Assembly: GCA_965112735.1 (NCBI GenBank)
Contig: OZ218956.1
Location: 1,426,001-1,490,000, forward strand
Direction: 5' to 3'
DNA from: Phaeosaccion multiseriatum
Lineage: Eukaryota > Protista > Ochrophyta, other classes
Length of the DNA: 64,000 bases
The notes below the pieces were generated by a model. That model did no database searches. It had not been told where the DNA came from and was given only the letters and a program-made list of their open reading frames with translations. This document shows positions 1 to 64,000 of this stretch, one piece after another. Every line of letters begins with the position of its first letter. Position 1 is the stretch's first letter. A program made the position numbers and the translations under genes.

Positions 1-969
1 TTTTTTTATTATTAAGACACACACATACTTCCAGTGTCCAACGGTGATCGGGGCGTTCCAGATAAAAATGCTCACGTTCGCAGTGGAAACCCTTGCAGAG
101 GCTGATTGGCCATCGGCCTTTTGCTCCGGTACGACGAGGTCTGGCATCTTCTAGATGCGGTTGCCAAGTGGTTGGTCCCAGTTCTGGGCGAAGACTGCTG
201 GATCGAGCCCGATACAAACGTATCGTATGGGCTCTTTGGCTCGACACGCTGCGTGCTGCCAATGTTGTTGCCTCACCGTCGGCGGACTTGATGCGCACAG
301 ACACGAAATGTCACCACCGCACCAACATTAGACTTAGAAGGTGGCTCGGTCCCGAGGTACAGTGGCAAGAACTTTGGCCACTCGCACCGCGATAGGCGTT
401 ACGACCAATGCCATATTGCCGACACAGAGGAGTTTCGCTTTTGCAATGCCTGGATCCCCATCATCCCGTCCGGGGCAGCACTGGACAGCGTTGACCTTGG
501 TTGCTACCGCTGGAGACGTGTGCGCGTGGGTACCATTAGCGATCCACTGGGGGAATCCTTGCCATAGGGTCTCGTTGAGGAGCCTCGCATGTCAATCGCT
601 GCCACGTTTCGTCGTCAAGAGGCGCACCGATCTGCGTGACATCAGCGACATCACACCAACAAGCAACCACAGCACCGCTACAGTAGGCACCGACTCCGCC
701 ATTGTAGCAGCGGGCCGAGTGCGATGTCGTGTAGTGAGATTGGCGAGGTGGCGCTCTCTCGCAGACTCAGTTTTGTAGCAAAAGGCCCTTCCCGGCTTCA
801 GCCATTGGTACCCTGGGGGTTTCCGGGTTGGTCTGTGCAGCGACTCGAGCAGGGATCTTCCGAGCTGCAAACTGCGAGGCTCGGCCTGAGACAGCTCCGC
901 ATATTTTTTGTAATTAAAAAATTTAATTTGATTTTAAAGAGTAACTTTTAACGAGGACCCGTTTGCTCC

Positions 970-3900
970 TCACCGCCTCCCGCCCACCCAAACCCTTCCT
1001 GTGGGGTCCTCTTGCTCTGCGAAGTGGCGCAGATCGTATTGGCCCGGGCCGGGTGACGTCACTGCATCGACCTCTCGCTTGGCCCAATGCAGTTGCTCGT
1101 TGGTGAGCAGCAACGGCCTCTTAGTGCTGCTGTTGTCACCTCCACCGCTGGTGCTGCTGCCGCGCCGCCCCCTAGCCCCCCTCCTCCCCCTCCTCCCCCT
1201 ACTTGTAGCACCCGCTGCCGTATCACCAACTGCTGCTGCTGCTGCTGCTGCTGCCGCCTCACCAGCGGCTCCAAGCCCAGCTCCGCCGGTCCCTCCCGCC
1301 CTTGCCGCGGCGAGGAGGATGCTGTGCGAGAGAGAACCGTTCCCACCACCACGGCCACCACCACTACCCCCCTTCTTCGTTCCTCCCACCGCCTCGATAG
1401 ACCCGTACGTCGGGCCGGGTCTGAGCCTCCCCTGCTGAGTCTCAAGAGTGTGCCTCCCGCCCCGCCCCGCCGAGATTCGCCGGAGCGCCTCCTCGTCTCT
1501 CTGGAACTTGAGCAGTCGAATTACTTCGCGCCGTACCTCGTTCTTCTCCTCTGCGGCCTTTTGCAGAATGGCCCGACGGGCCCTCTTCTCGAGCTCTGCG
1601 TCTCCCTGCAAAGTGCATCAGTTTGAAGTTTTGAATTGAAGTTCGTGGGTTCAAGTTCGGTTCAGGTCAGGACGGGGGAGGGGGGTGGTTTAAAGCAAAT
1701 AAAAGGAGGCCCACAACCAAAACAAGAAAGTGACAAACACACACTCATCGAGGCTGCCCATACATATAAGGACTGGTCGCAGCAAGGCACTGTTTCAGCG
1801 GCAGTCTCGGTTGTCAGCTCAACTCACCATTTGCTGCGCGTGAGCGAGCGCCTCCTTGGGCGATATGATGCATTTGATGAGGTAGTTGCGCAAGTTGTCC
1901 TCGATCTCGTGCTGCAAGCTCTTGACGGCGTTTCTAGTAGGGGGAAAGGGGTCAAGAGGGAGGCGCGGGTGGGCGGGTTGGGGTGTGAATATATGCTGCA
2001 TGTGTGTCTGTCTATCAGTCTGTCTGTCTGTCTGCATGTATGATACATGTCAGCATGTGTTGAACGATTCTCTCTTTTTAACGACACCCTTCCGGAGCCC
2101 CCAGCCACCCCCCCCAACTCTCTCCTCCTTCTCACCTGTGTAACGCCGTGTGCATAGTCTGCTCCAAACGCCTCCGTTCTTGCCCCTCCTTGAGTTGCTC
2201 ATACTCCTTCTCCTTCTTCTTCCTCCACTCGTCCTCTATCCTCCAGTGCTCGGCCTCTTGCGCCTTCTTGCTCTCGAGCTCCTGCCTCACGAGCTCTGCC
2301 CGGGCACTCCTCTCGCTGGCCTGTTGCATGGTGCGCAACTGGCGCTCGTGCTGATGGATGAAAGAGGGCGGGGGGTGGGAGACTAGTAAGTAGAGCACAA
2401 GCAACCGCACCACTTGCATTCCCTCCCTCCCTCCCTCCCTCCCTCCCTCCCTCCCTCCCTCCCTCCCTCACTCACTCACTCACTCACTCACTCACTCACT
2501 CACTCACTCACTCACTCACTCACTCACTCACTCACTCACTCACTCACTCACTCACTCACTCACCTCAGCATGTCTCGCCCTCTCTCCTCTCCGCTGCTCC
2601 TGCGCCTGATACTCCGCCACCCTCCCGTAGTACTCATCCAGCCGGGCCACGAGGTACTCCCCTCTCCGCTCCTCCGTCCGCCGCTCCTTGGCCAGCATGG
2701 CCCCGTTCTTTTGCAGCTCCTCCGAGACAATCTGCTCAATCTCCTTCTCCGTCAGCACGACTGCCTTGAACTCGCCCGGCTGCACCAGACCACAGCCTTC
2801 TTGTTGCGCTCCCGCCGCCCCTTTGGGTGCACCTGCCAGGTCTCCTCCCCCTCCCCCCGTCCGTAGCAGCATGTCCGTTACCCCCCTGTCGGCCCGTAGA
2901 GTGGAGTCGAAACCGTAGTCATACGACGTCATTGCGCTCCTCCCCGGCTCATGTGACTCGTGTACAGTAGCCGTGTGACCCACACCCCACGCCTCTCTCT
3001 CTCGGTCCATCCGCGGACTGTGCGAGCGTTTGCCCGTCTTTGAAGCCACCATCTTCTCTACCGTCTCCGCCAAGCGATTCAGAGGGCTCGGCGAGCGGTA
3101 GCGCGAACGTGAGCTGCCGCGAGAGGCGGTAGGTGCGGCGGCGGTCAGGCTCGAGGGAGAGAGGGATCTCTTCCTCCCCCTGCCGCGCATCGCCTCACGG
3201 AAACCTCCACCTTGTTCTCCTGCGTGGCAGATTGGACTCTGGGGAGCACTGGTAGAGAGAGGCCGAAGGGCTGCCGCAGATGACACCCCAGATACCCCAG
3301 ATGGCGACACCTGCCCCTCGTGCGGCTTGTGCTGCTCCTGCTGCTGGTCCTGCTGCTGGTCCTGCTGCTGCTCCTGCTGCTGGTCCTGCTGCTGCTCCTG
3401 CTGCTGCTCCTGCTGCTGCTCCTGGCGTTCCTCTTGCTCGTCCTCCCGCTCCTGCTCCTGCCCCTCTCGTCCCCCCTCTCGCTCCTCCTCTCTCCCCCCC
3501 TCCCCCTCCTCATGTGCGTCAAGCTCACAGTAGTGGCGACCGCTGATGATCAACGCCGCAGCCACGTCCCCTTCGTCATCTCCCTCCACTAACGCCACGA
3601 TATCCTCCCCTCTGCCCACCGTCTGTCCCAGAGGGGCGTCACAGCACACAAGACGCCGGCGTTGGACATTCACCATCCCAGTCACAGATGCTGCCAAGAG
3701 CCCTTTTCGCCGCTCCTCCGCTCTTCTTACTGCCTCCAAGAGATGAGAGCCCGGCAAGGAAGGGTCCACGACAAGGACGTACGTGCTCGAGCGGACTCGA
3801 ACCTGCACACGGTCGGAGCGAGCGAGCAGAGCCATGGGACTCGACGACGACGGAGCTCCTCCTCCTGCTGTATCACCAACTGCTGCTGCTGCCGGGAACT

Positions 3901-6900
3901 TGCTACTGCTGCTATTGAACCCCCCCTCCTTTCGTGGACTCTCACTACCACCAGATCCAAGTGGGGGTTGGCGGCGACGGCGGGGGCTGCTACTGAAGCT
4001 GCTGCGAGGGGAACCAGTGAGCGATCTGGACCGGAGGCGTTCAGCAGACCAGTCTCCGCTCCCCTCATTGGTCTGGCCTTGCACATGATGCCCTGAGAAG
4101 GTTTTCTTCCACCCCCTACGCACAGCGGCGGAGAGTGAAACAGAAACCGAACCTGACACGGAGCCCCTCATGCTCCACCCGTCGTCCTGCTCGTCCTGCT
4201 CCTCCTGCTCCTCCTCCTCCTCCTCCTCCTCCTGCTGCTGCTCCTCCTCCTCCTCCTCCTGCTGCTGCTGCTGCTGCTCCTCCTCCTCCTCCTCCTCCTC
4301 CGCCTCCTCCTCCTCCTCCTCCTCCTCCTCCTCCTCCTCCTCCTCCTCCACCACCACCTCCTCCTCCTTTGTCTCCTCCTCCTCCACCACCTCCTCCTCC
4401 TTTGTCTCCTCCTCCTCCTGCTCCTGTCCTTCGTCCACCCCTCCCCCCTCGTCTTGGTACCCTTCACCCATCCTATTCCGCTGGTCATGGCCAGCAAATA
4501 CGAGAGGCCTCCCACCGCAGCTATATAGTTTTCCCGAGGGGGGCGAGGGAGAGAAGTCTATAGGAACAATCGTCGTACCAAAGGCTTCGGAGCTGATCGA
4601 GGCACCAGGGCTCGCAGAGGGGAGGGGTGAGCAAGGAGAGCAAGAAGGCCCCACATGGTGGTGGGGCATCGATGGCCTCGCACCCCCCCGGGAGGAGGAG
4701 GTGGCGATGGCGATGCCTTCTTGTCGGTTGTCCTCCTCCTCCTCCTGCTGCTGCTGCTCCTCCTCCTCCTCCTCCTCCTCCTCCTGCTCCTCCTCCTTCT
4801 CCTCTTCTTCCTCTTCCTCTTCCTCCTCTTCCTCTCCCTCCTCCTCCTGCTGCTGTTCTTGTCGCAACTGCGGCTGCTCGTGTGAATCTCGAAGTCTCAT
4901 GTCCGAGCTCCCTTCCTGGGGCAGCCGAACCCTTCCGCTGTCTCTGTTTCCGTCCGACTGTAGCGCCCGCGTACCGGCGCTTGTTCTCTTCCTTCTGCCC
5001 CCGCTCCTTGCTACTTCTTTCCCGTCCCTTTCCCTGTCCTCTCTTTCCTGTGGCCTCAGTTTCCCCACGCCTCCTCTGTGACCTCTGCCTGCGGCCTTGC
5101 TGCCCTTGCTGCCCTTACCCCCCTTGATCCCCTTGCTTGCCTTGCTTGCCTTGCTCGCCTTGTTGGCAAAGAAGCTGCCTTCTCGGGCAAATCCTTCGCT
5201 TCCGTCGGTGGTGGTATCAACGGCGGGGGCACTACTGCTCATGCTGCTTGCGCTCTTGCTTCGCCGTCTTCCTACCGCCAGACTAGTGCCACGGGCGTAC
5301 GGTGGAGTCTTCTCGCCAATGCCGCCGCCGCCGCCGCCGTTGCTGCTGTGGCTACTTTCTCCTCCACCTCCCCGCCGCTCCTGCTGCTGCTTGTCCTTCC
5401 TTCTCCGAGCTCTCTCCTCCCTCCGTTCGGGAGAGGGAAGCTGACCCCCCATGACCACAAAGAGGTGAGCATCCGTCGCCGCCCCCTCCAGGCGACTCTT
5501 GGGTGAGCTCGGATGCAGGTTGAGGGCCTTGACGTTTACAGTCAGCGGCAGCGGACGCGACACCGGTGACGGCTGAGGAGGGGCCGCTACCACCCCACTG
5601 TCACCCATCCCTTCTTCCTCCTCCTCCTCTTCCTCCTCCTCCTGTTGCTGCTGCTGCTGCTGCTCCTCCTCCCCCTGCTGCTGCTGCTGCTGCTCGACGA
5701 CTTCTTTCCCTCTGCCCCCTCCCCTCACAACAGCGGCCGTTCGGGGAGCGTCAGCCGTAGCACCAACAGCCTGACCTAAGCCATCTGTCAGATCCGCTGG
5801 AACCCTTTTCGCGCCCCCCCACTCGGAGTCTACGTCAGAGTCCCTGTGCAGCCAATTGGTAATCGATGTCTTGTCCTCCTCCTCCTCCTCCTCCCCCTCC
5901 TCCTCCTCCTCCTCCTCCTCCTCCTCCTCCTCCTCCTCCTCCTCCTCCTCCTCCTCCTCCTCCTCCTCGTCCTTGTTATCCTCATCTTCCTCCTCTTCCT
6001 CCTCCTTGTCTTGCTCCTCTTCCTCTTCCATGTCTCGCCCCCCCTCCACCTCCGCCTCCTCCTCCGCACTTTCTCGAATACTCTTTTTACGATCAAACAC
6101 GGGAGAGGGAGACTGTGAGGTCGAGGCAGAGGTGGGGGGCGATTCAGAGTCTGAGCCGAAAAGGGAAAGATCTCGCTGCAACTGCTGCTGCCGCTGCTGC
6201 TGCTGCTGCTCCTCCTCCTCCTCCTCTTTCTCCCGCTGCCGCAGCTGCTGCTCCTCCTGGCGCTGCAGCAACCGAAGTGCCTCCCTCTGTTCCTTAACCC
6301 GAATCTTCTTCAGCCTTCTCTGCTCCTCCTCCCACTGGTGCAGCTCCGCAGGACTGGACACAGGCCGTAGGCTGCCTGCCCAGCAGGCACTGGTCTCCAC
6401 GAGAGGGTTCGCCCTCATGCTGTTAGGCCCTCCTTCTCCTCCCCCTCCTCCCCCTCCTCCCCCTCCTCCTCCTCCTCCTCCTCTTGCTGCTGCTGCTTTC
6501 TGTCCTGCCTTGGAATACACGCTGCCATGACGCTTCGCACTTTCAGACTTCGAGGCCTCGCCGGAGGACATTCTCCGAACGAACTCTCGCTGGCGAGCAG
6601 CCGCACTGATTGCTCCTGGCTCTACTCCTGCCCTCTCCCTCGCCTCTTCCTCCGGCGACGCCATGGACGCCACAGATGGCGAAGCAGAGGGGGCAGAGCG
6701 AAGAGAACCTGAGAGCCAACAGTCGGAGGAGAGATAGAGAGAGGGAGCGTGTGAGAGAACAGAGAGAGATGCTCTACGCAGCAAACAAACAAACAAACAA
6801 ACAAAACAAACAAACGAGCCAACCCACCAACAAACCAACATGGCGCCACAACCACTCACAACTCTTCCCCCTTTCCTTACCTGACCAGCTCGCCTTAGGC

Positions 6901-8212
6901 TTGTCGTTGAGCAGACTGTCTCGCTTCTCCACCTCGGGCTTCCTCCAAGAAGTAGTCCACGACAACTTTTGCTTTCCTTTCCCTGTCCCGGCGAGGGCTA
7001 GCGACTCTGCACTCCCTCTCCTGTCGCCGCCGCCGGAGGTGGAAGACGTTGACACGGCAGACGCGTTGAACATCTTTCGGCGCGATGCGCTTCCTGCGCC
7101 GGTGCTGGCGCTGGTACTTCTCGAGCCTTCGTTCTTTAGCCTCGTCGATGGCCCATCAGTAACGCTGGCCTGTGCTGTCGTGAGCTCCGTCGGTGGCCGG
7201 AACGTAACGGCAATGGGGGGTTGCAATGCCCGCAGCAGTTCGATCTGCTTCGCCTGCTGCTGCCGAGGGGGCAACAAGCCGGCATCCGCGAAGGAGTCGA
7301 CCTTCAGGCCGTTGATGGCCATGAGGAGCATTCCGCGATACAGGGCTGAGGAGTACTGTGCGGCCGCCTCGCCACCCTCCTCCACGTCGGCAATCATCAG
7401 GCGGCGGCCAGAGGGGTCGGGCTCCTGCGTAGGTTCAGTTCCGAGTAGGGGGGGGGGGTTGGGTTGTGTTGAAAGCATTCAGAATGGGAATCTTGAGGGT
7501 CAGAGCGTACGAGAGGCAGAGGGACCGCATCGAGTGATGACGCTGATGGAGGTGATGACGGATCCCAGAGTCAAGATATGCGTACCAAATGGATTTTCCA
7601 CTCGTTGAATGGGCGGTTGAATTGGCAAACAATCCTCCCAGACGGGGCTGTACTGCTGCTGCTGAAGGACGAGCTCCGGCTGTAGTTGCTGGCATTACTA
7701 CTGAGCGAGTCCCTGCTGTACGTGCTCCCCTTCCTGCTGCCCATGCGTCTCAGTCCCTCGCGACCGTTATCGACACCAGCCACCCCGGTCGATCCAGCGA
7801 AATCTACGCTTCCTCCCTCTACTGCTGGTTGGGCTTCTCCTCCACTTGTGGCTGCTTCGTCTTCGGCTGTTGGTGGAAGAGCACTAGGTGGCTCCATGGC
7901 TGATGCTGCTGCCGGTGCTGCTGCTCGCCTCGTAGGCTCGCCCACCCCACCCTCCTCTGCCTGGCCTTCAATCTCGCCAAGGGACGCCCTGGAAGTAGAA
8001 GCTTCTCCATCAGTCACGCCGTCAGGCGTAGCAGGAGGAGGAGGTGCCCCTGGCTCTCCTCCTGCACCAAGACCATGGCTGGCGACAGGGGCAGAAGCGA
8101 GATCAACAGGTCCGGCACCACCCTCAGTAGCACCAGCAGCGGGACTGGAGGGCGACAGGGTAGGAGTACGGAGCTCGTCACCGCCTTCAGCGTCTTCAGG
8201 TATGGAGGTCAT
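970..8212 (-). CDS. Large multi-exon low-complexity protein with N-terminal PDZ-like domain, possible ubiquitin-like fold, C-terminal coiled coil and a PGPGxY motif
   Basis: ATG at 8212. The first splice joins ...EWKIHL|EPDPSGRRLMIADVEEGGEA...MLLMAING (PDZ-like). The GTAAG donor near 6881 and CAG acceptor near 6709 keep frame into the 4.1-kb exon (ORF 2552-6859). Further exons lie at about 2136-2350, 1827-1920 and 970-1608. Long poly-E/Q/G runs. Confidence 0.65.
2420..2563. repeat. Compound intronic microsatellite (CCCT)n+(CACT)n
   Basis: Directly visible. On the minus strand the intron starts at 2563 with (GTGA)n. Confidence 0.95.
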
Positions 8213-8593
8213 GGACAGCCCGGCGCAACAACAAAAGACTTTTGCCGAAGCGGAGAATCTCTATAAGCTCACTCAGCCAAACCACAACACCAATAAGAGG
8301 ACAGCCACTTCTTCTCCTACATGGCCATGTTCTTCCGATATCGTTCTTCCCTACCACCCTGAGCAGTCCCTCTTTTTTTGTTTGAGGGAAGTATAAGCAT
8401 TCAACCGCCCAGATAACGAGCTGGAATTCAAATTTATTCCTCGGGGGCTATAAAATTCAAACCCCCTTCTTCCTTCTCCCTCTCTCTCTCTCCCTTTTAA
8501 TAAGAAAGTCTGCCTTGGAGGGGGGAGCAATGTTGTGTTGCAGGCCATCTTCTCTATCAGTGGAGGGATCGGGATTTTCTTGAGTCCCTAAAG

Positions 8594-11013
8594 ATGGCGG
8601 CAGGGGAGGATGATGAAAGCATCGAGGCACTTTTGCTCGAGGCGCTTGCCGCACCACCACCTCCACCAGAAGCAGCAGCTAACGAGTGCCTCCTACACCA
8701 GTCGGAGGAGTACGAATATGATCCCAAGAAACAGCTGTACAATGGCGACATATCTAGTCTCGTGGAGCAGCCACCGTCTGGAGATCGAATGCCAGCTCCA
8801 CTCGGAAGAGGGGGGCGAGGAGGACAAGGAGGGGAATATAAAGCAGGAGATTCAACAGTCACCACCACAGGCGGAGTATCTCGTTTATCTGCCACGATTG
8901 AGGGGGTCGGAGTGGGGCATAGAGCACTCAATTCGAGACGTCGGGGCACCAGTGCTAGCAGGGGCAGAGGCAAGACGGAGGGTTTCGCAATGACCAATCT
9001 AGTGTGTCAACACGAGGCTCTGCGTACCTATGCATGCGACCTGTGTCTTCAGCTCAATGCGGCCAACGAGAAGAACGACGATCTCATGGTGAGTGAGACA
9101 CAATCAATACGGGAAAGAAAGAGAAAGGTGGCTTTTTTTGCAAGCTGCAAGCCAGCGTGACGGCCTTTTGTGGCTCATGATATCTTGGTCAGCACCTCCA
9201 CTATATGTATCGCCCTCACCCTTGACTTCCCCTCCTTCTCCTGAAATGGTACTTCAACACGCACATTCGGCGCGTCCGCTCAGGCACACTTACTGCTGCT
9301 CACCGCGGCGTACAACAGCACAGGTGGAGGAGCAGTCGAGAAGGAGGCGGGTAAACGCGCCCGGCAGACGAACGAGTCAAGGGGAGACTTGGACGGTGTG
9401 GAGAGAGGGAGAACCAACAGCAGTACCCGCGGCAGCACCAGCACCAGTGACTGTGAAAGAGAGTGCAGGGGTAGCAGAGGCAAGGAACGTGATGAGATGT
9501 GTAGAAAGGAAGACAACGGTGACGATGAAGAAGAGCAACATGGAGAAGGGATAGAAGGACAGGAAGAAAGACAACAGCAAGAAGAAGAAGTTCGAGAGGA
9601 AGGTCGACAAGTCTCGCTTATGACTCTCGCCCAGCTGAGGGGCACAATGCTCCAGGCAAGCTCCGCAGAGGCCCGCCACGCGCGAGAGTGTGTTACGCTG
9701 GTACAGCAGCAACTCGACGACCGCACCTACGCGCTACAGCGACTGAGAGTGCAGGCTAAGGAGCACCGTGCGAAGAGCGAGTCGGACGGTCACCGCTATC
9801 GAGTCCGCCTCGTTTCACTGCAGAAGGACCTGGACCTCGCTCAGCTTACAGAGCAGCGCCTGGCTCAGGTGAGGCGGAGAGCCTGGACGTGAAGGAGAAC
9901 AGAGGGTGGTGGTGGTGGTGGAGGAGGAGGAGGAGGAGGAGGAGGAGGAGGAGGAGGAGGAGGAGGAGGAGGAGGAAGAAGAAAGAGGAGGGTTGAGGAG
10001 AGACGGCGGGGAAAGGTGGGGATGAGTGGATGCCCCGTACTTCACACGTTGTGTCTTGTTCGCAAGAGAGAGAGAGAGAGGGTTGCCCATTGTCTTTCCT
10101 GCTTGCCGCTCGCGCCGTCCCTCCCTCATAATTCACTCTCCCTCCCCCCCTATGGCATTCCATCCAGCTGCTGCGGGAGTCTGAGGACAGTGAGGCGTGT
10201 TTGCATGCGGCGCTTGGCGAGGCGGAGAAGGACAAGGCGCAGGGAGAGGCAGAAAGGTACGGGAGTGCATCAATGGACTCGATGGATTGATTAGGGATCG
10301 ATTTGTATTGGGCAAACAATGACTGTGTCATTTGTATGGGCAAGGCATGCCTCATGGTTTGTCACATGGCAAGGTCTGGCCCGTGCAAGCACGCATAAGC
10401 TTGTTCTTCATCCATCCTATCTTGTCTATACCCTTCTATCTAGCAGCACTGCACCCATCGTTTCTCGTTTACATCAGCTTTTTCTTCGTTCTTCATCCCT
10501 GTTGTCTTGTGTCTTCACCCTTTTATCTAATAGCGCTGCACCCATCGTTTACACGCCTCCCACCCACCCCCCCACCACCCCCTCCACACCAGAGAGTCGC
10601 TCCGTGCCGAGCTGGAACGAACGCAGGAGCTACTCGAGGAGGAACGGCAGCGCACACTCTGTCTGCAACAAGACTTGGAGAGCAGCAGAGAACGCAACCT
10701 CCGTGCAGAGGGCCGGGTGGCGGTGCTGAGCAGCGGAGACATGGCTGAGGTGGAGGCGAGGTTGGCCATGGAGGCGCAGCGCACACGACAGGAGATGGAG
10801 CGAGAGAGGGGCTTGCTGTGGACGGAGGTGGCTGAGCTCAAGGCCAAACTGGCGGCTGCTACTGCCCAGGCTGCAGCCGCCAATCGCGCTGCAGCGGCTG
10901 CGGAGGAGAGGGCTGCTGCTGCTGCTGGTGGTGGTGGTGGTGGTAGTGGTGTTGGTGAAGCAGCCGCAGAAGCAGCAGCACCTACCACAAGGGGAGCGTT
11001 TGGCAATGGTTGA
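8594..11013 (+). CDS. Hypothetical coiled-coil protein (about 4 exons)
   Basis: ATG at 8594, donor GTGAGT at 9089. Exons about 9324-9868, 10168-10256 and 10592-11013 encode heptad-like E/R/Q/L-rich sequence. Stop TGA at 11011-11013. Confidence 0.6.
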
Positions 11014-12069
11014 CTTGAAAGGCGGAGGGGGGAGTTCTCTTTCCCTACCGTAGCCTAATCCTAACCCTAACCCTTCCACACAAAGACGGAGGCCAGCCAC
11101 CCTTGTCGCCTCATGCTCCGACGAGCTGAACGATCCTCCTCGGCTTTGTCACCGCGATGCCCGTCCAAGCCAGTCTTGCCAAGTACCAGGCGACCACCAG
11201 CAGCATGTGGTGATACAGCAAGCAGCAGCACCCGCAATCAAAGCTCGCGGTGGAAGCGTTTTCAGAGAGGAGCCATTGGGAAGCGCGCCAGTTGGTGATA
11301 CAGAGCAGCGGCAGCAGCAACAACAGCAGGTCTGGAGCCTCCTCAGCTGCCTGGGGCATAACAGCTCGTTATTCGACTGGAGGGGATGCAGCAGACCGCA
11401 GCTGCTCTCTTTTCTCAATCACCGCGCCATTATGCCCACCATCTGCTTCCATCACCTATTGAACCAGACCTCTCCCGCCCGCTCCCCCAAGGGGACAGGC
11501 GGTCACCAGGAGCAGAGGGTCAGAGGAGGGCGGACAGTCACCGGCGCAGAGTGGCCAGAGGAGGGTAGATGTACTTCAAAACGCGGGTGGACGGACAGTG
11601 CAGTCCCACCGAGAGGCCCAAGTAAGTACCCACAGGCCCGACCAGCGCGACACATTTCGTCTTTTTTCCCTTTCTCACCTACCGCGGTAAAGTGTGCAGA
11701 GTTCGCTCCACTCGCTCAGTGGGTGTGGTTAGGGTGTGGTTCAGTTGAGAATAGGGAAAGAGTGGACGCGGATGGCAACAAGGTAAAAAAATAAATGAAC
11801 TCTTAACTTATGTATTCGCGCTTACGACCCTATGAATCCTACGCCGACTTGTGCGGGTCCAAAGGAAGCAAGATTCTTCTCGAGGGTTCCTTTTGCACTT
11901 CCATCCCTCGTTCAATATTACTTACACCCGCTCCCTTTTCTCCCATTTCCCGTCTCTTATGTACCGAGTGATGTGCTGTAATAAGCATGATGTGTAGACC
12001 CGAAACGTTCCTTTTACATTTGGGTGGCTGGCGAACACCGGGCTACATGCTAGATAATGGTAGATACTA

Positions 12070-12179
12070 TTAGATGATGGCTGAGAAGGCCCTCTTGCTG
12101 GGTGGAATAAGCTCCGGAGTGAGCGTCTCGGGCAAGCGACCATCCCTCCCGTGCATGCGCATCAAGTGTCTGAAAGAGA

Positions 12180-12217
<38 letters not shown>

Positions 12218-13001
12218 AGAGAGCGCGAGAGGGAGAAGAGAGCGAGACAGAGCGAGTGAGGGAGAGTTAGGTGGGAAGATTCTACCGTGAGGAGGGGAGA
12301 AGAGAGAGGGCAGGTGCGAACCCGTCACTACATTCTCTCTCTCGCTTCTTTCAGAGTGCCAATCACACCAACATCAGCGCATTGCAACCCTCGCGGCAGC
12401 GCCACCAGCCCCCACTTACACTGCCAAAGAGAATTCATCCGCGTCGAGCATTCCATCTTGGTCTACGTCCGCTGCCGCCACCACCTTCTCCAGCAACGAG
12501 CGACGGGCTCTGAACCCCAGCCCTTCCCTCATCACCTCCACAGCTCTTCTCGCCTGAAGCTTCAGACCCCCTGAAGCAGCAGCAGCGGCAGCCGCAGCAC
12601 TTGCAGCCGCAGCGCCACTTGTGGCCCCGCTCACGGGCTCTCCTGCTGCCCCTCCTCCTGTTCCTCCTCCTCCTCTTCCCCCGCCCCGTGCCCGTGGCCT
12701 TCCTCCCATGATACCGAGGAATCCTCGACCTTGCGCTGTTGTTGCTGGTGCTGCTGGTGATGGGGTTGTTGCAGGTGCTGCTTCCGCCGAGGGCGATGCA
12801 TACACTTTGAATATTGCATCGAGGTCTCTCTTCTCCTCCTCTGTCACCACCCAGGGCACATTCGCGTCGGCGCCTTGCACCATGACGAAGCTGCCCGAGC
12901 TGTCCGGCACCGGCATGGCGTGGGGCAAGAGTTGGTATGCCGCTTCTTCTCCGCCCACTTCACAGGCCGCTGTATCGTCACCCTCTGCTGCGGCATCACC
13001 A

Positions 13002-13037
<36 letters not shown>

Positions 13038-13867
13038 GGGGGTGCTGGAGCAGGTGGTGGTGGTGCTGCTGCTGCTCCTAACGGCTGTACACTTGGTGAA
13101 GGGACTTCGCTGGTCCCATTCACAGCGGTGGCATCCACGCTCACGGGCACGCCCACCGTAGCCACGGAACAAGACCCGCCAAGCGAGGATGACGAGGTCG
13201 GAGGGTTCGGGGCCCCGGTGGAGCTGCTGTTGTCGGCCTCCCTCCCCTCCACTGTGGTGGGTGTGGCCACGACAGACACCAGAGAAGCCGATTGGGAGGA
13301 TGACACGCGCTGTTGCGGCGCTGCCTCGCTGCCGTCGACGGCGGGCATGGAGGAGGAGGAAGGCCCCGGTACAGAGGAGGCCACCCTCCTACGAACACCA
13401 TCACCACCACCACCTCCACCCCCACCAGAACTCCCAGCGGGTCGAGCGTGCCTGCGCCTTTGCCGCTGCTGATGCTCCTCCTGGTAGCCTGTGAGGGCCA
13501 TGGCTTGCGCGGTGAGGAAGTCATCAGTGTACTCCTCCTCCCTCTGGAATATCTCTCCGCCTCTTCCCCTGGGGTGTGGCTCTTGCCGAGGCTCGTCGCC
13601 TCCTTCGCCCCCCCCCACCAATCCCAGCCTCCGCCTCCGTCGCAACTCTTGCTCCTCCTTGTTCTTCTTGTGCAGTAGCCAGCCGCCGAACCCAACGCCG
13701 CCGATGAGGAGCAGGGGCCCTGCACCAACGAGGAGTGCGGTGGCAACTGCCCCTCCGATTACCAAACCTTTTCTCCCATTGTGATGGGGATGGTGGTGCG
13801 CGTTGTTGGTGGCACAGTTACGGCCGCAGCGGTGCTGGCGGTGGTTTTGATGCTGCGGATTTCTCAT
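12070..13867 (-). CDS. EH (Eps15-homology)/EF-hand domain protein with an N-terminal hydrophobic segment
   Basis: Exon 13867-12420 joined to exon 12169-12070 gives ...WVVTEEEK...ADVDQDGMLDADEFSLAV|HLMRMHGRDGRLPETLTPELIPPSKR, the EH-domain signature. The N-terminus has LVIGGAVATALLVGAGPLLLIGGVGFGGWLL. Confidence 0.8.
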
Positions 13868-13925
13868 GTTGGACGCCGCTATTGAGAAAGAAGGTGGTGG
13901 AGAAGCGGGAGGCACATTATAGGAC

Positions 13926-14087
13926 AGGTTCGGAGTGAAGTTAAAGCGCACAGCTCAAAAAGAGTGGGTGTTTAGCCCCCTCCTGTGCTCTTGAGATAAG
14001 CATCAGTAGAGAGGTTAGGAGTGAAGTGCTCTTGAGAAAGAAAGTGGAAAAGAGGATAGGTATCAATAGAGAGGTTAGGAGTGAAGT
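13926..14087. repeat. Short direct repeats in a divergent promoter region
   Basis: ATCA(G/A)TAGAGAGGTTAGGAGTGAAGT at 14002-14027 and 14062-14087. A partial copy AGGTTCGGAGTGAAGT lies at 13926. GTGCTCTTGAGA occurs twice. Confidence 0.8.
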
Positions 14088-14730
14088 TTCAAAGAGTGGT
14101 GTTCCCCCCCCCCTTCCTAACAGCTTGAAGCCCTCTGTGTAAATCCCCTCCCACCCCCCCTCCCTCCTCCGAGCAACGTTCTGTGTTGAAGTGTCTGTGC
14201 TTTTCCCTCTCAGCGAAGCTACAGTAACTCAAAGATGGCATCAAGCACACCACACACCTTGTAGCCTCTTATATTTGTCTCTGCAGTGTCTGGCAAAGAG
14301 GGAAGAGAGAGGAGGAGGGGGAAAAAAGGATGGAGAGCGTTCTCGAGCGAGGAGTTCGGGACGTGGGGTGCCATCCCCTCTTCATTTTTCATTGACTTAC
14401 GCCCCTGATTTTTGGATTTTGACCGCCTCAATTCTCAGTTTCTCGTCCTGAATGTACACAAGAGGCGGGATGAAACATTTTGAGCAAAACGCTTTAGTCC
14501 GCCTCCCTCATAGGAGAGGCGTAGAACTCGGCAAGAGTCGAATGTCACTGCCTCTGAAGCGGGTCGAGGCAAGAAGGAGGAAGGGGGAGCCCTTTAGTTT
14601 TGTTCTCTCTGCTGTTGCAACTTGTAGCAAACACGAGAAGAGTCAAAAGCCAGACCCGAAGCGGGGTCGAAGAGGCGGGCGCTTGTAGTGTCGGTATCTC
14701 TCTCTTGCTGCTGCTGCGCTGTTGGCACAG

Positions 14731-17700
14731 ATGGCACAGGCCTCAAAAGCCAAGTTGTTGGCGGGGCGTGCCTGTCCTCGTCTACAGCAGCTTTGGATCT
14801 GCTTCGTGTTGTTTCCCAAGATGATTTCTGCCGTAGCGGTAACTGCAGCGTCGTGCTTCTGCGGCGAGAAGCACACGTGCTTCCTGTTCAACGACGAAGT
14901 GACGTGCTGGGGTTCGAAAGACAACAATCGTGTGGGCTTCGATACGTCCTCGGACATCGGAGGTACTCCTGGGGACATGGGCAGTGGGATGACCACCGCT
15001 GAGCTCCCCACCTCGCTCAGCGCCGAGACGCCGACCTCAATCGGAGGGAGCAGCGTCTCTACGTGTATCTCCTTCTCAGACGGATCGATGTTCTGCTTTG
15101 GTAAGTGCTCTGCTCCTTTGCTGGCTTCTTTCCCGAATGACTGGTGGCTCCACATGTTTTGAATGCATGGATCAACGAGCCCGCCCCACCTCTGTCGCAC
15201 TTGAACAGGAGAAAATCTCAACGGCCAGCTCGGCATTGACAGCGAGCTCGATCAAGACTTCTCCACTCCCGACCTCACGCCGTAAGTGTACTTCCTCCTC
15301 CCAAGGAGCGCTGCCCCAGAAACACACGCACACGCACCCCCTCCCGCCACTGACCGATGCACCAACAACTTTCGTACTGTACACACCTCCACACAGCGTG
15401 ATACAAACAGGCAGCACCGTCGTTTCGGCGAGCAGCGGGCATGGTCTCCACCAGTGCGCCATCTTCTCCGGCGGCTCCTATTGCTGGGGCTCGTCGTTCG
15501 AAGGAGAGGCTGGTACAAACAAGAGGCTCACCACCGGAGAGGGAAACGACCCCGACGAGATGACTGATAATCTGGCCCCCCTCGACTTTCTTTCCAGCCG
15601 AACCGTTGAAGAGTTCGCTCTCGGCAATCTGCACACGTGCGCGCTGCTTAACGACGGAGCGGTCAGGTGAGTGAGTGAGTGAGTCAAGTCAGTCCGTCCG
15701 TCCAAACAGTGATAGATAGATATATCTGGTGTCACTCAGTCTGTTCCATCCATCCATCTCGTCCTGAACAACAAAGGACTTCTTCCAATCGATTCACTCA
15801 CTCCACAAGACCGATTTCACTTTGCCCCCCCCCCGCTCTCTACCCACAGATGCTTTGGCCGCGGAGACGAGGGCCAACTGGGTCTGGAGGCCGATACAGA
15901 TTTACTCACACCCAGCACCGGTGCAACGGACGTCGACCTCGGGACGGGTCGGACTGCAGTGCATGTGGCGGCGGGCGACAATCACTCCTGCGCCGTATTG
16001 GACACTGGGGATGTGGTGTGTTGGGGGGACAACAGCTCGGGTGAGTGACTGGACTTGGGAGGGTGTTGAGAGAGTGGAGGAGGAGGGGAGGCGGGGGGGG
16101 AGCGGTGCTTGGATGAATTTGAGCTCGGGGGCTGACTGTGCCCCTCCACCTCCCTCGGGGGGCAGGAGCAGAGCATCCGCAGGCCGAGGCGACTGGAACT
16201 TGGCTGAGGTGAGGTGCAGCTGCCGATTGACACGCCACTCCCTTCCCTCCTCCCCCCCTCTCCTCCTTGCTTTCCCGCTGCTTCTCTCTCCACTCCCCAC
16301 GGGTTGCTCTCCCCCGATTGTAATGCGCACGCACGTGCACGCACACACGACGTCGACGCGTGCAGGCCAGGTAGGCACCGTCAACCCCGCCACAAGTCCG
16401 ACCGCAACCGCTCTCTGTAGGCTCAGAATATCGCGTCTTGAACAAGCGAGACTTGTCTTTCCGCAACATTGTTCCCTACCATCCCCTCCCTCACCGCCGC
16501 TTCCTGCAGCTCCAATGTCCTTCTGCCTTGTGCCATGCCTTCGTCTGGCCCTTGCTTTTTCTTGCGCTTGCTCTTGCCCATGTCCTTGCTCTTGCTCTTC
16601 TCTTATCTTGATAGCTGCTGTTGTTGTTGTCGTTGTTGCTGTTGCTGTTGTTGTTGTGGTGTGGTGGTGCTGGTGATGATGTCTCGCAGCTGGGAATTGA
16701 CTCGAGCTCGAACGTTGGTGACGCCGCAAATTCTATGGGAGACGCCCTGACTGCGGTCAATCTCGGCACCGGCCGGACAGCAGTGGCTATCTCCGGAGGG
16801 GGGGCTTTCACATGCGCCGTATTGGACAACGGTGAGGCAAGGCAAGGCAGGGATGGGCAAGTACGGTTCCTTGGGGCCTTACTGTTGTCAGGGGACTCGC
16901 AACCCAACCCAGCCTACTCCTTTGAAGTGGACCTCGTTCCTAGGCTCTGATTGATCGCACACTATCTTACTGTATTGGCAACTGTCTCTCTCCCTCCTTC
17001 CTTCCCTCCTTCCCTCCCTCCCTCCCTCCCTCCCTCCCTCCCTCCCTCCCTCCCTCCTTCCCTCCTTCCCTCCTTCCCTCCCACCCCCCTTCCCTCTCTC
17101 CCTCCCTCCCTCCCTCCCTCCTTCCCCCTGTACTGACTGTGGCGCTCACCATTGGACAGGCGGAGTCAAGTGCTGGGGAGATAACAACAGCGGGGTTTTG
17201 GGGCAGGAGTCAACTGCCAGCACTATTGGGGAAAACGCCGGGGACATGGCTGCCCTAGCGGAGGTGCGTGAGTGTCGCCAAAGGCAGAGAGGCATATGGG
17301 TAGGAGGTGACTCGCTTATCTCCAAAGGCGATGCTCCCCTTGCGTACCCCATTTCGTCCCTTAACGCTTCACCCTGCCCCAATACGTTAATGTTCCTGCC
17401 TCCCCTATTCCCTCGCACCCTCTCTCTTGTCTCTTTCCCGTGCGACAGATTGACATTGGCACAGGCCGTACCGCAGTGGCCATGTGCACTGGATATAGGC
17501 ACATGTGTGCCATCCTCGACACGAATTCCAACTTGCTCTGCTGGGGAGAGGGGGGCAAGTGAGTGAACGAACTGAAACCGAAGCGATCACCTGGATCATA
17601 TGAATACTGTTTTCTTCTCTCTCTCCCTCCCCCCCCACCCCCCCCCTCTCTCTATCTCCTGCATTTAGAAAGTGCTGCCCTGACGAGGGGCGTGAGAAAA

Positions 17701-20473
17701 GTGCTTCTTGCTTTGTTGTGAGCAGTCTATGGACCCAGTGCTGGACCCACTGCATCAGTGTGAAGCCCCATCCCCTGTCTCGGCGCCCTACTCCTCCTGA
17801 AACCCCTCCTCCACTCCACATCCTGACTGCCCCCCCTCAGCCACTTCTTTGCTCCCGGAATGCTCCTCCCTTACTGTCCGCTGCTCCTCTTCACTCCTTC
17901 TGGTCCTGACTTCTCCTCCTCCTGCTTACTCGTTTCCTTGCCCCCATCTACTGCCCCTTTGCGGTGATGTTTTGCCCGATAACTTCTCAGTGGTAGACTT
18001 GGCTCGGGGAGCACATCTGACATTGGAGACGACTCGGGAGAGATGCCTCCTGCAGAGTTGGACCTGGGATACACCAACGCTCCCACACCAGCTCCCACAG
18101 CAGCGCCGACCAGAGCTCCCACAGCAGCTCCGACCGTAGCACCGACAGCAGCTCCGACCGTAGCACCCACAGCCGCACCAACTGCCGTGCCGACTCAGGT
18201 TTGTTTTGCCATTACTAATTGACCGCTGTTAGCATAGCCAGACCAGCTGACTAAGCTAAGGGAATTTCTTTGTTTCTCATTCTTGTGTTGTCCCGAATCG
18301 CCTTGCTCAGGCGCCTACGGCTGCTCCGAGCGTGGCCCCAACCTTAGCCCCGACTCAGGTTCGTGCTGGCATTTCTTGGCTCTCCTTCATCATCCTTGCT
18401 CGCTCGTTCTCTAACTAGCCCACCTGTACCACCTTGCTTCGCCTTCCGAATGGGTTGTTCCGAATCGTCTTTCTCAGGCACCTACGACTGCCCCCACCGC
18501 CGCCCCATCTGTGGCCCCAACTCTGGTTCGTAATGGCGATTCCCTCACCCCTTCCTTACCCTGTCCCGGTGAGGCCAGTCTGTGTGACCAAACTTCTCCA
18601 TGCGTTTCCGAATCGTCTTGTTCAGGCGCCTACGGCTGCTCCGACCATTGCCCCAACCTTGGCCCCGACTCAGGTTCGTGCTGTTCTCCATTGCCCATCC
18701 TTCCTTCCTCCTTCTGTCTACGTCTCTGTTGTAGACCGGCGTGTACAATCTCTGTCCTCCTCCGCTGTTGCCCTTTCTCGAATGGTCTTGCTCAGGCGCC
18801 TGCTTGCTCCGACCGCTGCCCCAACCTTAGCTAAGCCCAGACTCAAATTCGTTTTGTCGATTGTCTTTCCTTCGCTGTGATTGCTTCCAACCCCACTTCT
18901 CATTCATGCATGTTTTCCAATTGTCGTTGTCAGGCGCCTACGGCTGCTCCGACCGCTGCACCAACTACTGCCCCGACTCAGGTTCGTTTGTGTCATGCCT
19001 GTTCCCTCCTTACTTGCTCTCCCGTGTAGTATAATCACTCTCCTCCGCTCTTGCCCGTGCTCGAATCGTCGCTCTCAGGCGCCTACGCTGGCTCCGACCA
19101 CTGCCCCAACCCTTGCCCCGACTGAGGTTCGTGTTCCCTACTACTTCGTGTTGCCTACTTCCGACTGTCCTTCGCTCCCTCCCCCTTCCTTCTGCCTCCT
19201 CCTTGTCTCCCTTTGTGGGCGCAAAGTGTGCCCCCAGTCTTCTATCCTCTGAACGGATGATAGTGACAAATCTTGCCCCCCCCCCCTCCTCCACCTCTCG
19301 TTTCCTCAGGCGCCCACAGCAGCACCAACAGCAGCACCAACAGCAGCACCAACAGCAGCACCAACAATAGCTCCAACAGCCGCCCCGACAGCAGCACCTA
19401 CAGCAGCCCCAACAGCAGCTCCAACAGCCGCCCCAAGCACAGCACCAACATTGGCCCCAACAGCAGCTCCGACACTCGAGCCGCTTCCGGACGACTTCGG
19501 TGTCGATTCTCTGAACTACCTCAACGGGACTTGCGTGCTGGTCGGTCTCGGTGCCAACACGTTTACTCCCGGCCTCCAGAGCTACTTTGTACTCGCTCTC
19601 AGAGCCCTCTCGTCGACCATGGATGCAGAACAAGTGTACATCGTCTCCATTCGTGACGTGCTCTGGACATCAGAGGAGGAGGAGACGCGCCGATTGCAGC
19701 TCCAGGCTCCTTCCGATGTCCCACCACTCTCTTCCGCACCACCACACCCGTCACCGTCACAACGGCCAGGAGCAGCAGAAGTAGCAGAAGCAGCAAGAGC
19801 GGTAGCTGCAGCGGCGCCAGCAGCCAGTTTGTCGTCTGTTCGTCGCAATGCAGCGTCCTTTCTGGGACCAAGTGAAGGGCAACAAGAAGAATGGGGAGGG
19901 GTGGGCGGCTGGAGGGAGAAGGGCGAGAAGGAGTGGGGAAGACGAGAGCAAGCGGCAGTGACGGAGATGCAAAGGCGACAGCTGTCGTCGTCAGCGACCA
20001 ATGGAAGCAGCAGCGCCGTTGAGGTGTCCTTCTTGGTGTTGGGCTTTGCCTCCGCCTCGGACTGTAGCGCCGCTGCCGCCGAGGTGTTGCAAGGGGAGAG
20101 CAGCGGTGCCCTGCAGGACTCGTTCCTATCCTATGTGGAAATCGCCAGCTTAGTCCTACGGGCAGTGTTGGACGAGACGGAGGACGGCACGCCTGTCGAA
20201 CTCATCATCCTCCTCGTCTTCGTCGCGATCGTCGGAGCAGTGCTCTTCCTCGCTTGGGCGGTCTTCTGCCTGCCCGATCTATGGGCTACGGCGAGGTACT
20301 TGACACGACGCCTGCGATACCGCCTCCCCACGGTGATGGGCGGCAAGGAGGAGGTGAAAGTGCTTGTGAACCAGAACTTCGTGGACGAAATGATCATTTC
20401 TGCTGACGTGCTCAAGGCCATGCCCCCAAGGACCCATTACTCCAACCCGCCCAGCGAGGAGAGTCTGCTCTGA
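14731..20473 (+). CDS. Type I membrane/cell-surface protein: signal peptide, RCC1-like beta-propeller repeats, APT-repeat mucin-like stalk, SEA-like domain, TM helix
   Basis: Exons 14731-15100, 15209-15281, 15397-15666, 15850-16040, 16366-16370, 16690-16831, 17160-17263, 17449-17558, 17991-18198, five 48-nt exons, and 19310-20473. Repeated HTC..L..G.V.CWG.N..GQLG motifs. TM segment LIILLVFVAIVGAVLFLAWAVFCL. Confidence 0.85.
18311..19126 (+). repeat. Tandem array of paralogous 48-nt exons with homologous flanking introns
   Basis: Exons at 18311-18358, 18478-18525, 18626-18673, 18934-18981 and 19079-19126, plus a degenerate copy at 18796-18846. Introns share the GTTCGT donor and mostly CGAATCGTC..TCAG acceptor ends. 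Confidence 0.9.
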
Positions 20474-21199
20474 AAGACAGTTCGTGACTTAGGTCGCATT
20501 TGGATCGGAGCTGAGCGGAGCCTGTGCGAAGCTGCTGGTGGGTTGAAGCCGTCGGCATAGAAGAAGGAAAGATAGAGGCGGCAGAGGGCAAGGAGGGGGG
20601 AGGCAGAGCGGGCGCGGCGCGGCTCAGTTTAGTTGGTGCGAGCCTTTAGTAGCGGTCAGGAAAGGGGCGGGCAACGGAGTCACAGCTGGCGGCCCTCTCT
20701 TGTCCCACGGCAAGCGGGTGCAATGGACGCGTGCGCGCGAGTGTGTGTGTGTGTGTGGGTAGGTGCGACACTTGCTTTCGGCGCGGGAAGGGGCACAAAA
20801 GAGCGCTGTGCGCCCAATCGAAGGTAGACAGCAGACCAGAGCCGCTTGACGGCTAAAGGGGCTCGAGAGGCTGCGGGTCGTACACAACACCCCTCCTTCA
20901 CCCTTCTCGGGGTACCCATCAAGACGGGACTCAATCCTCTGTGGCGATGCCTGGCCTCACGATACATGCTTTCTAATCAATTCTGAAGTTCGATTTTTAT
21001 TTTTTTTGATATTTTCTCCTCCTCCTCCTCGTGCCCTTCTTTCCCACCTGTACACTACTCCGCTCCACGCTTCCCCCCTTCCCTCTATTTACCTTATGTG
21101 TCTATTCTTCTCTCTCTCTGTATGTGTGTGTGTTGACGTATAATCATCACACGAGCAAGGGATACATAGGACGGGAGTGCGTAGCATGAGGTGCGTGCA

Positions 21200-21555
21200 C
21201 ATCCATCCATCCATCCATCCATCCATCCATCCATCCATCCATCCATCCATCCATCCATCCATCCATCCATCCATCCATCCATCCATCCATCCATCCATCC
21301 ATCCATCCATCCATCCATCCATCCATCCATCCATCCATCCATCCATCCATCCATCCATCCATCCATCCATCCATCCATCCATCCATCCATCCATCCATCC
21401 ATCCATCCATCCATCCATCCATCCATCCATCCATCCATCCATCCATCCATCCATCCATCCATCCATCCATCCATCCATCCATCCATCCATCCATCCATCC
21501 ATCCATCCATCCATCCATCCATCCATCCATCCATCCATCCATCCATCCATCCATC
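21200..21555. repeat. Perfect (CATC)n microsatellite, about 89 units
   Basis: Directly visible uninterrupted array. It is the source of the spurious MDGW/HPSI ORFs. Confidence 0.98.
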
Positions 21556-22223
21556 GATCAACCTCCACGAGCCACACGGCCGCGCGGAGATGACTGGAAA
21601 GACAAGAGAGAAGAGCGCTTCTCATCCCTCCATTTCCCTCTCTTTCTTTCCCTTCTCTCCCCTTTCCTTTCCTGATCCAAAGCAAGATGTGGAGTGCAGG
21701 TAGATAGGTGATTGTGCGACTTGCATGTCCATATGACTGCCTTCTGCCATTTGTGACACCGGTTGTCGCTCTCCCACTGCCGGTAGCAGCAAGGCTAGCA
21801 GGTGGTCACTCTGCCCAAGCCCATCACCTTGACTTACTTGAGCACGGGTGGGGGCAACGCAGCTGAGGCTTGGAGCTGCCAGCAAGGCTTATCCTTTCAG
21901 TGCGGATTGCCATGCGTGCATGCGTGCATGGGTGCGTGCGTGCATGTGTGCGTACGTGCGTGCGTGCGTGCGGGGCCTCCTCTCGGTAGTGCTCCTCTTC
22001 TTGCCGGCCCAGCCGCGCTGTGCAGCACCGGCATACTATATCACACTGTGCGCCACCGGCAAACCTCTGTTTGGTTCGCTTTGCTTTGATCCTTTGGGGC
22101 GCTGCTGTGGCCAGAGTGGGTCTTGCCTTCTCTACTGCAGCCCATCGCGATTGGTGAAGCCCATCGCCATGTACAGGATGGAGCAGTTGCCCCCCCCCAA
22201 GCAAGTAGCCTTGAGGGCCTGCC

Positions 22224-22686
22224 TTACTTCAGGGCCACCCGCTTACTCTTACCTGCTGGAGAGCGCTGGACTTTGGAAGCGCTACTGGTAGCTGTCGCTG
22301 CCTTGCGGCTTCCTCCTCCTCCTCCTCCTCCTCCTCCTCCTCCTCCTCCTCCTCCTCCTCCTCCTCCTCCTCCTCCTCCTCCGCTCCGGACACCACCCCC
22401 CTCAAGCCTGGTCCTGCTGTCCGCACGTCGCAATGACGGTACGACTCTGCGGCTGGACTTTCCCTGCGAAGACAGGGCTTGCCGCTTTGCGCTTCCGCTT
22501 TCAGTGCTTGGATGGGCTGCGTGCTTGCGCGTGGCCGCTGCCCCCCCTCCCCGACCCCCACCTTCCTTCCCCCGCCCTCCGCCGCCTCCCTTGGAGATAC
22601 TTAGTCTTCCGGCGCCTGCCTTGGCAGCTGCAAGTGTTTTGTTTTTAGTTGTTTGTTTTGGGGAGGGCGCGCGCGTGTGTGTGTGT

Positions 22687-22725
<39 letters not shown>

Positions 22726-24801
22726 TGTGTGTGTGTGTGTGTATGGTGGGCGTGGCAAGCACGATGGAGAGTCGAACAGTAACGTGGAACGCAAGGCCCC
22801 CATGAGAGGCCTGGAGCCGTACAAGAGCGTAGTGAAACACGTGCTGTGCGTGGCTGGGCTCCATCTCTTTTATAAAGGTAAGCACTATTCGCCCCCCCCC
22901 CCCCTGCTGCCCGACGGCTCACGTACTCACCCGCTTTGAACTTGCTAAAGCTGCCGGGCCGCTGCTGCGTGGTCCTACCTAGCGTGGGCTTTACCCCGGC
23001 CCCTCCTTCCCCCGTCCCTCGTCCTCTCAGCTTCCGTGCCGCCCTACCCGTCACGCCAGCTATGGAAGCCCTGCCGGCGCGAGCTTTGGCTGCAAAGGCG
23101 TTCATGGCCCGAATGCCAAGAATCTGCTTCTTGACGACGTTCCTCAGTCGGCGACGACTGGCCAGCGACCCCGTGAGCTCCAGAAAAGGCATGTCTTTGG
23201 TGTTGGCAAAGGGTTGGATGGGGGCGCCAGTAACCGGGTCTTTGCTCTCCATCAGTGCTAAGAACGCTCCCTGATCAACGTGCACCTATGGGGGGAAAGG
23301 GGTGTGAGATTTGGTTCCGACCAATGTCCATTGGCAGCGCGCATGTACGTACACACACATACACACAGAGGGAGAGAGAGAATCATAGGGAGAGAGATGG
23401 AACACCGCGGAATGTCTGCCCCACCTGCATGATTTGCTTCATGCTCATGAAATCCCCATTGGTGAGTTTGACTCTGCGAGATGCGCAGGCCTCCCAGAAC
23501 TTGACACCGAGAATCCGCTGCTGCATGAGCTGCTGCAGCATGAAGGCCGGGTACAGAAGGGCGTTGTGCGTCTTGCAAAAGTCTCGGAACTTATCGATGG
23601 TGATGCTCACGCTCATATCTCCTCCTCTCAGCTGGTCCATCACCATGAGCGCCTGTTTGTTCACGTCAAGGTCTTTCCCGTACACCTGAGAGAGAGGGAG
23701 AGGGAGAGGGAAGGAGAGAGTAGGAGAGAGAAGAGAAACAGGGAGGGAGAGAGTAAAAGTGAGCGAGAGAGAGGAAGAGGAAGTGAGCGAGAGAGAAAGA
23801 GAGAGGGAGTGAGAGAGGATTGAAGGAGGAGACGACATAAGCATGAGAGGGTCCTCAGAAAGAGTAAGGCTCGTATGATGCGGTAGGTGGCGGTGGGCGA
23901 CATGCCAACGAACATCCGCCGACTGCACCTGCCCACAACACCCACCCACTCACTCACTCACTCACTCACCTCTCTAAGCATGAGCTCGATCTCCCCCACC
24001 TCAATGCTCCCCGAGGCATCATTGTCGTAGAGGTCGAAGGCGAAGAGCGTCAAGGATGCTTGAGACAGAGTGCAGTAGTTCCACTGCAGGGAGGGGTTGC
24101 GCGGAGGGGGAGGCGGGAGGGGGGTCACTACTAGTAGAGGACATGCGAACAGATATTCACAATCAGCGTCAAAGTCACGGCCACGAGCCTCTTAAGAGAA
24201 GGGCTGTGTACTGCCACTTGTATGCACATGTACGCGTACACACTCACCAGGGACAGGACGAACTCCTTAAAGTCAATGCTTCCGGAGCCGTCCTCGTCGA
24301 AGATGCGAAAGATTCTTTTGGTGAACTTTGTCTGCTTCAGTTCCATGTACTCAAAGAGCTCCCACGTACATATCTCACCTTTGGGTGAGGGGAGAGAGAA
24401 CACAGACACAGACAGGGAGAGAGCAGACGGCCGGACGACTCAGTTGAGGGAGAGGCAGACAGCAACGAGCACAGCAACTGCACGGCAGAGGGGGAATTAG
24501 AAGGACTCTGTACCATTCAAGTCCTACATGACTCACCCGATCCGTCGTTGTCGATCTCGCTGTATGCCTCCCAGAACTTTTCCACTTCATCTGGAGAGAG
24601 CTGCAGGGCATCAAACTCTCTGGAGAGGCAGCGGACGAAAGCATGGACAAGTGGCTGTGTGGTGAGAAAGCTACACTAGAAGCAGCGACATACGTTCAAA
24701 GGCGACGCGATCGGGACTGCAACTCACCGCTTGTGCGCTCGGATGTTGATATTGGCATCGTAGATCGTGCGCTTTCTGAAGACGCTGCCCGACTGCCCCA
24801 T
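22224..24801 (-). CDS. Calcineurin B-like / EF-hand calcium-binding protein with N-myristoylation motif and basic C-terminal tail
   Basis: Starts MGQSGS (ATG 24801). EF loops DNDGSGEI, DEDGSGSIDFKEF and DNDASGSIEVGE are spread over GT-AG exons, followed by LLYPAFMLQ..MQQRILGVKFWE. The 3' end is uncertain (22224, or 21824 if a further short intron exists). Confidence 0.8.
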
Positions 24802-25968
24802 ATCGTATCAATGTCACCGGCGGGGGAGACCAAGCCCCATCTCACAAAGAGGCCCGTCCGAGCTTGGCCTCACCCTTCAGCTTCCTCTCTCCGTGCTGCT
24901 ACTGCTGCTGCTGGTACTGCGGCTGCATACGCTTTCTCTTCCATGATAAATACATGTCGGTTGAGCTCCGTTCCGTGTCTGCTTGGCAAAATCTTGCAGC
25001 CAACTCTCGGCCCTTTCCGGCGCTAGAACGATAAGCAGCCACAGCTCAGAGAGGGGGTGGAGAAGGGAGCAGAGGAAAGGAGAGAGAGAGCGAGAGAGCG
25101 AGAGAGAGAGAGAGCGAGAGAGAGAGAGAGAACGAGAGAGAACGAGAGATACGACAAGGCGAGGGGGAATTAATGAAGTGACGGGCCGATCGATCTGAAA
25201 CGCCATAAAAGTTTCACCTTGATGTCCAGCACCTCCTGCAAAAAACCCATAAACCATAAACCACGATATAATTACAACACACACGCAGGAGACGCAGAGG
25301 AGAGACGCCATAGGGAGAGGAAGGGGCACAACAGGATCAACCGGAAGGGGGGCAGGAGCACGTGCATGAGAAGAAGCAACCACAGTAGCAGGAGCCGCAA
25401 GGAGGGGACAAGAGCCACAGGAGAACTGGTATCGGGTGGAAGTCGCAGGCGAGTTTTGGGAGGCTGAAAGGCGGGGAATAATGAACCAAGAACGTACACA
25501 GCCCCCAAAGGGCTCAGCTGGTCTCAAGGAAAAGGACAGGACTCAAGGAAAGGGATGGAGCACCCCCCAGCCTCCCGCTCCCACCTCAACTTCAACATCG
25601 GCAACAAGGGACGACATGGACAGGCCTCGGCAGTTATCCGCCGACCTCAACCAGCTGCTGTCGTGGACGGGATGAGGCAAGAGATTGGCTGGGTCAGAAG
25701 ACACGGGCGAAGTGAGGTAACCGGACCATGTACATAGCACAAGAGGGCTTGGGGGAGAGAGAGGCATGTTGGAGCCGCCGCGACACGGCTGAGAAGCCAG
25801 GGCTGGCTAACTACAACGACAAGACTAGACTAGAGTAGAAGGTTACAACGAATGGAGTTTTGTTCATACCATACTATTGTTTTTTTTGGAACGCAGTGAG
25901 TTTATTTTTTCGGGGGGGGGGGGGTGGAGGGGAGTGTCGCAGCTGATATCCGCAGCTACCGCGTGTGC

Positions 25969-28900
25969 TCAGTTCTCCTCCTCCGAGGAGTCGTCTCCTG
26001 CCGGATAGACCACCTTCCTCGCCGCCAGCGTGGCCCCGAGTACAGCCAGCTCCTCGGAGTGCAAGGGGATGATGAGCCCCTGCTGCGGACGGAAGACACG
26101 CTTCGCAAGGGCCTGGGGAAGGGGAGGGGGGGGGGGGAGAGCAAGACAAACCACAGAACAACAACAAGGGGGGGTGCAAACGATTTGAGATTCGGCGGCT
26201 ATGGAGTGGGTCTGAGTAACCACAGCATATATGGCTCTGCACAACGCCAGAAAGACGCCCCCTTCCTTCCTTCCTTCCTTCCTTCCTTCCTTCCTTCCCC
26301 TTCTCTAAGGACGCCCCCCCCGGTCTCTCCAACCCCCGCTACACACCCACACCCACACACCCACACCCACACCCACCCATCTCCTCACCTGCACGGCCGG
26401 CACTCGAGAGCCGCCCCCAACGAGCAACACGCCATCGAGCTTGTCCACCGACACCCCTGCCCTCACCAGGGCCTCCTCACAGGGCCCGGCCACTCTCTGC
26501 AGCATGGGGTCCATTTGCTGCTCGAGTTGTGCCCGACTCAGGGTGGTCTCGAGGTGCTTGGGGCCGGTCATGTCTGCTGTGATGAAGGGGATGTTGACGG
26601 CAGTGGACGCCTGCTTTGAGAGGTCCATCTGCGGGTAGGGTGGGGGGGCGGGTGGGTGTGAGGGGGGGAGGAGATGGAGGTGAGGGAGGGGAGGGGAGAG
26701 AGGAAATAGGGGGGCAGGGTTAGGATCAGCTATAGTTTCGTCGTACCCCGCGGAGGTGTGCGGGGGGGGGGGAGTAAGAAGCGCACGGAGGAAGAGATGG
26801 GAGAGAGGAAGGGACGAAGGATACAGGGACGGACTGGAGGGGCAGTGGGGAGGGAAAGATGTGGCACCGTCATGCCATACTTTCGGGCAGGCACCCTGCG
26901 TCCTGCCTGCTGTCCACACCCCTACTTCGACCGATGTACGACGGGGGGGCATCTTGGAGAGAGAGCGGAGAGGGTGAGGTGACCGACCAATCACCGACTA
27001 ACAGTCCGAAGTGACCAACTACCAACCAACCAACCAACAAACCAACCAACCAGTCCCACCCAACCAACTAACCAATCACCAGACCAACCTTGGCCGCCTC
27101 TGCTGCCTCGTAAAGCCGTGGGAGCGCCATCTGGTCTTGGAGGAGAGAGTTTGCCCCTACATTGGCCTTGAGGAAGTCTCTGTCCATCACCTTCACCAAC
27201 TCGTCCTGCACGCACGCACGCACGCACACACGCGCGCAGTGAGCGATTGTGCAGCGCATTGTTCATGAGAGGACGAGAGAGAGGGAGGAGAACGAGAGTA
27301 GTATGTATGTGTGTTCGTGTGAGAGGAAGAGAGGAGGAGGAAGGGAGAGAGTGTGTGTGAGACTCTTCCCTCACTACCCACATGCACTCACGCACTCATA
27401 CACCCACCACCCACCTCAAGTAAGTCTCCTCCGGCCTTGGCGGTCCAATCATTCCCTACCACACGGACCCCTCCTTCACCAGCGTCCACGATGCTGACAG
27501 ATGTGGCCCTCCCTCCCATGTCCACCACCGCAAAGAGGCCACCCTGCAGTGCAAGTAAACAAGGGGCCATCGAGCGCAGTCATGTGTGAGGCCGAGAGAA
27601 GGAAGGAAGGAGGAAGGAAGGAAGAAAGGAAGGAAGCAAGGAAGGAAGGAAGGAAGCAAGGAAGGAAGGAAGGGAGGAAGCAAGCAAGCAAGGAAGGAAG
27701 GAAGGAAGGAAGGAAGGAAGGAAGGAAGCAAGGAGAGGAGAGGAGAGGTCAGTGAGGAGCGAGCGCAGTCACGCATGAGGCATAGGCAAGAAAGGAAGGA
27801 GAAGAGGAGGAGCGGGAATGTCTGTCGGTCAGCGTGCCCCAGCCTCAGCAGGTGTGTGCTACCTGCACCAACACCTCCGATTAGTCAGCAGGTCTCAATG
27901 AGGTGTGCGCTCTGCCCAATCTTTTCCTTCCATCTCTCACCTTGGCTGGCAGCGAGCCTGTCTCCATGGCGGCACTGACCGCAGCGGCGGCGGTGTCGAG
28001 CACCCCCAGCACCACCAAGCCGGCGCTCAGAGCAGTGGTCTCGTATAGAGAGCGTTGTTGCTCTGTAAAGTACTCGGGCACAGTCAGCATTGTCGCTCCT
28101 CTAGACCCCACCTAACATTGGGCAAGAGCAAAAGAGAAGGGAAGGGAAGGGAAGAGTGACGAAACGGAAGAAGGGGGGGCAACACACACACACACACACA
28201 CACTGAGAGCGAGAGAGAAAGACAGAGAAGGAGTCTGGGAGAAAGAGTAAGGAGAAAGAGAATAGAATGTGAGGAACACCAAATTTGAGCCCACAGAGAG
28301 CCGCAAAGTCTGGTCTGGGCCAAAGCCCAACCCTCCACCTCTACCTTAAAGATGGCGAGGTCCATCATATGCTTGAGCATGGCTGCGGTGACCTCCTCTG
28401 GCATGATGGTGCCCCCCCCTCCCTCGGCCCCTGCCGCTACCCAGTCCGCCTGAATGGCCGCCAAGCCCTCCTCAGACGCCTTAATACCGTACTTGACAGA
28501 GCTGTGAGACGGTAGAGAGGGAGAGAGAGGGAGAGAGAGAGGGCCCCGGGGAATGACGTTGTCATTGATGAGGAGGAAGGCTTACGACGTTCCGCGTACA
28601 TATCGCGTTTGCTCCTCCTGCTGAACACCCGCCCCGCTCCATCCTTCCCCTCTCCTTTTCCTTACCTGGCTATGTCCTGCACCGTAGGGGAATCGAACTC
28701 GGCCCCGAGCAGTCCCTGAGTGCTGTAGAGGGTGCCGGCGGGGTGTGTCCAGCGATTGGCCCTCGCCAATTGCCCGACGAGGGTGTCTTGGCCGCTTTGG
28801 TAGTACACCGCCGCAGGTGTCCAGCGCATGCCCTCTCTGCGCAAGCAAACAAAAGAATCAACAAGCGTGTCATGCCGCGCATGCGTTGGGTGCGTGAGTG

Positions 28901-30045
28901 CGTAGTTCTTCTTGTCTAGTCTACGTTGCGACTTCTCGACGTGGGGTTCTGAAAAGATGGAAAAATCGGGCGAAAATGAGCAAAAAGACGCCCCTTCATA
29001 TTGTGTAGCAGCCTCCTTCACTCCCACAGGGCTAGCACGCCAAGAGAACAAAGAGTCACACAATACCATCGGACTTGGTCGGCACAGGGCATAAACACGT
29101 TAAAAAAAGACGTATTAATGAGCCTCTTCGGCCCGCAGGCGTGGAGACAAGAACAATTCATGAACAATTCATACCCACACACACGCGCACGCACACACGC
29201 ACCTGTTCTCTACAATCTCTGGACCTTTCTCGAGCCCGTCCGCAAAGGCCAGACGCATGCTTGTGGTGCCAATGTCCAGTCCAATGGCCGGCCCCAGGTG
29301 CCCTACCCCACCAGCACTAGCTCCTCCCCCGGCCCCGTCTGTCGCACTGCCCCTTCCCTTCTTCCTCTCCTCATCTTCTAATTCTTTCATTCGCCTTCCT
29401 GGGAAGCAGCAGCAAAAATATCGACAGAGGCGTTGGGGGGCTGCGTTCGCGGCCAGAGCTCAGCTCTCACGGCAAAAACAATCCTGACTCCTGTACCATC
29501 CAAAGTACTTCCCATCACCCAGCGCTACCTTTTCCGACTTCTACGTACCGACTCTGAGCAGGTAGCGGATGCCGGAGGCCGCCAAGGCGACCCCGATTGC
29601 GCCCACTATGATGGGAACAACCTCTCTCTTGGGGGATGCGTGGAAGTGCGAGCACTGTCCATTTCGGCACGTCATCACCACCTACTGGCGAAGAGTAGGT
29701 CAGGCGAGAGCAGATGTGTGAACGTGAAGACGGCTTCTGTCCGCCAAACGCTCCGCCTCTCTGAAGAACCCGCACCATCTTCTCCCCTCTCCAAGAAGAG
29801 TCAACTCCGGAATCAATCGCAGCAGCAGCTGCAGCAGCAGCAGTAGCAGGAGAAGTAGAAGAAGCAGCAGTTGCCAAAGACGTATCCTCTCCTCTTACCG
29901 TGCTGTCTTGCTTGCTCTTTCTGCTCCGCCTTCGCATGGCCTGCGCTGCCGCAAGTGTGGTGGGCACCTCCACTCCCCCCGTCGCAGCGGCCTGCCGAAG
30001 TGTAGCTGAAGCCGCCGACAGCAGCGGCCGCATCAGCACCACCAT
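25969..30045 (-). CDS. Atypical Hsp70/DnaK-like protein: predicted mitochondrial presequence + TM anchor + nucleotide-binding domain only
   Basis: Exons 30045-29776, 29681-29549, 29398-29203, then about 28836-28666, 28500-28325, 28091-27941, 27544-27416, 27206-27088, 26629-26388 and 26112-25969. Motifs GLDIGTT, ENREGMRWTP, LTVPEYF, VNIPFITADMTGPKHL and LLVGGGSRVPAVQ. The stop falls right after the end of the NBD. Confidence 0.85.
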
Positions 30046-30296
30046 TTCGAGACTTCTCCCACACCTTTTTGCTTTATTTATGGCCACGATGATGACACAC
30101 ACCACACACACCAACCCTGTGAATCTCGACCTTCGGCATGTGGTGATACGCGGAGGAAGCCCGAAGCCCCGAAGCCTCGGTTTTGGGAAGGGGATGAATA
30201 AAAGAGGAGAAGCCGTTCCCCCACCCGTGCCGCGGGAGCGACTTGTCGATCCTTTTGTTCTCCTCCTCTTATGAAAATCGGAGGACTCAATTAAGC

Positions 30297-30410
30297 ATGG
30301 CATCCACGTCTTCCGGAGGTAGGGGTGGGGAAGGTGAGGGGGGAGGTGGCTTCAGCAGCAACCGGGCAGGAGGCAAGCGACGACCGGTGTATCTGGACGA
30401 AGACCTTCCG

Positions 30411-30449
<39 letters not shown>

Positions 30450-32540
30450 GGAGGAAGCGGCACCAGGTACAAGGAAGGTGTGATACTCGTGCGGAAGACC
30501 CAGAAAGCGAGCATGACCCTGAAGGAGGTGAAGAACGTGCCCTACGAGTTTGCCGAGGGGCTCGTGCCGGACTATCTGCTCGGGGACAATGCCGTCATAT
30601 ATATCGAGACCAGCTACCACCAAAGGGACCAGAACTATGTCGTCAGACGACTTAAGGAGGTTGGAAAGGTGAGAAGAGAGATGGACAGGTGCGCGGGGAG
30701 GGGAGAGCAGCTCCTTATGCCCCCCCCCTCCCGTTCTATGCCCATTTCGTGGAACCGCCTATCTTCGTCTCTCTGGCCCCGCGCCATTTTCTTCCCCCGG
30801 CTTGCCAACTGAATGACTGACTTTCGCCACCCAACCACCCACCCCCCCCCCCCGCTCCGCTCTACAGGCACATCGGCTGAGGATCCTCCTGTGCGTGGTG
30901 CGCCAAAACTACGACAGCGAGCCTCTGCTGCAGTCCCTCAACGAGCTCGCGCTGCTTCACGACTTCGTGCTCCTCCTCGCTTGGTCACACGCAGAGGCTG
31001 CGCGCTACCTAGAGACCTTCAAGATTTACGAGAACAAGAGGTACACACAGGCACCTGCATGTACCCCATGCACCCAATCAGATGTGACCCAGCCGGTGAC
31101 GGCATTCAGCAGCAGCAGCGATATGGGGAACTTTCGGATCGTGGGCTCTCTCGCAGTAGTCGCTTGCCCTCTCTTGCCACTGCTCCGTCTCTCTCGTCTC
31201 TGACCTGCTGATGTTTCTCCTCCTGCTGCTTCTCCTGCTACTGCTCCTGCTCCTGCTCTTACTATGGCTACGGCTACTGCTCCTCACTCCCGCTACCATC
31301 CGCCGCCTACCACAAAACGGAACCAAACCAACCAACCAACCAACCAATCAACCAATTCAGCGCGTCCCTCATCCAGGGAAAGACAGAGGATGACTATATG
31401 TGGCGGCTTACCAAGGCCTTGGCTGCCGTTCCCAGCGTAAACAAAACCGATGCACAGACCCTGTCCTCCAACTTTGGCTCATTCAAGGCGCTCTGTCAAG
31501 CCACGACGGAGGAGCTGGCGCTGTGCCCCGGGGTGGGGGAGAGGAAAGTGCTGCGCTTGAGGGAGGCCTTTCACGTGCCCTTCGCGGGGGTGTTTCCCGG
31601 GGGGGCTGCTACTGCTGCTGCTGTTGGGCCCTTGTCAAAGGGGGTCCCAGGGGGAACAGGGAAAGGGAAGGGCAAGGGCAAGGGCAAGGGCAAGGGCAAG
31701 GAAGGAGAAGAGGGGGAAGAGGCAAGAAGCAGTGTTGGAAAACGGCAGAGCGTGAAGACGAACGCCACAAAGAGAGGGAGCAAGAAGGGCCAAGGGTTGG
31801 GCGCGGAAGCAGCGGCAATGGCAGCAGCAGAGGCCGTTGTCGACGAGGCAGACGAAGTTGCTGCCGCTATACAAGCAGTGGAGGAGGAGGAGCGAAGAAG
31901 TAGCGGCGGCACCAGCAGTGCAGATGACTTTGAGGATAGCGACGACAATATGCGAAGGAAGAAGCAACGGCAACGGAAGAAGCAACAGGAGGAAAAGAAG
32001 CAGAAGCAGCAGCAGCAGCAGAAGAAGAAGAAGAAGAAGAAGAAGAGACAGGAGCAGGCGCCGCCATCACCGCTGCGAGGCCGCGAGGACGGAAGAGAGA
32101 GCAGCACGACTTCCATCAGCAGTGGTAGTACGCTGCCAGCCTCTTCGATCTCAGAGGGGCAGCCGAGCCTGGAGAATTGGCTGCAAAGGTGGCTGGAGAA
32201 GGGTCGCGCTTTACCTTCCCTGGTGGAGACCTTCCCTCAGTGGGAGACGAATTTGGCTTACGTGGTGGAGCAGCAGGGGGCGGACGTCGAGGCGGCTCTA
32301 GACGCCGTGAAGGAGCAAATGAGGGAAATCGAAGTGGAGATGCAGCAGCAGCAGGAAGAGGAGGAGGAAGATCAGGAGGATAGGGATGGGGGACGTGATG
32401 GAGTTGAGCAGGAGAGCAAGGACGGCAAGCAGGGCGGGGAGAGGCGGCGCCAAAGGGACAAGCTGGTGGGTATGCGCTTCCTGGCGGACTTTATGCAAGC
32501 CTTGCTGGCGCAGCACTTGGTGGTACAGCAGCCGCCATGA
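30297..32540 (+). CDS. ERCC1: DNA excision repair protein ERCC1 (Rad10) with long C-terminal extension
   Basis: Exons 30297-30668, 30868-31040 and 31361-32540. Motifs NVPYEF..VPDYLLG, LLLAWSHAEAARYLETFKIYENK, VPSVNKTDAQTL..FGS, and the HhH motif LALCPGVGERKV.RL.EAFHVPF. Confidence 0.93.
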
Positions 32541-32982
32541 GCAGCAGACATGAGCCACCCCAAACAAGGTACCGCAGACGAGGCCCGCATACCGCACGAA
32601 GTCATCAGAGCAAACACACATCAGACGGACCTCTCCTCGGGAGGCAAAGCTGGGGCAGCTGAGCTACGCCGGGCTGTCCGGTGGAGCTGCTTCATTGGCT
32701 TGAGGACCCTCGCCCGGCGTTGTCGCCCACATCCACTCAGGCCCTGTCCTGCCCTGCCCCGAAGGTGAGCCATGGTTTGTGTTTCCTCTCTCGCAAGGAA
32801 TCGGCGGCCCACGTTGGGGCATCATCGCACACACGGCTCTTCCTTGTGAAGGCGAGCGGCATCGAAGGCATTGTGCTCATTGGTTTCTCCCACTTTCCCG
32901 ACCGAAATCGTCTTCCACCCCCCAGTGTGTGGTACTCGGAAGAAGGAGCAAACGAGGAGCAGACCGAGCCCTCCTGTTGTAG

Positions 32983-33590
32983 GTCCAGCGGTTCATCTCC
33001 CACATGAGTTCGGACCCGAACAAGGCCCAAAGAGGCGATGGCCCAGAGCCCTGCCGTGACTATTGCAGGAAGATGCTTCACAGAGTTCGCGAGCCTCGGT
33101 ATGGGCACCTAAGCAGGACGAGGAGCGAGCAGCCAAGGGGGGCCAGGGGGGGTGAGAGGAGGAGGAGGACATGGAGGAGAAGGCGAAAGAGCATGGAGAG
33201 GGAGGGGGAGCTGGCCCTGCATGGCCCTCTGAGCAGGAAGGCCATTGAGAGCAAAGAGAAGCAGCCGCAGCAGCCGTAGCAGCCGCAGCAGCAGCAGCAG
33301 CACCACCACCACCACGAGGAGAAGGAGAAGCCGGAGCAGAAGAAGCAGACCCCCTCCTCCCATGCGGGTATCCAGGAGATCGAGGACAGCCGCGCCACGA
33401 AGAAGGCGAGGGAGGTGAAGGAGAGGGCCGAGCGGGCCGAGACGGAGGAGAAGGAGCGGGTGGACAGCATCCTGCGGGAGATTCTCATGGACCCGGCCAT
33501 GCAACAGGTGCTGCAGGAGTGCGGCGACCCCGCCCCGGCTGCAGTGCTACATGCGGCAGCGCCCCGACGGCGGGGTTGAAGCAGCTGCAG
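32983..33590 (+). pseudogene. Degenerate STI1/DP-domain protein fragment
   Basis: After a TAG acceptor the sequence reads VQRFISHMSSDPNKA(fs)EAMAQSPAV...GPLSRKAIE...EEKERVDSILREILMDPAMQQVLQECGDP(fs)LQCYMR. It needs several frameshifts and crosses stop codons; this could also be assembly error. Confidence 0.5.
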
Positions 33591-33980
33591 TCAAAATGGA
33601 ATTGAGATTTGCATTGAAATTGAACACGTGCTGTACTATCTACTGTACTGGCAGTCTAAGTGTCACAGTCTTACGGAAATGACATGCCCCCTCTCCTCTA
33701 TGCTCCTCGCCTCCCCGAATCGCCGCTATATCTATTGCACGCTACCCACCCCTCTCCGAACGGACGTCGCATACCCCGCTCGCCTCCTCTCCTCCGGCCG
33801 GCGCTCACGCCTCCCTTCTACGGCTTAAAGCCCCCCCAATTTGAGAAACACTGACCAAAAAAAGTGCAAATGCTTCAACGTACAGGCGCTGCAAAACAAA
33901 GAAAATAGATCGAAAATAACAGCACTAATTGAAACTCAAACCTTGTGCGGAACCCTCCCTCATCTTCTCCCGCCCCTCAC

Positions 33981-35980
33981 TCACTCCTCATGGACCACCT
34001 TTGACGCGAAAGAAGAAGGCCTGCCGTCACTACCAGTAGCCGCAGCAGTACTTGTAGTAGTGGGCAGGCGCGCCTTAAAGTCCGTGGCCCAGGGCCCTGA
34101 CACCTGGTAGTCGGCGTCGTCGTCGGAGCGAAGGACGAGGTGTCGATCGCGAAGGATAGGCTGTCCCGTCACAGAATCGTGCTGGAGCCGCTGCGTCTCG
34201 CCCATAATCCCGCTCCACTGCTCCTCCCCTCCTCCAGCTCCAGCACCACCTCCGCTCGAGGGCTTGGGCATCTTGACGACCATAGCGTCAATGACGTGGG
34301 CGTGGCAGCGCTCCACCTCCTGGCGGTAGTCCAGCTGGAAGGTGAATGTGGGCATGAAAATGTACACGGAGGCCCACTTGCCGGGCGCGGTGTACAAGTC
34401 GCGCGTGCTGCGCTTGTCAGCGAGCCAGTCCTTACACAAGCCCTTATCCTCGACCACGTGGAGCCGAGACTCCACGACATCCAGAGCAGCGTAGTCGTTT
34501 GTGCCGGAAAACTGCACGCTCCTCTCTTCCTCGTGCAGCAGCCTTCTTCGGTGCTGTCCCCTTCCTTCTCCTCCTTCTTCTTGGGCCTTTCGCTGCGCCT
34601 CCTCGTCCAGCAGCTCCTCCACCACGTGGGGGTCTCTCTTCAACTGGCAAGGGCCATAGGCGTTGAAGGCCATAATCTCGCCCTGTGCTCCGCCTCCTCC
34701 TCCCCCACCAGATGAAAGAGAGTACTGTCCGGGCTCAGTATACGTCTGTTCATTGATCTTGAGGTACAGGGAGCCGTCCCCCAGGCACTGCGAGTTGTCT
34801 CCTTCCTCCCCCTCGGGACAGCCAGGGTAGTACGTATCGACATCCTTCACGCCGACCTCCACCTGATGCTCCACACCTTCGTCGGAGAGGAAGGTGAAGG
34901 CGTGTTTCGTAATGTAGGTCTTCATAGCATGGCGAGCCGAATCAGAGCAACAGCGAGAGGAGCGCAGAGAGAGAGAGAGAGAGGAGAGAGGAGAGAGGAG
35001 AAGAGGATGAGTCAGAGGGATGGGGAGGGCGGAGAAGAGAGAGGAGATAGGAAGCTCGAGGCAGAGAAGGAGAGAGAGAGAAGAGGTGGGGCAAGGGTTT
35101 CCGCGAGCATGCGTTTGTTCCTCTCGCGCCCGCCCCCCTCTCTACCGCAGCTGCTCACCGGTCTGGCTCCGTTCTCGCACTCGTCGAAGACGTGCAGCAT
35201 CCAGTTCCATTGGAGGCGCTTCGCAGCAGCGATGCTGGCGAACCAGGCCGCATGGAAGCCCTCGAAGAGAAACACTTGTCCCTTGAGGCCGTTCACCATA
35301 GGGTCGTCCGTGACCTGAACCACATTCACCGTAACGGTCACCATGCCGTTAGCAGAGCCGCCATTCCCGTCTTCGACTGTGTAATCGATTTCCGCCTGGC
35401 CGTTAAAGTTCTGGGCAGGGGTGAACGTGATGGTACCATCGCCATTATTAGTCACACTGCCGTCTCCCGATGAGACCTGGGTGATGCTCAGAGGGTCGTC
35501 ATCCACATCGATGTCGTTGGCGAGCACATCTACGTCAACAGCTGTGTTCTCGGTGGTCACTGCCGCGTCGTTCATGGCTACTGGGGCATCATTGACTGGG
35601 TTTACTGTGATGAGTAATGTGCCAATAGTAGTATTAACCCCGTCTTCGACTGTGAACAAGATTTCCACGTCGCCGAAGAAGTTCTCGGCAGGGTCGAACG
35701 TGATGCTGCCATCGCCATTATCTATCACAGTGCCGCCGACTACCGATGATAAAGTGGTGATGGACAGTGCGTCGCCATCTGGATCGGACGCGCTGGCGAG
35801 CAAATCGACGGTGATCGCTACGTCTTCATCGGTGGTCACAGACACCGCGGGAACATCTGGGGGTAGGCCCACATCGGCATTGACCAAGGTGAGAGGGAGG
35901 GCCTTCCCTCCTCCTCCTCCTCCTCCCCCAAGCAGCAGTAGCAGAGCAGCGTTGGCGAAAGTAGTCTTGAGGAGAGCCAT
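33981..35980 (-). CDS. Secreted protein with two cadherin-like/bacterial Ig (tandem-95-type) repeats and a VWD-like C-terminal domain
   Basis: Signal peptide MALLKTTFANAALLLLL. Repeats TDEDVAITVDLLASASDPDGDALSI...FDPAENFFG and VNDAPVAMNDAAVTTENTAVDVDVLANDIDVDDDPLSI...FTPAQNFNG, then DDPMVNGLKGQVFLFEG. Two exons, about 35980-35159 and 34926-33981. Confidence 0.85.
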
Positions 35981-36692
35981 GACTCGGCCGCCGCCACCCC
36001 AAGGCATACTGCGCTGCTGGGTAGACCCAGGCCCCGTACGCTCTCCCCTCCCAGAGTCTTAACAGCCAGCCGAGAGACCCCAGGGCGTGCCTATTCTTAC
36101 ACCTGAGGATACCCCGTGGACTGCCCGCCCAGCCAGCAGGGAGGGAGGGAGAGAAGGAGGGAGGAGGGAGGGAGCGAGCGACGAGTGAGTGAGGCAGCCA
36201 GGGCGGAAAGTTTCTCATTTCTTGTTCTTCTTCTCCCTCCTTTTCCTGTCTTCTCTTCTTCCCTCTCAGGTCTTCTAGTTTCGCACTCCCCTCTCTTCCC
36301 CGTAGCCGCGCGCGAAGAACACAGCACGGTATGTGAGACGGCACGAAAGAAAAGACATGGAAGCGCTGTTCCGGGAGGAGGTGCACAAGCTTTCAAACTG
36401 CTTCAAGGGCGGAAGAAGGGCACTCGTCAGCCAGGTCAGCTTCGCGTATAAACTACGGTCTCTTACCGGATTTCAGGAGTGCTTGGTTCTTCCCGTTTAC
36501 GCTCTCTCCGCTTCTTTAAACGGCAGGACTAGGAGCAGGAGCGGCACTCAAGCCTCCAATATTTCAAGAAAAAAAAAAAAAAAAACATTTTCGTTTTCGC
36601 GCTTCCGCCTCCTTGACTTATTTTTCATTGACTTCTTCACTCCCCACCCACACCCACCAACCGATGGGAGAGGCATAGACGGGGATAAGAGC

Positions 36693-37825
36693 ATGAAGAG
36701 AGCCCCGCTAATCGAAGAGCAGCTGACGCTTGAAGGGAGCTCACCCGAGCAGTTGAAAGACGAGAAGGAGCAGCCGAAGGAGGACGAAGATGATGCGTCG
36801 CCCTCACCGGCTCCACCTCCAGTCCCTGCCGCACCTGCTGCAGAGATGAATAAAACCGGAGAGGAAGTTGAGCAACAGCAGCAGCAGCAGCCGCAGCAGC
36901 AGCCGCAGCAGCAGAAGCAGAAGCATCTTGGGCAGGTGGGGGATGAAATCGGTTTGCTGCAAGAGCACTCAGGGAGGTGTGTGAAGCTCATCAAGTACAG
37001 GGACGAGGATCAGCTGGCACCCATCATGGCCTTGGTGGAGAAGGACCTGTCGGAACCGTACAGCGTCTTTACGTACCGATATTTTCTCAAGAAGTGGCCC
37101 AATCTCTGCTTCCTTGCCGTCACAGCGGACGAGGCAGCAGTGGTAGCCGAAGCAGGAGCTGAAAGAGATTCACAAGAAGGGCCCAACGAGGAGCAGGAGA
37201 AGAAGGCGGAGGAGAAGATTGTCGGTGTCGTGATTTGCAAGGCTAACATGGAAGGAGATCGGTACTGTGGCTACCTGGCGATGTTGGCTGTGAACGAAGA
37301 GTACCGCAAGCACGGCATCGGTAGGTCCAAATACCTTTCCACCATCTTCATGTGTGTCTTTCTTCGCTTACAAATGAAGCCTCAAGTTCGGTGGGCGGGG
37401 CGTGGTGGTAGAAGCTGGTGAACTGCACGCCCTGTCGGCTTCTTCAAAGGGCAAGTGGAAATACTCCCCCCCTCCCTCCCACTCTATAAAGGAACCTCCA
37501 TGTCATTGCTGCCGGGACACCCGCTTCCCTCCTCCTATGGCTATCTCTTGAGGAAAGCGACGCTAGCAAACAGGCCCACTGACCCCCACTGTCCCACCCC
37601 ATCTGATGCCATCCTACTACTGCTGTATATTGCCGTGCTATGCACTGTTCTCGTGCAGGCGTGTCCCTCGCTTCCCAAGCCCTACGAGCGATGAAAGATC
37701 TGCTCTGCGACGAGGTGAGAGTTACTCATTAGGAGGGAAGGGAGGAGGAGGAGGAGGAGGAGGAGGAGGAGGAGGAGGAGGAGGAGGAGGGGGGGGAGGG
37801 GGAGGAGGAGGAGGAGGAGGATGGA

Positions 37826-37856
<31 letters not shown>

Positions 37857-38307
37857 GAGGAGGAGGAGGAGGAGGAGGAGGAGGATGGAGGGGGGGGAGT
37901 CACAAGCCGCCCGCGGACCTCTGCCCTTCTTTATTCATATGCAGGGGGGGGGATGTCTCTTCCCACTTGCTGTGCCCCTTCTTCGCAGCTCCTCACCAAG
38001 TCGATCTCACTCTCGCTTCTGCTGCTTGTGTCACCCTTTCCCATTGCCGCTTCCTCCCTACCCTCCTCTTCTTCTCCTCCTCCTCCTCCTCCTCCTCTCC
38101 TCCCGGCTCCTTCTCTTCCTCGTCTTTCTCGTCTCTTCCATTTGTGGTTTCCGCCCCGGAAAGGTGGTGCTAGAGACGGAGGTGACCAACACGGCGGCTC
38201 TCCGGCTGTACGACAGGCTGGGCTTCAGCAGGGACGAGCGACTCATGAAGTACTACCTCAATGGGGTGGATGCGTACCGGCTGAAGCTCTGGTTCAACAG
38301 CCAGTAG
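36693..38307 (+). CDS. NAA30: N-alpha-acetyltransferase 30 (NatC catalytic subunit, Mak3)
   Basis: [41 protein letters not shown], and [41 protein letters not shown] over 3 exons. Confidence 0.95.
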
Positions 38308-38480
38308 CAAGGGCAAGGGAAGGGTGAAGCGGAGAGAGTGATGAAGAAGAAGGGATAGGACAGGAGGGAAGAGGGCAGACACTCACAGCCACGAGGCTTG
38401 CTCTCTCATCTGGTTTGGTGGATGCGGGTAACACCCAACTGGTCGCCCCCCGCTCCCCATACTGGAACAATCACCGCTGT

Positions 38481-39190
38481 TCACAGCCCTGCAGACACTC
38501 GATCCCGTGCGTCGATCGTTTGCTTGCTTGGTGCCATCTGCTGCCATCGCAAGTTACTTGCAAGCATGCGCTGCATGTTTGCGTCTGAGCCGCCGCAAGG
38601 GGAGCACATGCCGCTGCCAGCACGAACGCACCCATACCCAGCGACGCGGGTCCGAGTGACGAGTTTGGTGTGGCCCTTCCCGCCCCCCTCCCCGGGGGGC
38701 CTCTCCTGATTTTGCTCCGGAGGCCTTTCGTACGAGGGCATATAAGGCCTGCGAAGCAGCAGCAGCAAAGCGGCAATAGCGGCAATAGCGGGAGCAGCAG
38801 GAGAGCTCGTCCGTCCCACAGGTACAGGCTGCACCGCTTGGGGTCGAACGGTGAAAGACCGGGGGCGGGACTGGGCGTACTCGCTTGGTTCCTCGTGCTT
38901 ACTGGCTTTGACCGTGCGGGCCCAAGAGTTGGCAGGAGCGGCAACAGACGCGGCGAAATAGTCCGTATCACTGCGAGAAGAGGGCAGAAGTACACATGGG
39001 CAGAGCGCCTCTTGCTATCTTGCCCGCCACGTGCTTGGAAACCCCAGCTGGAAACCCAAATCCGATGCACGCTGGAGTTGGGAGGGAGGGAGGAGGGGAG
39101 GGAGGGAGTGCCCTTGGAATTGCATTCGACACACCGGCCTGATGAGGAGGCCACACCAACGGGGTGTACCAAGACAGCCGTGTGTGTATA

Positions 39191-39239
<49 letters not shown>

Positions 39240-40761
39240 TGTGCGTGTATTTGTGTACGTGCGTGTGTGCGAGAAGCGTTGGTCACGTCCCCTAGCAGCA
39301 AGATGAACACCTCACGGATGGCAAGCAATGCCCGCAGCTCTCCAGGAGTGAAATTGAGTCCTGTAGGCACGCCAGGCATGGATACTGTACATGTTGGAGG
39401 GGGATGCGCTAGCACGTGTACAAGGTAGCAGCACTCTGTCTCCACTGCGACGGTGGGCACATCACACTGGAAACCCACAAACAACACTTAATAGAGTCAA
39501 GTGTTTATTGATGACACCCCTTTAACCAAAAATACTCGACACTATTGAAAAATACCCTCACTACTTGCTCACTCGATGCTGATGACTCAACAAAGCGTGC
39601 CTCGGCCGTTGTTGAACAGCCCACCCCGCTGCCCCCTTTCCCCCTCCCTTCCACGTGCTTTCAAATACTACAACTTCCCCCCACTGTCTCGATCAGTTCC
39701 CCATGGCCACTGCAGTACTCTGATAGTCTGCCCCGCCCCCCCCCGCCGGGCGGACTCGATGTCAAGCTGATGTCAAGCTGCTGCTCACTCCGCTGCTGGC
39801 GAACACTACTACCCGACGGCTCTCCGCCAGCAGTTAGCCCATCCGTTGATGTTGGTGACCATGCTCTTGGTCTCCCCGCTCCTCCTCTTGCTCCTCCTAC
39901 CACTGCTATTGCTGCCGCCCCCGCCGCTGCTGCTGCTGCTACTGCTTCTGCTGATGGTGGCGACGAGTCTCCTAATTCCACCACCGCAACAACATCTGCC
40001 GCCCCTCCCACTGACACTGCTGAAGGAGGCCGGGGGGGCACTGGTACTGCTTGCCGTCGGAAGAAGGATGGGAAGGGCGCACAGGCAAAGAAATAGAAAG
40101 GTGCTTAGCCGCCCTTTCAGGAGGGGTGCCCCATGAAGTGCTCAGCCTTGCACTTTAGACATCCTCCGGCCTGCCTACGTACTACCGCTGGCGCCAACCA
40201 GTGGCCACGCTGCTGGACTGCTGCGCTCAGCCGGCCTTTCAGCCAGCCTTTCGGTCCGCCTGCCTTTGTGCTCCGGCCGGCTGAGCAGCACGTCAGAGTT
40301 TCAAGGGTCACCCTCACGGGGCCACTCACGGGGGGCCTCTTCACCTCCAAATCGGCCTTGCAAGGGCCATGAAGGGCCGACACCTCATGAGTCGGACCCC
40401 GATGACTGCTGCAGGGGAGTGTCTGAGGAGGGATGGGGGGGCACACCCCACGGAGACGAAGGCTGCCAGCAGCAGCAGGCTACCTTGGTGCTGATGACTC
40501 ACTTCACCCTGTGCTAAAGCCTCCCTCGATCCACTTGCACGCGCTTCGTACTCGGTTCGCGCGGTGGCCACAACCCGACTTCCGAGGCGCATAAGACTAC
40601 AAAGATGGGGCGCCCGTTGGGGCTCAAGTGTCCGCCTGACCGCTGTCTGCATCTCTGTCTGCATCTCTGTCTGCATCTCTGTCTGCATCTCTGTCTGCAT
40701 CTCTGTCTGCATCTCTGTCTGCATCTCTGTCTGCATCTCTGTCTGCATCTCTGCCTGCATC
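38481..40761 (-). other. Possible poorly conserved hypothetical gene
   Basis: Several minus-strand ORF pieces with plausible AG acceptors (near 39361 and 38971) and coding-like Ala/Gly runs. No recognisable motif and no verified joined frame. Confidence 0.2.
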
Positions 40762-40762
40762 T
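40643..40762. repeat. 12-bp minisatellite (CTGTCTGCATCT)x10
   Basis: Directly visible. It reads (MQTE)n on the minus strand. Confidence 0.95.
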
Positions 40763-41344
40763 CGCTACTCTGTTGGGTTGGGGAGCTCGAGCTGCTGCAA
40801 GGGGGGGGCGTCGGACCTAAGGACCTAGGTAGCTTCCTTCTCCCCTCGCGCGGTCGGTCCTCGTCTCCACCTTCGTCCTTCCTCCTTCGCTGTGGCTGAG
40901 AAGCCGTAGCGAGAGGAGGCCGCCTCGCTTGCCCTGCTTTCCGCTTTCCTTCCTTCCTTCCTTCCTTCCTTCCTTCCTTCCTCGCTCCCTCCCTCCCTCT
41001 CCTCCGCCTCCCGCAGCCCGTCCGAACGAACGAAAGAACTGCCTTGTCACGTGCTCCTTCCATGGTGCGTTGCCTTGTACACCGCTTCACACCCCCACCC
41101 ACATGATCAAGTGAGCGTGGGTGCTTGGCGTAGGGGGGGGGTGCTCCTCTCTCTTCTATGGAAGTCCCTCGCCGCGTGTGGTGATTGCTGCGTGCCAGTG
41201 CGGGCCCATCATGGGAGGGTTTTCACTCCCTCCCCCTCCCTCACGCACGCACGCACACACGGGAAGGACACACATGTACCGACAGGGGGTAGCAGGTGTG
41301 CACGTGCATGCATCTCTCTCTCTCTCTTGGGCCTGCTGCTATTG

Positions 41345-42661
41345 CTACAGTCGAGAGCGACTGGCATCCGGCTGCCGTCCTGTTTCCTTGGCGAGGAGCG
41401 GGCTTAGACGCATGGCCAGGATGAGATTGCCCTTCACCTACGGCGGGGGAAGGGAGGAGAGGGGGAACAGGTAAGATGATGCAGCGGCAGCGGCAGCGGC
41501 AGAGGCAGAGGCAGAGGCAGCGGCTCCAAGTGTGGACGGGTGGGTGGGGGGGTGTACAGGCCGATGGGAGGAGGCAAGTAGGGGCACAAAGTGGCGCAAG
41601 AGGATGAACAGTCACGTGGTGAAGGAAGGAAGGACGGAAGGGTTGTTCCTTTAAGTGAAAGTGAAAGTGAAACTGCGTACGCACTTGTATGAAGCCTTTC
41701 ATGAAGGCGGCTTGAGGGGACACTCTTCCGAGGATGACATCACTGAGTGTTCGCTCCGAGAGCTCCAGAGTGGCCTCCACCTGTAGGAATAACGTAGTCA
41801 GTGGTGTACGAGAGAGAGGGGGAGGGGGGGCAAGAGGGTGAGGAGAGCTTGGAAAGGAAGGGCGGGGCAGTGGCAGAGCCCTCTACCACTCTTCCACTCT
41901 TGCTCCACAGGAAGCGTCTACTTGTGCGTGTGTATGAGAGAGAGGGGGGTGGGGGAGAGGGCGAGAGGCGGAGACAGAGAGAGTGAGCGAGAAGAGAGAA
42001 AAACGAGGAGAAAGAGGGAAGAAGAGAGAGACGGAGAGAGAGAGGGTGGAGCGAATCAGCGGGCCCAAACATCAGACAAGAGAGAGCCTGGCAAAAGCAC
42101 AGCATCGACATACGCACCGCGCTGTCTCCGTCACCCTCCCAGATGCTTCCCGCCCCGTCCCTGAGGTTGATGGTCCATGTATGGACTTCGGTGCTGTCAG
42201 ATCGAGACACCCTCATACGGACGACGCCTCGGACCTGTCAGGCGCACCGAGAGAGAGAGAGAGAGAGACAGGCGGAGATGGGGAGAGCGAGAGAGGGAGA
42301 GAGAAACAACGTAAGAACGGGATGAGACAGGGGGAAGAGGGGGAGAGGGTGCCAGGAAGGGAAGAGAGGGGGCTCCTCTGAAACAAGCGTGAGGGTGGGC
42401 CGCGTAGGACGGCTGACCACACATCAAACGCTTCCCAATCCCACCAAGAGCAGATAAGAGAAGAGATCGCCCACTCCTCAAGCCCCAATCAATATATATA
42501 TATCAATACCCATACCCCATACCCCATACCCCATACCCCATACCCCACACATTGTATCGCACCTGTCCCGCCAGGGTGGCGCCTTCTGTAGCGACCCTTG
42601 CCTGCAGCAGCTCCAGCACCGCGCCAGGCGGCAGGGCCGGGGCAGGCACACCAGAGGCCAT
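41345..42661 (-). CDS. SCP2: Stand-alone sterol carrier protein 2 (SCP2) domain protein, peroxisomal (PTS1 -SRL)
   Basis: Four exons join to MASGVPAP...LAGQ|VRGVVRMRVS...TWTINLRDGAGSIWEG..|VEATLELSE.TL..VILGRVSPQAAFMKGFIQ|VKGNLILAMRL...ASRSRL*. Confidence 0.88.
42506..42547. repeat. Heptamer repeat (ATACCCC)n in SCP2 intron 1
   Basis: Directly visible, about 6 units. Confidence 0.85.
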
Positions 42662-43843
42662 CCAACAGTAGCTGGGGGGTAGTCTCGCAGAGGAGTCTTA
42701 CAGACACTAGCGAGGGAGGGAGGCTAGCTCTCTTAGTTGCGTCGACTACTACTCCTCTGCTGCTGCTCTCGGCCGAAGATACCCATACCCGACCCGACAG
42801 CAAGGGGGAGCTCTGCAAGTCACTCTTGCAGCGCCTGCCAACACGCGACAGGTCTGCGGTCGGCGCTGCACGTCGAGTTTGCCTTCTTGGTCCTCCGCGA
42901 CTATTAGGCACGAGCGATCTGGGCCCAATCAGGCCCAATCAGGCCGAGGACACCGGGGCTTTGGCTGCGTGTCGTGACAGGAAGGGGGCCGGCGGGCAAC
43001 AGAGAGACGAGAGAAGATGTGTGTAGCGGGGGTGAGAAGCAGCACGAGCAGCAGCAACGGCAGCAATGGTAGTTGCGAAAGGCAGTAGTGTCCCTAAGGA
43101 GGAGAGGAGGAAGCGTGGGTGTGGAGGAAAGGATGAGGAGTTGGTTTCTTTCGTACAGGGGCTCATATACGCCTTTGGTCAGCACAGATTTGCAGTCGTG
43201 GGGAAGCTACCGCCTTCCCCCGCCACCCGACTGTCACCCACCCTCCCCGACAGTAGCCAGACAAGACTAGTGCACGCATGGGGCGACGAGAGAGAGGCTT
43301 CTGCTGACGAGGCCGCCTCTCCCTCGCGCCCCCCGCGGTGCCCTACCCTCGCCTCAGCCGCTCTCGGGGTGCCTTGCGCGATGAAAGACATGCGACAAAG
43401 GGCCACCAAGCTGCATCCAAGTCTAACGATGTGCTGGCGGACCCCGCCTTAAAAAGAGAAGGAGGGGGGGCGTTTGCTTTACGACGGGCTGCATTTGCAG
43501 AACGTGTGACGATGACGCTTAAAGAGAAACGCTCGGGGGCAGGGGAAGATGCACTTTCGCACTCTCTTCTCCCCGGCCCTTCTTCGCGCGTCGAGCACCG
43601 ATCGCCTCCGTACCCAGCGGCTTAGTGGAAGAATCCCTCAGCACCTTGCTAATTAAAACATGTGCCTCGACGTCTCCTAGTTGGTGCGAGTGTGGGCCTT
43701 CCCAGAGCAGCGCGAAGCTTCTCAGAGAGAGATGGAAAGGGCGCTGCCACCACGTCTGCTTATCAGACCTTTTTCTGAACAATCATTGCCCGACCGAGAG
43801 AGGGAGAGAGAAAGGGGGAGAGAGGTGGGGAGAGGGAGCGAGC

Positions 43844-43875
<32 letters not shown>

Positions 43876-44092
43876 GAGCGAGAGGAGAGGGCGGGCGAGA
43901 GAGAGAGAGAAGAGCTCCTATCCGATTAACACGCACGCTCCTACTCCGTTCCTAGACGCACCTTTTTGTGTGGCATTGCTCTTCTTCTGTTTAATTTTTT
44001 CTCTCTGGGGGATATCTGGGGGAGATGTGGAGGTGTACGGGCAACGACACCGCTTTACTTTTAGTTGCATTCTCTTTCCTTTTGAATCGCCA

Positions 44093-45065
44093 ATGGCGGC
44101 TGCTGTAGGGGCTGCTGCTGGGACCGGGGCTTCCCCTCCTACAGCCGATCTGATGGACGTGTTTCAGGGGCTGCCCGGGGTGCAAGTGGCGCCGAATAGC
44201 TTCAGGTATTGGCCTCTCCGGCTATCCCCCCCCCCCCCAAGCAGACGCCCCCCCCTCTGAAACAACGCCTTCTCATTCTCCTCCTTCATGACCGACCTGA
44301 GCAGAGACTTGGGGGGCATTAAGTGCTTCAGCGGGAAAATCTGCACCGTTAAGTGCTTTGAGAATAACCCGCTCGTAAGGGAGCGCCTCACGGGCACAAA
44401 TAGGGAGAGCGGCACGGGCAAAGTGCTGGTGGTGGACGGCGGGGGCTCCACTCGGGTTGCACTCATGGGAGACATGCTGGCCACGGGAGGGGCGGACAAC
44501 GGGTGGGCGGTGAGTGCGTGAGTGTGAAGAAATGTTTATGTTTAGGCGGCCGGGCAAGAAAGCAAAGAGCCCACTACCGCCTTTGGGCCTCTGTCTCTCA
44601 ACATCCCAATGCCCTGGCCTTTTCTGTGCTGTGCACAGGGAGTCATCATCAATGGTGCCATCCGAGACAGCGCAGTCGTGCGGGGCGTCCCCATCGGCTG
44701 CAAGGCTCTCGGGACCAACCCCGCCAAGAGCTCAAAGAAGGTGTGTCTCTCCCCTCCCTCACACACACACACACACACACACTGCTCCTGTCACTCTTGT
44801 CCTCGGGGCACGCACCTGCCTGCCCCCGTCCGTGACGGCTCACCCATCCCTCATCCACCTCCTCTTAACCCTCCCTACCTACCTATGCTCCTATCCCCCT
44901 TGGTCCTTGCTGCGGAAGGTGCCTGGGGAGTCGGATGTAACCGTCAGTTTCGCCGGGCTGACCTTCACCCCGGGGCATTGGGTGTATGCAGATGAGGACG
45001 GCATCATCGTCGCGGACCGTGACCTGAGGGACGACCAAGCCTGGGAGGCGGAGGCCAAGCTCTAA
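44093..45065 (+). CDS. rraA: RraA-family protein (putative HMG aldolase/oxaloacetate decarboxylase), C-terminal -AKL
   Basis: [56 protein letters not shown] and [13 protein letters not shown] over 4 exons. Confidence 0.92.
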
Positions 45066-45963
45066 TCACGCACGCACGCACGCACGCACACACGCTGTTC
45101 CGACCCGCACAGAGATACAATTGTAGGCTCACTGGAGTGCTACTGGCTGGCCCACCTCAGAGGAGGGACACAACCGGTGGGGGGAGAGGAAGGAATGATT
45201 AGTGCGCACCCCGTTTATGTGTAGTGTTCCTTGCGCCGCTTTGTTGTGTCTACGGCCTGCCTTGCGCGTTGAGATTGTGGCTTTGCTCTCCTTCTGCTGG
45301 TGCAGAGGGCGAGGGGCGGCCAGAGCTCTGGTGCACAGCAGCGGCATGAAGGGTGTCCGAGTCGAGTACTTGGAGGCACCTCACACACACACATACACGC
45401 ACACACGCACACACACACACACACACACACAGCGTCACTCGCTTTCGTACCACAGCCCTGTGCTTCTCATGCCTAACGCCCCCATCGCCTTCTTTGGCCC
45501 CGAGAGGGTAGGAGCTGACTGTGAAGAGTACATAGACTGCGTGATTGTGATTGGAGGCAGTTTTGAGTTCACTCACGAAACAAACACCACGCCTCCTGCG
45601 CCTCCCCCGACTCGCCCCTCTGCTCGTTTGGAGCTATCAAGAGAGTGTTGCTACTGTATTTTGCATGTGTGCATGGGTTGATCGACAGATAGAAAGTTAG
45701 ATGGACAATTCACGCCGAGTGCTCCGAAAGGGGGGGGTATCGTCGATAAAATGTAAAAAAAATTGTAAAATTAATTGGTATATCCCTGTGATGAGGTCAT
45801 ACTATAAGAAAAGTGCAACGAAAAGAGGCGCCGAACAATGGCAAAGAACCCGAAGCTCCTGTCCCGTGCATTTCCATTCCTTATATTCGGCCAAATGAAT
45901 CGACTGCTCACTGCAGAGTCTGTCAGTCGCGCAAGTCGCCAAGCTCTCAAATCCACCTCCACC

Positions 45964-48900
45964 TCACGTGGATGCTGAAGCCGCTGCTCCCTCCCCCGTC
46001 CCTCCTGCCTCTCCTGCCGTCCGACCTTGCTCTTGGCCCTCCTCCTCCTCCGCCTCCTCTACATCCTCCTCCTCCTCCCCCTCCTCGTCCTCCTCATCCT
46101 CCTCATCCAGCCCCAGCGCAATGACCTCGTCAATAGCCCGCAGTGACGTTCTGTGGAAGAAGATTTCGTGTGTGTTCCAGAAGGCGCTTCCCTCTTGGTC
46201 TTCGAGGATGAGGCGAATGTAGTATCGCACACCCGCCTGATCCTGACGCCATGCACATGGTCAAGACGAGACGGTTAGAGGCACATGGGGGGTGGATATG
46301 GAGTGAGGGGGGGAGTGAACGAGTGAGGGAGGGACTGAATGAATGAATGAGTGAACGAGTGACTGACGGAGGGACTGAGAGGGTGAGTGAGTGAGTGAGT
46401 GAGTGAGTGAGTGAGTGAGTGAGTGAGTGCGTGAGTGAGGGAGTGATTGACTGACTGACTGAGAGGGTGAGTGAGAGTGAGTGAGTGAGTGAGTGAGTAA
46501 GGGAGTGAGTGAGGGAGGGATTGAGTGAGAGGGTGAGTGAGTGAGGGAGAGAGGGAGGGAGTGACTGACTGACTGACTGAGAGGGGGAGGGGAGGGAGTG
46601 AGTAAGTATGTGAGAGAGCGAGCGGGTGAATTAGTGAGCGAGGGTCTGTGAAAGCGTACAACAAGCCAGCAGCACACCTCACGCCAGACCATACACACAA
46701 TGACACAAGTCCGCTCACTTGACAACACCACACTACACTACACTACACTACACGTGGGTGCCGCACCTTTAGTGACAAGCTGGGCTCCGTCTCGTTGGTC
46801 ATAGAGAGGAAGGTCGGGGTCAAGGGCACCTTCCCCAGATCCATCTTCACCGGCAGCGACAAACTCCCCTGCACGGGTTCCATAGGCCGACCAGCCTGAG
46901 CCGTCGCCACAAAGCGCGAGTGGTACGTGCGTACATATGCCGTCAACTCTTCCTCTTCCTCGCCCAACCCCTCAAAAAGTTCATCCCTATCCTCCTCCTC
47001 GTCGTCGTCGTCGGTGTCATCGTCGTCGGCATCCTCCAATGGCTCGCCGGGGTGAGAGCTATGAGAAGTGGCCTCTACCTCCCGTCCTGCTCCTGCTCCC
47101 CCCTCTCCTCCTTCCCCATCTGCTACTGCCTGTCCCCCCTCCGCCCCCGCTGCTTCCTCCTGTCCTTGGCCTTGCTCCCTTCTCCGCCTCTGTCCCTTGC
47201 GCCTCTTGCGTCGCTGCTGCTTCTCCGCCACCAAGTGCTCCTCCAGAGTCCGAGCGTGCCCACAGAAGCTGTGCTCAGTCACGACGGACTCAAACACCTG
47301 CCCATTCACGAACTCTGCCTTGATGATGGCCAACACGCCGATAGCCAGCGGCTTTGCTACGTCTGTTCCATTGTGGACCAAGAGACAGACAGACAGATCG
47401 TCAGACAAGACAAACAGAAAAAACACACGGGCCAGAAGACAGACAACAAGTCAAGGGATGGGGGGGGGTGCGGGAGAGAGAGGGAACGGAAAAGGAAAAG
47501 AGATTGAGAGTGAGTGTGTGGGCTGTGCATTGGAAAGAGGGACGAGGGAGGGAGGGTGGGAGCCGCAGAAACTAGGACACGAGGATGTTATGTTGTGTTG
47601 CGTTTGTGTGACTTGGCTTGAGGTGGTAAGTACCGCAGTTGAAAACAAAGCAACAAGTCTCCAAGATGCCCAAGCATCATCCAGGTCCTCCTCCTCCTCC
47701 TCCTCCTCCTCCTCCTCCTCCTCCTCCTCCTCCTCCTCCTCCCCCTCCTCCTCCTCCTCCTCCTCCTCTTCCTCCTCTCCCCCGTCCTCCTCCTGCTCCT
47801 CCCCCCTTGCGCACCTTCAAGCACCACGTTCCCTTGGAGGGTCCCCTCCATGGCCACTGAGTCGCATCCGAAATCAAAAGTGGCCCTTCCGTGGCAATCT
47901 GGGGGTGGGTGAGGGGAGGGGGCGACACGAACAAAGCGAGCATAACCATGAGTAAGAGGGAGAAGGTGCGTATGTATGTGCGAGTGGCAGGGTAGCGCAG
48001 CCTCGGGTTGGGCTGTGCGTAGGTAGATAGGGAGGTAGGTAGGGAGGTAGGCAGGTAGGCAGGCAGGGAGGGAGGTAGGCAGGTAGGTACGTAGGTAGGT
48101 GCGTAGGTAGGTGCGTAGGTAGGCAGCTAGGTAGATAAGTAGATGGCAGGCAGGCAGGTAGATAGGTAGAGAGGGAGGTAGATAGGCAGGCAGGCAGATA
48201 GGTAGACAGGCAGGTAGGTAGGTAGATAGACAGGCAGGTAGGCAGGTAGGTCGGTAAATAGAGTATAAGCGCATTCATCGCCTCAACTGCGGTAGAGTAT
48301 CGGAGCATCGCTATACGCGTTGATACCCTACCTGGTATGATGATCTTGTGATTGGGCCCATCCTCCTCGTTTGGAGGCCCTACCGAGGCAGCTGGCGGCG
48401 GTGCAATGCTCTCCAGCATGATGGATTGATAGTACAAGACGTCGAACGTGTACCTTGATAACATGGAGAGAGGGACAGAGATACACACACACAGAGAGAG
48501 AGCGGGGGGGGGAGGCAGAGAGATATGCATACATGCACACGAAGCAGCCGCAACCGCGACGCCGGGAAGGGGGTGGTGATTCAGTCAGCACTAAGTCAGT
48601 AAAGAGGGACGGAGCAGGTCACTCAAGGGCATGTGCTTAACCAGTGAGGCGCCACATCCCTCCCTCCCCTCTCTATCTCTCCCCCTTCCTTCCCTCTCTC
48701 CCCCTCCTCCCTCACTCACCAAGGCCTAGCGACGGTCACCACAAGCTGATGCCGAAGGGCCATCGCCTCTCCCACGTAAGACTCCCGCAAGCCCCAGCCC
48801 CGACTGCGCTCCACTTGCGATACGTCCACGCTAAACGGAACCTCGAGCGTGCCCCTGTGGGTGTGGATGGCAGTGGATGAGGGGCGGGAGAAGGGGGGAA

Positions 48901-50207
48901 AGAACAATGGCTTAGGTTTGGGCCTCAGTGCAGTGAGATGGGTTGTAAAAGTATACTACCACTCTACGTACATACACACAATCGATCGACGTACTTACTT
49001 GAGCCACTGCTTCTGCCCAACCACGAGCTCTGCCACGCCTAGCAAGCTGTCTCCGTCTCCCTCTAGCACGAGCAGTAACTCCTCCAGGCGGATATTGATG
49101 CCCCCCATCCATACGGACTTGCCGGGGGGGGAGGTCACGCGGATGACACCCTCCAGAGGACAGCTCACCTCAAAGAGACAGGTGCGTCGCCGGAAAAAGT
49201 TCCTGTTCGGAGTGAGGAGTGAGTAAGCATCGCAACCGTCGTAGCAGTGGTGGTTGCTGGGTCAGGGGTTTTCCCACGCGCGTCTCGCTCGTCTTCAGTC
49301 TCCCGTCTATTTTGCCTCTCCGTCTCCCCCGTCCACCACTGTACCACCAACCTGGGTACCGCCGAGAAGTGCAGCGTGTCCAGTGCAGGCTGCGGTCCGT
49401 CGAAGAGTACCTCCACGTGAAAGATGTCCCTCAGCCACCCAGGCCCTCCCAAGCTTACGCCGCTGCACATGCCCCCGGCGCGCCTCTGCGCAGCCCGCCC
49501 TTCCTCCTCTCCCTCCTCTCCCTGCTGGATCATGCTGCTGCTGTTGCTCCGCTGCTGCTCCTGTCTCCCGCCCCGCCCCTGCTCCCTGTACGCGTGACTG
49601 CCCCCCTGAATACGAAGGTCCGGCCGGTGGCCGTCTGGAGGTCTATGGGGATCGCACCCAGCGAGCGCGCCCACAGATACACAAACAATATTGCAGCATT
49701 GCACGGCACAGCAAGGTAGCCAGGGTTAGAAGCTCAAGAATGACAGCGGCTTGGGGAGTGAGAAGGTTGGGCAAGCGCAAAGCGCCGTTAGCGGTACCTC
49801 AGTCCCATGGGGAAGAAAGGTCTTCACTCATGTTCGGGATGGATGTGTTAGAAAGAGGCATTAGAGGAGGCAGATATTAGTCGTGAAGTAGGTGCCTTTG
49901 GTGCTTTTCGCTCAAATGATGCCGTCCCTCTTTCAGGCTTGTTTGCCCCTCACCTCCTTCGATCAAGGAGAGGGGGCGAAGAGACTTGTCCTATGGACCT
50001 GGCATGCTGCTCCAGATCGACTGACGAAGGCGACGGGGGGGGGAAGGCCTCCGTCTTCCCTCCCGCTATGGCCGCCGCCGCGGATGTGTTTCGCCCGTCA
50101 CGCTCTCCCTCGGCCTTGCTTTCTTCGTTCCCTTTCCTTCCTCCCCGGACAGGGCTGCTCATGGGGATGTCCTCCAAAGAGTCCCCTCCGACGTTGTCCG
50201 TCTCCAT
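45964..50207 (-). CDS. Divergent VPS26-like (arrestin-fold, retromer-related) protein
   Basis: Exon 1 (50207-49954) splices in frame to RPPDGHR.... Motifs PPGKSVWMGGINIRLEE, LRESYVGEAMALRHQLVVTVARPW, LTPTF and VRYYIRLILEDQEGSAFWNTHEIFFHR parallel the VPS26 motifs. Acidic tail. Confidence 0.72.
46300..46580. repeat. Degenerate (GAGT/GACT/GAGG)n intronic microsatellite
   Basis: Directly visible in the last intron of the VPS26-like gene. Confidence 0.85.
48015..48255. repeat. Degenerate (AGGT/AGGC)n intronic microsatellite
   Basis: Directly visible. Confidence 0.85.
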
Positions 50208-50718
50208 TGCCTAAAGCGCCCACGGTCAATCTCCTCCTGCTGCTGGTATGACACTCCCCTTTGCCGCTGCTCAATATCTAACTCTCTCGTCGTGTAACAG
50301 TCTTTCACAAGGACCTTGTCATGCCAAGCAGAAGCACTTCGCCTACAGTTCAGCCCCTCCTGCTGCTGCCTCAATACTGGTGCGTTGCTGACCCCCTGCT
50401 CCACTCCTTTGGCCGTCGGCGCTGGCCACTGCTCTATCCCGCTAAAAGATCGCTAACTCGGATTGTTCAGCGCCGATTCGGACCCCCCCTCTTCTCTTCC
50501 CTTTGCCGATGGCGATGACCACTTTCTTCTCAAGATCCAGACTGCTGAAGCGTCGCTCTTTTTGGTTTTGGTGGTGTGGCCCACGAAGAAGCTCCACTTG
50601 CAAGAGGATCAGCGAGAGCAGAGGGCAAAAAAAACGGAGGGGTACAATGGTACACGCAGCAGGAAAATCCCAAACCACCTGAAATTTTACTCGGGCCGCA
50701 CTCCACCCCAAAGGTTTG

Positions 50719-52210
50719 ATGGAGTCTGATGGTTATGCAGGCTCCGTCTCCCGCAAGAGGCAGCGCTCTGAGTGGAAGGAGCAGCAGGAGCAGGGGCGTG
50801 CCGCTTCGGCGCCACAAATCGCCCTGCTGCTGGCTGAGCTGGTGCCAGATCGGCGTGGTCACGATGTGGACTTGCTGCTCCGTTATAGCAGGGCTGGGGA
50901 TGGAGGAGGTGCCATAGGCAAGTGGAGCTACCCAGAGAGGGAGGGGTGTGCCGCCTTCACGCTTACAATGTGGCTTCCTGGGGCAGCAGCGGCGGCAGTA
51001 GCAGCTCTGGCAGGGCCAGGCGGGGGGGAGGCGAGACCGACCCTTGCAGATCTTTGCTCCGAGCGGGTTCGTTGCCTCGTGGAAATGGACCTTGTGTATC
51101 TGCGAGAGGAGGATGGAGAAGGCCTGCAGACGGGCGTGGTCGAGGGAAGGGACATGGGCGACAGGAGAAGCCTCCTGTTGGGGAGCCGGAGGCGAAGAGT
51201 AGCCCTTAGCGACTTTCTCCAGCGGTCTCTGCACAAGGCAGCGGCTGTTGCAGCGGCTGCTGAGGCCAGTGCCCCTGCTCCGCTCACTAACGAGACCCGC
51301 TTACTCGTTGACGAACCCAGCCCGTTCGTGCTGGAGAGGAACACTATGTGGGTGACCGAGCAAGCCAAAGCGAGTGCGCTGCTGACGCTGGAGGTTCCGC
51401 GGGACCACACGGCAGAGGGTCTGCTCTATCTTCTCTCCGATAGGCTGCAAGGTGCGTGAGGGCAGAGTCTTCCTTTGGACACGACTCTTCCCAACCTTGC
51501 TTGCATGAAAATCGTGCATACATACGAACGACAAAAGAGGCCACATGGACATGTGTAGAGATGCCTTGTATTGACACCCAATTCCATGACATGTTCACAT
51601 ACATGGCTCCTCTGTCCCCCACCGTGTCTCTCATCACCCTGGTCCCTGCCTGTCGCCCCTCTCCCTCATCTTTGCACCCACCTCTTCTCCATATGCTTGC
51701 ATTATTCCCCGTCTCTTGGCCTGCCCCATCTTCTCTTCCCTGTGGCTTCTCACCTCTCCTGTGCCCCTGTTCCCCTCTCCTGCCCCAACTCCCTGTCCTC
51801 CTGTGCCTCTTCCCCCCCCCCCTGGTCTCCCGCAGCGGTGCTGTCTGCCGGCATCGACAAGGCCGACTGGCCCGCTGCCGAGGCGCACGTCAGGGTTTGC
51901 GAGGACCAATCCGCCCTCCGCAGCCTACTTAAGGGGCTGCAGGGGGTGGCTTTCGTCGCCAACGGGTCCGTCCTACCTCGGGCCTCAGGTGAAAGTCAGG
52001 CGCCTCTCAGGGGGGCAATGCCCTTTGTATCGCCCGCAACACTTGAGGTTAGAAGGCCCCTTCCTGCCCTGCCCTACCCTTCCACGGTTTAGCACCCCCT
52101 GGATAGCCCCCCCTCCTTCACTGGCATACCGCGGTCTTTCTCACTTTCTCTCTCTCTCTGGTCGGAAGCAGAATCCGTCTCGCTTGACGCGTGATTGCTG
52201 TGCGTTCCCT

Positions 52211-52253
<43 letters not shown>

Positions 52254-52836
52254 GTTCCTCTCTCCCTCCCTCTGTCTCCCTCCCTCTCTCCATCTCTCCC
52301 GTTTCTATATCCCCTGGCCCCTCCCTCTCTCCATGCCTTTCTCCGTCCCCCCTATTCTCTCTGCTTCTCTCTCGCCCTCCCTCCTCCCCTCCCTCCCTCC
52401 CTCCCTCCCTCCCTCTTTCCCTCCCTCCTCCCTCCCTACCCACCCCCCTTTCTCCATCTCCCCTCTCCCTCTCCCTGTGTGGAGCGCAGATAGAAGTGAA
52501 CCTTCCCCACGCCGGGCCGGTGCGAGGCATGCTCCTCCCTGAGGGAGTGACTCTTGTGGTGGGGGGGGGCTTCCACGGCAAGAGCACCCTGCTGCGTGCC
52601 CTTGCCCTCGGGGTGTACGATAAAGTGCCTGGGGATGGGAGAGAGCTCGTGGTCACCGTCTCAGAGGCAGCCGCCATCAGGTGTGTGTATGTGTGTGTGT
52701 GTGGTTGGTTGTGCGTGTGTGTGCGTGCGTGTGTGTGTTTGTGGATATGTTGCAGAGGGGCCAGCGTGGGGCAGAAATGGGGGACACTCCTTATCATACG
52801 GAGGAGCGTCAGGACAGGAGGTAGTGTTTGCTCTTG

Positions 52837-52873
<37 letters not shown>

Positions 52874-54940
52874 GCAGCAGCATGGCTGTGTCGTTGCCGT
52901 TTTTGCCACTACACTTTCTCCTCATGGTTGTTGTCTCTTCTCCACCCCCCCTCACCCCCCTTCCTCCTCCTCCTCATCTTCCTCCTTCCTCCTCTCTCAC
53001 CAAGCCGCTCTCCTGGATCGATACCCCACCCCCAGATCCGAAGACGGGCGGCCTGTGCACGGAGTGGATGTGTCAGCCTTCATCGGCGATCTTCCCCCTG
53101 CTGCCGCGGTGGACGCCTCCTCCTTCTCCACCCTCTGCGCCAGCGGCAGCACCAGCCAAGCCGCTAACGTCATGGAATGCCTGGTAGCCGGAGCGAGGTG
53201 TGTGTTTGTGTGCGTGTGTATGTTTCTGAGCGGGGGGAGGTGGACGACCACCCAAAATGAGCAGCAGCACCCGCAGCAGCAGAAGGAACAGGAGGAGGAG
53301 GAGGAGGAGGAGGAGGAGGAGGTACCAGCAGCGCTTATCACCCGTCCCGCTGCTCTGCGTATACACCTTAAACGCCACCCCTCCTCCTTGCTCCTGCCGC
53401 CTCTTCTCATTCTCTTGTCTTTCCTGTGAGAGATCAGGTGTCTCTTGCTTGACGAGGACACATGCGCCGCAAACTTCATGGTGCAGGACAGCCGTATGCG
53501 TGCCATGGTGTCTGACGAGCCCATCACGCCCTTCATCTACCGCGTCAACAGCCTGTACACGCAGCTGAAAGTCAGCACCATCCTCGCAGTCGGCGGTGCG
53601 TCCTTTCTCGTCCTTTTTGTGCTTGAGTTTGTTGCTGGTTGGGTGATTAGAGGTAGGCCACGCGGCCCCTCTTCCGCAGACCGGGTCCACCCAAGGGCAC
53701 AAGCAAGCAACAATCCCCCAAAGCCCCTTCCATTGAAAGCGTCTTACCCCTCCCCTCCCCTCCCCTCCCCTCCCCCCTGCCACCTCTACTGTGCATCCAC
53801 GCAACTACGCTCCTCCCCTCCCCTCCCCTCCACATCCCCCAAGGGTGTGGTGAGTGGTTCGATGTCCACGACACCGCTGTGATGATGCAGAACTACGGTT
53901 GCTTAGACGTGACGAGCAAGGCCGTCTCCATCAGTAAGCGCTTCAGCCACGGACGGGTGCAGTATGCGGGGAGGGGGTTGGTGCATCGACTGCCTTGGCC
54001 GAAGGACTCATCTCTCCTCCTCCTCCCGGAGCAGCAGCAGCAGCAGCAGCAGCAGGGGGAGGAGGAGGAGGAGGATAAGAGGGAGAGGGAGAAAGAGGGG
54101 GGGGAGAAGAGGAAGGAAGAAGCAGAGGGACGTGAGGGGCGGCACGCGCAGAGGCAAGCATCGCCACCACCACCATTATCATCGCAGACGAAGAAGCAGA
54201 AGAATACGAGTCTAGGTTCGGGCGGGTTGTCTTCTTCTGGAGGAGTGGGTTACGAAAGCGAAGGAGAGATTACCTGGACTGGGGCTGCTTCTGCGACAGT
54301 CAGCACCACCTCTACACACATTTGTTTCTGCAATTGTTTGGGTTTGGGCCCATCGGCCTCAGGCTCAAGCTTGGCCTCCCTTTCGGCGAGCGAGCAGGGC
54401 CTCGAGAGGGAGAGGGAGCCCGGGGGGGCGGGGGACAGGGCAGGGGGGAGGGAGAGGGAGGAGGAGAGGGTGGATTTCTCCAAGCTGAGTCAGATGGTGG
54501 GGCCTGCCCAGGCACGGGGCTGCGGCGAGGCTGTGGAGTGGATGCTGGCGGGGGGCAGTGGCAGCAATGGCAGCACTAGCAACAGTAGTGGGAGCAGTAC
54601 TGGCGGCAGTAGCAGCAGCCATATGGGCAGCGCTAGTCAAGGGAAGGGCCCTGCCCGCTGCAGAAGGAGGGTGGAGAGGGGCTTGGCAGCTCTCGAGGCG
54701 GCGCTTGACGCTGGGGAGCGGCTTCGGCCTCTCTTTCTCAAGGGAGGACAGACTACGACGACAGTAGCAGCAGCTGATGCGGATACAGTAGTTGGTAGTA
54801 CAGCCTCGACGGCCGCGGTGACTGCGCCTGAGATGCGTGCGGGCATGGTGGAGCGGCCTCGGGGCATGGAGGTGGCGTGCGTGCTGGCCAGGCTGCAGGG
54901 GGGAGGCTCTGCACTGCGAAGGGCCGTGGCCCTCTGCTGA
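50719..54940 (+). CDS. Predicted ATPase of the ABC class (PF09818-type)
   Basis: EDQSALR, VAFVANGSVLPRASG, Walker A VGGGFHGKSTLL, GDGRELVVT, RSEDGR, ASGSTSQAAN, Walker B LLLDEDTCAANFM and EPITPF, joined over about 6 GT-AG exons. Confidence 0.92.
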
Positions 54941-56039
54941 ACTGAACCCGCTGTCTTTTGTTGTCTTTCGCCTCGGCAGAGCGATGCCCTGATGGGCAGC
55001 GGCTCTCTCTCTCTATCTCTCTCTCTCCACATCGCCTGTACTCTTGCGTAGAAGCTCAGGCTGGGCTGAGGCTGAGGCTGAGGCAAGGCTCTCTTCCGCG
55101 CGACATGTTCGAAACGAGGGGTAGCCACTACTTCGCCACCGGCGGGAGCACTGCCCCCCCCCCTGGCTCCTCGAGGGGACTTGATAGGATGGGAGAAATG
55201 AGGAGGGTGGAGAGACAAGACGCACGGCCCCCCTTCTCCAAAGCAATACAATGTAACGTGTAGCTGCTGCCTCCAAAGTGGACTTAGCGGTGCGGCGAAG
55301 GGCTTGCATGTCCAGAAGCGTGGCGGGCATGTTGAGCTATGAAGTGGGACGGCCTTCCTTTCGTCACCGCCGTGCCTGCCGTGTGATGAGACAGAAAAAG
55401 TCCTTCAGTCCCTCTGACTGATCCGCCGAAAAACGAAACACGAACCTTGTGCTGTATTTGAGTGGCTGGCCGGCCTCTAACCCATGGCCGCTTTACAGAG
55501 AGACAGAAAGGCTGTCCCCCACCAGAAAAAAACACATAACAGAAACAATTTCGTGATTTGCCCGCCCCCCACCCCTCCTCCTCTACTCTCCTCTCCACTC
55601 CTCCTCCTTCTCTGCTTCGGAAGTGCCCCATGCACTATCTTCTGCGAGAGCCTACTTACACAAACACTGTTCTCTCTCGCCTCTCTCGTGGAGGGCGCCG
55701 AGCGCGTTGGTGAGACGAGCCGCCGCCCCTCCCTCAGTCCCCGTCCTTCCTCCCTTCCTGGCAACACCCCCAGCCATACCCCTATGGCCAGCGTGGCTGC
55801 CACCTTCCCCTCACATGGGGCCAGCAATCAAAGGAGAGACATTCGTTCGCTCCCTTCCTTCCTCCCTCCCATGTATCCCTTCTCCCCCAACTCCAAGCTC
55901 AGTCACTAATCCATGCCAAGAGGGAGGAAGAGGAGGGTGCGTGCCACCATCTGACGCGCACACACGCTCACGTATCGAGCCTATGGCAGCTGTTGGTGCT
56001 CCTCCTCCTCTCCGCCCCCCCCCCCCTCCTTGACACCCT

Positions 56040-57487
56040 TCACAAGCCTTCTGCCCAAATCTCGGCCTCTTGCTGAGGCAGTCCCACGCCCGCCCCCCCC
56101 CCCTGCTGCTGCTGCTGCTGCTGCTGCTGCTCACCCTCCCCAATATCCATGTGTTGGTCGTACAGCTGCTGCTCCTCGCTGCTGCTGTACTTGGACTCTG
56201 TGGCGAAAGTGGACGCCAAGCCTCTGCCTTCGCCGCTGCCGATGGATGAATCCATCATCGCACTCTCCGTGACACTACTCATGCCGCTCACTGCACTGGG
56301 GTTGGGTGGCAGCTGATGGTCGACCGGCGGGGGCAGAGGCTCCATCCCCTCTGCCGCGAGCATCTCCCAACTCTCCGGGTGGTAGTGGCAGATATCATTG
56401 AAGATCATCAACTGAGCGACGCGAGAGACGCGAGAGGGTACACGGTGGTGGAAAAGCGCGGGAAAGGCATTCGTGAGTGAGCCATGTGTACCACGCGTCG
56501 TCGCCATCCATCACACCCCCACCGTACAGTACAGTACAAAGGCAATAAAGAATGGGAGGGAAGAGAGAGAGGGAGGGAGGGATGTGTATGCTCATCTACC
56601 CGCCCCATGCATGTTTGGAATAATGTTCGGACACTTGACTTCCGAAGGTTGGTGGCGGATGCTTAGAGAGGCCGGTCGCAAGTTGCATGGCTCTCTCCCC
56701 TCCTCTCACTCCCGTCGCCACCCCCCCCGCCCCCAGGCTCGGCCCGGCCCGACGTTCAGGCGCTGTGTGGTTAGTGTGCTGCCCTCTGTACCTGAAGGTT
56801 GGTCTTGGTGCGCTCCACGTCCTCAATGTCTCTCCAGCTCACTTGGCTCTCTGCAATGGGTTCCAACAACTCGTCGTGGAGGCAAGACAGGTAGGGGTGT
56901 CTGCACGTCACCACACACACACCACAAGCAGGGTATACAGCAAAAGGGCGGAGGAGGGCTGAGGACGGAGAGGGAGAGAGGGAGAGACGGACAGAGGGAG
57001 AGAGAGAAACGGGACAGACAGTACACTGTGGACGACCGCAGAACCACCTCCTCCTCCTGCCCACCTCCCCCCTGCTCGCATTACAAACAACACAGCAGTA
57101 TGCACAGCGCGGCTGCTCGCAACCTTCAGGGTGCGCTTGGGCGGTTGCTTTCTGCCCAATTCACTTCATCCGCACGCAGAGACAAACAAGCCGAAAAACG
57201 CCCGACCAGCAAACTAACAAACAACAAACCACACGCACATAAGGCACGCACCTGAGGGCTTCCACCACTGTGATTCTTTTGCTGGGGTCGAGGCGAAGCA
57301 TCTTCTCGAGCAAGTCCAGGGCCTGCGCGGACGCCTTTGGGAACTTCGACGGCAGGTTGGCGGGAGGGGCTTCGGGAAGGCCTGGGTGGGGATGGGGGAA
57401 AGAGGAGTCATGTGGGTGGGTGAGTGAGTGCGTGACTGAATGAGGCAGGCAGATAGACAGGCAGGCAGATAGACAGGCAGGCAGATA

Positions 57488-57519
<32 letters not shown>

Positions 57520-59423
57520 CACAGACAGGCAGGCATATGTACTTTGGCTGCAAGAGAGGGACTCAGCCCAATGAGGGGGCAGCTTTCTGCAGTTGGACTC
57601 AGGCAGCCTGCGCTGCACTCCTCGCGGCACACGAGCGAGCACTCCCTCTCGTCCCTCCCTCCTTCCCCATCCACCCTGCCTCACCGAGAATGAAGCGCCG
57701 TGCCCGAAAGTTGCGCACGAACCACACCTGCTCCTCCGTAGGCTTGCCCACAAACTGCGAAATGAGCTTGAGCTGCTCGAGGTGGTCGTTGCCCTGAAAC
57801 ATGGGTTTCCGCCTCAGCATCTCCCCAAATATGCACCCCACGCTCCACACATCAATGGCCTCGTTGTAGTTGTGCACGCTCAACATAATCTCCGGCGCTC
57901 TGTACCACCGTGTCACCACATACTCCGTCAGGTCCTCGGTGGAGTCCGTGCCCCGGGAGAGGCCAAAGTCACACAGCTTGAGGTCACAGTTGGCGTTGAG
58001 CAACACATTGCCCGGCTTAAGGTCTCGATGCAGCACTCCCGCCGAGTGAATGTATTTGAGTGCGCAGAGAAGCTGATAGAGGAAGTACTGGGTGTGCTCT
58101 GTTGTGAGGTGTTGCCTGGAGTAGATGACTCGGTGCAGGTCCGTCTCCATGAGCTCAGTTACGATGTACACGTCCTCGAATTCGCTCAGAGAGGGCGGGG
58201 GGAGGATGTCCACCACCTGTGAGAGGAAGGGGGAGAAAAGGAGAGTGGTGTGTGTGCGTGTGCGCACGCGCGCGTGTGTGTGAATGCCCGACTGAGTATG
58301 AGTGAATGAGTGTGTGAGGGAGAAAGAGAGGCCCGCAAGGGGCCCCACTACTCTAATCCGAGAGTATGGGGTAACAACAGACCTTGCAATGATAAGTGCC
58401 GTGACGTCACCACAAACTTCCCTCCCACAACCTCAAACAAGGAAGACCCCTATCTCTCTCTCCCGTTCACTATTTCCCTCTACTCTTCCCTGTCCCTCCC
58501 TCCCTCCCTCCCTCCCTCCCTCCCTCCCTCCCTCCCTCCCTCCCTCCCTCCCTCGCTCCTTCCGTCCCTCTCTATCGCTGCATCCCTGTCTCCATGCCTC
58601 TCTCTCCCCCTCCCCCCTCCCCTCCCTCTCCAGCCCCCCACCCGCCCCTTCTCTTACCGCCCCCTACCCCTTCTCTCACCTTGAGCACATTGGAGTGGTC
58701 AAAGTGCCTCAGAGTGCGAATCTCCCTTACGATTCGCTTGGCGTCAATCAAGTGCTCGAACACCTGCGGCACCTTCTTGATCGCCACCATCCCCCCCGTT
58801 TCTGTGTTGCGTGCGCTAATCACAAACCCATACGCCCCGTGCCCAATGGCCTTGACAACGTCGTACTTTACATCAAGAACAAACTCGGTGCCGGAAAAGG
58901 TCACCTTTTTTGTTTCTCTGACACGGCGTCCGTCCCCCCCTCCCCCTTCCATGCCCATGAGAGTACCGCCCTCTCCCGCCTCGTTCCCTGCCCCTCCTCC
59001 TCCTCCTCCTCCTCCTCCTCCTCCTCCTCCTCCTCCTCCTCTTTGCTCTTCTCCTTCTCCTCCCTGCATTCGTGCCGATACTCCTTCCCGTAAGCGCTCC
59101 ACCTCCGATACATCTTCCCGTAAGAGCTCCACCTGGAAGGCCACTGCTTCCTGCCACTCCTCGCTCTCAGCAGGGGTCTCCGAGCAGACTCGAAGGGCCT
59201 TATTGTTGGTGACAATCTCAAAAGCATTGGGCCTGATGGCCGGTATACTCTCTACTCGGGACCCGGCATTGAGCACCACTCGTCCCTTGGGTCTCTCATC
59301 GCCCATTGTGCGGTAGTACGTGAGCGCAAATTTCTCCAAAACGAAATACCGCCGCTTCCAACTGAGTCCCCGCCCCCCCTTCTTTAGCAGGTAGCCGTAT
59401 TTTACCGGCATGTTATCTTCCAT
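56040..59423 (-). CDS. MAP kinase (TEY activation motif) with N-terminal PH domain
   Basis: PH domain: [22 protein letters not shown]...EEWQEAV. Kinase domain: [26 protein letters not shown] and [14 protein letters not shown]. Five exons. Confidence 0.95.
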
Positions 59424-60443
59424 GGTAGTCGCGCCCGGACTGGAGGGGTTGGGAGGGAGGGAGGGAGAGGAGGAGGGGGAAAGAGGAGGAAGAGGAGGAG
59501 GAGGAGGAGGAGGAGGAGGAGGGGGTCGATGATGATGATGATGGTGATGATGAGGAGGAGGAGGAGGAGGAGAAGAAGTAGGAGGGGGGGGTGGGGGATA
59601 AGGATGAGGAGATTCAAGGGCGGCGTAAGCGCAGGACAGGGACAAGGCTACACAGAGGCCAAGCATGCAGGGCAAGGGAGAGATGCACCTTACAGTTGTG
59701 AAGGGCTGCTAAAGCCTTCCTCTCTTGTCTGGGCCTTACCGTCTAGGAATATCCCTCTGGGGCCTCCAGCGGGTCGGCGGCCTCAGTATCTCCTCAGCTT
59801 CCCTGCGACCACTTCCATTTGCCCGTCAGAACCCGTGGAGTGCTCCCTGCTGCTCGCCGCCTCCTGCTCCTCCTCACCGGCGGTGGTAGCTTTGAAGCCT
59901 CGATGTTTGGCGGGATCTGAAAGAGGGCTGCAGGAACCTGTAGCCCCTCGCCCCTCTCCCGAGAGCTTTCCCTCGGGCTCAACCGGTGCTCTCAAGGGAT
60001 GATGCGGATGTGTATTCTACTCTAGGTTCCCTCCTGTGTGTGCCCTGCCCTCGATGCCTTCTTTGTTCTATAGCAAAGGTTGAAAAAAAGGTGAGAATAG
60101 ACGTGTTGGAGGGAAAGACGCTGGATGCTCCACGACCAAAGGCAATCTCTTCTATTCGGGTCACTATCCTGCGCACGTTCTCGCACGAGAAGAAAAGAGG
60201 GGTAGGAGAGGACGAGGAATGAGAGAAGAATAAACAAACTTTAGCGGAAAGGGTGGTGCGGAAAAATATCGAAATTGGAAAATAGTATAGGTGTGAGGAA
60301 AAAAGAAAATCGAGTCGATTTTTTTTTGTGAGAGGAAAATCGACAATTCACAGATGTATCGGCCGAATTGCAAAAGCAAAAGCCAAAATGCGTTACAACG
60401 GTGTAATTTTTTTTCTTTTTTTAAAGGACGTGCAGCTGAGGCA

Positions 60444-61020
60444 ATGTACACTGGGTATTGGGCGAGTCTGGACCAGCTCACAAGCTTCCACGACGACCCT
60501 TTGCGATGCAGCGAGAAGGTGCGCCCGCACGGAGCGGCCGACACGCTGCTCTCCAAGATGGTGTCCTCGAAAGAGAGATGGCCCAATACCACGTCCGACT
60601 TTTGCTTGGCAAGTAGTGATGCCGTAAGAAGAAGAAGCGGTGGAGATGGGAGTAGGAGGAGCAGCACTAGCAGTAGGAGCAGCAGTAGCAGGCGAGGAAA
60701 GAGGGCGGAGGGAAGCAGAGAGAGCGACACAGAAGAAGGTTGTGGACATCGAATATGCCCCAGCAGGAGCACTTCGTCGCTGCCATCCTCAGTAGAGGCA
60801 GCAGCGCGGCAATCGGTAGAGCGAGGGGTGGAGCAAGGAGCCGGCGCGCTTGCTGGGGGCACAGGAGGGGGTGGACGCCTGAGGACGCCACACACCTTTA
60901 TGACCCCCCACCCCACTATGCGAGACACGGCTCACGACATGTCCAAGTCGATCATCCCCACCCAGGCTCGAGTCCTTTGTCCTGACGAGAGCCAAGGCAG
61001 TAGCAGTAATCGTACTAGTG

Positions 61021-61060
<40 letters not shown>

Positions 61061-61611
61061 CAGCAGCAGCCGCAGTACTAGTGGCAGCAGCAGTGGCTGC
61101 ACCAGCAGCAACAGGAGGAGAAGGAGCATGGACAAGAACAAGCTCTTCCTCACTACAATTTCCAACCAGCTGAGGGTGGCCAACATCGGGGCCGCCGGCA
61201 AAGACGCCAACAAGCCTCTTCGTGCGCTACAGGCGGCGGGCACCAACCGCGCCTTGTACGTGGAGGCGGCTCGGGCCAGGTCAGTGCCAGTAGCAGGCAG
61301 GCAGACGTATGGGCGGGCAGGCAGGCAGGCAGGCAGGCAGGGCAGGCAACGAGGCAATCATTCAAGTCAGTTCTGAGCTTGATTTTTCTTCCGTTTGTTT
61401 GACGTTGCTTCTGTAGTGACTGACCCCTCCTTTGCTGCTGGTGCTCCCCTGCCCCGCCCCCCCTCCCCTCCCCCTGTTTGCATACAGGCCGCCTGTTTCC
61501 TTGGCTCAAGCCCATCTGTTCAGATACAAGTTCCCTCACTCTCTGGGAAGAATAAAGGCTTTTGCGGACCTGAGGGAGGCACCCGGGGAAGCATCACAGA
61601 AGCAGCAGTAA
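60444..61611 (+). CDS. Hypothetical Ser-rich protein (2 exons)
   Basis: The long ORF from ATG 60444, donor GTCAGT near 61280 and acceptor TACAG near 61487 give an in-frame end at TAA 61609-61611. No known motif. Confidence 0.4.
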
Positions 61612-62155
61612 CGCCGTCATATTCACCATACTTGCACGTAGCGGGGCGCGAATACCCGGGAAAAGAACACAAATACAGTGCGACTTCTAATCAGAGTTCC
61701 GCATGTCATTGTCGTTACAATATGCGTGAGCAGCAGCGGCCAGGGCTGGCTTGCACCAGCAGACTACGACCCTTGCAATTTGGTCCACCAAAACCCTGCA
61801 CCCCATCTGCTGCCATCAACACTATTCTCCTCTCCCTCTCCACTGAAAAGCTCCTGACCATCTCTCCACTCGGTTGGGCTTACGCACTTCCCTCCACGTG
61901 ACGCTCTCTCTCCTCTGCTGGCAGACCGGTAAAAGGTTATGATTAGCGTCGTGTAGGGTCGTTTTGCTTCACTGGGGGCGACACTGTCCTTCGCCCTTCG
62001 CCTCAAGGGGCTCCTTCCTGCGTTCTCGCGCTGAGTCCGCCGCGGGCCATTCATTCCCATCCAAGCAATTAATCAGTTTCCATCAGCCTGGAAGAGGATA
62101 TCACCCGTAAACACACAGCCCCATCCACAAGAGCACCACTGCTGCTGCCCACATG

Positions 62156-62192
<37 letters not shown>

Positions 62193-62582
62193 CTGCTGCT
62201 GTCCTGCTTCTCCCTCTCTCGTGGCAGCAGATACGCGTGTTCCATATACAGATACTCGTCATTGCCCTCATATACATATACTCCTCTTTGATCCCCTCCT
62301 TCCAAGCCTCCGTGCTGCGCTGGGGTGAAGCTGCTGGTGCTGGTGCTGGTGCTGGTGCTGATGCTGGTCTGGTGCTGCTGTGTACGCAAACCAACCGCCC
62401 CCACGCAAAACGGAGAGGACGAGGAGCAACGACGGGGGGCGGGTGGCTTCTCGCTCGCTCACTATTCCACCCCTCTACTCTGCCCAAAGTGGCCATTGGG
62501 TCTCTCCTTGCTCATTTGCCTTCCGGCTCTATTCTGAAGTAAAGAGGGAAGAAGCAACTACCCGCCCGTGCGCTCCTCTTTT

Positions 62583-63954
62583 CTAAGCAAAGTAGTCGTT
62601 GCCCGTTCCGGTACCATTGTCTCCAAAGACGATGCTGTCGTGCTTGAGGTTTCTGCTCCAGTAGTTGAGCAACAGCAGGTATGACTCCAAGATCTGCTCC
62701 CAGCTGCGACACATTGACAAGTACGCGTTGGACTCCTGTGAGCAGTAGGGGTCAGGACAAGAGGGTAATTGGGTGAGTGGGTGGGAGTGTGCGTGAGTGA
62801 GTGCGGGAGTGAGTAAGTGAGTGCGTGCGTGAGTGCGTGAGTGAGTGCGCGCATCGTCATCACCAGAGGCGCGGCAGCAGGGCAGACAAGAGGGGGGGGA
62901 GGGTGGGGCAGGCGAAAGACGGGAAGGGAAAGAAAGGGCGGTGGGTGGGTGGGGGAGATACAATGGTAAATTATCACACGGAAGGAAGGAGGCGGGGAGA
63001 GGGAAAGGGCTTTGGCCAAAGGCAAACAACACGAAGCGCTCAGCTCTGTGGTATATGCATCCCCATGCATATAGATACGTGTGTACACACGCACTGGTGT
63101 GGGCATTTGTAGGTACATGGGTCACGGAGGTCCTATCGTCATCGCACCACTACACTACGCACCTGTAGCGTGAGCAGCTCGTGGTGGGCCTTCTCCCAGG
63201 GCTCCAAGTTGTCGACCTTCACCTCCTTCGTTGAGAACATGTGGCGCAACGTGTCCACGCGGGTGGCCAGGTGGGCATTCACCTGTGAGGGGCAAGGACA
63301 CATCCACACACACGCATTTCATCAGACAAATCCCTGTGCACTCGAGCGCGCACACACACACATACGCATAGAGGAGGAGCGAAGCCGGGCGTGCTTTCCT
63401 CCTGACTGACAGACAGACAGACAACCTGCTATCGTTACCAACTGGCGTTCGTGCGTGCGTACGTACCGCCGATCTTGTTGAGTTGCTCCTCTTCATCTCG
63501 CTGACGATCTGTACCTGGAACTTTTGGATCTTCTGTCTGTGAGACTCGGCGAAGGCCTGTGAGCGTCACACGTATCAGCACAGGAGGAGGGGGAGGAAAG
63601 GGGGGGGTTAAGGGGGCATGAGAGGGCGGGTGCCCAACAAGGAAAAGGCTTGGGGTCTAAGCCTGTGCGAGCCTTGGGTCCAAGCGCATGAGCCTTCCTC
63701 GAATCAGTCCATCAACGACGGCTCTGTAAATCCACATCCACCCTACAAGGAGGCACGCACACACATACACACACACACCCACATCCACACACCTGCTCGT
63801 TGGCCGGGAGGCAAAGGTCACACCACGAGAAGAGCCTGTCCAGCAACTCGCGGAACTCGTCCACGAGCACGAGCAGCTCGTGGCTGATGCCGTAGATTTC
63901 GCCCGCCTGGAAGTCATTGGAGCGACCGATGCCGCGGTTGAAGAAGTCGAACAC
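62583..63954 (-). CDS. 3' portion of a hypothetical helical protein (gene continues beyond the window)
   Basis: Four phase-0 exons join: VFDFFNRG...PANEQ|AFAESHRQ...TRSA|VNAHLATR...LLTLQ|ESNAYLSMC...NDYFA*. Confidence 0.65.
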
Positions 63955-64000
63955 CTTCGGTCGGTGGGTCGATCAGTCAAGCAGTCCATAAGCGGACAAA

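Follow-up and report, generated by a model that had tools for sequence, protein, structure and literature searches.

A gene in the stramenopile alga Phaeosaccion multiseriatum appears to assemble the middle of a disordered protein stalk from mini-exons. Five cassettes of exactly 48 nucleotides lie in tandem between the exons for a head of RCC1-type repeats and those for a membrane anchor. Each cassette would add 16 Ala-Pro-Thr-rich residues to the stalk. Gene conversion has homogenised the segment that carries them among four receptor paralogues. Here we describe the cassettes, the duplicated unit to which they belong and the history of the array, and we weigh several readings of how such a stalk is made and how its length is set.

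The window that we analysed is a stretch of 64,000 nucleotides, positions 1,426,001-1,490,000 of contig 7 in an assembly of 67 Mb and 22 contigs. It has a G+C content of about 58% and contains many microsatellites. All protein searches were done exon by exon. Positions below are those of the window unless a contig is named.

Architecture of the gene

The gene is read on the forward strand. Its upstream coding exons (14731-17558, boundaries approximate) encode RCC1-type repeats and a hydrophobic N-terminus, as judged from Pfam matches and from conservation in paralogues. On separate exons, RCC1_2 scores 45.9, 26.9, 23.5 and 23.0 bits (Pfam gathering cut-off 22) and RCC1 scores 38 bits (cut-off 21.7); WD40_RLD also matches pieces of the upstream exons. 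The exon at 17991-18198 completes the last RCC1 repeat, opens the stalk with 41 residues and ends CAG/GTTTGT in phase 0 (the slash marks the exon boundary). The last exon begins on a whole codon with 56 further stalk residues encoded by 12-nt repeats (19310-19477). It continues with a family-specific module of 240 residues beside the membrane (19478-20194), a predicted membrane helix (20195-20272) and a basic cytoplasmic tail that ends in EESLL, followed by the stop codon (20273-20473). The helix has a hydropathy maximum of 3.11 over 19 residues and a position conserved in the family alignment; the tail was recognized from the same alignment and from hydropathy.

Between these two exons lie the cassettes. 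Like both flanking exons, they match the PT disordered repeat (PF04886). Together the three parts give a stalk of about 177 Ala-Pro-Thr residues: 41 from the upstream exon, 80 from the cassettes and 56 from the last exon.

How would such a protein sit in the membrane? The hydrophobic stretch at the N-terminus is short and conserved in the paralogues, and by eye it is a candidate signal peptide. At the other end, both the helix and the basic tail that follows it are clear. With a clear helix and tail and a candidate signal peptide, the gene product is likely, but not proven, to be a single-pass membrane protein with its head outside. We infer both the outward orientation of the head and the glycosylated, extended state of the stalk.

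Several further features of the gene and its surroundings deserve mention. Within the module at 19478-20194, a conserved core around VEVSFLVLGF is parted from the N-terminal portion by a low-complexity insert. Every complete family member ends in EESLL or SEDLL, an acidic dileucine-type C-terminus (20456-20470 in the window). The DxxLL sorting signals of cargo receptors resemble these ends. By analogy, the proteins may cycle between compartments instead of simply residing at the surface. One intron of the gene contains a (CTCC)35 microsatellite (16986-17126), and three more microsatellites lie downstream of the gene: (CATC)90 at 21200-21559, (TCC)24 at 22311-22382 and (GT)34 at 22675-22742.

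Five live cassettes, one dead copy and the unit that was duplicated

The five cassettes occupy positions 18311-18358, 18478-18525, 18626-18673, 18934-18981 and 19079-19126 on the forward strand, with donors at 18359, 18526, 18674, 18982 and 19127. An initial annotation of this DNA had called them as five phase-0 exons of 48 nt. Our script scan and translation return the same positions and the same 16-residue peptides. All five fit the pattern AG/GCNCC.../GTTCGT, and each encodes four Ala-Pro-Thr-x units. Because the flanking exons end (18198) and begin (19310) on whole codons, every boundary in the array is in phase 0, and each cassette is of the symmetric 0-0 type. The statement that any subset could be skipped with the frame kept is therefore true by arithmetic, and Pfam and hydropathy agree with the annotation in placing the cassettes between the RCC1-repeat head and the membrane helix. 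The spacers behave differently from the cassettes. All six introns would break the frame if retained, since each contains an in-frame stop, has a length not divisible by three or, in four cases, both: the spacers cannot be coding.

A more basic question is whether the cassettes are exons at all. The whole interval 18199-19309 might be one intron of 1.1 kb in which a minisatellite derived from the stalk is decaying. Two close relatives, as judged by the C-terminal module, do have one PT exon between head and last exon, and for a while gene conversion could preserve the intact look of copies that have no function. A decaying repeat, however, would not be expected to look like this one. The five copies are 69-92% identical to one another, and all of them keep the length of 48 nt, the reading frame, the AG and the GTTCGT, whereas indels abound in the sequence between them. 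The A-P-T core is unaltered in all five. Pairwise differences among the cassettes concentrate at third codon positions, with 30, 22 and 45 at positions 1, 2 and 3. In addition, the only copy that lacks a donor, a sixth one described below, is also the only copy that has indels and a stop. We regard the single-intron reading as very improbable. From the bias towards third positions and the confinement of indels and stop to the donorless copy, we infer that the five cassettes are real exons, spliced into the mRNA.

The cassette pattern also recurs outside this gene. A strict form of it, 48 nt encoding (A-P-x-x)x4 between AG and GT, has 23 matches genome-wide and 0 in a reversed control, so it is not a product of chance. 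The window gene and its three paralogues account for 17 of the 23 matches. A second pattern, A-P-T-x-A-P-T followed by Q or E and then by GTnnG, has 46 matches genome-wide against 0 in the control. Mini-exon stalks thus recur in the genome of P. multiseriatum and, judged from these counts, would seem to be a habit of it.

The sixth copy (18796-18846) lies inside intron 3 (18674-18933, 260 nt). It retains its acceptor, but compared with the intact copies it has suffered a net loss of 2 nt near its 5' end and an insertion of 5 nt, it contains an in-frame TAA, and its donor is destroyed, reading CAA/AT where the intact copies read CAG/GT. The annotation had described an inactivated copy with a surviving acceptor, indels, a TAA and a mutated donor, and all of these are seen.

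What was duplicated, the exon or something larger? In a multiple alignment, intron homology runs the full length of the introns, well past the splice sites, with shared internal blocks. Seven intron pairs align with z = 4.5-7.6 relative to shuffled sequence. The introns being homologous along their length, the duplicated unit is exon plus intron, as had been proposed. Whole units of this kind, 145-170 nt long, are 60-74% identical, and on account of this low identity we consider the array old. The units have diverged too far for Tandem Repeats Finder, which did not detect the array's period of about 150 nt. A super-repeat of two cassettes, about 310 nt long, is weakly favoured (68.7% identity against 62-64% off register); we do not claim it. 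The best-kept stretch of non-coding sequence is the last 18 or so bases preceding each AG, which probably comprises the branch point and pyrimidine region.

Introners, mobile elements that generate introns, occur in some algae, and the introns of the array resemble one another and carry their own splice sites. It is conceivable that such an element inserted introns into a stalk exon that was once continuous. The similarity of the units, however, spans exon and intron together, and we give this origin almost no credence. As a candidate it was rejected when two of the introns, searched against the 67-Mb genome, matched only the equivalent sites in four paralogues.

Gene conversion and the wider family

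A search of the genome for the cassette array found three further copies at 1.579-1.594 Mb of contig 7, all on the opposite strand. The three genes concerned are tandem paralogues about 6 kb apart, and they lie 136-150 kb from the window gene in inverted orientation. All four genes contain five live cassettes and one dead one, in like order and with like spacing, and the lesions of the dead copy are identical in all four. The array copies differ by 0-3%.

This near-identity does not extend to the rest of the window gene. In a four-way alignment the window gene is 49-77% identical to its three paralogues up to about position 17450. From there to about 19490 identity is 89-100%, introns included, and introns match as well as exons do. 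Past about 19490 it drops to 84%, 71%, 63% and 41%; for the two flanks together the range is 41-85%. The RCC1 exons are 72-80% identical in DNA sequence with introns that cannot be aligned; at the protein level the upstream exon pieces are 57-92% identical in the three paralogues, and their introns are not conserved. The three tandem genes are 94-100% identical to one another throughout. A young middle of 2 kb in an old pair of paralogues indicates that the stalk segment (~17450-19490) is a tract of non-allelic gene conversion among the four genes. The tract coincides with the stalk. Two practical consequences follow for work on these genes. Exons and introns are equally conserved within the tract, so selection on the exons cannot be demonstrated by comparing the paralogues; and with the four genes 97-100% identical over about 2 kb, short reads and primers that fall inside 17450-19490 cannot separate them.

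The annotation had further suggested that recombination might tune the number of cassettes. We find no sign of this among the four genes: the near-identical arrays all contain five live cassettes plus one dead, and recombination visibly homogenises them instead. The only length variation lies in the block of 12-nt repeats in the last exon, which is 12 nt longer in one paralogue and 24 nt shorter in another. At a divergence of 0-3%, the fixed number of cassettes is weak counter-evidence to turnover over longer periods.

Turnover of that kind can be sought in more distant relatives. Searches with the C-terminal module found further members of the family on contigs 7, 2 and 4, in which the stalk is encoded either by a single exon of 456-750 nt or by cassettes of 36-132 nt. 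In the member on contig 7 at 2.545 Mb, a single PT exon of 456 nt links the RCC1 exon to the last one, and the member at 174 kb on contig 2 has one of about 750 nt in the same place. A second gene on contig 2, at about 165 kb, has stalk exons of approximately 60, 60, 72, 60, 120 and 84 nt. The stalk exons of the contig 4 member measure 120, 60, 60, 132, 120 and 84 nt, and two of them, 132 and 120 nt long, have the appearance of fused cassettes. By rough counts on unverified exon models, most members have a total stalk of about 170-220 residues, and one reaches about 280.

The contig 4 paralogue also contains an exon-plus-intron unit of 235 nt that is tandemly duplicated with 98% identity (C4:2259760-2260229), which we read as a very recent cassette birth. 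The initial annotation had spoken of birth and death of cassettes. The dead copy shared by four genes, this fresh duplication and the divergent exon layouts of the family sustain that proposal, and they support cassette birth and death over evolutionary time as a process visible, by sequence comparison, at the level of the family, where cassette fusion can be seen as well.

Do cassettes also travel? A gene on the minus strand of contig 1 (about C1:3370120-3371340) has PT mini-exons of 36, 84, 96 and 48 nt, and the acceptor region of its 48-nt cassette is identical at 19 of 20 positions to those of cassettes 2 and 3. The gene resembles neither the RCC1 nor the C-terminal parts of the family and has no Pfam match. 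A cassette may have moved between this gene and the RCC1/stalk family. The window gene itself is mixed in its affinities: its head most resembles those of the three tandem paralogues, whereas two other genes have the more similar C-terminal module. Identities computed exon by exon suggest that it may be a chimera. In a tree of the C-terminal module, a long branch leads to the three tandem paralogues.

These hints, namely the position of the conversion tract on the stalk, the contig 1 cassette and the different closest genes of head and C-terminal module, underlie a broader reading. The Ala-Pro-Thr cassettes, each equipped with conserved intron ends, might be portable linkers that can be joined in frame, the stalk might be the family's preferred junction for recombination, and skipping might add isoforms of different lengths. 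We hold this combination to be improbable. If it were true, heads, stalks and anchors could be homogenised or swapped among paralogues.

Outside this genome the family has almost no relatives. For the C-terminal module (19478-20194) Pfam gives no match. When the whole last exon was used in a word search, the only hits were unrelated proteins with a PT repeat of their own, and with the repeat removed the search returned no match. An exhaustive search of 1.84 billion representative proteins found one weak relative, P0076 (E = 1e-4), which comes from a 1.2-kb Logan contig of a related species (run SRR29999184) and is 79% identical to the last exon of a paralogue on contig 2. We rejected P0076 as evidence on splicing, as it seems to include intron sequence. 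If the run were assembled, stalk layouts could be compared across species. A metagenome scan for the pattern of acceptor plus exon start gave a single match, due to chance and dissimilar to the window, and our literature search turned up no publication about stramenopile membrane receptors with an RCC1 propeller. The locus belongs to a family of algal RCC1-propeller surface proteins that is nearly without relatives in public data.

Splicing of the cassettes

The annotation had regarded the array as a spacer whose length could be tuned by splicing, and the donors are where this idea has most to commend it. The RCC1 exons use GTAAGT or GTGAGT, whereas all cassette donors read GTTCGT. Genome-wide, CAGGTTCGT is not enriched (312 occurrences against 568 in the control), and CAGGTGAGT is enriched 3.3-fold (1585 against 478). 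The cassette donors, differing from those of the RCC1 exons and lacking enrichment of CAGGTTCGT, are therefore atypical, and this leaves room for alternative use. Short exons of 48 nt with GTTCGT donors are also likely to be missed by gene predictors.

Might some or all cassettes then be skipped in some transcripts, so that isoforms grow or shrink by 16 residues at a time, in the manner of titin's PEVK spring? The cassettes are equal in length and symmetric in phase. Their donors depart from the consensus of both gene and genome, and in two cases the exonic CAG is missing as well: cassette 2 ends CTG/GTTCGT and cassette 5 ends GAG/GTTCGT. Weak donors of this sort would fit alternative use, and titin PEVK provides a precedent in which short repeated exons tune the length of a disordered segment (PMC6469411). 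Against regulated skipping stands the good preservation of acceptor region and donor in the five live copies of all four genes. The size of the introns argues in the same direction. Short introns are usually recognized as units in place of the exons between them, and under intron recognition retention is commoner than exon skipping. At about 100-180 nt, the introns of the array are probably recognized in this way, and skipping would then be uncommon. On balance we find a splice-tuned stalk unlikely, if less so than the other alternatives considered above.

The account that we prefer, and think reasonably probable, is that the cassettes are spliced in constitutively and that stalk length shifts over evolution, not by regulated skipping. 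Its steps can be outlined from the sequence as follows. Unequal recombination or slippage would have produced tandem copies of one exon-plus-intron unit. A sixth copy decayed and now lies within the 260-nt intron. In the five live copies, selection would have preserved the length, the open frame and the splice sites. More recently, the stalk segment was overwritten through gene conversion with the three tandem paralogues. All five cassettes would be included constitutively in the mRNA, and the length of the stalk would evolve through birth and death of cassettes, fusion of exons and 12-nt slippage in the large stalk exons.

Comparison with known systems

Tandem arrays of one-repeat exons are known from another stramenopile alga. 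In Ectocarpus, the LRR-encoding ROCO genes and the TPR-encoding NB-ARC-TPR genes have one repeat per exon (Zambounis et al. 2012, PMC3341825; also PMC11378527). The type I LRR cassettes there are 72 nt long, vary in number within the family and have dead copies in introns (PMC3341825). The likeness to our array is close: a uniform exon length divisible by three (72 nt in Ectocarpus and 48 nt in P. multiseriatum), inactivated copies within introns that have a stop or have lost a splice site, and a copy number that varies across the family. Two differences stand out. Each Ectocarpus exon encodes a folded, ligand-binding LRR, whereas each cassette here encodes a segment of a disordered Ala-Pro-Thr stalk. 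Ectocarpus also has copies on the opposite strand, whereas those described here are all on the coding strand and are homogenised among paralogues by gene conversion.

Titin PEVK offers a likeness of another kind. It too is disordered and rich in proline, and the many short exons that encode it, duplicated in tandem, determine by their number how long this mechanical element is (PMC6469411). It differs in being part of an intracellular animal protein with documented alternative splicing, whereas the array here consists of just five cassettes, with their splicing predicted from genomic DNA. If the cassettes do prove to be alternatively spliced, a unicellular organism would offer a parallel to the way in which titin PEVK tunes its length. 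Of the systems compared, the Ectocarpus LRR cassettes are the closest precedent and titin PEVK is the closest functional analogy.

Two broader comparisons concern the disordered segment itself. PMC3632108 describes how, in the human genome, exons of symmetric phase encode disordered regions as units of modular evolution. The stalk shares with that pattern a disordered segment on phase-symmetric exons that can be duplicated or moved with the frame kept; what that paper reports is a statistical pattern across the human genome, and here there is one specific system. PT repeat linkers (PF04886) contain the same repeat and join domains in many secreted proteins. They are usually encoded in one continuous exon or in an intron-less gene, whereas in this gene mini-exons make up the middle part of the linker. 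Set beside these systems, the array is a clean if ordinary example of exons duplicated in tandem; its cassettes specify disordered stalk sequence and not a folded repeat.

Follow-up and report, generated by a model that had tools for sequence, protein, structure and literature searches.

A gene on the minus strand of the analysed stretch of the Phaeosaccion multiseriatum genome (64,000 nucleotides, hereafter the window) had been read, in a first-pass annotation, as encoding a membrane-anchored and catalytically degenerate Hsp70 reduced to its nucleotide-binding domain (NBD). This raises the question of whether such a protein is real and, if so, where it would act and what an Hsp70 without a substrate-binding domain (SBD) could do there. 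Reading the minus strand and translating it exon by exon, we obtained a sequence-based prediction of a 10-exon gene (window 30045-25969) whose nine introns, of 150-460 nt, are all GT...AG and have compatible phases. The predicted product has 534 codons and ends at a TGA at 25971-25969. Its features are as follows.

29899-30045, minus strand: exon 1, 49 codons from the ATG at 30045, translated as a basic, Ala/Ser-rich, presequence-like N-terminus
29549-29681, minus strand: exon 2, with the pre-TM motif, the TM helix and the start of a basic juxtamembrane flank (Tim14-like anchor module)
29622-29645, minus strand: pre-TM motif FHASPKRE, octapeptide-like, directly before the TM helix
29562-29621, minus strand: predicted TM helix of 20 residues in exon 2 (Kyte-Doolittle mean over 19 residues 2.04)
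29203-29398, minus strand: exon 3, a basic/acidic Gly-rich linker leading into the first part of the NBD (phosphate-1 loop, D8 kept); homologues map across exons 2-3
28666-28836, minus strand: exon 4, NBD lobe IA/IB (PF00012, 5.4e-7), with codon 28716-28718 giving Q at K70 and the next codon G at R71
28345-28501, minus strand: exon 5, NBD lobe IB, variable region, placed by homologue mapping
27941-28111, minus strand: exon 6, NBD lobe IA (Pfam match), with G at the J-contact position R167 and D at 27995-27997 as the E171 equivalent
27415-27543, minus strand: exon 7, NBD lobe IIA, phosphate-2 loop at 27499-27522 with D194, G196 and G197 kept and G198R, T199A and D201S changed
27089-27205, minus strand: exon 8, NBD lobe IIB helix, equivalents of E267 and K270 kept
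26389-26628, minus strand: exon 9, lobe IIB beta-sheet with a DnaK-type motif at 26551-26598, and lobe IIA with G341, G342 and R345 kept (PF00012, 1.4e-18)
25969-26112, minus strand: exon 10, last NBD helix and a terminal A-R-x-x-x-Y typical of the family, then an acidic tail of 11 residues before the TGA

The predicted structure of exons 2-10 is established by comparison with homologues, and the gene is intact. The hydrophobic segment previously seen in exon 2 was located at 29621-29562. Exon 1 is a plausible part of the gene: it is rich in basic residues (K+R 8 versus D+E 2), its frame 0 looks coding both by codon score (+0.42, against -0.17 in intron 1) and by GC3 (0.73, against 0.39), and its donor, GTAAGA, is the best among the frame-compatible ones. 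It was unmatched in the homologues, whose N-termini are variable, and an alternative start, the ATG at 29675, lies within exon 2.

The Pfam HSP70 profile (PF00012) matched exons 4 and 9 above the cut-off, with exons 6 and 7 falling slightly short of it. The homologues matched only positions 1-372 of the 599 in the profile, with E values of 1e-43 to 1e-74. Downstream exons encoding an SBD, which would have contradicted the first reading, were not found: a tblastn search with full DnaK matched only the NBD exons and gave no credible substrate-binding exon in the whole window, the 26 kb downstream included, and a genome-wide HMM scan gave no SBD-like exon near the locus. The next minus-strand gene encodes an EF-hand protein. 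The window protein, like every homologue, stops at the NBD boundary, without the hydrophobic interdomain linker and without an SBD; no DnaJ or Pam16 Pfam match was present in any exon or homologue. An AlphaFold2 (AF2) model of the Tribonema homologue, standing in for the window protein, had a pLDDT of 86.7, and its best PDB matches were the NBDs of DnaK and mortalin (target-normalized TM-score 0.90-0.94, rmsd about 2 Å). As modelled, the NBD fold is complete, DnaK-type and actin-like, with two lobes.

At least ten homologues share an identical architecture, including those of Tribonema minus, Phaeothamnion confervicola, Ascophyllum nodosum and Scytosiphon promiscuus, some from MMETSP and Trinity transcripts and several intronless metagenomic genes. 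Nine full-length homologues are colinear with exons 2-10, all ending within a few residues of window position 26005, and in five intronless genes a true stop codon lies at the same residue, with unrelated genes coming next. The family is monophyletic (support 100/99), and identity between members, by subdomain, is 30-54%. By sequence, this is a conserved family, so far known from ochrophyte algae (brown, yellow-green and related). What had been presented as a single odd gene is thus one member of that family. We found no paper describing the family in the searchable literature. Ten full-length matches of a representative search carried uninformative cluster names (bacterial DnaKs), and the ESM Atlas returned no usable match. 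Current annotations of family members read 'DnaK', 'Hsp70 domain protein' or 'unnamed'.

Phylogenetically, the family forms a long-stem clade on a DnaK polytomy, and its best non-family matches are bacterial DnaK and mitochondrial Hsp70. AU tests rejected neither a grouping with mitochondrial/alpha sequences (ΔlnL 0.37, p 0.42) nor one with plastid DnaK (ΔlnL 3.64, p 0.29). A mitochondrial and a plastid DnaK ancestry of the NBD are thus both admissible, phylogeny favouring neither decisively, and the label 'mitochondrial Hsp70-like', if taken as a statement of descent, names only one of the two.

The catalytic site was compared in DnaK numbering by motif-block alignment. The window protein has K70 replaced by Q, R71 by G, G198 by R, T199 by A and D201 by S. 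Across the family, position 70 is Q in most members and otherwise H or P; D8, D194, G196 and G197 are kept family-wide, and the phosphate-2 loop is altered family-wide, with position 198 being R in six members and otherwise G, L or Y, and position 199 being A, T, S, V, G, L or I. The J-domain contact R167 is absent from every member and is G in the window. The losses of K70, R71, T199 and D201 reported earlier were confirmed; that of E171 was a misalignment, since the family-guided alignment gives E or D throughout, and the window residue is D, a conservative change, rather than T. The Mg/phosphate aspartates and much of the adenosine pocket are kept in the window copy. The adenosine pocket is not constant across the family, K270 being L or M in two members, and some members may therefore not bind nucleotide. 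Identity to DnaK was 0.33 for subdomain IA, 0.22 for IB, 0.28 for IIA and 0.47 for IIB; lobe IIB is thus the best-conserved subdomain in the family, whereas true DnaKs conserve IA most (0.72). The DnaK/mtHsp70 signature previously said to be retained corresponds to the DnaK-type motif of exon 9. Taken together, exon translations, homologues and residue comparison support the membrane-anchored, NBD-only and catalytically degenerate architecture.

From these replacements we infer that the protein probably lacks ATPase activity. The alternative is an active membrane-tethered ATPase of Hsp70 type with a rewired site, in which, for example, the conserved phosphate-2 Arg or Gln70 could be catalytic and hydrolysis would be independent of peptide. 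This is consistent with the retention of D8, D194, G196, G197 and an acidic residue (E or D) at 171, with the high-confidence predicted NBD fold and with the conservation of the replacements themselves (most members have Q for K70, and six have R for G198), which resembles a maintained site more than decay. However, Hsc70 and DnaK mutants without the K70/K71 lysine show no measurable hydrolysis, and positions 198, 199 and 201 differ among members, which disfavours a single new catalytic solution. We regard an active enzyme as unlikely.

The anchor preceding this NBD had been likened to the N-terminus of Pam18/Tim14. A profile built from exon 2 and four homologues matched a profile of 20 stramenopile Tim14 sequences in hhalign with a probability of 96.3% (E 1.5e-9, 45 columns, score 54.1), a score reached by none of 150 column shuffles (mean 11.3, maximum 20.9) nor by the reversed profile (12.7). 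Against the Tim14 of the same genome alone, p was about 0.004-0.008; over the whole genome the anchor profile matched nothing beyond the gene itself, and the anchor alone gave nothing useful against PDB sequences. The Tim14 link is clear only with the 20-sequence Tim14 profile, and the homology accordingly depends on profile-profile comparison, given the weak score with a single Tim14 and the genome search that matched only the gene. Of 10 family members, 8 have the pattern R-x-[FLI]-x-x-[STG]-x4 ending -1 to +3 residues from the TM start, as do 11 of 20 Tim14 sequences; in the homologues, the pre-TM motif fits the classical MPP/Oct1 R-10 processing consensus, the window copy being without R at -10. 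In the Tribonema AF2 model a single long helix covers the residues equivalent to the TM segment. That the pre-TM motif, TM helix and basic flank form a module homologous to the N-terminus of stramenopile Tim14/Pam18 is statistically solid at the level of sequence profiles, the alternative being convergence on a shared targeting signal. Canonical Tim14, Pam16, Tim44, GrpE and mtHsp70 are also encoded in this genome, mtHsp70 on another contig, so the NBD-only protein comes in addition to these and replaces none of them. The nearest counterpart of this genome's Tim14 is the Nannochloropsis gaditana protein (64%).

The Tim14-like module, the basic N-terminal leaders and the positive charge on the C-terminal side of the helix all bear indirectly on location, and from them we infer a mitochondrial protein with its NBD probably facing the matrix. 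In yeast and animals, a TM helix behind a presequence more often acts as a stop-transfer signal, an arrangement that would place the C-terminal domain in the intermembrane space. If the protein were not mitochondrial, its helix would serve as signal anchor in the ER, periplastid compartment or plastid envelope, and it would resemble Tim14 through convergence, both having a short basic leader with a TM helix behind it. The equally admissible origin of the NBD in the plastid DnaK lineage would fit such a location, as would the 469-residue member with a predicted 'signal peptide' described in a kelp HSP70 survey (PMC13312973), which has no established link to this family. The shortest kelp HSP70 of that survey is SjHSP70-03 (PMC13312973). 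Against this, the Tim14 match extends beyond the helix to the pre-TM motif, which is not hydrophobic, and the match is lost on shuffling or reversal; the N-termini, examined by eye, are Arg-rich, with few acidic residues and no obvious combination of signal peptide and ASAFAP-type plastid motif. A non-mitochondrial location seems quite improbable.

Two further readings concern the gene itself. In the first, it would be a decaying remnant, a truncated organellar Hsp70 copy that lost its SBD and is drifting neutrally or is unexpressed here, which would agree with the lost catalytic residues and the very long stem branch. The openness of all ten exons, the intact GT-AG borders of the nine introns and a codon bias of coding type argue otherwise, as do the 30-54% identity by subdomain among members and the persistence of the truncated architecture, its end point and the family motifs over several algal classes, transcripts included. 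The gene is not a pseudogene, an outcome that the first-pass annotation had named as fatal to its reading, and a remnant is very improbable. The second, that the exon model, having been derived from sequence alone, is wrong and overlooks an SBD that lies beyond the predicted stop or at another site, because of a missed exon or of trans-splicing, is the least credible of all, given that no SBD-like exon occurs in the 26 kb downstream or near the locus and that five intronless homologues stop at the same residue.

Our preferred reading, to which we assign a probability of about 0.6, is that the protein is an algal chimera of a Tim14-type anchor and a degenerate NBD-only Hsp70, acting as a non-hydrolysing pseudo-chaperone of the mitochondrial inner membrane. 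The anchor half would correspond to Tim14/Pam18/DNAJC19, with which the protein shares a basic leader, a pre-TM motif, a single TM helix, a basic flank and a charged low-complexity linker; the algal protein differs in carrying an Hsp70 NBD in place of a J-domain or HPD, and canonical Tim14 is present in the same genomes. The NBD half resembles mtHsp70 (Ssc1/mortalin) and DnaK in its complete DnaK-type fold and retained lobe IIB motif, but the algal family lacks the linker and SBD, has K70, R71, R167, G198/T199 and D201 changed, is only about 33-36% identical to them and forms a separate long-branch clade.

Hsp70 relatives that act by binding and do not depend on hydrolysing ATP themselves are known. 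In Ssz1/HSPA14 and Hsp110 hydrolysis by the NBD is dispensable and the proteins regulate canonical Hsp70, Ssz1 as a stable J-protein partner and Hsp110 as an exchange factor via NBD-NBD contact. Unlike the algal family, they keep modified SBDs, belong to the cytosolic/ER eukaryotic lineage and have no membrane anchor. HSPA13/STCH, a microsome-associated animal protein, is closer in design, being an NBD without an SBD and with an N-terminal hydrophobic segment in front, both true of the algal family. HSPA13 retains the catalytic residues and ATPase activity, with peptide-independent hydrolysis reported, and is of the eukaryotic ER/cytosolic lineage, whereas the algal family is DnaK-type, without K70 and with a Tim14-like anchor. 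Orthology to HSPA13, which was not in the tree, was rejected because the algal lineage is DnaK-type: the nearest non-family relatives are of this type and the DnaK-type lobe IIB motif is present. The NBD-only design of the algal family thus appears, on sequence grounds, to have an origin independent of HSPA13. HSPA13/STCH is associated with the Sec61 channel and modulates import (PMC9691929).

If the preferred reading of a mitochondrial pseudo-chaperone is right, the protein would be imported into mitochondria through its basic presequence-like leader and then processed, and it would be anchored in the inner membrane as Tim14 is, with the NBD facing the matrix. The NBD would hydrolyse ATP barely or not at all, while possibly binding nucleotide, and lobe IIB would contact GrpE/Mge1 or another NBD. 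Through such protein contacts the mtHsp70 cycle might be tuned at the membrane, in parallel to HSPA13/STCH at the Sec61 translocon. The protein partners and any import-motor role are speculative, as are the scaffold, nucleotide-sensor and GrpE-binding roles put forward in the first-pass annotation. A more specific proposal, which we consider rather doubtful, is a lineage-specific subunit of the TIM23 motor, that is, a pseudo-Hsp70 on a Tim14-derived anchor whose lobe IIB captures Mge1/GrpE or docks mtHsp70 and so sets the local rate of exchange or recruitment. The earlier suggestion of a J-protein decoy was rejected as unlikely because R167 and the interdomain linker are missing from all members of the family.

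Few Hsp70s consist of an NBD alone, and little is understood about them; HSPA13 is, to our knowledge, the only one to have been studied, and what it does at Sec61 is just beginning to be worked out. The family described here is an apparent independent, DnaK-type version of the NBD-only design, tied by its anchor to Tim14 and conserved across several major algal classes. Surveys of the HSP70 family may misclassify these proteins. They also offer a natural experiment on what an Hsp70 NBD is capable of without hydrolysis, linker or SBD. If they reside at the inner membrane, evolution would have placed an NBD-only Hsp70 beside a protein-conducting channel on more than one occasion, and the Hsp70 cycle of ochrophyte mitochondria would be subject to an additional regulator specific to this lineage.

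The gene at 30045-25969 on the minus strand was modelled by reading that strand from 25700 to 30400 and translating each proposed exon on its own. It comprises 10 exons and 534 codons, and its nine introns (150-460 nt) are all GT...AG with compatible phases. Pfam HSP70 matches follow the correct order, and in a codon-bias comparison GC3 was 0.58-0.83 in the exons versus about 0.5 in the introns.

Exons of the window gene
30045-29899, minus strand, exon 1
29681-29549, minus strand, exon 2
29398-29203, minus strand, exon 3
28836-28666, minus strand, exon 4, Pfam HSP70 match
28501-28345, minus strand, exon 5
28111-27941, minus strand, exon 6, Pfam HSP70 match
27543-27415, minus strand, exon 7, Pfam HSP70 match
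27205-27089, minus strand, exon 8
26628-26389, minus strand, exon 9, Pfam HSP70 match
26112-25969, minus strand, exon 10, stop TGA at 25971-25969

An EF-hand gene lies downstream. Head-to-head on the upstream side is an ERCC1/Rad10 DNA-repair gene (30243-32540, plus strand), whose first ORF holds a Rad10 domain and a later exon an HhH2 domain; because its start is only ~250 bp from the ATG at 30045, one bidirectional promoter probably serves both genes. Long microsatellites of the (GGAA)n/(CCTT)n type lie in introns 6 and 9 (minus strand, 27600-27760 and 26255-26310). At 21090-21700, a 12-nt unit is repeated perfectly in tandem; it leaves several reading frames open over long distances on both strands (for example as 'DGWM' and 'HPSI' repeats) and is probably a non-coding minisatellite.

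The first-pass annotation held that the protein ends with the nucleotide-binding domain (NBD), and this was borne out. A complete plastid DnaK matched only the NBD exons of the window by tblastn, with no credible substrate-binding domain (SBD) exon in the 26 kb downstream, and a genome-wide HSP70 scan detected no SBD fragment near the locus. Exon 9 was searched against 1.84 billion representative sequences and full-length matches were fetched; these stood in for the complete window protein, whose exons were searched singly. Relatives of the same architecture, which the annotation had suggested looking for, were found in Tribonema minus, Phaeothamnion confervicola, Ascophyllum nodosum and Scytosiphon promiscuus, as well as among transcripts from Tribonema gayanum and MMETSP; a divergent pair and several metagenomic genes also belong to the family. 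Every homologue fetched has a basic N-terminus, a single hydrophobic helix, a basic/acidic linker, the NBD and a terminal conserved A-R-x-x-x-Y, and the HSP70 match covers positions 1-372 of 599 of the Pfam model in each family member. The exon-9 region lies ~430 residues into the full-length proteins, just 35-50 residues from their C-terminus. They are colinear with exons 2-10 (35-44% identity), and their ends all fall no more than a few residues from window position 26005; five intronless family genes have genuine stop codons followed by unrelated genes. The AlphaFold2 model of the Tribonema homologue (pLDDT 86.7 overall, >90 in the NBD) matches the crystal structures of the DnaK and mortalin NBDs (target-normalised TM-score 0.90-0.94, rmsd ~2 Å), and its residues 62-105 form one long helix spanning the transmembrane segment and its flank. 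Taken together, these results show that the shortened design is genuine, ancient and maintained by selection; it is very unlikely that the gene is a pseudogene, or that an SBD exon was missed.

One divergent member, CAE7477486.1, carries the annotation 'dnaK [Symbiodinium microadriaticum]' and sits on a 4.2-kb contig of uncertain provenance; its nearest relative stems from metagenomic contigs that lack introns. CAE7477486.1 could have entered the dinoflagellate assembly as contamination, or the family could reach beyond ochrophytes. In the Tribonema minus homologue, four more degenerate tandem copies of the conserved-IB-loop exon follow that exon (L043:6067-6654), one with an in-frame stop; they are duplicated mini-exons within an intron.

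The window exons were aligned as fragments with the family and DnaKs.

Active-site residues (E. coli DnaK numbering)
D8, D194, G196, G197: kept in window; invariant in family
K70: Q in window; Q, H or P in family, K in none
R71: G in window; as a rule lost in family
R167 (J-domain contact): G in window; R in no family member
E171: D in window; E or D in family
G198: R in window; R, G, L or Y in family
T199: A in window; variable in family
D201: S in window; S, Q or A in family
Adenosine pocket E267, K270, S274, G341, G342, R345: kept in window; K270 lost in two family members

The replacements of K70/R71 and T199/D201 proposed earlier thus hold, while that of E171 by T reflected a one-residue misalignment. 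In established Hsc70/DnaK mutagenesis, removing the K70 lysine is by itself enough to abolish hydrolysis. The most economical reading of these residues is that the NBD would be non-hydrolysing, perhaps still nucleotide-binding. Family identity to true DnaKs is 0.33 in subdomain IA, 0.22 in IB, 0.28 in IIA and 0.47 in IIB; among DnaKs themselves, IA is best kept (0.72). Judged by these identities, constraint in the family has shifted from the catalytic core to lobe IIB, since IIB is the best-kept subdomain in the family and IA in DnaKs.

The NBD is DnaK-type, as the first-pass annotation stated; it may descend from mitochondrial Hsp70 (mtHsp70) or from plastid DnaK. In an ML tree (25 rows, 377 NBD columns, LG+C20+F+G4), the family forms one clade (100/99 support), whose stem, 1.46 substitutions per site long, joins an unresolved DnaK polytomy, and the contig-13 exons of the source genome cluster with Babesia mtHsp70 and alpha-proteobacterial DnaK. 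AU tests rejected neither grouping with mitochondrial/alpha-proteobacterial sequences (p 0.42) nor with plastid DnaK (p 0.29).

The suggested likeness of the anchor to the Tim14/Pam18 N-terminus was upheld by profile comparison. A profile of window exon 2 and four homologues matched a profile of 20 stramenopile Tim14 sequences over 45 columns (hhalign probability 96.3%, E 1.5e-9, score 54.1); the match takes in the helix, a non-hydrophobic motif immediately N-terminal to it and the basic flank. Shuffling the columns 150 times gave scores of at most 20.9 (mean 11.3, sd 2.6), and the reversed profile scored 12.7. Single-genome comparisons gave a weak signal, and the likeness may be convergence on a common targeting signal. 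The pre-helix motif common to both families fits R-x-[FLI]-x-x-[STG]-x4, the classical 'R-10' pattern of sites processed by MPP and Oct1, and ends -1 to +3 residues from the helix in 8/10 family members and 11/20 Tim14s. Most remaining Tim14s have Y at its aromatic position, and the window copy is without the arginine. Mature animal DNAJC19 starts at the transmembrane helix; if the putative R-10 site is used, the mature family protein would do likewise. Whether by homology or convergence, the family and Tim14 should have the same biogenesis route, by which Tim14 comes to have its C-terminal domain on the matrix side; this orientation agrees with the strongly positive flank C-terminal to the helix. 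A homologous anchor is not in itself proof that the protein associates with TIM23.

The source genome also has canonical Tim14/Pam18, Pam16, Tim44, GrpE and mtHsp70 (contig 13) genes. The J-domain exon of a Tim14 locus (L033, G000:C15:1798908-1802102) has a near-identical second copy (L034, G000:C1:2751667-2754813); since each has a neighbouring AN1-type zinc-finger gene, copied together with it, this indicates segmental duplication. The N-terminal anchor is absent from the open frame of the C1 J-domain exon, and this copy may be a truncated or pseudogenised paralogue.

Full-text literature searches found no description of an anchored NBD-only Hsp70 of this type, and database labels read 'unnamed protein product', 'Hsp70 protein-domain-containing protein' or 'DnaK'. 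Among the HSP70s listed in a survey of a kelp, a 469-residue member (PMC13312973) may or may not belong to this family. The closest studied analogue is HSPA13/STCH, likewise an NBD-only Hsp70 but of another Hsp70 lineage and catalytically competent, unlike the degenerate NBD of the family. It acts at Sec61 and modulates import (PMC9691929).

The family joins a Tim14-type anchor to a DnaK-type NBD that is catalytically degenerate and has neither interdomain linker nor SBD; this chimera is conserved and co-exists with the full canonical import motor. The protein would sit in the inner membrane with its NBD facing the matrix, would not hydrolyse ATP and would act through binding. The J-protein decoy role once considered is unlikely because R167 and the interdomain linker are missing. 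The most attractive option is that lobe IIB may serve as the contact for GrpE/Mge1 or another NBD.
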